A stretch of 64,000 bases of DNA, from positions 1,240,001-1,304,000 of the forward strand of contig NW_026782045.1 of NCBI RefSeq assembly GCF_031769215.1, read 5' to 3'. The notes beneath the pieces were generated by a model. That model was not told the DNA's origin. It ran no database searches and saw only the letters and a list, made by a program, of their open reading frames with translations. Position 1 is the stretch's first letter; each line of letters begins with the position of its first letter. Positions 1 through 64,000 of this stretch are shown here, in pieces. The stretch comes from Ylistrum balloti. Lineage: Eukaryota. A program made the position numbers and the translations under genes.

Positions 1-1690
1 CAGTATTTTATAATGTGGTGTATATATGTATCATAGTGTTGAAGGAGCAGTACTTTGTAATGTGGTGTATATATGTATCATAGTGTTGAAGGGGCAGTAT
101 TTTATAATGTGGTGGTTATATGTATCTAAGTGTTGAAGGGGCAGTATTTTATAATGTGGTGGATATATGTATCTAAGTGTTGAAGGGGCAGTATTTTATA
201 ATGTGGTGGATATATGTATCTAAGTGTTGAAGGGGCAGTACTTTATAATGTGGTGTATATATGTATCTAAGTGTTGAAGGGGCAGTATTTTATAATGTGG
301 TGTATATATGTATCTTAGTGTTGAAGAGGCAGTATTTTATAATGTGGTGGATATATGTATCTAAGTGTTGAAGGGGCAGTATTTTATAATGTGGTGGATA
401 TATGTATCTAAGTGTTGAAGGGGCAGTATTTTATAATGTGGTGGATATATGTATCTAAGTGTTGAAGGGGCAGTATTTTATAATGTGGTGTATATATGTA
501 TCATAGTGTTGAAGGGGCAGTATTTTATAATGTGGTGTATATATGTATCATAGTGTTGAAGGGGCAGTATTTTATAATGTGGTGTATATATGTATCATAG
601 TGTTGAAGGGGCAGTATTTTATAATGTGGTGTATATATGTATCTAAGTGTTGAAGGGGCAGTACTTTATAATGTGGTGTATATATGTATCTAAGTGTTGA
701 AGGGGCAGTATTTTATAATGTGGTGTATATATGTATCTTAGTGTTGAAGAGGCAGTATTTTATAATGTGGTGGATATATGTATCTAAGTGTTGAAGGGGC
801 AGTATAATGTGGTGGATATAATCTAAGTGTTGAAGGGGCAGTATTTTATAATGTGGTGGATATATGTATCTAAGTGTTGAAGGGGCAGTATTTTATAATG
901 TGGTGTATATATGTATCATAGTGTTGAAGGGGCAGTATTTTATAATGTGGTGTATATATGTATCATAGTGTTGAAGGGGCAGTATTTTATAATGTGGTGT
1001 ATATATGTATCATAGTGTTGAAGGGGCAGTATTTTATAATGTGGTGTATATATGTATCTAAGTGTTGAAGGGGCAGTACTTTATAATGTGGTGTATATAT
1101 GTATCTAAGTGTTGAAGGGGCAGTATTTTATAATGTGGTGGATATATGTATCTAAGTGTTGAAGGGGCAGTATTTTATAATGTGGTGTATATATGTATCA
1201 TAGTGTTGAAGGGGCAGTATTTTATAATGTGGTGGATATATGTATCTAAGTGTTGAAGGGGCAGTATTTTATAATGTGGTGTATATATGTATCTAAGTGT
1301 TGAAGGGGCAGTATTTTATAATGTGGTGTATATATGTATCAGTATTTTATAATGTGGTGTATATATGTAAGTGTTGAAGGGGCAGTATTTTATAATGTGG
1401 TGTATATATATATGTATCAGTATTTTATAATGTGGTGTATATATGTATATAGTGTTGTATTTTATAATGTGGTGTATATATGTAAGAAGGGGCAGTACTT
1501 TATAATGTGGTGTATATATGCATCTAAGTGTTGAAGGGGCAGTATTTTATAATGTGGTGTATATATGTATCTAAGTGTTGAAGGGGCAGTACTTTATAAT
1601 GTGGTGTATATATGTATCTAAGTGTTGAAGGGGCAGTATTTTATAATGTGGTGTATATATGTATCTAAGTGTTGAAGGCGCAGAATTTCA
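1..1690. repeat. 47-bp minisatellite, ~36 copies, runs off the left edge
   Basis: Unit taatgtggtgtatatatgtatc(at/ta)agtgttgaaggggcagtatttta repeats in tandem, with deleted units at ~1330-1490 and decay after 1680. Confidence 0.95.
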
Positions 1691-2377
1691 TAATACGGCA
1701 TATATTTTCATTTTAATGCTGAAGGCGCAGTAATTTAAATATGTGATGCATATATGCATGAGCGTGACAAATTATCATTGAAAGAAAAGTAAAAATATAG
1801 ATCTATCTACAAAACCATAAACAGCCTTAATGATGAAATATCATTATGTAATATACAATGACTGGCTTACATACAAAATTGTAGTATGGATCTACAAAAT
1901 GTCTTCTATAATCTACAAAACAGCAACAACCATGCATTATCAGTGGAATTTGCCACAAATATGTGACTCTCTAACATATAAAATATGTTCAATAACCAAC
2001 AAACTGTTAATATTAAAAAAGTTTCAACATAAGAACTGCACCTACTGGCTGAAGGCTATGAGTCCTCGTATTCGTTGTGGTAAACCGACAGCAAACATGT
2101 TATATACTGAATTGGACAATGGTATTTAGTGATAGAACTAAATACATTCTGCACAAACAGTTACATATGTGTTATTACAGCCATTACCACAAAAAACATG
2201 TCACGTTCTCATGAATCAACACCGACAACCAAATCTGTGGAATCCTTTTCAGATTTAAATATCTTACGATTTGTTCTCGTTTTGAATAAAAAATCAAGCA
2301 TCATATAATGGGAAATACAGACACAATTACCCGATAAGCATCCATAATGAGTTGTTTTTCAAATTATATATTGAGTC

Positions 2378-2657
2378 CACAGGCACTCGAGGCCAGGATA
2401 TTATTTTTTAAACATTGATTTTTGTTTTAGCACTCATGACTGACGTTATTTAAACGAAATATCAGCAGAATTCAAGTTTATGTGCCGGTTGACAAATCCG
2501 AGGTCCACGGTGTATTTTTAATGACCGTTGACCTCGGATTTGTCAACCGGCACATAAACTTGAATTCTGCTGATATTTCGTTTAAATAACGTCAGTCATG
2601 AGTGCTAAAACAAAAATCAATGTTTAAAATATAATATCCTGGCCTCGAGTGCCTGTG
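2378..2657. mobile_element. 280-bp foldback MITE with 8-bp TSD (hAT-like by TSD length)
   Basis: Arms 2378-2505 and 2530-2657 are reverse complements with one mismatch seen. The identical 8-mer attgagtc lies at 2370-2377 and 2658-2665. Termini are CACAGG...CCTGTG. Confidence 0.9.
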
Positions 2658-3937
2658 ATTGAGTCATCAAAGACTGTTCTGATGAATTCCTGACTTCTTA
2701 CTTTACTTCGCCAGAGAGTCCGCTTCAGATTTCTGCTAGCCCTTACAATATGTAGGTTATGTTTCCTGAGTGTGCAGCATGAGTGAAGAATAATGGCTAC
2801 ATATGTGAAGTATATTTGTAATTACTGAAAATACTGATATATTCAGCTAAATGTATTTGATTTGTTTTGCATGTTTTTGTACTAGGCTTTTTGATATCTA
2901 TAAGATAATCTGGTTTCATTAAGGGAAGCCTGGAACGGAAAATGTAATTTTCACTGTTAATATATAGCTACAACAGTCATCAACTTAATTAACCATGGAA
3001 ACAAGATATTACTGGCCTTGATAAAAACAAATGACCAAATTTATATTGGTAGGTTCACTAGCCCCATAATTGTGTTAATTCCAATATTTCTATATATCTG
3101 AGAATTTCTGGAGATTTATTCTCTGACAGTACACAGATTTATATTAAGCAAAGAGAAAAAGACAAAAGATATCTGATTGGTTAGTGTGAAGATAATTATT
3201 AAAAACTTGATATTACAGGGCATAACGAAGAGATATCCGATTGCTTGATAGGAAAGGTTATGAACATCATACAAATAATGATAATCTGAATATCTAAGTG
3301 ACCGAAATACTATTAGAGCACATTTATACAAATGTTGTTAAATATACACATCGCTCTTCAGACACCTATACAAATTTGTTACCAAAAAATTAAAATGGAA
3401 AAAACGCTAAATAATGCATGTTCAAATTAAAATCAAACATGATTTTTATCTGTTATCAATATACCACTTTTAAAACCATAGGAAACCTCACTAGTCTTAA
3501 AGATTATTACTGATGTATTTCTCATACTAATTCTTCAAAGGTTATTCAAAACTATTATATGTGTCCTATGGAAGCAATGTATTAATGTAACTATCTGGAT
3601 TTGAATTAAAGAGGCACAAATCAAACCTCTGTACAAACCCTTCACATTATAGGAAAGTAAATATGTAACCGACAAATACTGTATATGTATCACTCAAATT
3701 ACCTCACTCACTCTGACAAGCATTTTCTCAATGCTAGGATGAAAATCTCTACACACACACAAAATAATTCGATTCTATTGCTGAACTATAATACTACCAG
3801 AGTTATGTCCCCTTTAATTGTTTATTTCCGGACAATAATGACATTCATCAAATGTTGGGTTGTTTTGGACTTTACATAAACATTTGTATACATATATCTT
3901 TCAATATCATGGTAAACCATTTATCTTGTTTCATATC

Positions 3938-4051
3938 AATTATACAATTTTTATAATAATTATACAATTTTCATATTAATTATACAATTTTTATAGTAAT
4001 TATACAATTTTCATATTAATTATACAATTTTCATATTAATTATACAATTTC
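3938..4051. repeat. 20-bp AT-rich tandem repeat, ~5-6 copies
   Basis: aattatacaattttcatatt repeated with substitutions. Confidence 0.85.
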
Positions 4052-4723
4052 GGTACTTAAATTGTGTTGGAAATATCACATAAGGAGGGTTATAGAATAA
4101 AGCCTGCTATTTAGTGTTTACTTACAACAAATATGTAAAGTGAATAATATAGAGGTGTTTATATGTTTAAATTCCATTCACAATGTATTACTGACACAAA
4201 CATAGATGTGAAATTAAAAAATTAACAAATTTGTAAAAATTAAAATCACAGAAATCACCAGTAACATACATAAAACATAAGATAGGGAAGAAACTCTCTC
4301 AGCATCCTGACCTATTTTTCATAACTGAATCAAGAAAAATAAGCCTAGCCAACAATTTGATTCTTTTTGTATCATGATGTTTTAACTCACAAGAGTACTA
4401 GTAAATCTTCCGATGTTCAAATTACATAGGACAGTGTTGTAAATCCGTTTTATGTAAGATGTGGATATAACAAAAAATATATCACATGTAAGTTTTACAT
4501 TTTCTTTTTTTTCAAAAATAATGGACAAATTTTATCACCTCAAAAATTTCTGTAGGACTTTTGGGCAAGTTTTGAACATTAACTCTAAAACTGGGTTCTC
4601 TAAATCTAAGCGAGTCCAACAGGAAAAGCATAAACCCTGGACTAAAATATTTGAGTCCTTAAAATCACTGTTGTCTTCAAAACAAAATAAAAAAAAACCT
4701 TTGATGAATCTATCATCAATATA

Positions 4724-5728
4724 ACTACCTCACAATACTACCACCTGGAGTAACTCCTCACAATACTACCACCTGGAGTAACTCCTCACAATACTACCAC
4801 CTGGAGTAACTCCTCACAATACTACCACATCGAGTAACTCCTCACAATACTACCACCTGGAGTAACTCCTCACAATACTACCACCTGGAGTAACTCCTCA
4901 CAATACTACCACCTGGAGTAACTCCTCACAATACTACCACATCGAGTAACTCCTCACAATACTACCACCTGGAGTAACTCCTCACAATACTATCACCTGG
5001 AGTAACTCCTCACAATACTGCCACCTCGAGTAACTCATCACAATACTACCACCTGGAGTAACTCCTCACAATACTACCACCTGGAGTAACTCCTCACAAT
5101 ACTACCACCTGGAGTAACTCCTCACAATACTACCACCTGGAGTAACTCCTCACAATACTATCACCTGGAGTAACTCCTCACAATACTACCACCTGGAGTA
5201 ACTCCTCACAATACTACCACCTGGAGTAACTCCTCACAATACTGCCACCTCGAGTAACTCCTCACAATACTACCACCTGGAGTAACTCCTCAAAATACTA
5301 CCACCTGGAGTAACTCCTCACAATACTGCCACCTCGAGTAACTCCTCACAATACTACCACCTCGAGTGACTCCTCACAATACTACCACCTCGAGTAACTC
5401 CTCACAATACTACCACCTGGAGTAACTCCTCACAATACTACCACCTGGAGTAACTCCTCACAATACTAACACCTGGAGTAACTCCTCACAATACTAACAC
5501 CTGGAGTAACTCCTCATAATACTAACACCTGGAGTAACTCCTCACAATACTAACACCTGGAGTAACTCCTCACAATACTTACACCTGGAGTAACTCCTCA
5601 CAATACTAACACCTGGAGTAATTCCTTATAATACTACCACCTGGAGTAACTCCTCACAGTACTACCACCTCGAGTAACTCCCCACAATACTACCACCTCG
5701 AGTAACTCCTCATAATAATACCACTCCT
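4724..5728. repeat. 28-bp minisatellite, ~36 copies
   Basis: Unit actaccacctggagtaactcctcacaat, with an internal GAGT-A-ACTC inverted repeat. Confidence 0.95.
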
Positions 5729-7426
5729 CTAGCACAAAAGAATAGTTAGATAAAGTTTCAATAAAAAGAGACAGGTCCATGATAAACATATGATAAAGTC
5801 AGTTTTGTATACATGTAGGATTTCAGATTAGGCAAGGTTGGATATATCAAGGAAACAAATACTGTTGTTGTATAAGTTTTCATATACTTACTATAGGTCT
5901 ACTCCCAGACAAAAAAACAATCTATTGGCCGTTTCATCCCCATCTGTCATTTGTTTGGATTATTTCCCAGTTCCTTGTAGGGAAATTTCACATACTTGTG
6001 ATTAACTGTTAGTGACATTATACTAATTACCCTGGGTATTTAGGATAATTGCAGACATCAATTAAACAGTTTGGATAAATGTTTGCTCATAAAGCTTTAT
6101 TACACATAAACATAACATAGATGCTTATACAATTTGGATTCCTTTAATTGAACAACTTCTTAAAACTTCATAATTCGCAAGAAAATGTCTCTCCCCTCAT
6201 ATTTGTAAAAAACAAATCCGATGATATAAGCAAATTATCTTTAAGGGAAAGGAGTCAGAAACTATTTATATTTTGCTTTCTTATAAACGTACGGTTGCTT
6301 CTCCATCCATTCATTCTCACAACATCAGACTTACAACCAAACACCATACTGAGTACTCAAATGACCTGAATGATTAACACCTTACACTTTAAGAAGACAA
6401 CTAGGTCATTCATCAAGTTTTATTTTCAGTTATTAAAGGATTAGCATTAGTCATTTCTTATGTTATTGAGCAATAAAAGAAAAAACGGAGTGTACTTATA
6501 ATAAATCATGGTTTAAGCCAGTAGTCCACTCCGTTGTTTAGTGTTAAACCTTATTACAAAATTACACAACGTGATATTTTAAACTTTTATAATGGCCCTT
6601 TTTTATAATCTTTTACATTGCCACATTGGCCAATCAAACATGATGACATAAAATTATTGGCCAATGAAAATGCTTGTTTCAAAGAGGATTGAATTATCAG
6701 TTGTATATCATCACCAGCTGACTTATACATAAGGTCCACATTTTGTATGCATATTATGTTTTATACTTTATTTTTCCCTTTGAAAAGGTCAGCCTGGTGC
6801 ACTATATTACTTGGCGTGTAGATTACACATAGCCATTAGACATAAGACAATGGACACATCACCCCCAGTAGTATAGCTGACAAAATGTTCTTGTCCTTCT
6901 ACTGCAGGTTGTTTTCCCTATACATACTCTGTCTCCTAGTACTACTGGTTGTCTAATTCACATATTTGAAGTCTAACAGAAAAAAAAAATTATGGCAGCA
7001 TTTTAAAAATTAACTGATAGCATTTTAAAAACTAAAAGACAACATTTCATTTTTGTATTAGAATATTGCATATACATTTCAAATGTCATCAAACTTATCA
7101 AAGATACAAAGAGTTCAAAGGTCAAATATGGCAAATGACAGACTTTCCACTTTCTACCTGATATTTTGTTGGTGTAGGAAATAATGCTTTGATATAAAAC
7201 TCTAATGGTTTTATTATAAAATACATATTACATTTCCATATCTCACTATATACACATATCCTACCACATTCAGGAAGTTTCACTACATTTCACCATGAAA
7301 ACAGTTCCACTCATTATCACAAGTACAGTGTTGTACTAAAACAACAGTTTGTATAGGACCATGTTTCAGGCTAGCTCACAACAGATGGGTGATGATTGTT
7401 TTCATACTTGAGTGTTTTACCAGTTG

Positions 7427-7546
7427 CTAAGAACAACATCCGCCCTCATTTTTCTTTGATTTTCGGAACCGATCTTCATCTCCTAATTCAATTTTATCAC
7501 GGTCGTTTTCGTCCTCCGCTCTTAAATTTTGATCGTTTTGTAAAAT
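7427..7546 (-). CDS. RAB32/38: Rab32/38 last coding exon (ILQNDQNLRAEDENDRDKIELGDEDRFRKSKKNEGGCCS*)
   Basis: Acceptor ttcttttttTGTAG at 7547-7548, 120 nt, phase 0, ends in CCS then TAG. Not in the ORF track because it has no start codon. Confidence 0.9.
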   Translation of the reverse strand: MLQNDQNLRAEDENDRDKIELGDEDRFRKSKKNEGGCCS

Positions 7547-10500
7547 CTACAAAAAAAGAAGTTTGAGAAGACAAATATGAAATGGAGCCCAATAGTGTCC
7601 TTGTTGAATAGTTTGGCAATTTCAGTGTGAAATTTGGGGTCAAAATATTTTGACATTTTGTTGATGAAGGAAGTGATGAAATTTTAATAGTGAATATTTC
7701 TAGCATGATGCCTCTAAAATCTGATCCCTTGCTAATCCTAAATTTGTCTAGAGATGGACTCTAGAGTATTCTGACATATTAATTATCTAAATAGAACCAA
7801 GGCAACTTGATACCTTTCCTGCACTGTTTTTATCTGTCTGATCCTAAAACCAAGTCTCAACACTGCTTAACAATTCTAATTTTCTTCTAACCACATTTTT
7901 TTTTCTTAGTTTGACAGAGGATATCATTTGATGTTGAAAGTCGGGAAATAAAATCTCAAACTACAAACCAAAAATTGCTAAATCCAAATTTGATATAAGG
8001 ACATTGCTTCTCTTTATCAGTAATGTATAAATATTCCAAACACCAATTAAATATCAATCTTAATCCTGTGACTTGTTGCTGAACCTGACCCTTCTATTTA
8101 TTGAGCTCATAGAAAATTCTGTATACTAATTAACATACCTTATATATTGGTAACTTAAAAGAACCAAGGGGCATAACTCTCAGATCTGCATGAGACTCAA
8201 AATCAAACTCAAAAACTCTGATGGGTTGCATTTGGTATTGAGCTCTTTTGTATGGGAGACCTAGATGTCAGTAATGTTTCCTTGTAAGTGATACATACCC
8301 TATTTACTAAGTATCTAGTGGATTCATCGATGTTTATATTTTCTTTAGCCGACGTCTCAAACCAGCCGACGAACCCCTTTTCATGACAGAACTCATCCAT
8401 ATGTGCTGAATTGTTCACTAATCCTTCCTTTGCTTGGTCACACTGTCAACACAAAAATCACAGATCTTAACTGAACTCTGTAAGCTTTCAATTCACTCTT
8501 AAATAAGATACATTATGTTCAATGTTTGAATTGGTTTTGATAATGAAGCAACATATTTACAACATAGAGCTGACCATTAATAAAAAATACTACCATACTG
8601 AGTGTAAATAATTTAACAAAAGATTATGTAAGTTAATAATGAACTTCTGGATTCTGGAGAAAATAGAAAATCAAAAATCTGATCTTCTAAATCTACATCA
8701 GGAAGTAAAGACAGACTACAGGGCTGTTGTCTGATATCTAGACATGATCTTATTAGGCACTAACACACAGGGTACAGGGCTGTTGTCTGTTATCTAGACA
8801 TGATCTTATTAGGCAGTAACACACAGGGTACAGGGCTGTTGTCTGTTATCTAGACATGATCTTATAAGGCAATAACACACAGACTACAGGGCTGTTGTCT
8901 GTTATCTAGACATGATCTTATAAGGCAATAACACACAGGGTACAGGGCTGTTGTCTGTTTATTAGATATAACCTTACTAGCCAGTAACACACAAGGTGCT
9001 GGGGCGTTGTCTGTTATTAAGACATGACCTTATTAGGAAGTAACACACAGGGTACAGGGCTGTTGTCTGTTTATTAGATATTACCTTACTAGCCAGTAAC
9101 ACACAAGGTGCAGGGGCGTTGTCTGTTATTTAGACATGACCTTAATAAGCAGTAACACACAAGGTGCAGGGGCGTTGTCTATTATTTAGACATGACCTTA
9201 TTAAGCAGTAACACACAAGGTGCTGGGGCGTTGTATGTTATTTAGACATTACCTTATTAGGCAGTAACACACACACTGTTCATTAGATATTACCTTACTA
9301 GCCAGTAATACACAAGGTGCAGGGGCGTTGTCTATTATTTAGACATGACCTTATTAAGCAGTAACACACAAGGTGCTGGGGCGTTGTCTATTATTTAGAC
9401 ATGACCTTATTAAGCAGTAACACACAAGGTGCAGGGGCGTTGTCTATTATTTAGACATGACCTTATTAAGCAGTAACACACAAGGTGCTGGGGCGTTGTA
9501 TGTTATTTAGACATTACCTTATTAGGCAGTAACACACAGGGTACAGGGCTGTTGTCTGTTCATTAGATATTACCTTACTAGCCAGTAATACACAAGGTGC
9601 AGGGGCGTTGTCTATTATTTAGACATGACCTTATTAAGCAGTAACACACAAGGTGCTGGGGCGTTGTCTATTATTTAGACATGACCTTATTAAGCAGTAA
9701 CACACAAGGTGCTGGGGCGTTGTATGTTATTTAGACATTACCTTATTAGGCAGTAACACACAGGGTACAGGGCTGTTGTCTGTTCATTAGATATTACCTT
9801 ACTAGCCAGTAATACACAAGGTGCTGGGGCGTTGTATGTTATTTAGACATGACCTTATTTGGCAGTAACACACAGGATACAGGGCTGTTGTCTGTTCATT
9901 AGATATTACCTTACTAGCCAGTAACACACAAGGTGCAGGGGCGTTGTCTATTATTTAGACATGACCTTATTAAGCAGTAACACACAAGGTGCTGGGGCGT
10001 TGTATGTTATTTAGACATGACCTTATTTGGCAGTAACACACAGGATACAGGGCTGTTGTCTGTTCATTAGATATTACCTTACTAGCCAGTAACACACAAG
10101 GTGCAGGGGCGTTGTCTATTATTTAGACATGACCTTATTAAGCAGTAACACACAAGGTGCTGGGGCGTTGTATGTTATTTAGACATTACCTTATTAGGCA
10201 GTAACACACAGGGTACAGGGCTGTTGTCTGTTATTTAGACATGACCTTATTAGGCAGTAACACACAGGGTACAAGGCTGTTATCTGTTTATTAGATATTA
10301 CCTTACTAGGCAGTCATACACAAGGTGCTGGGGCGTTGTCTGTTATTTAGACATGACCTTATTAGGCAGTAACACACAGGATACAGGGCTGTTGTCTGTT
10401 TATTAGATATTACCTTACTAGCCAGTAACTCACAAGGTGCTGGGGCGTTGTCTGTTATTTAGACATGACCTTATTTGGCAGTAACACACAGGGTACAGGG

Positions 10501-11926
10501 CTGTTGTCTCTTATTTAGACATTACCTTACTAGGCAGTAATACACAAGGTGCTGGGGCGTTGTCTGTTATTTAGACATGACCTTATTTGGCAGTAACACA
10601 CAGGGTACAGGGCTGTTGTCTGTTTATTAGATATTACCTTATTAGCCAGTAACACACAAGGTACAGGGCTTCCATCTGCTAACTGCACTTTACTGTCAAG
10701 GTCACCTTTCCATTTAGTGACAGCATCAAATGTAGATGCTCTTGTGACGTCAAACACTATAATACAGCCCACTGCCTCACGATAATAAACCCGGGTCATG
10801 TTTCCGAACCTCTCCTGGCCTAAAAGAAAAAATGTTTAGGTACTGACATACATGTACAAAGAAAAACTGCTGAACCGATCATTTTGTTTAAAATACAGCC
10901 AAGATGACTTTTAAACAAATAGCGAAAGCTTAAATCAGCAATAATTTTTTCCTTGCCATAAGGAAAGAAGATTTCACTGAATTGTAGCAGTATGTATTTC
11001 ACCAATGGCGATTGTGATGTTACTGATAATGAAACCAACTTTATGACTTACCAGCAATATCCCAAAGCTGTAGCCGTACAATTGTTTCTGCATCCCAATT
11101 TAGAACTTTTAACGCAAAATCTACACCTATCTGTGATAATGTTAAGGGAAAGATAAAGTTATCAACAATAACATGCGATATAGTGAACGGAACGTTACTC
11201 TGTTACAACCATAAAAGACTTCAGTGTGTATCTGAGCACAGAATACAAACATGGAAAGCATATTAAAAAATTGTAATATTTTGTTTAAACAAAGCTATTT
11301 TCAATTCACATAAAATTCCCACAGGATTGTTTACTTTGATCACATAGGCATGTTTTTAAAATGTTTAATTTTGAAATTCAGTTTCCATTTAGCAATGAAA
11401 TGCTAACATTATATCATTTAGACACCATTTAACATCATAAAGGAAACAACATCTTAACTGTTGAAAATCTAAGACATTATTTCTTAAGAAACAAAAGCAA
11501 AACACAGGACTTAACTTCCTTGTTCCAATATGACCAAGCCCCAAACACTGACATGGGTCACGATTATTCATTATTCAGCATAATACTTCCCTACTTGGTA
11601 TTTATCAGTAATCATGTGTACCAGCCCAGGACATTACTTCAAATCCAAGTTGATGAAAAGTCCTTCCATAAAAAAATTAATATTTCTTCTAAATCGATTC
11701 CTAATTCTTTTCTAGTATTCTAGTGACAAGGTGTCTACATACAAAAATATACCCGGTGCACATCAAATAATGATTGGACTGTGATAAAGGATACGGTGGC
11801 TCTGTAGTGTTGAGAAAAGAACTGATGAACATATCGTTTGATAATACTTGTCTTTCCTGTACCGAGCTCCCCAATGACCAGTATTTTGTACAAGTGTTCT
11901 TTCTTAGCGTTCTCAGTGGCTCCTGC
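7427..11926 (-). CDS. RAB32/38: Rab32/38-family small GTPase, spliced CDS lacking only its first exon
   Basis: Exons 11926-11795, 11130-11052, 10819-10638, 8442-8299 and 7546-7427 join in frame with GT-AG boundaries. They encode GELGTGKT (G1), YRATIGVDF, WDIAGQERFG (Ile in G3, typical of Rab32/38/29), LLANKCD (G4), ETSAK (G5) and a C-terminal GGCCS prenylation motif. Confidence 0.96.
8299..8442 (-). CDS. RAB32/38: Rab32/38 exon (CDQAKEG...WFETSAKENINIDESTRYLVNR)
   Basis: Acceptor gttgacAG, donor AGG|GTATGT, 144 nt, contains ETSAK. Confidence 0.95.
8712..10670 (-). repeat. 56-bp minisatellite, ~35 copies, derived from the Rab exon/intron junction
   Basis: The sense-strand unit is ccctgtacc(c/t)tgtgtgttactg..aataag|gt(a/c)at.tct..ataacagacaacag. 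The first copy is the coding end of exon 10638-10819. Confidence 0.95.
10638..10819 (-). CDS. RAB32/38: Rab32/38 exon (GQERFGNMTRVYYREAVG...PVPCVLLANK)
   Basis: Acceptor tttcttttAG, donor AAG|GTAATA, 182 nt, phase 1 to 0. Confidence 0.96.
11052..11130 (-). CDS. RAB32/38: Rab32/38 exon (IGVDFALKVLNWDAETIVRLQLWDIA)
   Basis: 79 nt, donor G|GTAAGT, phase 0 to 1. Confidence 0.95.
11131..11794 (-). other. U12-type (minor spliceosome) GT-AG intron, 664 nt
   Basis: 5' end GTATCCTTT (11794-11786). Branch site ttccCTTAAC (core CCTTAAC at 11147-11141) lies 10 nt upstream of the 3' end, with no polypyrimidine tract after it. Confidence 0.9.
11795..11926 (-). CDS. RAB32/38: Rab32/38 exon (AGATENAKKEHLYKILVIGELGTGKTSIIKRYVHQFFSQHYRAT)
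   Basis: Acceptor atttttatttGCAG at 11927-11928, 132 nt, contains the P-loop. Confidence 0.95.
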
Positions 11927-12802
11927 CTGCAAATAAAAATTTCTTTTTTATAAATTATACTCTTTTTCATTTCATTTTTTCTTAATTTAAAATTCATTTT
12001 CATATACAGTGTACAGGTTGCGTTCCTAACAAGTTGATCTCATCTGGAAAAAAATGTTTTAATGACAAACATATACATCAACATCCCCTGTGAAATATTT
12101 AGTTCAATAAAGCTGTTATATGAGATTGAGAAATTCTCAAAGCAACATATCTTCTTCTGTTAAAATCTTGATCTTTTCAGAAAATAATTAATCCGGAATC
12201 ACAATACCAAGTGAGTTAGATCAACAACTGGTCTCACAACTTTAGTCTTAAGTTGGTATCAGGTGTTAGGCTTGTGAATTCTGATGAAATTGTAATTCTA
12301 AATGTTTATCTTAAGAGCAATAATATCCTCAAGTAACACACAATATGCAGGGATCTTAAAAACCCCAAAAACTTCTTTCCATATTTGGATAAAATTTTAA
12401 AAGTTGTGCACATCATTTTAGATTTAAGTTGTTTTCAAATTCAACAATCAACATAAGATCTGCCGAGCTTTTATTACGAATTCACTAAATATTTAAAATT
12501 GACCCCTTCATACATATTTGTCTATGTATACAAGTATCTGAAGCAGGATAATCATTCAACATCATGTGAGATGATGTAGATAACATACGCAGGTGATTCA
12601 TAAACAAAAATCTGACATCAGCCTAAAATGTAGGTCTGGTATATCTCTGGTGGTATAGAACGCGTCATACACCTGTACAAAGTAAACAAAATAACAGTAA
12701 ACAACAGTGTATATTGTAGGTATATATATAGAAAAACATGCAGGTGAAAATTATCATCCAGACAGAAGTAACGTAATTAGGGTTGCTGAAGTATCTGGAA
12801 GT

Positions 12803-13860
12803 ACCATAATTATACTACAATATAGTAAAATATTTCAGTTCTTAATACCATAAATATACTACAATATAGTAAAATATTTCTGTTCTTAATACCATAAATA
12901 TACTACAATATAGTAAAATATTTCAGTTCTTAATACCGTAAATATACTACAATATAGTAAAATATTTCTGTTCTTAATACCGTAAATATACTACAATATA
13001 GTAAAATATTTCTGTTCTTAATACCGTAAATATACTACAATATAGTAAAATATTTCTGTTCTTAATACCGTAAATATACTACAATATAGTAAAATATTTC
13101 TGTTCTTAATACCATAAATATACTACAATATAATAAAATATTTCTGTTCTTAATACCATAAATATACTACAATATAGTAAAATATTTCTGTTCTTAATAC
13201 CATAAATATACTACAATATAGTAAAATATTTCTGTTCTTAATACCATAAATATACTACAATATAGTAAAATATTTCAGTTCTTAATACCGTAAATATACT
13301 ACAATATAGTAAAATATTTCTGTTCTTAATACCGTAAATATACTACAATATAGTAAAATATTTCTGTTCTTAATACCGTAAATATACTACAATATAGTAA
13401 AATATTTCTGTTCTTAATACCATAAATATACTACAATATAGTAAAATATTTCTGTTCTTAATACCATAAATATACTACAATATAGTAAAATATTTCTGTT
13501 CTTAATACCGTAAATATACTACAATATAGTAAAATATTTCTGTTCTTAATACCGTAAATATACTACAATATAGTAAAATATTTCTGTTCTTAATACCGTA
13601 AATATACTACAATATAGTAAAATATTTCTGTTCTTAATACCATAAATATACTACAATATAGTAAAATATTTCTGTTCTTAATACCGTAAATATACTACAA
13701 TATAGTAAAATATTTCTGTTCTTAATACCGTAAATATACTACAATATAGTAAAATATTTCAGTTCTTAATACCGTAAATATACTAAAATATAGTAAAATA
13801 TTTCTGTTCTTAATACCATAAATATACTACTATAGAGTAAAATATTTTGATTATTAGTAT
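12803..13860. repeat. 44-bp AT-rich minisatellite, ~23 copies
   Basis: Unit aatatactacaatatagtaaaatatttctgttcttaatacc(a/g)ta, with decayed edges. Confidence 0.95.
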
Positions 13861-14119
13861 CATAATTATATTACTATATAGTAAAAAATTTCATTATTAC
13901 TACCGTAAATATACTATAATAAAATATCACAATTATTAATACAGACTATAATTAAATATATCAACTCTACACTTCAATACATTTACCTTTATATTTTTAA
14001 AAGATCGGACTTTTTTCAAGTTGTAACTTATAACTAGATAATAGAAGAGGGGTAATAGAGCCAACACCGGGTGCTGTTTGGTAGGCAGTTCAGTCGGTTC
14101 CTTATCAATTAATTAAGGT

Positions 14120-14290
14120 CGTGAAAAGGTAAGGGGTCACCTGCCCGACCACGTGGGTTTTCCACGGGTACTCCGGTTTCCTCCCACAATAAGACCCCTC
14201 GCGTGCTTACATCCGGGCCAACAAGAGTGATTAGTATAAGTTGACATAACTTGTTTCGCAATTGTTGTAAAATAAATAAAGTTTATATTT
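14120..14290 (+). mobile_element. 5'-truncated tRNA-derived SINE with V-domain-like core
   Basis: gtgggttttccacgggtactccggtttcctcccaca resembles the V-SINE core and ends in an aataaataaa tail. It aligns by eye with the fuller copy at 45802-46020. Confidence 0.75.
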
Positions 14291-14877
14291 AATCTCACTT
14301 ACACAGCTTCATTTAGGAGATTTTTGAAATTTGCAAACTTGATTTAAAGAGACGAATCCAGCTGGCATACTATTCATTTGAATTTGGTCCTATACAAATA
14401 TCTGGGTACATATTTGCACTAGAGAATGTGAGAACATTTTATTTAGTAGATTTTAATTCTTAGATATCTACAGCTCCATCCATTACTGGTAACTATTGAT
14501 TTGAAAAGGTACAACTTGGTGCCAGGTCACCTGCCAAACTTTGGGTATTATTATTTTCCGTACCTATTACATTTGTTCCCACTTAAATATAAAAAAAATC
14601 CTTTGTATTCCCTACCAACCAACAAGATTTTAATATTACAATGGCTGTTTGGTACAAATCATATACATAACCATAAACAATTTATTTTGTATTCTAAAAA
14701 ACATCCTCTATCTCATGAAAATTACCTAACTGATAAAATTGATACTTTTAAATTTTCAAAATAAACTTAAAACTGGGACATATGACAAAATTATGTTCGT
14801 GCTTGAATATATGTACAACAGATAGTTCAATGTTCCCTTTGTATATTTTCTAATATTTTTTAAAAATTTGTGTATTT

Positions 14878-15140
14878 TTGATATCAGATAATCAATATAT
14901 ATTTTGTGTCATTTTATTAAATATATATTTTGTGTCATTTGATATCAGATAATCAATATATATTTTGTGTCATTTGATATCAGATAATCAATATATATTT
15001 TGTGTCATTTGATATCAGATAATCAATATATATTTTGTGTCATTTGATATCAGATATCAGATAATCAATATATATTATGTGTCATTTGATATCAGATAAT
15101 CAATATATATTTTGTGTCATTTGATATCAGATAATCAATA
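14878..15140. repeat. 35-bp tandem repeat, ~7 copies
   Basis: Unit gatatcagataatcaatatatattttgtgtcattt. Confidence 0.9.
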
Positions 15141-15599
15141 GATATTATGTGTAGTTTGATAATTATATCCTGGTGAAATAGTTCCCATAACTGTTACACT
15201 AATCTACACTATCTGATACAGGGTGAAAGCCAATCAAAGTTATTAAACCATGCTATCTTCTATGCATGAAACTTCCTTGTTTAATCTTTTTTTTTCTTTC
15301 ATCAATTTCCTTTTGAGAAAAATATATAGCCCAGCAAATATGATTTGTTTACCTTAAAACTTCCTATGATGAAATTAAATGGACCACATTACATAATTTT
15401 TGTGTGTTTCCTATTTCAAGACTTAATGTGCACATTTCAATGTAGATATCGGGTGTTCATATTATCTAGACAAGACAAAACTCATGACCATGTACATGTA
15501 CACACAATTACATAGCTCTCCTGGTCTGACAACCTGTAAGTTTATTTCATGATGCGGTGTCCATTAACTTATAAGTAAAAATATCTACTAGTCATGAAT

Positions 15600-16020
15600 G
15601 ACTGCACAGACTTTGACCTTTGGTCAGAAGCATCCTTGAGGATGGGGAACCAATTTTCTTTAGATATTAGTTCTTGGCCCCCACGGGCCAGATTGGATGG
15701 GCCCAAAAGAGAAAATGTTGTAAGTACTTTACAAAATCAAAATTCTACTTCTCCTGTAGGAATGAATAGATATTGCCCAAATTTGGTCTGTAGATTTATT
15801 GGGTGAAGAGGAATCATTCTTGTATAAACGTAAAGCCTTGGTCTCCTGAGGTAGGAGGGGTGGGGTCCAATAGAGGAAATAGAGTAAATTCTTATAAATC
15901 CTACCCCTCTTGTAGGAATAAATGGATATTGCCCAAATTTGGTCTGAAGCATCCTTGGGTGAAGAGTTATCAATCTTGTATAAACATTCGATCTCAGTAC
16001 CAAGTGGGTAGGAGGTAACA
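15600..16020. mobile_element. Degenerate ~155-bp repeat, resembling bivalve satellite/Helentron-internal repeats
   Basis: cttgtaggaat.aat.gatattgcccaaatttggtctg occurs twice, about 155 bp apart, and gaagcatccttg twice. The family assignment is from recall only. Confidence 0.4.
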
Positions 16021-19000
16021 TCAGAAAGACATCCAAGGAAGGCAAAAGAAATCTAGATCATAGCGAAAAAATTCTCAGTCCAGGATCAATAAATCAGCAC
16101 TTTAAGATCATTCCACACAGTTAACTCATATCATTGACTAGGAAAATTAAAAAAACAGTTGACAGGGAAAACAACATTCTCAGGCAGCTGGTTAGGAACG
16201 CCATCTGTAGTGGGCCAGTGCTAAACAGGGACAATGGGGGCCACAGACTCCCGCACATTTATGACAAAGTGTTAAACAAACTATAGCTGAATTGACTAAA
16301 GGGCTATCATCTTGTGTAATTTTTGGTCTATAATATGTTTACCATCTCCTCACACTATTTTTTAACCTTGAAGCATACATAGGATGATAAAACAGCTGAA
16401 AAAAGTTGGTCAAAATTCCTTACCATCTCATACAATGCATGTGTCAGTGCTGGTACGCCCCATAATGGTCATTTGTCTGACGACAGTGACCGTATAATCA
16501 TCCAAATGTCACACTCTAATCTTCTACAAGTTGTATTGTTTTATAAGAACTTCTATTCTGCTGATATTATCAACCCAAAGAAAATGTTCTCCTATCAAAC
16601 CATAAAGATAAATTTTAGAACCTTGTCAATATAGGATTTAAGCAGTTTTTCCAAATTTTATTTCTTTTTGCTGTTTTGGAGATTAATAATTGTCAAATGA
16701 AATCGAAAATTAACATTTTGAGGTTTTGCTTATCCCAGTATTATTCTTTCACATTTTAAGCTATAAGAAATTTACTGAAAACAAGGGTCACTTTAAAAAG
16801 AAACCAAGAATATTTATTATCCACGAAAAGACAATGAAGAAAAACTTATCCTTCCATTAACACATACTCTGATACATATAATGGTAACAGAAGTGCAACA
16901 AGCTTTTTTTTTGTTTTTTTTTTCTTTTTGAATTACTTTCTATCATCTAACTTGTCAAAAAAACATGACCAGAACAGTTAATTTAAAAATTTTGAGCATC
17001 TTAAGTTCCATATATATTTAAATTATATCATTGACTTCTTTGCAGACAGAAGAGAAAGTTGGTGGAAACTGGAGAAACTGAGATAAACCTACACATTTTT
17101 ACAGGTGACTCCATACCTTTATTGGGGAATGGTAACCAGGTCACTTTGGTGAACATCAAATTCATTACAAATGCACCAAAGGCCCATTCTAAAATTGTCA
17201 CCAGTGTGACTAAAAACTACCTCTTAGAGAAAAAAATTTACAAACCATTTTCTTTATACTGCAACCACCAAGATCTGAAGATATTTCTTCAAACTCCGAT
17301 GAACTTGTGCTGTCACCAAACGTTTTCCAGCTAAAGCCTGAAGTACCGACTTTAAACAAAGGCACATTTTTGTATTGTTCTGGTTTGCTTCTGTGCATTG
17401 TAGAATGAATTTTGATATTCAACAAATTTGAGAAGAACAAGTTCAATAATTTTACTGTCAATCTCCTTTGAAACATCCCACACGTTTTAAAACAACAATT
17501 TGTAGATTTGGCTATGAATTCTATTTTTCAGCATTTATATAAGGGAATGTTACCACGTACTTATCACGAGACAGCAGCAGTGATTTCATATCCAACTAAT
17601 ACTTAGTTATAATAATAGATCATCCAAAACAGAATATGAAAACACTTTATACAACATCCATGCTAACTTCCCTTGAATCGAGAATGAACTCTCCTTGCCT
17701 TAATCTCGGTGTATCCACTTAGATATCTTAAGGGTTGACAGGACTAAATCAAGTGATCTAAGATGACAAATGATCATATGTCTTAATGTACAAGACAGAC
17801 CAGCAGATTGGTCAAAAAACAATCTGTGGTCTTGTTTCCTGTCGGTCAAAAATGTAGGATCAAACAGGAATTCTTCATTTAAAATAACTACATTGTTTAA
17901 CAGGATAAGATTTGGTATGCCATTTAATACACACAGCACATTTCCTCGGCAACAAAAACACAAGTCACGCACTTCAGCTTGACTGGTTTGTTTACAAATA
18001 AAGATTATCATGTCTCAGATGTGATATCATATGAAGAAATGAAAGTCATTTCTTGAATGAGCAATGAAGTGGCCTTTTGAGTAAGATATTAACAGAGGTC
18101 ATGTGACCTTGACACCTGATTGTGAAACATACATACTTATTCAACCCTAATAAAGGTGCTTTGTACTTACAAAAAGAAAACAACAACACGAAATGATGTG
18201 TTAAATAAAATGAAGTGCAAGGAAAATTTTCAGATATGACAAGTTTGGATCAAGAAACTTAGGTAGCAGGACACAGTTAGATTTAATGTTTCTTCAAAAT
18301 GTGACTTCAGGCCATAGTTTATTTCTTAGTGGCTTGGTATATGATAAACAAAGAGTTCAAAGGCTGAATATTATATTGGTTAATCAGTGAAATAAAAAAG
18401 GTACCTTAAAAACGCTTATGAAAATGAAATCTTTGCAAAATTCATTCGACTTTCCTTGAGAAGGAGTGGAAGACTTCAATAATGTTTTAACAGTGCTTGC
18501 TTCAATATGACTATAAACTAAATCTGCAGTAAATGGAGCAGATATCAATACTTTATACGACGGGTAGTCATTTCTCTAAAACCTGAAGCTGAGGAAAAAA
18601 GTAAAGTTAATGTTATAACTACTTGGTGGGTTCAGATATAACAACCTAACTTTTTTCCAGCTTGGTATAGCACTTGATGAGAAGCTTTTCAGTGTCCTTA
18701 ATTTTCAGAGTTGCTGGACCATAAAATTTGGAAGATAATTTGTAATTAATTAGGGTTGTGTTGAGGCACTAATACATTATCTATGTACCAGGTTTAGTTA
18801 GACTTTCTGATTGACAGATCTGGAGGCAAAGCTTTATCATGTTGTGATGCTGCAAACAGTGGAAAAGTAACACCAAAATCACTTCACGGTTTCTCCATAC
18901 AGCCCAACCAAAGCTATACCTTTGACACTATTCTCAATCTTGGTTTTTACAGTGAAAAGAATTTGAGTATTTTCACAAATTTGACAATTGTGTTCTTTAT

Positions 19001-19103
19001 TATGGGTCAAGGTCATTTTTTTGGAATAATTCGCTGGACTGCATCTTAGGGACCTACCAGACAATTATCACAATTCTTAGGTAAGCATCTGGGTTAAATT
19101 AAT

Positions 19104-21140
19104 CAAGAGGCCCCATGGGCCTTAATCATCACCTAACTAATCTCACTTGAACTAAAACTGGAAAGAGCCATAATCCTATTAAGTTCTTATCCAAGATCTT
19201 AATGATATCAGACTGCATACCAAGTTTCACCAAAACCCAATCTGAAGGACTCAAGTTAATATGTTCAAAACATTCATTAACCATGAAACTGCATAGGACC
19301 ATAACTCTGTAAATTACAACTGAATTGGTTCCGTTGGTCTCGTGTGAGATCATATTGTCATAACAATGCATACCAAGTTTTATTAAAATCTACTTTAGTC
19401 AAATGATCATGTTCCTAAGGTCTAAAGGTAAACAAATCGCAAAAGGTCATAATTTGTGTAAGTTATGATCAAAATGGTCCCATCATAAAATCCATACAAG
19501 ATCTTATTGATATAAGGCTTCATACCAAATTTCTTTATAATCTGTTCATATTTATTCAAGTTATTGTGTTCACAAGACCCGGGGTAATAGGATTGTGAAG
19601 GGCCATAACTCTGCAAATTATGATCAAATCAGTTCCATTTTTGAACTCATCCCAAATGCTAATGTAAGGTTGTAGACCACGATTCAGTAAAACCTGTTCC
19701 TATCGACTCAAATTATCATTTTCACAATGTGTAATGGTAATAAAATTACAAAGGGCCATAACTCTGTTAAACATTAAACATTGTCAAACTCACCTAAGAC
19801 CTTATTGAAATAAGGCTGCATACTAAGTTGCATTAAAATCTGTTTATCTTTACTTAAGTTACCCTGTTCAAAATATCTATGTTACTAAAAATGCAAAGGA
19901 CCATAACTATGTATATTACCATCAAATCAGTCATATGTTGACAATCGTTAGTGATCTTATAGATATAAGGCTGCATGACATATGTTATCAAAATTTGTTC
20001 ATATCTATTCAAGTTATCAGGTTCACAAGGTCCAATAGAAATAAAACTGCAAATGTACACACCTCTATGAGTTACTATTGAATTGGTGCCATTGTTGAAT
20101 GCATCAGAGGTCTTATTTATAAAGCTGCATAATACGATTCATTACAAAAGGCCTGTGGACTTAAGAGTCGTCTGACTATAAAGACATATATATGATATAT
20201 AATGAGCCTGAGTTGCTCAACTCTTCAACAGCTAACACAAAAGACTTTGTTGGTTCATAAAGTCTATATCTTTAACTAGAAATCCTATTCCTAAAGCTTC
20301 ATAAACATCACAACCCAGGACCTATTGATTACTGAATGAAGCAGTTTTATGTGACATTACATTTGACCCCAAATAACCTTAAAAGTGGGTCAAGATCAAT
20401 CATATGAATAACATTGGCAGCCCTTCATCCAGTTATGTTACAGAACCAATATCAGAAACTTTGACCTATTGTTCATCAACAACATATTTTTGTTAAGATT
20501 TTCACATGTTAGACACCAATGACCTTGAAGGTGGGTCAATGTCATTTATTTGGCTTGGTAGTACTTTATCCTACCATGCCACAGGACCAATATCAGCACC
20601 CTGGACTTAATGGTTACCATACTGAGAAGAAGTTATTTAAAGATTATGACCCATTTGACCTTGAAATTTACTTAAAGTTATTCATTTGAGCAAATATGGT
20701 AGCACTTTATCCCAGCATGCCACAGGCCTAATATCAGCATATTGTGCCTTTTGGTTATTGAAATAACATTGTATAAAGAGTTTAACACATTTCACCACTG
20801 TAGCCTTGAAATTGACTCATAGTCATTCATCTGGACAAACTTTGTTGCCTTTAATTCATCCCAGCACACTACATGTCAAGTATCAGCATCTTAAGCCATT
20901 TGGTTATTGCAAAAAAGTTGTTAACAAACTTTAATATATTTGATCCCTCTGACCTTAAAAGTAGGTCAAGATAATTATATTGAAAATAAATTTGTAGCCC
21001 TCATCCCAGCAGCTGTAAGCACAATATCAACACCTTGGCACTTTGCTTATTCAGAAGTTGTATAATTTTTAAACACATTTGTCCACAATGAAGTGGGTCA
21101 GAAAGTGGGTGAAGGTCATACATTCAGCTTAAGAGTTCTG
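19104..21140. mobile_element. Decayed non-autonomous Helentron/HINE-like element
   Basis: Begins caagaggccccatgggccttaatcatcacct and has recurring ccataactct, ccaagttt and gaccttgaa.gt.ggtcaa motifs at roughly 150-bp spacing. Ends are not resolved. Confidence 0.4.
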
Positions 21141-21484
21141 ACAAAGACTTTTTCATTAACAGATTTCAAATGAAGGTAACTAAGGTTTTTTTTTGTAGTT
21201 GTAGGTTGCATGTAAAAAACACAGGGTAAGCAAATACAGTTCACAATCTTTACAAAACCGTCTATAATTTTTCATGAATAATATTGGAACCGTATAATAT
21301 ATTTTTATTTTTTTTTACACTAAATGTGTAAATTCAGGGACTTTTTAAAGCATTCATACCTGATTCCAAGATTTTCAAAACAAATATGAATTCCAAGACA
21401 TAAACATGCAAGAAATGAAATTCTACAGCTTTTCATTATTGTATATACCTTATGCATGTATAGTTATCTTATATAACCACTTAC

Positions 21485-21550
21485 TATAGCAGTGGTGCGT
21501 ACATCCTTGATCCCCTGGTCCGTGATGGTAGCTGGATCTAACAAAGACAT
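21485..21550 (-). CDS. RAB32/38: Candidate alternative first coding exon of Rab32/38 (MSLLDPATITDQGIKDVRTTAI)
   Basis: ATG with A at -3, an upstream in-frame stop, 22 open codons, and a GTAAGT donor in phase 0, which matches the acceptor at 11926. Confidence 0.6.
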
Positions 21551-22711
21551 TCTCTTTCTCGTGATGAATTTCCAAGATAGGGTTAATTTAAAATGATTAT
21601 CTTTCTGGATCTTTTGTTTGAAATCCTAAATTGACGGTTCTTTTAGTGAATAAGATAAATAAGATAAAAAAATCACATTAAGCTTTAAATGTCATTTTCT
21701 ACATATATGAGCCAAGAAAATTAGATATCTAGCACAGGTACCATATATGTAGTTTCCAATCATGGGTTTCACTCTCTAGAAATTTTACATCTGATAAATG
21801 TTACGACGTGAAATCTGTACAGACTCATATAGGGATGTTACTGAAATGTTCGGTTGGAATCACTTCAATATCCATGAATATCTGGTCATGTCCATACTTA
21901 ATATATTGAAAATCCAACACTGCTGACAGACAACACTGTCTAAGTTGCTATAGATATCAAAGTTCAGATGAAAGTGTTCTACATTGACAAAAACACCAGC
22001 ACCACATGATCATTTTAGGGACATGTGAAGGAGGTCCTGATCACTGTAAAGAAAATGCTTTAAACCGTGTGTAAAATATGTCACAGATAATACGTCATGT
22101 GATTTTGTGTCCTGAAAAATCAAAGCTACCTATTCACCATTCACATGACTCGAGTCTGTAAATGAGTTCAGTCAGGTGAATAAATGTTTGTATGTACAGA
22201 GAATCCAAAAGCAAAACCTGTTTAAAAGTTGTTCATCCCTCTGTCTCCAATTTTAGACAACAACTATCGATAAGATTTACAGCTAATGATTCAGTAATTC
22301 ATTGATGTATAATACAGATAAGGATGATTTAAGCTAACATAAACATGTATATCCATGGTCTATTGATATGCATTGTCACAATGGGATGTTTCAGACGTGT
22401 ACATAAATACATATACATGTTTCACTATACAACAGAACTACATCAAATATATCACTACATCAGCATATCATCAATCGTGTCTTCCACATCTACAAAGGAA
22501 GATTATCTGTAGGGGTCACACATCAACAAAAGTCATGCATCTGTGGAGGTCATTTGGAGGTCAACTGTAAAACAAATGTCAATTAATTTATCTGTACAAG
22601 TCATCCGTCAGTGAAGGTCAAGCATCTGTGGAGGTCACCTATCAATAGAGGTCAATATTCAAGGTCACTTGTAAAAGAAGGTCGAGTATCTGTGTGTCAA
22701 CTGTGAAAGTC

Positions 22712-23025
22712 ACATGTCAATAAAGGTCACTCATCCATGGAGGTCACTTGTCAACTGTGGAAGTCACATGTCAATAAAGGTCAATCATCCACAGAGGTCA
22801 CTTGTCAACTGTGGAAGTCACATGTCAATAAAGTTCAATCATCCACAGAGGTCACTTGTCAACTGTGGAAGTCACATGTCAATAAAGGTCAATCATCCAT
22901 GGAGGTCACTTGTCAACTGTGGAAGTCACATGTCAATAAAGGTCAATCATCCACAGAGGTCACTTGTCAACTGTGGAAGTCACATGTCAATAAAGGTCAA
23001 TCATTCATGGAGGTCACTTGTCAAT
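22712..23025. repeat. 54-bp tandem repeat, ~6 copies, inside an AGGTCA-rich tract (22500-23110)
   Basis: Unit cacatgtcaataaaggtcaatcatccacagaggtcacttgtcaactgtggaagt. Confidence 0.9.
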
Positions 23026-23995
23026 GAAGGTCGAGTATCTATGAAGTCACCAATCAGTAAAGGTCTATCATCAGTGGGGGTCACTTTTCAATTAAGGTCA
23101 ATTTTCTACTGAAGTGATCTTTTAAATAAGGTTAGATATGACATTTTTACACCTTTATTAACTTCACTGAATTAAAACACTGACCTGTTCTTGTAAATTT
23201 TACCATCAAATTTAATCATCAAGTATTGATTCATTTGTATCAACCAAGTTGACATTATTTATTTATCATTACATTTACTTTTTGCTGCCTGACCTCTGTT
23301 GTTATGTGAATGGCACACAAAGATATATGTATGTGAATGTTGAACTTCATATCACTATATTCCTTTTCATTCCCAATAATTATGAGTTGATAAGAGATTA
23401 GCTGTATCAACACATTTTTATTCCCTACATCACTTTAAGCCAATTACATGAAATATTTCCTCAAACCAACTCTGATTTACAGGACTAAATATATATCTAT
23501 GTATTCATGCATGACTAATGAATAGTGAGCTTGTAAATAGAAACAAAACAATTTTCTGAACAATTTTCCGGTTCCTCCTGAGTTGAGTTAATCACACTAA
23601 AAATCATTAGTTTGTATATTGTACTTATCCAGAGATCAGGCCATGTATTATGCCAGCTGACAGCTATTGATATGACAGTATTGTCCTGTAATAAGCCCAC
23701 CTCACTATAAGGAGTCAGAGTACATAGCTATAACACCTATATATGAATAAAGCACAGGTGACATTTCACCCCTAATTGGACCCTAGGATAAAACAATATT
23801 CTAGATATTGAAATTATCTGATCAATAAATTAACTTAGCAGAGGCTTTGAACATGATGAACTGAATCGAAAATAAGAAACAAATAATCCTGGTTGTCAGG
23901 TTCATTGCCTCATGAAAAGCAAGGCCTCTTTATAGTTGATGGTACCACAACTTTCTCTCAAGGATACATCCACCAGAGTCTAGGACAGTGTGGTC

Positions 23996-25040
23996 TCGAC
24001 TTCCCTGGGTCCAGAGACTGAACCACGTTATCGACTTCCCTGGGTCCAGAGACTGAACCACGTTATCGACTTCCCTGGGTCCAGAGACTGAACCACGTTA
24101 TCGACTTCCCTGGGTCCAGAGACTGAACCACGTTATCGACTTCCCTGGGTCCAGAGACTGAACCACGTTATCGACTTCCCTGGGTCCAGAGACTGAACCA
24201 CGTTATCGACTTCCCCGGGTCCAGAGACTGAACCACGTTATCGACTTCCCCGGGTCCAGAGACTGAACCACGTTATCGACTTCCCCGGGTCCAGAGACTG
24301 AACCACATTATCGACTTCCCCGGGTCCAGAGACTGAACCACGTTATCGACTTCCCCGGGTCCAGAGACTGAACCACGTTATCGACTTCCCCGGGTCCAGA
24401 GACTGAACCACGTTATCGACTTCCCCGGGTCCAGAGACTGAACCACGTTATCGACTTCCCCGGGTCCAGAGACTGAACCACGTTATCGACTTCCCCGGGT
24501 CCAGAGACTGAACCACGTTATCGACTTCCCCGGGTCCAGAGACTGAACCACGTTATCGACTTCCCCGGGTCCAGAGACTGAACCACGTTATCGACTTCCC
24601 CGGGTCCAGAGACTGAACCACGTTATCGACTTCCCCGGGTCCAGAGACTGAACCACGTTATCGACTTCCCCGGGTCCAGAGACTGAACCACGTTATCGAC
24701 TTCCCCGGGTCCAGAGACTGAACCACGTTATCGACTTCCCTGGGTCCAGAGACTGAACCACGTTATCGACTTCCCTGGGTCCAGAGACTGAACCACGTTA
24801 TCGACTTCCCTGGGTCCAGAGACTGAACCACATTATCGACTTCCCTGGGTCCAGAGACTGAACCACGTTATCGACTTCCCTGGGTCCAGAGACTGAACCA
24901 CGTTATCGACTTCCCCGGGTCCAGAGACTGAACCACATTATCGACTTCCCCGGGTCCAGAGACTGAACCACGTTATCGACTTCCCCGGGTCCAGAGACTG
25001 AACCACGTTATCGACTTCCCTGGGTCCAGAGACTGAACCA
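23996..25040. repeat. 35-bp GC-rich, very homogeneous minisatellite, ~30 copies
   Basis: Unit tcgacttccc(c/t)gggtccagagactgaaccac(g/a)tta. Confidence 0.97.
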
Positions 25041-25106
25041 ATATTATCTCAGATCACCAGCTGATTTTACAAAGTCTAATGTCCCACGGACTAAATTATC
25101 ATCCAC

Positions 25107-25330
25107 TTTTTTTTGTTCGTTTGCTGGATTTATCACCCCATGAACAGCCAGGGTCATTTGGAAGCAGTTTCTCCTGGTAGTAGCTGATGGCTACCTAACT
25201 GAACAACATACAGGAAGGCCACCACATACTGGTCTGTTTCTCAGCTTCCTGTGAAACACAAACCCCCACCCACAGTAAGTGTCAATTTATGCACCTTGGA
25301 CCTTCACCTGAGGTTACCTAGACCAACACT
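25107..25330 (-). mobile_element. Possible degenerate SINE in reverse orientation
   Basis: T-rich tail followed by gctggatttatcaccccatgaacagccagggtcatt, resembling inverted mollusc SINE 3' ends. From recall only. Confidence 0.3.
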
Positions 25331-27159
25331 ACAATTGACAACCTATCATATACTAGCCCCATTACAAATGTGAAAGCAGTACAAAACATTTCCTTGTTCA
25401 TCTGTTGAATTCCTGAGATACCACCAGTTTACTCTGTTACTCACTTGTTTCAGCTGAACAAAACACCTGACAGCTGATTTAACAATTAACTGATCACCTA
25501 TAGATGACAAAGTCTATCGATGAATTTAGGATGTTGAATATTAGAAGTATACCTTGATAGTATCCAATCAGAAAGTTACGCCACATTAAATTTAACCTAA
25601 AATCTTTGACATTCATTGAGAGATAAACTGTAGATCTATAGTCAATATAGACTGCCTATGCTATGAATCTTGACATGTACATTTTCACAGCAGTGTTTCA
25701 GCTAGAATGAAACAGCATGGGGCATCCACTCCATATTTTCAAAAACTAAACTGTAATGGAATATTGAATATGAGGATAACAGGTGAACACACCATGTTTA
25801 CAGACTCAAGATGTGCACATTTAAATATGTAGCATTGAAATAAGATCTGTAAACTGTAATCAGTTCATTACTATATAATGTATCATTTACTGTGACCTCA
25901 ACTGTCACCATGGAAACATCATGTTTACACTGGAAGCACGTCGTAAAATCTCACACTGGGTATGATGTGTAAAATTCCCTGTTTCAGGTAAAACATATGA
26001 AGAACGAATTAAAGTATTAATGACTTATGGTTAAATTATAATTTTGGACATGTGTTGTAAATATTTGTCAAAACTGGCCGACTTAAATTTGTCATGGAAG
26101 AGATATCCGGTCTTGTGCAGTAGTATGACCTATGCAGTCTACAATATGCCTAGGGTAAAATTACTAAATCATCACATTTTCCGGCATTTTATAAGATTTT
26201 TTCAAGCGAGTCCAGAACACCATTCCAAAATTCTGATAAGTCCCAATACTAAGAGACATAGTGGGTCCTAGACATTTGAGTGAATCCCAAAGGAAATGCA
26301 CATTTGAGTTCCAAATATACTGATTTTGTATCATTTTTTTTAATATAAAACCCCCAGTTCCTCTTCCTATACAAATGCAGCACTTGATTAACTATGAATA
26401 TTGCCAGCTGCCTTCAAATTAAAGACTTGCATATGAAGCACATTATGTATGTGCCCTTTGTATACAGGTATATCCTTATTTTACCTGGACTTTTTTACTA
26501 CCAAGCCTTTTTGAAATACTGACAACTGGTTCACAATTATCTACCAATCTAGAGTGTCAACTTTTGTTGTTCACTTATTCAAACACATGAATGCACAGTC
26601 ACTATAGAGAAAGCGTAAACTCATCCCATTTCTTGACCCCGATGTAAAAACTGATATTGTCAGACTTAATGTCGTAACCCTAGTTCTCTGCTATAACACA
26701 CCCATATCACAGTACGTGAATCCGCATCAAAGGCTCAATACTTTGGCATTAATAAACACACAGACATACATGTAATTATGAATAAGACCGCCGATCAGTC
26801 ATGATTAAGAATACGTAAACGGAATATTTCAGAATGGCCATATCAACATGTAAGACCATATCCCATTACTATCCGGTAGCATTAAACGATACGCTACATT
26901 TCTTTTTACTATGGGAATGGTGAACATATTTCATCATGAGAGACAGTCGTGTTTTTACTTTTTTAACGGGGCAGACTAAATCATGTGACAATTGGCAGAT
27001 AGCAAATTCGCGATTTACATCAGGTCACCTGTTAACCGGGTCAAATCTCAGAAACATCTCTCTCCGATAATTACATACATGGAAAATATATCACAACAGG
27101 AGCACAAGTCACTGATCGGCATATGCAAATAATCATATTAAAAAGCAATGTTAACTTAC

Positions 27160-27270
27160 CATTACTGAACGTCAATGGCTTATTCAACACAGTGATTAAC
27201 TTCGATATTATCTGTGTGTTTTAGTCTGTCACATGATCTGAAGCCTGCTTCTTGTTTCTATAAATAAATA
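27160..27270 (-). promoter_or_regulatory. Candidate Rab32/38 promoter and first exon ending in ATG|GTAAGT
   Basis: ATG at 27162-27160 is followed directly by GTAAGT in phase 0, with an in-frame TGA upstream. A TATA-like tatttatag lies at ~27266-27258. Splicing to 11926 would give MAGATENAKKEHLYK. Confidence 0.5.
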
Positions 27271-28529
27271 TCGTAAAGTAGTCGTGTGTATTGGAGGGGT
27301 GTCGTAATAGTCACAGTTGTTTACACAATTTGAATGTTCATTTACGAAATCGTGATTAATTATACGGAAATTGGATTTCTAGAATGATACAGTTAGTCAC
27401 AAATTAATGAACTTCTTCTTAGGTTTTTAGAGGAATATATATTTACGACATCAAGTCACAAGACATGACATTTATGCGAAGTTGTGTTCGAATACCAGGC
27501 GGGACAGATTTTTTTTTAATTTATCTAGTTGTTTATTTATTTATTCATTCTTTTTATGGAACTCAGCGCCTTGAATAATCTCCCTTATGTCATGAGACAT
27601 TTTTAATAAAGCTCTAAGATGTTTTATGTTCAATACTTAAATTTATTAACGGTTTATACAGGTAAAACAAAAGGCATGTAACAGAAGTTAATCAATGTAT
27701 CAACTATCTAGCTATAACAGTCAATGATTAATCTACTCTCATATTCTGATAACGAAACATGCTTATCTTTTTATTGCTATTTTGTTTGGTAGGTTGTCTT
27801 TACAACTTTACAAATAAATTTAATGAATTACTGATTTCCAAAAAAACATTAAACAATGGACTCTGATGATGATATAGTCTCTTCTGCTTTCTCAGTCCTG
27901 ATGTGGACATGTGACATTAATATGGTCTTATTACTGCATCTTTAACATCAATTAAAGATGATTTCTCAGTTCAGAACAACACAAATACACATGTTACACA
28001 ACAAGTGGTTGTTGAATACGGCAAATTTCTGTATTTATATGCCAATCTCGCATACAGTAACACTATAGAAATGATATCCATCATCTTAGCTATCTGCATT
28101 ATCCTATTCATCTTTCCAGCTAGTAAATGTTACTTTCCTTACACGTATTATCTCCCCTTTCCCATCACCAACGTAAACTAGTGCATTGCGTTATATCGTA
28201 CGGGTCATAGCGTTGTTGGACGTATCGATTGATTTCATTTTAACTCTACCGGATAAGAAAGTTTGATATAGGATTATCACATGTAACCCGAATGTCTCTA
28301 TGTCCTTATCTGTACAGTGTCCAGAGAGATATTATCTCATGACCGATCATTCTGGATCTAATGAGTCAGAATCGGATTTATCTAGTTTCCTGGTGTTCTT
28401 CTGACTTTACAACTTTATTTTAGCGAAGTAAGAATTTGTTCACCTACGTATAAAAATCACTTTAAAAGAAGAATTTTGACCTCCTTTTCAATGAACTATA
28501 GATTTAAGCTGTGAATCCTTTACCGAGAC

Positions 28530-29560
28530 ATGACCTTCCTGTCAACGTGTTATAATCAATGGTAAACAGCTTTATTAAGCCTACACCACAACAATGAAGT
28601 TGTTTGCTGACGACACATCTCTACGAGTCGTTTTGGAATCGCCGGATCTGAGGGCAGTCCCCTTAAATGATAATCTTACGAAAGTTTACGAGTGGTCAAA
28701 AGACATAGCTGGTGAACCTTTCAAAACTGTAACACTGACCGTAAACAAGAAATTCGACAAACCCGTCACCCCTCTTACTTCATGAACATTTCACTAATGG
28801 AAATCATTTGTCACAAACGCCTATATTTATTACTGTCTCAGTTACCTGGCTTTGGACTAACCATCTTAGGAATATTAAATTTAGCATTGACAGAACGTCC
28901 TTTAAAACAACAAATATTACTTTTATATGACCCTTGATAGAATGCAGTGATATTGTATAGGACAACTTAACTTTATGATCTAAAGTCGTTTATTAGAAAA
29001 TATACATCTAAAAGTAGCCAGAATCAGGACCGGGGCTACCAAACTCACCGGACAGACTACACTTACAATAAGGTTGGGAACCCCTCGTTGTCCGCAAGAG
29101 CAAACATAAGATTATTAAAATTCACAAGATTGTCCATCGTCAGTGTTTTTCTTACACTAAAAACCATACTTCATTCTCGACATTGTAGTTTTACATTATT
29201 GCAACACCAAAAGACCCTACCATTTTTATCAAAGATTCCCTCCTACACTCATCTTATGATCTCTAAAACTCAATTCCATGTGACATATGCCATGAAATAC
29301 AATCTATGAACTACAAACGTTTAAAAATTCCTAAATACCGATACTCTAACTGTCCCTTCGTACTATTAAAACTCTAGAAGTAGACACAGTCAGATCCACC
29401 ATACGCGGGATGAATTACAGTCCCTTTAATAGTTAATTGTATACACTAAACATAATATGGTCTCCTGTATTTCCACGATCAATGTGCTGAAACTTCATCG
29501 GGTGTCCTTACTATCTGCAGCTCAGATTTGATATTTCTACAGTCTTTCTCTAAATATGGA
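28530..29560 (+). mobile_element. Degenerate CR1/L2-like LINE reverse transcriptase remnant
   Basis: RVIING..., KLFADDTSL (RT FADD motif), LIECSDIV*DN, ARIRTGATKLT and a CPYY tail appear in order, with stops and frameshifts. Confidence 0.75.
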
Positions 29561-31062
29561 TATCAGAATCTTACTACAAAGTAGTCCAGAAAAGCCATTT
29601 CAGTACGGCAAAACTAAGTTTGGTCTTATTCAAAACTTTATCTGTCACTTCAAACGTTTTAAATAAGACAATTTCCTTTAAGAACAATATGTAATTTATA
29701 GTTACTTGTCACAGCCTTGTCCAAAACACGTGTGTGACACGACACGTGTTCTTACTACTATAGTGTACTATTCATTAACGAAACCTCGTGGTGCTTCATA
29801 GGGCGCATATATATATTCATAATGTGTTAACATCTAATGCGTATAATTGCTGATTTTCTTTGCAGGTTAAAAGCAAAGAGAATGTTATTTCAAAACGAAA
29901 ATTTACCATAATTTTTCATCTTACACATGCCATACACCAAATGAATGAAACTTTTTGTGTTCACATGTATTGTAGTGTAAAATTGAGAAAAAAAAATGTT
30001 GTTGTTTTTTTTTTTTTTTTTTAAATTTTTTCTCGCCACCACTTAGAAAAACAAATATTAAAAAAAACTTCGAGCACTCGATTTATAAAATCTTGAAGAT
30101 GAGATTCATAAAATTACATATGAAATGGCGACTCCCCAAAGAGGACGTCGAGGGAAAAAACCCACGTAATTAAAGAAGTTAAACAGATCTGTTCTACTTC
30201 ACTCCTGTTGGGAACTTAATAATAACACATTGCTTGAAATGATAAACCCATCCCAAAATCTGAAAATGCGTGCGAACTTCTGCTTAGCATTGTGAGGGGA
30301 AAAAACCCGATATTTTATGACAGTGTTTACATGATTGTGTCTTGTTTGCTGAACTATGATAAATACATGTCCACGTACACAGTGTATTGTCGCTGGAATG
30401 CCGATGTTTTTTCCCTTGTTCTGACAGGTTTTGGGCGGACCTATGATGCCTTTATTTGCCCACGTTACAACGTGTATTGACATATATAGTAATTTCCGGT
30501 GATTAGTGGTAATGTGTAGTAGGAATAACATTACTCTAATGTTTTATGTTCCCATTGATTGGTAATCTAAACGCCGTTTTCTCAAACGCCTACCACCAGC
30601 TGTCGCCTACAGAATGGTTTTGTCTCTAACATAACATGGTATGATAAATAAATATAATACTTTGAAAATTAGAAAATATTTTTTCATCTCATATACTTTT
30701 CAACATTTATTTTATGAATATTAAAGTAAAAAAAATTATTACCTCAGCGCGTATAAATCCGTGAAACTGTCCACCCTTTCTATATCAGCATTTTCCCTAT
30801 CACTGTGAAGTGATACACATCACATCTAGCATTAGACATCGGTAAAGGAACGTGGATACGACAAGTAGAAATAAAATCCTTTAAGAAGTCTTGTATTAAA
30901 AATACCGCAACCATTATGTTGCATACTTTCTTTGCGTGTGGGATCGTATGATCACTTAAGTCAAAATCAGTTAACACCTTAGTAAAGGAAACCATTTCAA
31001 GTGCATCGACAGCTGTGTCCAAAAAAACACCCCTGTCTGGAATTACCTGATACATGAAATAA

Positions 31063-32275
31063 GACAGACCAGATATGTGATATCAGACATGTTAGAACAG
31101 ACCAGATATATGATATAAGACATGTTAGGACAGACCAGATATGTGATATTAGAAATGTAAGGACAGACCAGATATGTGATATTAGAAATGTTAGGATAGA
31201 CCAGATATGTGGTATTAGAAATGTTAGCTCAGACCAGATATATGATATTGGAAATGTTAGGACAGACCAGATATGTGATATTAGACATGTTAGGACAGAC
31301 CAGATATGTGATATTAGACATGTAAGGACAGACCAGATATGTGATATTAGAAATGTTAGCTCAGACCAGATATATGATATTGGAAATGTTAGGACAGACC
31401 AGATATGTGATATTAGACATGTTAGGACAGACCAGATATGTGATATTAGACATATAAGGACAGACCAGATATGTGATATTAGACATGTTAGCTCAGACCA
31501 GATATATGATATTGGAAATGTTAGGACAGACCAGATATGTGATATTAGACATGTAAGGACAGACCAGATATGTGATATTAGACATATAAGGACAGACCAG
31601 ATATGTGATATCAGACATGTTAGGACAGACCAGATATGTGATATCAGGCATGTTAGGACAGACCAGATATGTGATATTAGAAATGCTAGCTCAGACCAGA
31701 TATATGATATTGGAAATGTTAGGACAGACCAGATATGTGATATTAGACATGTTAGGACAGACCAGATACGTGATATTAGACATGTAAGGACAGACCAGAT
31801 ATGTGATATTAGAAATGTAAGGACAGACCAGATATGTGATATTAGACATGTAAGGACAGACCAGATATGTGATATCAGACATGTTAGGACAGACCAGATA
31901 TGTGATATTAGACATGTTAGGATAGACCAGATATGTGATATTAGACATGTAAGGACAGACCAGATATGTGATATTAGACATGTTAGGACAGACCAGATAT
32001 GTGATATTAGACATGTAAGGACAGACCAGATATGTGATATTAGACATGTAAGGACAGACCAGATATGTGATATCAGACATGTTAGGACAGACCAGATATG
32101 TGATATTAGAAATGTTAGGACAGACCAGATATGTGATATTAGACATGTTAGGACAGACCAGATATGTGATATTAGACATGTAAGGACAGACCAGATATGT
32201 GATATTAGACATGCTTGGACAGACCAGATATGTGATATTAGACATGCTTGGACAGACCAGATATGTGATATTAAT
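31063..32275. repeat. 33-bp minisatellite, ~37 copies
   Basis: Unit gacagaccagatatgtgatattagacatgt(t/a)ag, which gives the 11-aa periodic ORFs. Confidence 0.95.
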
Positions 32276-32691
32276 GTTGCCGTGTTACCGAGTGTAAATT
32301 TGATGAATTGAATTATTGCGATCGTATTTAGAAATTACGATTACCTCATGAAGCATATTGCAAAATATATTGCTATGTCAATTTGATATCAATATTTAAT
32401 GTGCCTATGTAAACAGTCAGTCTAGCATATTTATCCATTACAACAGCTATATACTGACATGATACCTTTGCTTATTTGGGTTAACAATATTGCCACCCAT
32501 TTTTGTTCGAAGCTTGAAACGCTACAGAAGGGATCTTCCACAGGCCAAATTTTGGTGTGTCAACAATCTTCAGTGTTGTGCAATTTAGGAGAATAGGGTC
32601 AGTATCACGGCTAGTACTGTGTACTTCTTGTAATTCATCTTTTAATTCTTTTAATTGAAACAAATATGATATCACTTTTTCAACAGCAAGA

Positions 32692-32870
32692 ATACTGCCA
32701 GATATTTTCGCGGGAATGATATTTCCGCTATTTGAAATTAGTACGTGATATAATAAGACACGTGTAGTCATATCCAGATCGCGAAATTTTCATTCGTTAA
32801 ACCATGATTTATAACCTTTTTATCAGAAAATCGCAATATCTAACCCGCGAAAATACTAGACATACTGTAT
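32692..32870. mobile_element. Small MITE-like element
   Basis: tattttcgcggg at ~32703-32714 and its reverse complement cccgcgaaaata at ~32844-32855. Confidence 0.45.
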
Positions 32871-33461
32871 TCATCAGTCACAAATTTGCGATATCACAAT
32901 CCATATTGATTAAGACAAATTAAAAGTTAAATGATAGTAAATGGGTTTAAAAATAGCCGTGAAGTGACAGTGAGGCACTTCAATATATTTGACTGACTAC
33001 AATGTAGAAAAAGTACAAGACGGATACGACTAAATGTTCCGGAAGAGTAAGCGTCTTTTGCTACATCAACAACATCCCTCTATGTAAACCTTGGCCAATC
33101 GATGCAAGTATTGTCACGTTCTCAAATAGAACAATGGAACCAACTGGCAAATCAACGAGCATCAAACACGTCCAGCTTTATATCGCACAAAGAAATATTT
33201 TCTTGGGAAAATATCAAATGAAATATCACACCAACTGATATTAAATATTTTGTTGAAGAAATCAGCATACATAGTGATTGAGGGAAGAAGATATTTTTGA
33301 AGACAGATTTATATCTTCCGTATAATGTCATAAGATTGTGGTGTAAAGTATCGTCTATTTATTTAATAGTAATTTTCATATGTTGATATGTGTTTAAAAG
33401 TCGAGTAATTATTTATTGTATCAGGCGGAAGTTCCGCATTAACGTGTTCCGTCCAGGATCT

Positions 33462-35628
33462 AAACGTGCGGAGAGGAAAGTCTGTCAATTACGTGTGGAG
33501 AGGAAAGTCTATCACTTACGTGTGGAAAGGAAAGTCTATCACTTACGTGTGGAAAGGAAAGTCTGTCACTTATGTGTAGAGAGGAAAGTCTGTCAGTTAC
33601 GTGTAGAGAGGAATGTCTATCACTTACGTGTGGAGAGGAAAGTCTGTCACTTACGTGTAGAGAGGAATGTCTATCACTTACGTGTAGAGAGGAAAGTCTG
33701 TCAGTTACGTGTGGAGAGGAAAGTCTGTCAATTACGTGTGGAGAGGAAAGTCTATCACTTACGTGTGGAAAGGAAAGTCTGTCACTTATGTGTAGAGAGG
33801 AAAGTCTGTCACTTACGTGTAGAGAGGAATGTCTATCACTTACGTGTGGAGAGGAAAGTCTGTCACTTACGTGTAGAGAGGAATGTCTATCACTTACGTG
33901 TAGAGAGGAAAGTCTGTCAGTTACGTGTGGAGAGGAAAGTCTGTCAATTACGTGTGGAGAGGAATGTCTATCACTTACGTGTGGAGAGGAATGTCTATCA
34001 CTTACGTGTAGAGAGGAAAGTCTGTCACTTACGTGTAGAGAGGAATGTCTATCACTTACGTGTGGAGAGGAATGTCTATCACTTACGTGTAGAGAGGAAT
34101 GTCTATCACTTACGTGTAGAGAGGAAAGTCTGTCAGTTACGTGTGGAGAGGAAAGTCTGTCAGTTACGTGTGGAGAGGAAAGTCTGTCACTTACGTGTAG
34201 AGAGGAATGTCTATCACTTACGTGTAGAGAGGAAAGTCTGTCACTTACGTGTAGAGAGGAATGTCTATCACTTACGTGTGGAGAGGAATGTCTATCACTT
34301 ACGTGTAGAGAGGAATGTCTATCACTTACGTGTAGAGAGGAATGTCTATCACTTACGTGTAGAGAGGAATGTCTATCACTTACGTGTAGAGAGGAATGTC
34401 TATCACTTACGTGTAGAGAGGAAAGTCTGTCACTTACGTGTGGAGAGGAATGTCTATCACTTACGTGTAGAGAGGAAAGTCTGTCACTTACGTGTAGAGA
34501 GGAAAGTCTGTCAGTTACGTGTAGAGAGGAAAGTCTGTCACTTACGTGTGGAGAGGAAAGTCTGTCACTTACGTGTAGAGAGGAATGTCTATCACTTACG
34601 TGTAGAGGGTCTATCACTTACGTGTGGAGAGGAAATCACTTACGTGTAGAGAGGAATGTCTATCACTTACGTGTGGAGAGGAAAGTCTGTCACTTACGTG
34701 TGGAGAGGAATGTCTATCACTTACGTGTAGAGAGGAATGTCTATCACTTACGTGTAGAGAGGAATGTCTATCACTTACGTGTAGAGAGGAAAGTCTGTCA
34801 CTTACGTGTGGAGAGGAATGTCTATCACTTACGTGTAGAGAGGAATGTCTATCACTTACGTGTAGAGAGGAAAGTCTGTCAGTTACGTGTAGAGAGGAAA
34901 GTCTGTCACTTACGTGTAGAGAGGAAAGTCTGTCACTTACGTGTGGAGAGGAATGTCTATCACTTACGTGTAGAGAGGAATGTCTATCACTTACGTGTAG
35001 AGAGGAAAGTCTGTCACTTACGTGTAGAGAGGAATGTCTATCACTTACGTGTGGAGAGGAAAGTCTGTCACTTACGTGTAGAGAGGAAAGTCTGTCACTT
35101 ACGTGTAGAGAGGAAAGTCTGTCACTTACGTGTGGAGAGGAAAGTCTGTCACTTACGTGTGGAGAGGAATGTCTATCACTTACGTGTAGAGAGGAAAGTC
35201 TATCACTTACGTGTAGAGAGGAAAGTCTGTCACTTACGTGTAGAGAGGAATGTCTATCACTTACGTGTAGAGAGGAATGTCTATCACTTACGTGTAGAGA
35301 GGAAAGTCTGTCAGTTACGTGTAGAGAGGAAAGTCTGTCACTTACGTGTGGAGAGAGAAGTGTCTATCACTTACGTGTGGAGAGGAAAGTGTGACACTTA
35401 TGTGTAGAGAGGAATGTCTATCACTTACGTGTGGAGAGGAAAGTCTGTCACTTACGTGTGGAGAGGAAAGTCTGTCAGTTACGTGTGGAGAGGAAAGTGT
35501 GACACTTACGTGTAGAGAGGAAAGTGTGACACTTACGTGTAGAGAGGAATGTCTATCACTTACGTGTGGAGAGGAAAGTCTGTCAGTTACGTGTGGAGAG
35601 GAAAGTCTGTCAGTTACGTGTGGAGAGA
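33462..35628. repeat. 27-bp minisatellite, ~80 copies
   Basis: Unit cacttacgtgt(a/g)gagaggaa(a/t)gtct(g/a)t, with 9-aa periodic ORFs in several frames and a register break near 34605-34640. Confidence 0.97.
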
Positions 35629-36491
35629 TTCCTGCGTTACGGACGCTTTGTCACCTACATATGGATAAGTTAGTTCACGGGGAAAGGGAAAGCCGATGTC
35701 TAACGAGCAGAGATGAAGAATTTATCGCTTACGCATGGATTGGATAGCATGTCATTTACGAAGGAAGGGAAAAGCCTATCGGCGAATTTTGTGAGCAAAA
35801 TCCGACCTCTTAATTATTTGTGTATAGGTATAACGCAGGAGATGTGTATGACTAATAGCCTGGGGCATAACGACGTGTACAAACCACCAAATAGACAGTT
35901 AAGTCAGTGTGTATAGGATTAGTGATAGTATGTGCCATGTTAAGTGTAACACCATGGTTTGATCAGTGACAACACCAGCCAAAAGTTGTGTTGCAGAAGG
36001 CGTTCCCTTCTCTATGTGACTTCTAATTGGAGATATGTTAGTGTAGCAAAGTAGATCAGTGGTGAAATTTCAGACTACTTTTTGATATTGTTGAAGTTGG
36101 AGATCTTTGACTGTGATAAGATTTGAAGTTACTTACCATGGAATGATTTATCTGTAACAATGTCAATCTAAGTATTAATGTTTCACAGCAACCAAGCTTA
36201 AGATTTAAAAGTATAAAAACACAACTCTCTATAGTGATGTTTATCACAGGACAGCAACCCCTGTTGTGGTATATTTGGATGTAACACCGATACAGTTCAA
36301 ACTAGATAAACATTTGAATGTTACATTTTGATGTGACTAGAATCACAGATTTTTTTTTATTATTTTCTATTATCCAGCTGAGATGAAGATTGCTTAAAAC
36401 GAGGTTGAGACAACTTTCACGTGTCTACAAGCATTCGGACTTTTTAGCGACAACATTTTGTTCAATTGACAAGTCAAAAAGTTACAGGATT

Positions 36492-36718
36492 CGTGTGACA
36501 AAACCTCAAAGTGGCAGTTTTTTATGTGTCAGAACCTAAAAGTAGCAGTTTTCTTTTATTGAGACAAAAAATCATAAAGTGGCACTTTTCGTGCGACAAA
36601 AACTCGTAAAGTTGCAGTTTTCTTGTGACAAAATTTCTAAGAGGCAGTGTATGTGTGACAAAGATTCATAAAGTGGCACTTTTCGTGTGACCAGTTGTAA
36701 AGTGGCAGTTTTTGTGTG
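36492..36718. repeat. Degenerate ~29-30-bp tandem repeat, ~8 copies, just upstream of GPCR 1
   Basis: Recurring gtgacaaaa...aaagtggcagtttt. Confidence 0.75.
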
Positions 36719-36776
36719 ATGATCGGGATCAACAGTGACAAGTCAATTTGTTAATTGCGTGGTGATTTTTTTCACG

Positions 36777-37934
36777 ATGGATGCTAACACCACAATGGAC
36801 GTTCCAACCTTATCTATGATCGAATTTCAAGATTACATTGAGAATGACATCCCCGTGTCTATCTATCTCACCATCCTCAGCGTTATTGGCACTGTCGGTA
36901 ATGTGCATGCTGTATTTGTTTATTTTCTTCGTTACAAACCATCAAATCACAGGACTTTTGTGGTTTGGTTAGCGGCTATTGATTTCATCGCATGTTTGTT
37001 CAGTATACCCTTTGAACTCTTTGACATTCGGTTCAGTTGCACGTTCACTATAGACGGCCTATGCCGCTTCTTCCGGTATCTCGGCCATTTTGTCAGCATG
37101 AGCAGCGGTTCACTTCTTGGGGTGATAGCGGTAGAGAGATTCCGAAAGGCATGCCGACCATTCGATAGACAATTAGAAGGAAGAGGTGCAATGATCGCTT
37201 GTATTGTCACTGTTGTAATATCTGCTGTGATATCGATACCTGCTCTGGTGATGTATGGATCCCAGGTCGAAATAGTCGATAACTATGATATAAACGGAAC
37301 GGACTGTAAAGTTCTAGACAAATTCAAGGACAGTTTAGTGTTCAAAGGGTTCAACTTGTTGCTGTTGTTTATAAGTACCGCTGTGTTCATAGCGTGTGTC
37401 GTTATCTATATATTCATTGGACGTGTATTATACCAACAGTACAAGTTTAGAAGTTCGCTCCAGGTGAAAAAATCTGTTTCTACAGTAATGGACAAGTCTG
37501 TATCCTCGGACACCCTCCACACCATGCAGGAGGAGGAATCAAGCATGGCAAATCCCGTAATGTCAAGGACGAAAATATTTGGACAGAACGGAGATAAACC
37601 GATGAAAATTAAACCAAAGAATCCCAAACGATTCGATAGGAGCAAACAAATCACTTTAATGTTTCTTGTAGCTACTGGTGTGTCGTATTTGGGTTATCTC
37701 CCCTCCTTGATTCTCACGCTCATCAAAGCAGCTTCGAAGAATTCAAATAATGTTATCGACAGTCTTCTAGGTCCAGTCGGTGGTATTTTCCTGAGAGGTT
37801 ACTTTATAAGTAATGTTACAAATCCACTTGTCTACTGTTTCCTCGACGACAAATTCCGTGAGGAATGCAAAGCAATGTATAAAATACTAGGGATGCGAAT
37901 TAGTAAGTGTTTCCATCGTCCATCATCCAGGTGA
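36777..37934 (+). CDS. Intronless class A (rhodopsin-like) orphan GPCR, 385 aa
   Basis: Seven hydrophobic segments with GTVGN (TM1), LAAID (TM2), AVERF (TM3), GYLP (TM6) and NPLVY (TM7), Cys at the top of TM3 and in ECL2, and an N-terminal NTT sequon. The first ATG is at 36777 (the ORF track starts at GTG 36735). Confidence 0.93.
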   Translation: MDANTTMDVPTLSMIEFQDYIENDIPVSIYLTILSVIGTVGNVHAVFVYFLRYKPSNHRTFVVWLAAIDFIACLFSIPFELFDIRFSCTFTIDGLCRFFRYLGHFVSMSSGSLLGVIAVERFRKACRPFDRQLEGRGAMIACIVTVVISAVISIPALVMYGSQVEIVDNYDINGTDCKVLDKFKDSLVFKGFNLLLLFISTAVFIACVVIYIFIGRVLYQQYKFRSSLQVKKSVSTVMDKSVSSDTLHTMQEEESSMANPVMSRTKIFGQNGDKPMKIKPKNPKRFDRSKQITLMFLVATGVSYLGYLPSLILTLIKAASKNSNNVIDSLLGPVGGIFLRGYFISNVTNPLVYCFLDDKFREECKAMYKILGMRISKCFHRPSSR

Positions 37935-38640
37935 TAACTTCCGGTTTAAATATAATGATCTAGGAGATACCAGATTTTATTCTCATCAGTCAACACATAT
38001 GAAATAATTTGTGTTTGTGTTCATGTCCAGTTAAGGTATTATTCAATAAGCTAATGTAACTAGCAGTCTGAAGGTAATACTGAGCGGACAGCGCTCTGAT
38101 GTTCTTCCTTATAAATAAACGTACATAGAATCCATACGAAAACATTATTACACATCTTGGAGTTAATGGAAAGACGAACCGCATACCATTATCTAATTTT
38201 TCTTCTTATCTACACACAATTACGTATGTAGTGTCAACACTCCTTTTTTTACCTTGGGCTGAGACGAGCTGCAAAACCGGAAGTAGAAATAAGTAATTAA
38301 ATGGAGTATGATGATTAGATGTTGTTAACTCTTCGTGTGTCTATTCTATTGTTTATTTATATTTTAAGTGTAGTGAAACGAATGAATTAAATATGACAGG
38401 AAACAAAAATGCTGTTTTTTTTAAAGTGAAATAAATTTGGTCTTTCTCATGCCTCGAGTAGTTTTCATATGACAGGCACTTTTGTATCTCACTCTACCTA
38501 TCCAAAGACAGGATAGGTATTAAGTTCGTGGGGTAGAGCGAACATATCAGGGAGGTCACAAACCCGGATTCTGATATATGTTACACATATGTAGATGTAA
38601 CGAATGTGTGGAGGAAGATAATCTAACACGACTCCACTTA

Positions 38641-38645
38641 CGTCG

Positions 38646-38683
<38 letters not shown>

Positions 38684-38726
38684 GTCGTCGTCGTCGTCAT
38701 CGTCGTCGTCGTCGTCGCCGCCGCCA
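38641..38726. repeat. Compound microsatellite (CAT)n(CGT)n(CGC)n
   Basis: Read directly from the sequence. Confidence 0.9.
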
Positions 38727-39424
38727 TTAATAATATTCTACACTTACAGGAAATGTTCATTTATAGATTTTCTGTAGTTTTTAAGAGGCATATGTTTTAG
38801 TTTTAAAATGCTAGTAAAATTGTAAGAATTCAGCTGATGTGTGTTGCTGTATCTAATAACCAGAGGTAAGTAGCATAGAATATTTGGTAGATGAAAGAGC
38901 TGAAACATTATTAGGAATCTTATGAGATCACTCGGTTTGTTTCGTGAATTTTTTTCAAATGTATTTTATTTTTGTTCACAAAAAACAGTAGTGAACAAAC
39001 ACCAACCAATTTACGAAGACAGAGCGAACGAACTTCTGTGAGCGAGATACGATTAGGAATTCTTTTATAACCAGAATTCACCATTTCAAAAAGTCACATT
39101 ATGACCCATTGACAGTTGCATCACATCTTGCTTTGGTCAATTCATCTCTACTTCGCCCGGTTTTACACTGTATGGTCTGATTTCCGGTTAACGACAGTTT
39201 AATTCCCCTACTTAAACTTATTGAATTATATCTATTTTACAAGGCTGCGATCTCTCGTGTTTCAAGGATGAGTCAAAGTCCCTTAAAACTGTCATTTTTA
39301 CTGATAGGATGTGCCAAGCACAAAATGTTCTTACAGACGTAATATATAGTTTGACGAAAGACTTACTTGACCTTTGGAACTTTTGCTATTTGATACAAAC
39401 TTTCTTATTATACATTGTACAGTA

Positions 39425-50985: not shown

Positions 50986-53926
50986 CACGCACAGCTACTA
51001 GAAAACTGACTTCTTAGTCAGGGAGATAGATACAAAAGAACAAAGGAGAATGACTTTAAAATTTATCTGACATTTCACAAAAATGTTTTCATAAAATTCG
51101 ATTCGTCAACTGAAAATTTGAAAGACTGAAAGATAAATAAATAAAAATGTTATCTTTCGATATTCCAGTGGTGAACACCCCACTGTAGTGTTGCCAGGAC
51201 AGTGGTCAGTGTATCAGTATTGACAGTGGCCATCCTACATAGCGTACATTCCTATATCATAAGTCACGGTACTCTACTTCGGCCATGAACATACTGTATA
51301 CTGACCGTCGTAAACCGTCGAGCTGACTTCTTAAACCAATGCATCATAAATAAGAGAAAAAAAATTATAAAACATATTTATTTCAAAGTAAATACAAACA
51401 CTACGTAATTATTTTTGAAATTATACATCACGATTACTACCAACCAATATCATTTTTGTCTATTTCATCAACGAAAAATTATTTCATGTTTTGAAATATA
51501 AGGCTTTCTTATGTGATTAAAAGTGAAAATAACTTTTGGCCAAATAGATCATTGAAGTTTTTGGTGAAAATATTTCAAATGGTTTTCGATTTCATTGTTC
51601 CGATCTGGTCCAGACAATTATAACTGTCTGCACTTCGCCAATTTGTGACTATTTTGTGAATGACATTCTTTGATATTATTTAGCATTGCTGTAAAACTTG
51701 CACCAACCCAAACCCTATGTTATGCTTTTGTCAACATCTTGCACGAAAATCTTGATACTAGGAATAAAACCTTAATATACATGTAAACACTGTAGGTTGA
51801 CGATGCAGGTTTGTTGCTATCAAGAAATGGAAAATGAATTTTTAAGACGGAAAAGAAAAACGTTAATGTGCTCATACACCAGCTTTCTCTACATATTTAC
51901 CGTTTTAATGATACACTTCGAGGTTACGGATTACAAAATTAACTTCACGCGGTTGTCGGTCATCTTTATCATGATCTGAATAGTTCTTAAGTCTTAAGCA
52001 TGGCATCACTGTGTCATTACATTTCGACAGATAATAAAGAAATTCCTTAATCAATAAGACTTTTACAGGACGATTAAGTTGATACCCTCTATATCCAAAT
52101 ATCCGTACCTGAATCAGGAGTTAATTTCCTACTTGAATATAAGTGTTTGTGCCAAACGAACAGACATGGTTGATTGATTTCAGGTGTAAAGAAAAACACT
52201 TGACTAGGAAAATATGTGGGTTGGTTGGTTGGAAACATGTTTGTTTGGCTCGTCTTATTTTTAGGCGTTGTCACTCCGACGAATGTAGGTTTTCGGGCGA
52301 AGTGTTTCGATATATACACTGCCTGGTTATTTATATGTAGCCAGCAAGTTGACTGCTACTCGTCTGTGTCCCCTGTGGCAAGAAACTAGAATTGATGAAC
52401 ACATACGATACATGTATGCATATGTGTGTATATACATTTTTACGTACTTATGGAATAATTCTATGTAAAACAACTCTAACCTGTAAAGTCTGTTGATAAA
52501 ATATGCTTCATTATCTGAAGTAAACATTTTAATCAATAATTTAAAAAATAAAATGCTACCATAAAATATTTGTGATTAAGAAAACAACTTGGGCCCATAT
52601 ATTCTAAAATCATATTCTAGATAAAGTATTGAAAAGTTTTACGCTGTGTTCCAAAATTCATTAACAATTGTTCAGTGCATTTAAGTTTAGTTGTCTCGAA
52701 TTTCAAATTATTTTAGTGTAAGTGTTAAATGGATCATAAGATTATCAGCATCGTACAAATTATAGCTAAGTCTGTCAGAAAAAAATGGTACGAAAAATTA
52801 TCATATTAACTCATAGTTTGAAACACATTTCAAGTTCATTTTCTGTTTTGTTGTGTTTGTTTATTTTTTTGTTTGAGTTTTTTTTAATATTTCCAAAAGG
52901 CTTGGTTGTAGACTTAAAATCTCAAAGAGCTGAGCTAGACGAAAAATCGGAGTGTGATATGGCTCAAGTAGAACATCGTATTTTTGTTTTTTCGATCCTT
53001 ATTCAGAAATCTAGAGTGGAATTGTTATAAATATAAGTTCAAACCAGTGATGTTTGACGGAAATCGGATTAAGAAGGAACGTTTTACAAGTCTCCTTCCA
53101 TGGTTGTAAGACTACAAACGGAGCAAACATACAGTTTTTAACAAATATATCAACTTTATAGGTACAGTATTATAATCAAAACAATGAAAACTGATAATAA
53201 TCAAGATAAAAACAAATGAAGAAGTCATTTCCGACTGCTCAAGGAAGAACTATTTGTTAAATACAATGTGTATAATAATTTACAGATCTGTTTTATTTAT
53301 GACGATTATTCACGACAGCTATTGACTCAACGCCTCTCTTATACGGCTTCATCTCATATTTCTTTGTCTCCAATTACACCGACTTTACAAATTAGCACTC
53401 TTTAGGAGACAAATGTTGGCGACAGTTTAAGGACAAATTTCTCACGACTCTATCTGTACTGAAGTAGGCAGACTTATAGCGACAGTCAAAGGTCACTTAT
53501 TGAAAATTTGCCTCACTTTTGACCTTTGTTCCGGAACTGAGGTTTTAATTGAAAGTGCTGGGGGCCCATAAAGGATTTCTTTTTCTAGTAAAAAGGTAAA
53601 TGAACGGTAGTAAGAAAACTTTTTGTATAGACAGAGATAGTAAGGATAGAACGCTATGCCGTAAGCATTGTTTTAGAGTTGTTTGATGTCCTGACTGTAT
53701 GATATGCAGTAGTTTATCCCTTCGTTGGCCTCTGAAGTGACCGAGTCATGGACTATATGAGATCATCACCGTGCTATATATTAGCTATTCGTGTCAGTAT
53801 ATATCATTCATGGCAGAAAATCCCCTCGAATTGTCAACAAAATAATTAACATGTCAAGTTGTCGGTGAAATTAATTTCGTTAGAAGGATGTGAGAAACAA
53901 GCCAGAACGCAGATATTTAACCAGCA

Positions 53927-55168
53927 ATGGCCACCGCTAGTGGGCTTCTGTCTTCACGGTTAACGGAAGAGAGAAACAGAACGGGTGTGTTTGGATTCAC
54001 ACTTCTAGACAAGCCTTTAAATGTTTCCAGCTCTGTCAGTTTATCAGATGTGGAGTTTGATTTGTTCATCCAGAATGACGTACCTGTGGTCATTTATCTT
54101 GCTGTATTGTGTGTTATAGGAGTCGTTGGTAACGCCCACGCTGTCACAGTGTATTCATGTCGGTACAAACCCTCCAACCATCGCACATTTGTACTGTGGT
54201 TAGCTTCTGTGGACCTTACCGCATCTCTACTTTGTATGCCGTTTGAAAGTTTCGACATACGCTACAACTTGACATTTTCTATTGTTCCTTTGTGTAAATT
54301 GTTTAAAGCCCTGAACTACTTCGTCAGTACGTGTTCCGGTTTTCTCCTTGGAGTTATCGCGGTGGAACGTTATCGGAAGATATGTGTTCCGCTGGGAACG
54401 CAACTAACGCTTCGGGCTGCCCAATGTGCATGCCTGGTTGCCACCCTTGTTGCCATGGGTCTTTCGATCATTTCTGGAGTCGTGTATGGTGTTGTCTCTA
54501 AACAGGTTCCGTCATATTTAAACCTCACTGGAACAGAATGTACCGTTATGGAGAAATACAAGGAAACCTCTTTGTTTAAGGGGTATTCAGTGTTCTTGTT
54601 ATTTATCAGCACTGTCGTGTTTATTTTGTGTATCTTTACCTATTCATTTGTCGGGAGAATACTTTATAACCAAATGTTATTCAGAAGTAAATCTCATTCA
54701 GCATCCGCATCAAACCGGAAGTCCAGTACCGGAAATGAGAAAAGTGTGGACATGGATAGTAGTGGACATCAGGACGAAGAATCCAGTTTTGCGCGAGTCA
54801 CTAGCAAAGAAATGACTTCTATAAAGTCCCCAAAAGAAAACACTAAACAAAAAAGCAAGCGAAAACGAGGCTTAGACAGGAGCAAACAAATTGCTTTTAT
54901 GTTTCTTGTCGCCACAGCGGCCTCATATGTGGGATATTTACCAAATATGGTGTTAATGATAATCAAAGGAATAAGAGGTGACACGTACGACGCCATTGAC
55001 GAACGTTTGGGGGCATTTAATGCCATTCTCGTGAGATCTTACTTCCTGAGTAATGTTGCCAACCCAATAGTTTATTGCTTTGTAGACGAACGTTTCCGAC
55101 GAGAATGCAAGCTGCTGTACCAGAAATTGTATTATTATATACGTAAAAATACCAGATGTCGGCGATAA
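53927..55168 (+). CDS. Intronless class A orphan GPCR, 413 aa, paralog of 36777-37934
   Basis: GVVGN, LASVD, AVERY, GYLP and NPIVY motifs. Shares YKPSNHRTFV, DRSKQI..MFLVAT and F..ECK with GPCR 1. gcaATGG start context and N-terminal NRT/NVS sequons. Confidence 0.93.
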   Translation: MATASGLLSSRLTEERNRTGVFGFTLLDKPLNVSSSVSLSDVEFDLFIQNDVPVVIYLAVLCVIGVVGNAHAVTVYSCRYKPSNHRTFVLWLASVDLTASLLCMPFESFDIRYNLTFSIVPLCKLFKALNYFVSTCSGFLLGVIAVERYRKICVPLGTQLTLRAAQCACLVATLVAMGLSIISGVVYGVVSKQVPSYLNLTGTECTVMEKYKETSLFKGYSVFLLFISTVVFILCIFTYSFVGRILYNQMLFRSKSHSASASNRKSSTGNEKSVDMDSSGHQDEESSFARVTSKEMTSIKSPKENTKQKSKRKRGLDRSKQIAFMFLVATAASYVGYLPNMVLMIIKGIRGDTYDAIDERLGAFNAILVRSYFLSNVANPIVYCFVDERFRRECKLLYQKLYYYIRKNTRCRR

Positions 55169-58100
55169 CCCTACAATCTAGTGTTATTTTCTGCAATTTT
55201 CTCTTTATGTAAATAATTAACATATTTGTGTCAACTCTAACAGTACCCTGATGTCAAAATTGTTATGTTATATAGCGTTATTAAATGGATATAATTATAC
55301 ATAATTGTTGCATCGTTCAGAAGACCGAGGGAGTGTGTGTGTGTGTGTGGGTGGGTGGGGGGGGACCTGAAATTTAAAACAGAGTTATTTAGAGGTCGAG
55401 AAATAATGAAAAAACAGGTTTGATAAAAACTGAATTTATCTTAATTAAAACTTATTTTAAGAATTAAGATAATTAAACTTGTTTGAGTTTAAACATGATT
55501 GTATTTTTTGTTTTTTGTTTCCATTTTTTTTTTTAATTTTTTTGTCAATATGCATTTCAAACCATTCAATATTAATCGTTCATTGGAGGTGTTCATCTCG
55601 TTCAGTTTATTTCAATTTTACCTAAAAAATCAGAACCATATGTTATTTTAGTATGTCTATTCGCCCATGTATTATGTAATGACATACTACGGACAAAGAC
55701 GTTACGTCACAAATTAAAAATGGCACAACCAGTTGGTTACTTCCGTTTTATTTTGTCGTCCGCATTTTTACTTTAAACCTGTCAAAATGTCACTTTTCTG
55801 AATATGTGATGAAAAGTATCTTTAAATTTGTTTTCATATAATGTGACCATGAAATCTATCTCGAAGATTAAAAAAAAATTACTTGTGTGATAAAATTTCA
55901 TTTGAAATGAAACTTATGAAAGATCCGATATGTATTTGACAATTAATTTATTTTGATTTTCATCTACAATAAAGCGTTTGCTCACCTCACTGTCATTACA
56001 CACCACCGTGTTAAGGTCAACATCGGGATGGGGGAGGGGCTAAGTATATGGAACCCTTGGCGATAAAGCGAATGAAAAGGTCATTTTTTTTAATGAATAC
56101 ACAGGAAATATTTTATATGTGCCTGGACTACAGCAGAACAAACATGTAACATATTGATATAATTCTCATTTGGTTCAGTGATTATCCAGAATCCATGTGA
56201 AATCCGTTTTATTCCTAATTGTACATTTTCATCCCTAACCGTATTCGGTCAAACTTAGTTTAACTTTCACCTCAAATCATCGGTAATGTTGAACTGATAG
56301 AACACCTGTTAAAGGCAACCTTTTTTCTTGTGACAAAATCTTAGTATGTTCAGTTTACCATCATCAAGAGCTTCAAATGCAGTTCAGTAAAATCATCTAT
56401 TGCAAACACTTTTCTTAAACAGACAGATTATTGTCGTCTTTTTCTCTAATTTAAATGAGATGTCTATCATCATGTGTTTATGGACTTGGAACATGATTTC
56501 ATAGGTGTTTGTACTATTCCCGACTCTAAGAAACATACCTTTTTTTCTACAACCATGATCACACGTAAATTATTCATAAATAAAACACATCATACTACCA
56601 TTCTGATTCAGCAAGACTAGCATTGTTTTATAATTAACAATTAAATCAACATTTATATTCAAAACGTAGGCCGACCATGTTTTTGTGTGATTTCAGGTTT
56701 TTGTCAGTTTCCTTCAATTATCTGAAATGTCTGACTTTCACTGAATCATTTGTCTAGTTTACTAGACGTCGAGTACATGTCTTTATTCATTCATATCATT
56801 TCAGCTGGAAACATTTTTTCCAATTTTAGACAATGTTTAAGTGATGTATTAGACATACAAATGTATATAGAGGCGTGGTTGATCGTGAGCGGTTGGGAGC
56901 TACATGTTAAAATTACGGATTATTCCAACAAAATCACTTCAATTTCATCAAAAACACGATTCACTAAGATCGCTTCAAAGTGAATAAATGTAATTCTTAG
57001 GTTGGGAAAATAAATTCTCGTTCAAGCAAGATTCAAACGTGACTTTTATATTGACTGTTAACATTACTGTTAAGTCGTGAATGAACAGCGATTCATATGT
57101 TTCATAACACAAAATGGAATTTCGTTGGTTCACATCGACACCACAGTGCAGATGTTAGAGTTGTCTTTACCTGGGTCGGAATTAATTGTATCTATTTTCT
57201 ACATAGTTTAAAAAAAACATGAATATTTAAAAATTGACTGCTGTGTTGAGCGAAAATTTTAATCTTTAACTGCAACTCGGAATTTTTGATTGAACGGCTT
57301 AATTTTCAGCATTAATCTTCCAAAACCAACTAACTCCTTCAAACAATGTCGGAAATTTCAAAAAAATATTCAACAAAGAATTTTTCGGGCCAGGATTCTG
57401 ATTGCATGATATATGTATATTTATTGTTATTATCTTCATTATTCATATATTTGTAAATATCAACAACAGTTCAGCGCGCGGCTATTTCTGACTTAAATAA
57501 GTTCGTACTGCGTATTTGCATAGTATTGCATTCTGTATATATTCTTATATATACGCACAATACATTAAAAATCCGAGCACTTCAGGAAAAGTACTTAAGA
57601 CATATCACCAATGTTTTCCGATACCATTCGTTTGTTACAGTTATAGATTATATATTATACATTTGTATAACGCCGATTTAATTGTGGAGTGCAACAAGAA
57701 AATAAGTGTGGAGCGAAGCCACTGACTGATCCGTCTACAGGCACTTGAGAAGTAGGCGAAGTAACGCTGGTTTAACTTTCAATCCGGAAATCAATGTTTA
57801 GTGAGTGTTTCCGGTTTGAGGACAGCGATAAAATCCGTTGATAACGCCGCTTGAAATACAGGCAACTAGAGGTAATTACATAGCCTCGTTGGGAACTTTA
57901 GACGATTCAAAATAGTAACTTACTGAACGAGGCATTTACTATTGGTTCGGAGTGTTAAAAGGGTTTTATAAACTACTCGGAATATTAAAAAAATATTCTT
58001 TTTTTTCTATTCTTGCATTCATTATGAAACAAATAGCTTTGGATGAAAAAATGTTGTAGAGATAATATATTACAAGGCTCGTTTAGATGACTCTAAAACA

Positions 58101-58987
58101 GTAGTATCATCTTCTGACCACGCAATTTCTAGAAATACAGTAACTTTGCTCGAGCCTTAAAATGGGAATTTTACCGGTTCTCAATTTTTTTCTGAAACTT
58201 TCACTGTATGTACTTCAGATAATGAGCCAAGTAATTCGATAGACTTTCTAGTGCACTGAAAACGGAAATAGGTTTTAATCTTTCAGGAAAACTTTTCTGG
58301 TGTCATTTTTTCAAATTCATGATTGTTATTTTTTATAAATTGACAATATATATATTTTTATTTTTTATATGGAAACTTGCAGCAGAATCTTCTCATTCAA
58401 AGCAGACATCTTATGACTGGGTACACCACATAATTGACTAAAATTGAAATACAAATCTTTTGGCGTTTCAATGACACCTTTACCGGTTCTTGATTTTACT
58501 CAAATTTTAACAAATGTCCTTGGCATAAAGGAACAAATAATATATAAAAGTTTTTGGTGCACTCGAAGTTGAAGTACATGTTTCAGTTCTTTGAAAAATT
58601 GCCTCAGCTGAAAAAAGTATGAAAAAAAATCATGCTTTTTTTTCCTATTTTGCAGTATTTTAATACATTATTATCACTATATTGTCAAACTGATCCTTGT
58701 TAGTCAAACATTACATCATTTGATAATGTACGCTGTGGTCTTAATACATTTTCAAACGAACAAATGAATCCTGTCACACTGCTATGGTCACGACACCAAA
58801 TGGGTCGTAGCACAGGTCCTATGGACCTTTTCAATGTTTTAAATCCTATTTCATGGGTAGTCACTAAAGATGCTAAAAATACCACACACTTTTATCTGAT
58901 CCAGTGCGTGGGCAAAGTTCCATTGTTCCTGAAAGAAATCCTTTACGATAGTTAATTATATCGTTTGTACGATGGTCTTTAGTTATA

Positions 58988-59900
58988 AACATGTCGCAGT
59001 TTGATACCCCGTCCTAAACCCGCATAAAAACATGTCGCAATTTGATACCCCGTCCTAAACCCGCATATAAACATGTCGCAATTTGATACTCCGTCCTAAA
59101 CCCGCATATAAACATGTCGCCATTTGATACCCCGTCCTAAACCCGCATATAAACATGTCGCCATTTGATACCCCGTCCTAAACCCGCATATAAACATGTC
59201 GCCATTTGATACCCCGTCCTAAACCCACATATAAACATGTCGCCATTTGATACCCCGTCCTAAAACCGCATATAAACATGTCGCCATTTGATACCCCGTC
59301 CTAAACCCGCATATAAACATGTCGCAATTTGATACCCCGTCCTAAACCCACATATAAACATGTCGCAATTTGATACTCCGTCCTAAACCCGCATATAAAC
59401 ATGTCGCAATTTGATACCCCGTCCTAAAACCGCATATAAACATGTCGCAATTTGATACTCCGTCCTAAACCCGCATATAAACATGTCGCCATTTGATACC
59501 CCGTCCTAAACCCGCATATAAACATGTCGCCATTTGATACCCCGTCCTAAACCCGCATATAAACATGTCGCAATTTGATACCCCGTCCTAAACCCGCATA
59601 TAAACATGTCGCAATTTGATACCCCGTCCTAAACCCGCATATAAACATGTCGCAATTTGATACCCCGTCCTAAACACGCATATAAACATGTCGCAATTTG
59701 ATACCCCGTCCTAAACCCGCATATAAACATGTCGCAATTTGATACCCTGTCCTAAACCCTCATATAAACATGTCGCAATTTGATACTCCGTCCTAAACCC
59801 GCATATAAACATGTCGCAATTTGATACCCTGTCCCAAACCCGCATATAAACATGTCGCAATTTGATACCCCGTCCTAAACCCGCATATAAACATGTCGCA
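58988..59900. repeat. 41-bp minisatellite, ~22 copies
   Basis: Unit aaacatgtcgc(a/c)atttgataccccgtcctaaacccgcatat. Confidence 0.96.
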
Positions 59901-60534
59901 ATTATTTTATTTTATTTAATTTATCGTTATGTATTGATGTGACTTACATTCAATACCTTAATTAATGACAAATAAGACCGAAATTCAAAATATCATTTGA
60001 AAATAATATTTGCAGTTGTAGTTTTCAGAAAAAGTATGAACAGAATATTTATGTGTGTATAAATTGTACTAGATTTTGTTATCTTCTGATTGCGATGTTT
60101 GTCTGTAAATTTGTTGTAAATGCCTCGACAGAGCCCCGGAATATCGTTGGCTGTGTGTGGCGGTTCAATAGTACAATTCGATAACTTAAATTATCCATTA
60201 TGTAGCTTTCGTAGTTGTGTGGAATGTCGTGTATATTTATCAAAGTTAAGCAAAGTTGTGTGTGATCTAATTCGGATTGGTAACCGCTCGAAAATAAATA
60301 AGTTAAAAAAACACGAGAAGCCTCGCGGTGTTCGCCAGTTTAATAATATTTACCCCTGGGTTGAGACCCCACCCCATCCTCCAGTCCCAACATCACTTCT
60401 TGGATACCTTGAACATTTCTCAACTACAGATCAGCCAAATTCCGGCAACTTTCAAATAACATAGGACAGAAACGACAATCATAGAAACATCTCTAAATCT
60501 GAATTGAGGTTCTCTTAATTTGGCCTAAGTATTT

Positions 60535-62372
60535 GGATTTTATCTATTTACGCCTAAGTATTTAAGTCTATATATCTATTTACGCCTAAGTATTTAAGTC
60601 TATATAACAATTTACGCCTAAGTGTTTACAGTCTACACATCAATTTACGCCTAAGTGTTTACAGTCTATATATCAATTTACGCCTAAGTATTTACCGTCT
60701 ATATATCAATTTACGCCTAAGTATTTACAGTCTATATAACAATTTACGCCTAAGTGTTTACAGTCTATATAACAATTTACGCATGAGCTATATAACAATT
60801 TGGTATTTACAGTATATACCAGTTTACGCCTAAGCCTAAGTATTTACAGTCTATATAACAATTTACGCCTAAGTGTTTACAGTCTATACATCAATTAACG
60901 CCTAAATGCTTACAGTCTATATATCAATTAATGCCTAAGTGTTTACAGGCTATATAATATATACCAATTTACGCCTAAGTGTTTACAGTCTATATATCAA
61001 TTTACGCCTAAGTGTTTACAGTCTATATAACAATTTACGCCTAAGTGTTTACAGTCTATATAACAATTTACGCATGAGCGTTTGGATTCTATATACCAGT
61101 TTACGCCTAAGTATTTACAGTCTATATACCAGTTTACGCCTAAGTGTTTACAGTCTATATAACAATTTACGCCTAAGTGTTTACAGTCTATATAACAATT
61201 TACGCATGAGCGTTTGGATTCTATATACCAGTTTACGCCTAAGTGTTTACAGTCTATATAATAATTTACGCATAAGTGTTACAGTCTATATATCAATTTA
61301 CGCCTAAGTGTTTACAGTCTATATAACAATTTACGCCTAAGTATTTACAGTCTATACATCAATTTACGCCTAAGTGTTTACAGTCTATATAACAATTTAC
61401 GCCTAAGTGTTTACAGTCTATATAACAATTTACGCCTAAGTATTTACAGTCTATACATCAATTTACGCCTAAGTGTTTACAGTCTATATAACAATTTACG
61501 CCTAAGTATTTACAGTCTATATAACAATTTACGCATGAGCGTTTGGATTCTATACATCAATTTACGCCTAAGTGTTTACAGTCTATATAACAATTTACGC
61601 CTAAGTATTTACAGTCTATATAACAATTTACGCATGAGCGTTTGGATTCTATATACCAATTTACGCCTAAGTGTTTACAGTCTATACATCAATTTACGCC
61701 TAAGTGTTTACAGTCTATACATCAATTTACGCCTAAGTGTTTACAGTCTATACATCAATTTACGCCTAAGTGTTTACAGTCTATATAACAATTTACGCAT
61801 GAGCGTTTGGATTCTATATACCAGTTTACGCCTAAGTGTTTACAGTCTATATAACAATTTACGCCTAAGTGTTTACAGTCTATATAACAATTTACGCCTA
61901 AGTGTTTACAGTCTATACATCAATTTACGCCTAAGTGTTTACAGTCTATATATCAATTTACGCCTAAGTGTTTACAGTCTACATAACAATTTACGCCTAA
62001 GTGTTTACAGTCTATACATCAATTTACGCCTAAGTGTTTACAGTCTATATAACAATTTACGCCTAAGTGTTTACAGTCTATATAACAATTTACGCCTAAG
62101 TGTTTACAGTCTATATAACAATTTACGCCTAAGTATTTACAGTCTATATACCAGTTTACGCCTAAGTGTTTACAGTCTATATACCAGTTTACGCCTAAGT
62201 GTTTACAGTCTATATAACAATTTACGCCTAAGTGTTTACAGTCTATATAACAATTTACGCCTAAGTGTTTACAGTCTATATAACAATTTACGCCTAAGTG
62301 TTTACAGTCTATATACCAGTTTACGCCTAAGTGTTTACAGTCTATATACCAGTTTACGCCTACGTGTTTGGA
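60535..62372. repeat. 33-bp minisatellite, ~55 copies, with an interspersed variant unit
   Basis: Unit caatttacgcctaagtgtttacagtctatataa, with variant cgcatgagcgtttggattctat. Confidence 0.95.
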
Positions 62373-62520
62373 TTCTATATGTTGTTGAGGACTGTGTCTT
62401 CCTCTTTGATTGCTCTATCTATTCTGACGAGCGATAAATCCTTTCTCAATGCTTCCCGGAATGCTATCCTTTCATGGAATCTCTTGAAGACTGTCATACT
62501 CCTGATTCATCCTATGGTAC
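62362..62520 (+). mobile_element. Possible LINE ORF2 C-terminal remnant
   Basis: VVEDCVFLFDCSIYSDER resembles the zinc-knuckle-like EDxxHFLxxCxxYxxxR end of LINE ORF2. Confidence 0.4.
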
Positions 62521-63649
62521 AGTGAAAGTGTAGATACTTACCTGGTTTTAAACTTTTTTAGTTATCTTTATTGATTTGATAATCACATATAATTACCAAC
62601 AGGGTCTAGAACACAAACATGTTTGGTGGTAATTGTAAATGGAAAGGTATCTGACGCGTCGCCGTGACCCAGAAGTGACGTCAGGTTTCCAAACTTGGGT
62701 ATATTCTGGATATTACTAGGGTACAACACACTATCAACTCAGATTTTCTGTTTTTCTCATTCCTGTGTACAATACGTACATCAATGTTTCTCACAGACCC
62801 AATACCTTTGGTCTCGCTGACATGAAGGCCATTGCAGGACAAGGTTTCAACAGCCACAAGTTTATGTTAATTTATCCTGTTGTGTTGTTCTCCCTGTTAT
62901 GACGTCTAACACATATTTTCAGTCGATACTCTGAATAATGTTTACTAATTGAAGTTCTGGTTTGCCTACCCAGTGTAAGATATTTCCTCTGAAAATGTGA
63001 AGGAGAGGTTTTGTAACCATTTGAAGCCATGTTTATTTCACATGGGAAACCAGTATCTTTTCCAACAAGCGATCCGTCATTGGAGAGTTCTCTTTAAAAG
63101 CCTTTCTCTCCACTAGTAGATGCCTGTTAAAAAGAAAATGAAATAGCTTGGAATAAAGACAACATGTTTATCCCAATGATACCAAGCGCCACTAGGCCCC
63201 ATAGGTACTGGTTGTTGAAATTTACTATGGGTAAAGATAGAACAAATACCACCACACCGCATATATGATCAGCCTTGGACAGCTGACTCACGGGAGCTTT
63301 CCGTAGAACGAACTGTGAAATTCCAATCTATCATCGTTTAATAATAGTTCCGTGCGGCTGTTTATGGTGCGCTTGCCTTAGGTAAAATGAGTGATGTTCA
63401 TTTACAGACAATGTTGGTTATGTAATGGTGGAGGAAACCAAACTAAACCACCAATCGTCAATGGCGATAAAATTCCGAGAGAGTCCACGAAAAATATCAA
63501 ATTTTTGTTTTATCTATTTTACAAAGGCTATCACTCAATAAATTTACAGGCGAGTAATTTTAGTTATCAAGCTTGTCTAAGCTTTGGTGGTAATGAACCT
63601 CCCTATGAAGTTTTAAGTGTTTCCGTTGGAAGCAACTCGAGATATCGAG

Positions 63650-64000
63650 CGGACACTGTTTAGGTAATTGAAATAAGGGACCATAACTCTGTGTATTATA
63701 GGTCATAAGTTGCGGTTATCCAACCTTTTTTTGGTTATAAGGAAAAATAAACCTGCCTATGAAGTTTGAAGTGGATCCGTTTATAATTAATCGAGATGTC
63801 GAGCAGCAACTGTTTTGATAATTGAATAAAGGGCCATAACTCCGTGAATTACAGTCAGGAAAATGCGACCTTCGGACTTGTCAGTACGATCATGGTAATT
63901 AACCTTCCTATCAAGTTTGAACTTGATCTGTTGAAATTTAATCGAGATATTGAGCGAACAATCTTTCGGTAATTTAATAAAGGGATATAACTCCATAATA
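63650..64000. mobile_element. HINE-like internal repeat region running off the right edge
   Basis: aaggg(a/c)cataactc recurs at ~63675, 63828 and 63982 (~155-bp period), with a.gttt motifs in between. Confidence 0.45.

What the first reader, a model, noticed from the sequence alone, without database searches (positions are those of the whole stretch)
8712..10670. A Rab32/38 exon end plus its splice donor has been amplified ~35 times into the intron
The true exon ends ...GGA AG|C CCT GTA CCT TGT GTG TTA CTG GCT AAT AAG|GTAATATCT. The next ~1.9 kb of intron consists of 56-bp copies of those 31 exonic nt plus the first 25 intronic nt. Every copy keeps AAG|GT (as GTAATA, GTCATG or GTAATG), and many carry ACAACAG just before the exon-like part, forming AG-31nt-GT pseudo-microexons. 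The shared AGCCCTGTACC at the junction looks like the microhomology that seeded the duplication. Using a downstream donor would add 56n nt and frameshift the protein, or hit the in-frame TAG at 10532-10530. The array could therefore be a copy-number-variable set of decoy donors feeding NMD (inference), or be ignored by the spliceosome.
Basis: partly seen in the sequence, partly recalled or inferred. Interest (0 to 1): 0.75.

Follow-up and report, generated by a model that had tools for sequence, protein, structure and literature searches.

The report
Splice-donor minisatellite in scallop Rab32 intron
An intron of a scallop Rab32/38 gene begins with about 34 head-to-tail copies of the preceding exon's last 33 bases plus its splice signal; the repeat is real, but it belongs to an already described kind ("mirage" minisatellites, the human F7 intron 7 repeat) that usually leaves splicing unchanged.

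Summary
Window 10670-~8697 (minus strand) is a 56-bp tandem array: the genuine exon-end/donor unit, 34 further units and a degenerate partial one. The gene is the Rab32/38 orthologue of the scallop Ylistrum balloti. The exon end (..PVPCVLLANK) is conserved from human to molluscs, so the exon seeded the array and not the reverse. The array occurs nowhere else in the 648-Mb assembly, and fragments of it appear in a second sample.

- 30 of the 34 extra copies keep AAG|GT. The four most distal read AAG|AT.
- Only 14 units carry ACAACAG, and these pseudo-acceptors lack a pyrimidine tract.

I could not test a decoy/NMD role because no RNA run is available. The annotated protein uses the first donor.

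This kind of repeat is known: amphioxus "mirages" and human F7 IVS7, IFI6, CBS, LMNB2 and PDGF. In those genes only the first donor, or the first few, are used. This scan has already noted dozens of such arrays elsewhere in this genome.

New here: an oyster carries an independent 30-bp x 15 array at the orthologous Rab32 junction, while Crassostrea gigas/angulata has none in the 260-270 nt of intron I could see.

Verdict: a new member of a known kind, most likely tolerated rather than functional.

The parts
10638..10819 (-). Rab32/38 coding exon (G)QERFGNMTRVYY...SPVPCVLLANK, 182 nt. Its last 33 nt form the exonic part of the repeat unit.
   Evidence: Translation and ORF. phmmer against PDB gives Rab32 at E 4e-26 over all 59 residues. 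100% match to Ylistrum balloti Rab-38-like P0238.
10615..10670 (-). Unit 0 of the array: the genuine junction, 33 exonic nt + AAG|GTAATA donor + 17 more intronic nt.
   Evidence: 48/56 identical to the array consensus, and every one of its bases is present in at least 4 copies.
10636..10637 (-). [quoted passage not shown]
   Evidence: This is the junction used in annotated protein P0238.
8726..10614 (-). 34 further 56-bp units (24 distinct sequences among all 35 units) arranged in higher-order blocks of 2-5 units. They carry 30 GT pseudo-donors.
   Evidence: TRF. Unit table. Donor tally. Unit labels and a perfect 168-bp duplicate, units 9-11 = 12-14.
8726..8949 (-). Four most distal units, in which the donor GT has become AT (AAG|ATCATG).
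8697..8725 (-). Degenerate, truncated last unit: the first 15 nt are identical to unit 32, then 24/30 with a 1-nt gap. This is the end of the array.
   Evidence: Local alignment.
9253..9293 (-). Interval between two successive donors shortened to 41 nt, i.e. a 15-nt deletion inside one unit.
   Evidence: Spacing table.
10530..10532 (-). First in-frame stop (TAG) when the exon is read on into the array. It is met by every transcript that would use pseudo-donor 2 or later.
8443..10637 (-). The intron (2195 nt). About 88% of it is array.
8299..8442 (-). Next coding exon, CDQAKEGLVNN...STRYLVNR.
7430..7546 (-). Last coding exon, ILQNDQ...GGCCS (prenylation tail).
11052..11130 (-). Coding exon IGVDFALKVLNWDAETIVRLQLWDIAG.
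11795..11926 (-). Coding exon AGATENAKKEHLYKILVIGELGTGKTS...HYRAT (P-loop).
17246..17398 (-). Upstream first coding exon of the annotated 269-aa isoform (MHRSKPEQYKN...).

Best explanation
This is a 'mirage'-type minisatellite, a tandem array whose first monomer spans an exon/intron boundary.

Origin and growth: a 56-bp segment (the last 33 nt of a Rab32/38 exon, its 5' splice site and 17 more intronic nt) was duplicated in tandem. It then grew by unequal exchange or slippage, partly in blocks of 2-5 units, to 34 extra copies that now fill 88% of the intron. The origin and growth are shown by the sequence.

Splicing: the spliceosome uses the first, genuine donor (10638). The 30 GT pseudo-donors are silent, or at most the nearest ones are used rarely. 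Any such transcript carries a premature stop. This step is inferred from the annotated protein and from the studied human cases.

Role: the array is a tolerated by-product of a genome that makes minisatellites at a very high rate. It is probably length-polymorphic and is not a regulatory device. This step is also inferred.
For: - Array anatomy and register with the junction.
- Exon end ancestral: full-length alignment to human Rab32/38 and identical ..SPVPCVLLANK in Pecten, Ylistrum, Saccostrea and Crassostrea.
- Unit 0 has no private base.
- Higher-order blocks and a perfect 168-bp internal duplicate show continuing turnover.
- The array is unique to this locus in the assembly.
- Array fragments appear in a second sample whose flank differs at about 1% of sites.
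- The annotated Ylistrum balloti protein P0238 matches all window exons and joins LLANK|CDQAKEG.
- Literature: F7 IVS7, LMNB2 and PDGF arrays use only the authentic first donor; IFI6 and CBS also use the two nearest pseudo-sites; selection is 5'-to-3' (PMC1557585). Amphioxus mirages do not disturb splicing and are length-unstable (PMC3087553).
- Background: 14 minisatellite arrays cover about a quarter of this 64-kb window, and dozens of donor-seeded arrays are noted elsewhere in this genome.
- Arrays at this junction are lineage-specific. An oyster has a 30-bp array and C. gigas/angulata has none in the intron available, so no conserved element is implied.
Against: - No RNA data for this species could be obtained, so use of pseudo-donors is not excluded.
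- Eight copies carry a 9-mer donor identical to the genuine one and five more are equally complementary to U1, so silence cannot be explained by site strength alone.
- The same junction carries an independent array in an oyster. That could hint at something more than chance.
- Copy number in the assembly is not independently verified, because the short-read contigs break inside the array.
Confidence: 0.73

Rival explanations
1. One reading: the array is a copy-number-variable set of decoy donors. A share of transcripts is spliced from a pseudo-donor, gets a premature stop and is degraded by NMD, so array length tunes Rab32 output.
For: All 30 GT pseudo-donors would give a premature stop at least 119 nt upstream of the last exon junction. 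Thirteen pseudo-donors are as good as the real one by U1 complementarity. In human IFI6 and CBS the two nearest pseudo-sites are in fact used (PMC1557585). An independent array sits at the same junction in an oyster, and it also gives stops.
Against: No RNA evidence is available. The annotated protein uses the first donor. The nearest pseudo-donor is the weak GTCATG type, with C at +3. In F7, pseudo-sites identical to or stronger than the real one stay silent. C. gigas/angulata shows no array in the 260-271 nt of intron available, and the Rab29-like paralogue lacks one. Such arrays are common in unrelated genes of this genome, which fits a mutational explanation better than a gene-specific one.
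Confidence: 0.1
2. The reiterated donors act as extra U1 snRNP binding sites. They either help recognition of the weak genuine donor or suppress premature cleavage and polyadenylation inside the intron.
For: The genuine donor is weak: it has no G at +5 and matches CAG|GTAAGT at only 6 of 9 positions. AATAAA hexamers lie 10 nt (positions +11 to +16) downstream of the GT in unit 0 and in four copies, two GTAATA type, one GTAATA with a variant base, and one GTTATA (unit table).
Against: This is purely inferential. The AATAAA motifs are themselves part of the amplified unit, so the array creates the problem it would solve. Relatives manage without an array. No such role is reported for the known arrays.
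Confidence: 0.05
3. Junction-specific hot spot: something about this exon end or its donor, such as the TGTGTGT run or co-transcriptional U1 binding, makes it especially prone to tandem duplication. That would explain independent arrays in a scallop and an oyster.
For: Two arrays with different unit lengths (56 vs 30 bp) and species-specific intron parts (GTAATA vs GTGAGA) sit at the orthologous junction.
Against: Only one of the other lineages checked has an array. With donor-seeded arrays this common in bivalve genomes, one coincidence is weak evidence. The paralogue with the same ..LLLANK|GT junction has none.
Confidence: 0.1
4. Assembly artefact, or reverse direction: the exon end was captured from a pre-existing satellite.
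For: None beyond the general difficulty of assembling 2-kb arrays.
Against: Array fragments at 99% identity or more are present in an independent short-read data set. The unit is found nowhere else in the genome. The exon end encodes the conserved G4-box region ..VLLANK shared with human Rab32.
Confidence: 0.02

Closest known systems
Human F7 intron 7 (IVS7) 37-bp VNTR
   Same: The first monomer spans the exon/intron boundary, so the genuine donor is followed by reiterated donors. Use of a pseudo-site would disrupt the mRNA. In F7 only the most upstream site is used, through 5'-to-3' selection (PMC1557585).
   Different: F7 has 5-9 copies with 4 exonic nt per unit and strictly identical pseudo-sites. 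Here there are 34 extra copies with 33 exonic nt per unit and diverged subfamilies, four of which have lost GT. Splicing was not measured here.
Amphioxus 'mirage' minisatellites (Adh3, globin BflGb6/BflGb9)
   Same: [quoted passage not shown] They show concerted evolution inside the array with diverged edges, length instability and normal splicing (PMC3087553).
   Different: Different phylum. In amphioxus both acceptor and donor boundaries are reported and copy numbers are lower (2-6 in the globins). The array here is much longer.
Human IFI6 (6-16) intron 2 and CBS intron 13 minisatellites
   Same: Long arrays (25 pseudo-sites; 15-20 repeats) that start at the donor.
   Different: There the two nearest pseudo-sites are used constitutively alongside the genuine one. 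Whether that happens here is unknown. The nearest copy here has a weakened GTCATG site.
30-bp array at the orthologous Rab32 junction of an ostreid oyster (locus L009, Logan SRR28925563)
   Same: Same gene and same junction. The unit is the exon end (24 nt) plus the donor (GTGAGA), 14.8 copies, with 13 further copies at exact 30-nt spacing and at least 70% identical to the junction. Read-through meets a stop in the first unit.
   Different: Different unit length and different intronic part. The intron is only about 760 nt. The array is absent from the available part of the intron (260-271 nt) in C. gigas/angulata contigs L016/L017. I read it as an independent event.

Membership tests
Exon/intron-boundary minisatellite ('mirage'; F7 IVS7 type) | Head-to-tail tandem array with minisatellite-size units | tested here: met
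   Period 56, 34.8 copies, 83-87% matches. Exact 56-nt spacing of 34 of 35 donors.
Exon/intron-boundary minisatellite ('mirage'; F7 IVS7 type) | First monomer spans the genuine exon/intron boundary, in register with the array | tested here: met
   Unit 0 = 10670-10615, made of 33 exonic and 23 intronic nt. The next unit starts at 10614.
Exon/intron-boundary minisatellite ('mirage'; F7 IVS7 type) | Splice signal reiterated in the copies | tested here: met
   30 of 34 copies keep AAG|GT. Eight have the same 9-mer as the genuine donor.
Exon/intron-boundary minisatellite ('mirage'; F7 IVS7 type) | Normal mRNA made from the most upstream donor | not testable with these tools
   No RNA run was found. 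The only indirect support is that annotated protein P0238 joins LLANK|CDQAKEG.
Exon/intron-boundary minisatellite ('mirage'; F7 IVS7 type) | Length instability or polymorphism | tested here: inconclusive
   A perfect 168-bp internal duplicate and eight identical units show recent turnover. The second sample shows base variants, but its contigs break in the array, so copy number cannot be read.
Rab32/Rab38 subfamily GTPase (host gene) | Sequence nearest to Rab32/38 rather than other Rabs, with complete G-domain exons | tested here: met
   PDB best hits are Rab32 (4e-26), Rab38 (4e-24) and Rab7L1 (4e-20); other Rabs score E 2.8e-08 or weaker. 100% match to the Ylistrum balloti 'Rab-38-like' protein. 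P-loop GELGTGKTS, WDIAGQERF, LLANKCD and ETSAK are all present.
Regulated unproductive splicing (alternative splicing coupled to NMD) | Alternative site gives a premature stop more than 50 nt upstream of the last exon junction | tested here: met
   In silico only: the stops lie 119 to 1701 nt upstream of the last junction for the 30 GT pseudo-donors.
Regulated unproductive splicing (alternative splicing coupled to NMD) | Alternative isoform is actually produced and stabilised when NMD is blocked | not testable with these tools
   No RNA run.
Regulated unproductive splicing (alternative splicing coupled to NMD) | The poison element is conserved among relatives | tested here: inconclusive
   No array in the first 260-271 nt of the intron in C. 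gigas/angulata, none in five other taxa and none in the paralogue. One oyster has an array with an unrelated unit length. Other scallops could not be fetched.

The most novel reading that the evidence does not exclude
5' splice-site junctions in pteriomorph bivalves may be true hot spots that seed minisatellites again and again. The same Rab32 junction was hit independently in a scallop (56 bp) and an oyster (30 bp), and dozens of other genes in this scallop carry such arrays. That would point either to a donor-linked mutational mechanism, for instance one tied to co-transcriptional U1 binding or to stalled replication at these sites, or to selection for reiterated U1 sites. In that case this array would be one instance of a lineage-wide process rather than an accident.
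Probability: 0.12. Interest if true: 0.7.

Novelty: new member of a known kind. Interest (0 to 1): 0.3.

Why it matters
On its own this is one more example of a known curiosity. It has some practical uses:
- It is a natural test case for how the spliceosome picks one donor. There are 30 GT pseudo-donors, 13 of them as good as the real one, behind a weak genuine site in a single-copy, conserved Rab32/38 gene.
- It warns gene annotators and variant callers about likely length polymorphism and mis-assembly in this intron.
- Together with the oyster array and the many other arrays noted in this genome, it supports a genome-wide census of donor-seeded minisatellites in bivalves. Such a census could show whether 5' splice sites are mutational hot spots.

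Tried and rejected
- RNA evidence: the look-up of sequencing runs returned a single DNA-like short-read run and no RNA. Read laying showed contigs breaking at 10612 and no joints.
- Orthologous introns of Pecten maximus, Saccostrea cucullata and Ostrea edulis through their NCBI proteins: not on record in the look-up of encoding contigs. P0001, a second 30-nt-period oyster variant, was also not on record.
- Apparent exon-end 'echoes' in the read-through peptides of two other taxa (P0023/L019 and P0054/L020): a scan for copies at least 70% identical to each locus's own 30-nt junction found none, so I dropped them.
- Dispersed satellite or transposon origin: rejected, since the only hits in the 648-Mb genome are at this locus.
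- Exon derived from the satellite (reverse direction): rejected by conservation of the exon end.
- Pseudo-microexons (AG-31 nt-GT): only 14 units have the AG, and their upstream 25 nt are 32-36% pyrimidine. I consider them unlikely.
- Paralogue test: the Rab29-like gene at C348:586379 has the same ..LLLANK|GT junction but no junction array.
- Microhomology seeding: cannot be decided, because the phase of the first duplication is erased and the distal end is a truncated unit.
I searched exon by exon and used returned proteins (P0007, P0127, P0238) instead.
- The search of protein representatives, structure prediction and Rfam were not used, because the protein's identity was not in doubt.
Full report
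**What is there**

Read on the minus strand, window 10819-10638 is a coding exon that ends ...GGA AGC CCT GTA CCT TGT GTG TTA CTG GCT AAT AAG, followed by GTAATATC. Tandem Repeats Finder reports one array over 8717-10668 with periods 56, 112 and 168. That is 34.8 copies of the 56-bp unit at 83-87% matches.

Cutting the strand at every AAG|(G/A)T anchor gives 35 units in exact 56-nt register. Unit 0 (10670-10615) is the real junction: 33 exonic nt plus 23 intronic nt. Thirty-four further units run down to 8726. One interval is shortened to 41 nt by a 15-nt deletion (9293 to 9253). A degenerate, truncated unit ends the array near 8697. The intron is 8443-10637 (2195 nt), so the array fills about 88% of it.

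**The gene and the organism**

The exon peptide hits human Rab32 (E 4e-26), Rab38 and Rab7L1 over its full length. Other Rabs score far weaker.

Word searches started from returned proteins identify the closest named relatives as Pecten maximus Rab-38-like and Ylistrum balloti Rab-38-like, P0238. P0238 matches every window exon at 100% within exon bounds, including an upstream first exon at 17398-17246. The window is therefore Ylistrum balloti (Pectinidae) or something indistinguishable from it.

The gene model on the minus strand is:
- 17398-17246
- 11926-11795
- 11130-11052
- 10819-10638
- 8442-8299
- 7546-7430

The assembly holds only one other, 64%-identical paralogue of this exon.

**Direction of copying**

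The exon end encodes ..SPVPCVLLANK. This is identical in Pecten, Ylistrum, Saccostrea and Crassostrea and aligns with human Rab32 to the last residue. The exon therefore came first.

Unit 0 shares 48/56 bases with the array consensus. At every variable column its base is carried by at least 4 copies, so it has no private base, as expected of the template. A 336-bp probe from the array hits only this locus in the 648.5-Mb assembly. That excludes a dispersed satellite or a transposon.

**Internal structure**

The 35 units comprise 24 distinct sequences. One sequence occurs eight times. Units 9-11 are repeated perfectly as units 12-14, a 168-bp duplicate. Mean pairwise identity among copies is 85%. 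Unit types alternate in blocks of 2-5 units, which explains the 112- and 168-bp periods. The array is therefore old enough to have diverged subfamilies and is still turning over.

A second data set (run X1, short-read contigs, flank differing at about 1% of sites) contains array fragments, 15 of 24 at 99% identity or more. It has a single-copy contig that stops at 10612, where the repeats begin. The array is real, but its copy number is not independently confirmed.

**Splice signals**

The donor 9-mers, including the real one, are:

| Donor | Count |
|---|---|
| AAG\|GTCATG | 16 |
| AAG\|GTAATA | 9 |
| AAG\|GTAATG | 5 |
| AAG\|GTTATA | 1 |
| AAG\|ATCATG | 4 (the four most distal units) |

The genuine donor matches CAG|GTAAGT at only 6 of 9 positions. 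Eight copies are identical to it and five are equally good. The copy nearest to it has C at +3.

Using pseudo-donor 1 adds 56 nt and shifts the frame, giving a stop in the next exon 119 nt before the last junction. All later donors run into TAG 10532-10530.

ACAACAG|CC pseudo-acceptors occur in 14 units. Only 32-36% of the 25 nt before them are pyrimidines, against 56-72% at the gene's real acceptors. The 'pseudo-microexon' reading is weak.

**Expression**

No RNA run for this organism is served, so junction use could not be measured. The only indirect evidence is that the annotated protein P0238 joins ..LLANK to CDQAKEG. That is donor 10638 to acceptor 8442.

**Relatives**

Prokaryote-style ORF calls on genomic contigs gave access to the same junction in other taxa.

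- Contig L009 comes from an ostreid oyster. Its exon DNA is 86.7% identical to C. gigas mRNA contigs, and its next-exon peptide is identical to that of Saccostrea cucullata. It has a 30-bp array of 14.8 copies starting in the exon end. The unit is 24 exonic nt plus GTGAGA, and 13 further copies lie at exact 30-nt spacing.
- C. gigas/angulata genomic contigs (99.5% identical to the mRNA contigs) show no copy in the first 260-271 nt of the intron.
- The remaining contigs checked show none either: a third Crassostrea contig with only 84 nt of intron, and contigs from four further taxa. The scallop's own Rab29-like paralogue also has none.

The two arrays differ in unit length and in their intronic part, so I read them as independent events. 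Pecten, Saccostrea and Ostrea loci could not be fetched.

**Comparison with what is known**

Earlier notes of this scan, on other pieces of the same genome, describe many donor-seeded arrays. They name amphioxus 'mirages' and the human F7 repeat as the known kind. I checked both papers.

[quoted passage not shown] - PMC1557585 describes the F7 IVS7 37-bp VNTR, whose first element spans the boundary and whose identical pseudo-sites stay silent. It also lists IFI6 (25 pseudo-sites, the two nearest used), CBS, LMNB2 and PDGF.

The Rab32 array meets every structural criterion of this kind. The behavioural criteria (first donor used, length polymorphism) remain untested or inconclusive. A limited full-text search found no report from bivalves.

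**Verdict**

The origin story is supported. The decoy/NMD role is untested and is the less likely reading.

The most probable account is a tolerated boundary minisatellite in a genome that is extremely rich in minisatellites: 14 arrays cover about a quarter of this window. The genuine, most upstream donor is probably chosen as in F7.

It is a new member of a known kind. The one point worth following up is the recurrence, both at the same junction in an oyster and in many other genes of this scallop.

Noticed in passing
window 11131-11794 (minus strand): The intron after the P-loop exon starts GTATCCTT and has TTCCCTTAAC ending 10 nt before the CAG acceptor. These are the hallmarks of a U12-type (minor spliceosome) intron.
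   Followed up: partly
window, whole (for example 1-1756, 4722-5724, 12802-13921, 23996-25040, 31063-32273, 33464-35627, 39427-41185, 49623-50354, 58984-59903, 60546-62380): Fourteen separate minisatellite arrays (units 20-70 bp, up to 80 copies) cover roughly a quarter of the 64-kb window. The 28-bp array at 4722-5724 reads CCAG|GTGGTA on the minus strand, which looks donor-like. I did not check whether it or the others start in an exon.
   Followed up: no
L009:461-904 (oyster contig, Logan SRR28925563): Independent 30-bp x 14.8 array of exon end plus GTGAGA donor at the orthologous Rab32 junction. The copy most like the real junction (2 mismatches in 30) is the most distal one.
   Followed up: yes
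L019:4533-5247 (unidentified mollusc-like contig, ENA ERZ25069859): A 360-bp unit present twice begins with the last 9 nt of the next Rab32 exon plus its donor (GTGTCAAAG|GTCAGT). The second copy starts at about 4886, right after an AG. This is a two-copy boundary duplication in the same gene of another species.
   Followed up: partly
window 17246-17398 and 21479-21550 (minus strand): Two alternative upstream first coding exons of the Rab32/38 gene. One matches the Ylistrum 269-aa isoform and the other matches the N-terminus of Pecten maximus isoform X2.
   Followed up: partly
L022 (G000:C348:584000-592000): The surroundings of the Rab29-like paralogue are also packed with minisatellites (43 bp x 52, 60 bp x 5, 37 bp x 70) and a G-rich tract in the intron. 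None starts at the LLLANK|GT junction.
   Followed up: partly
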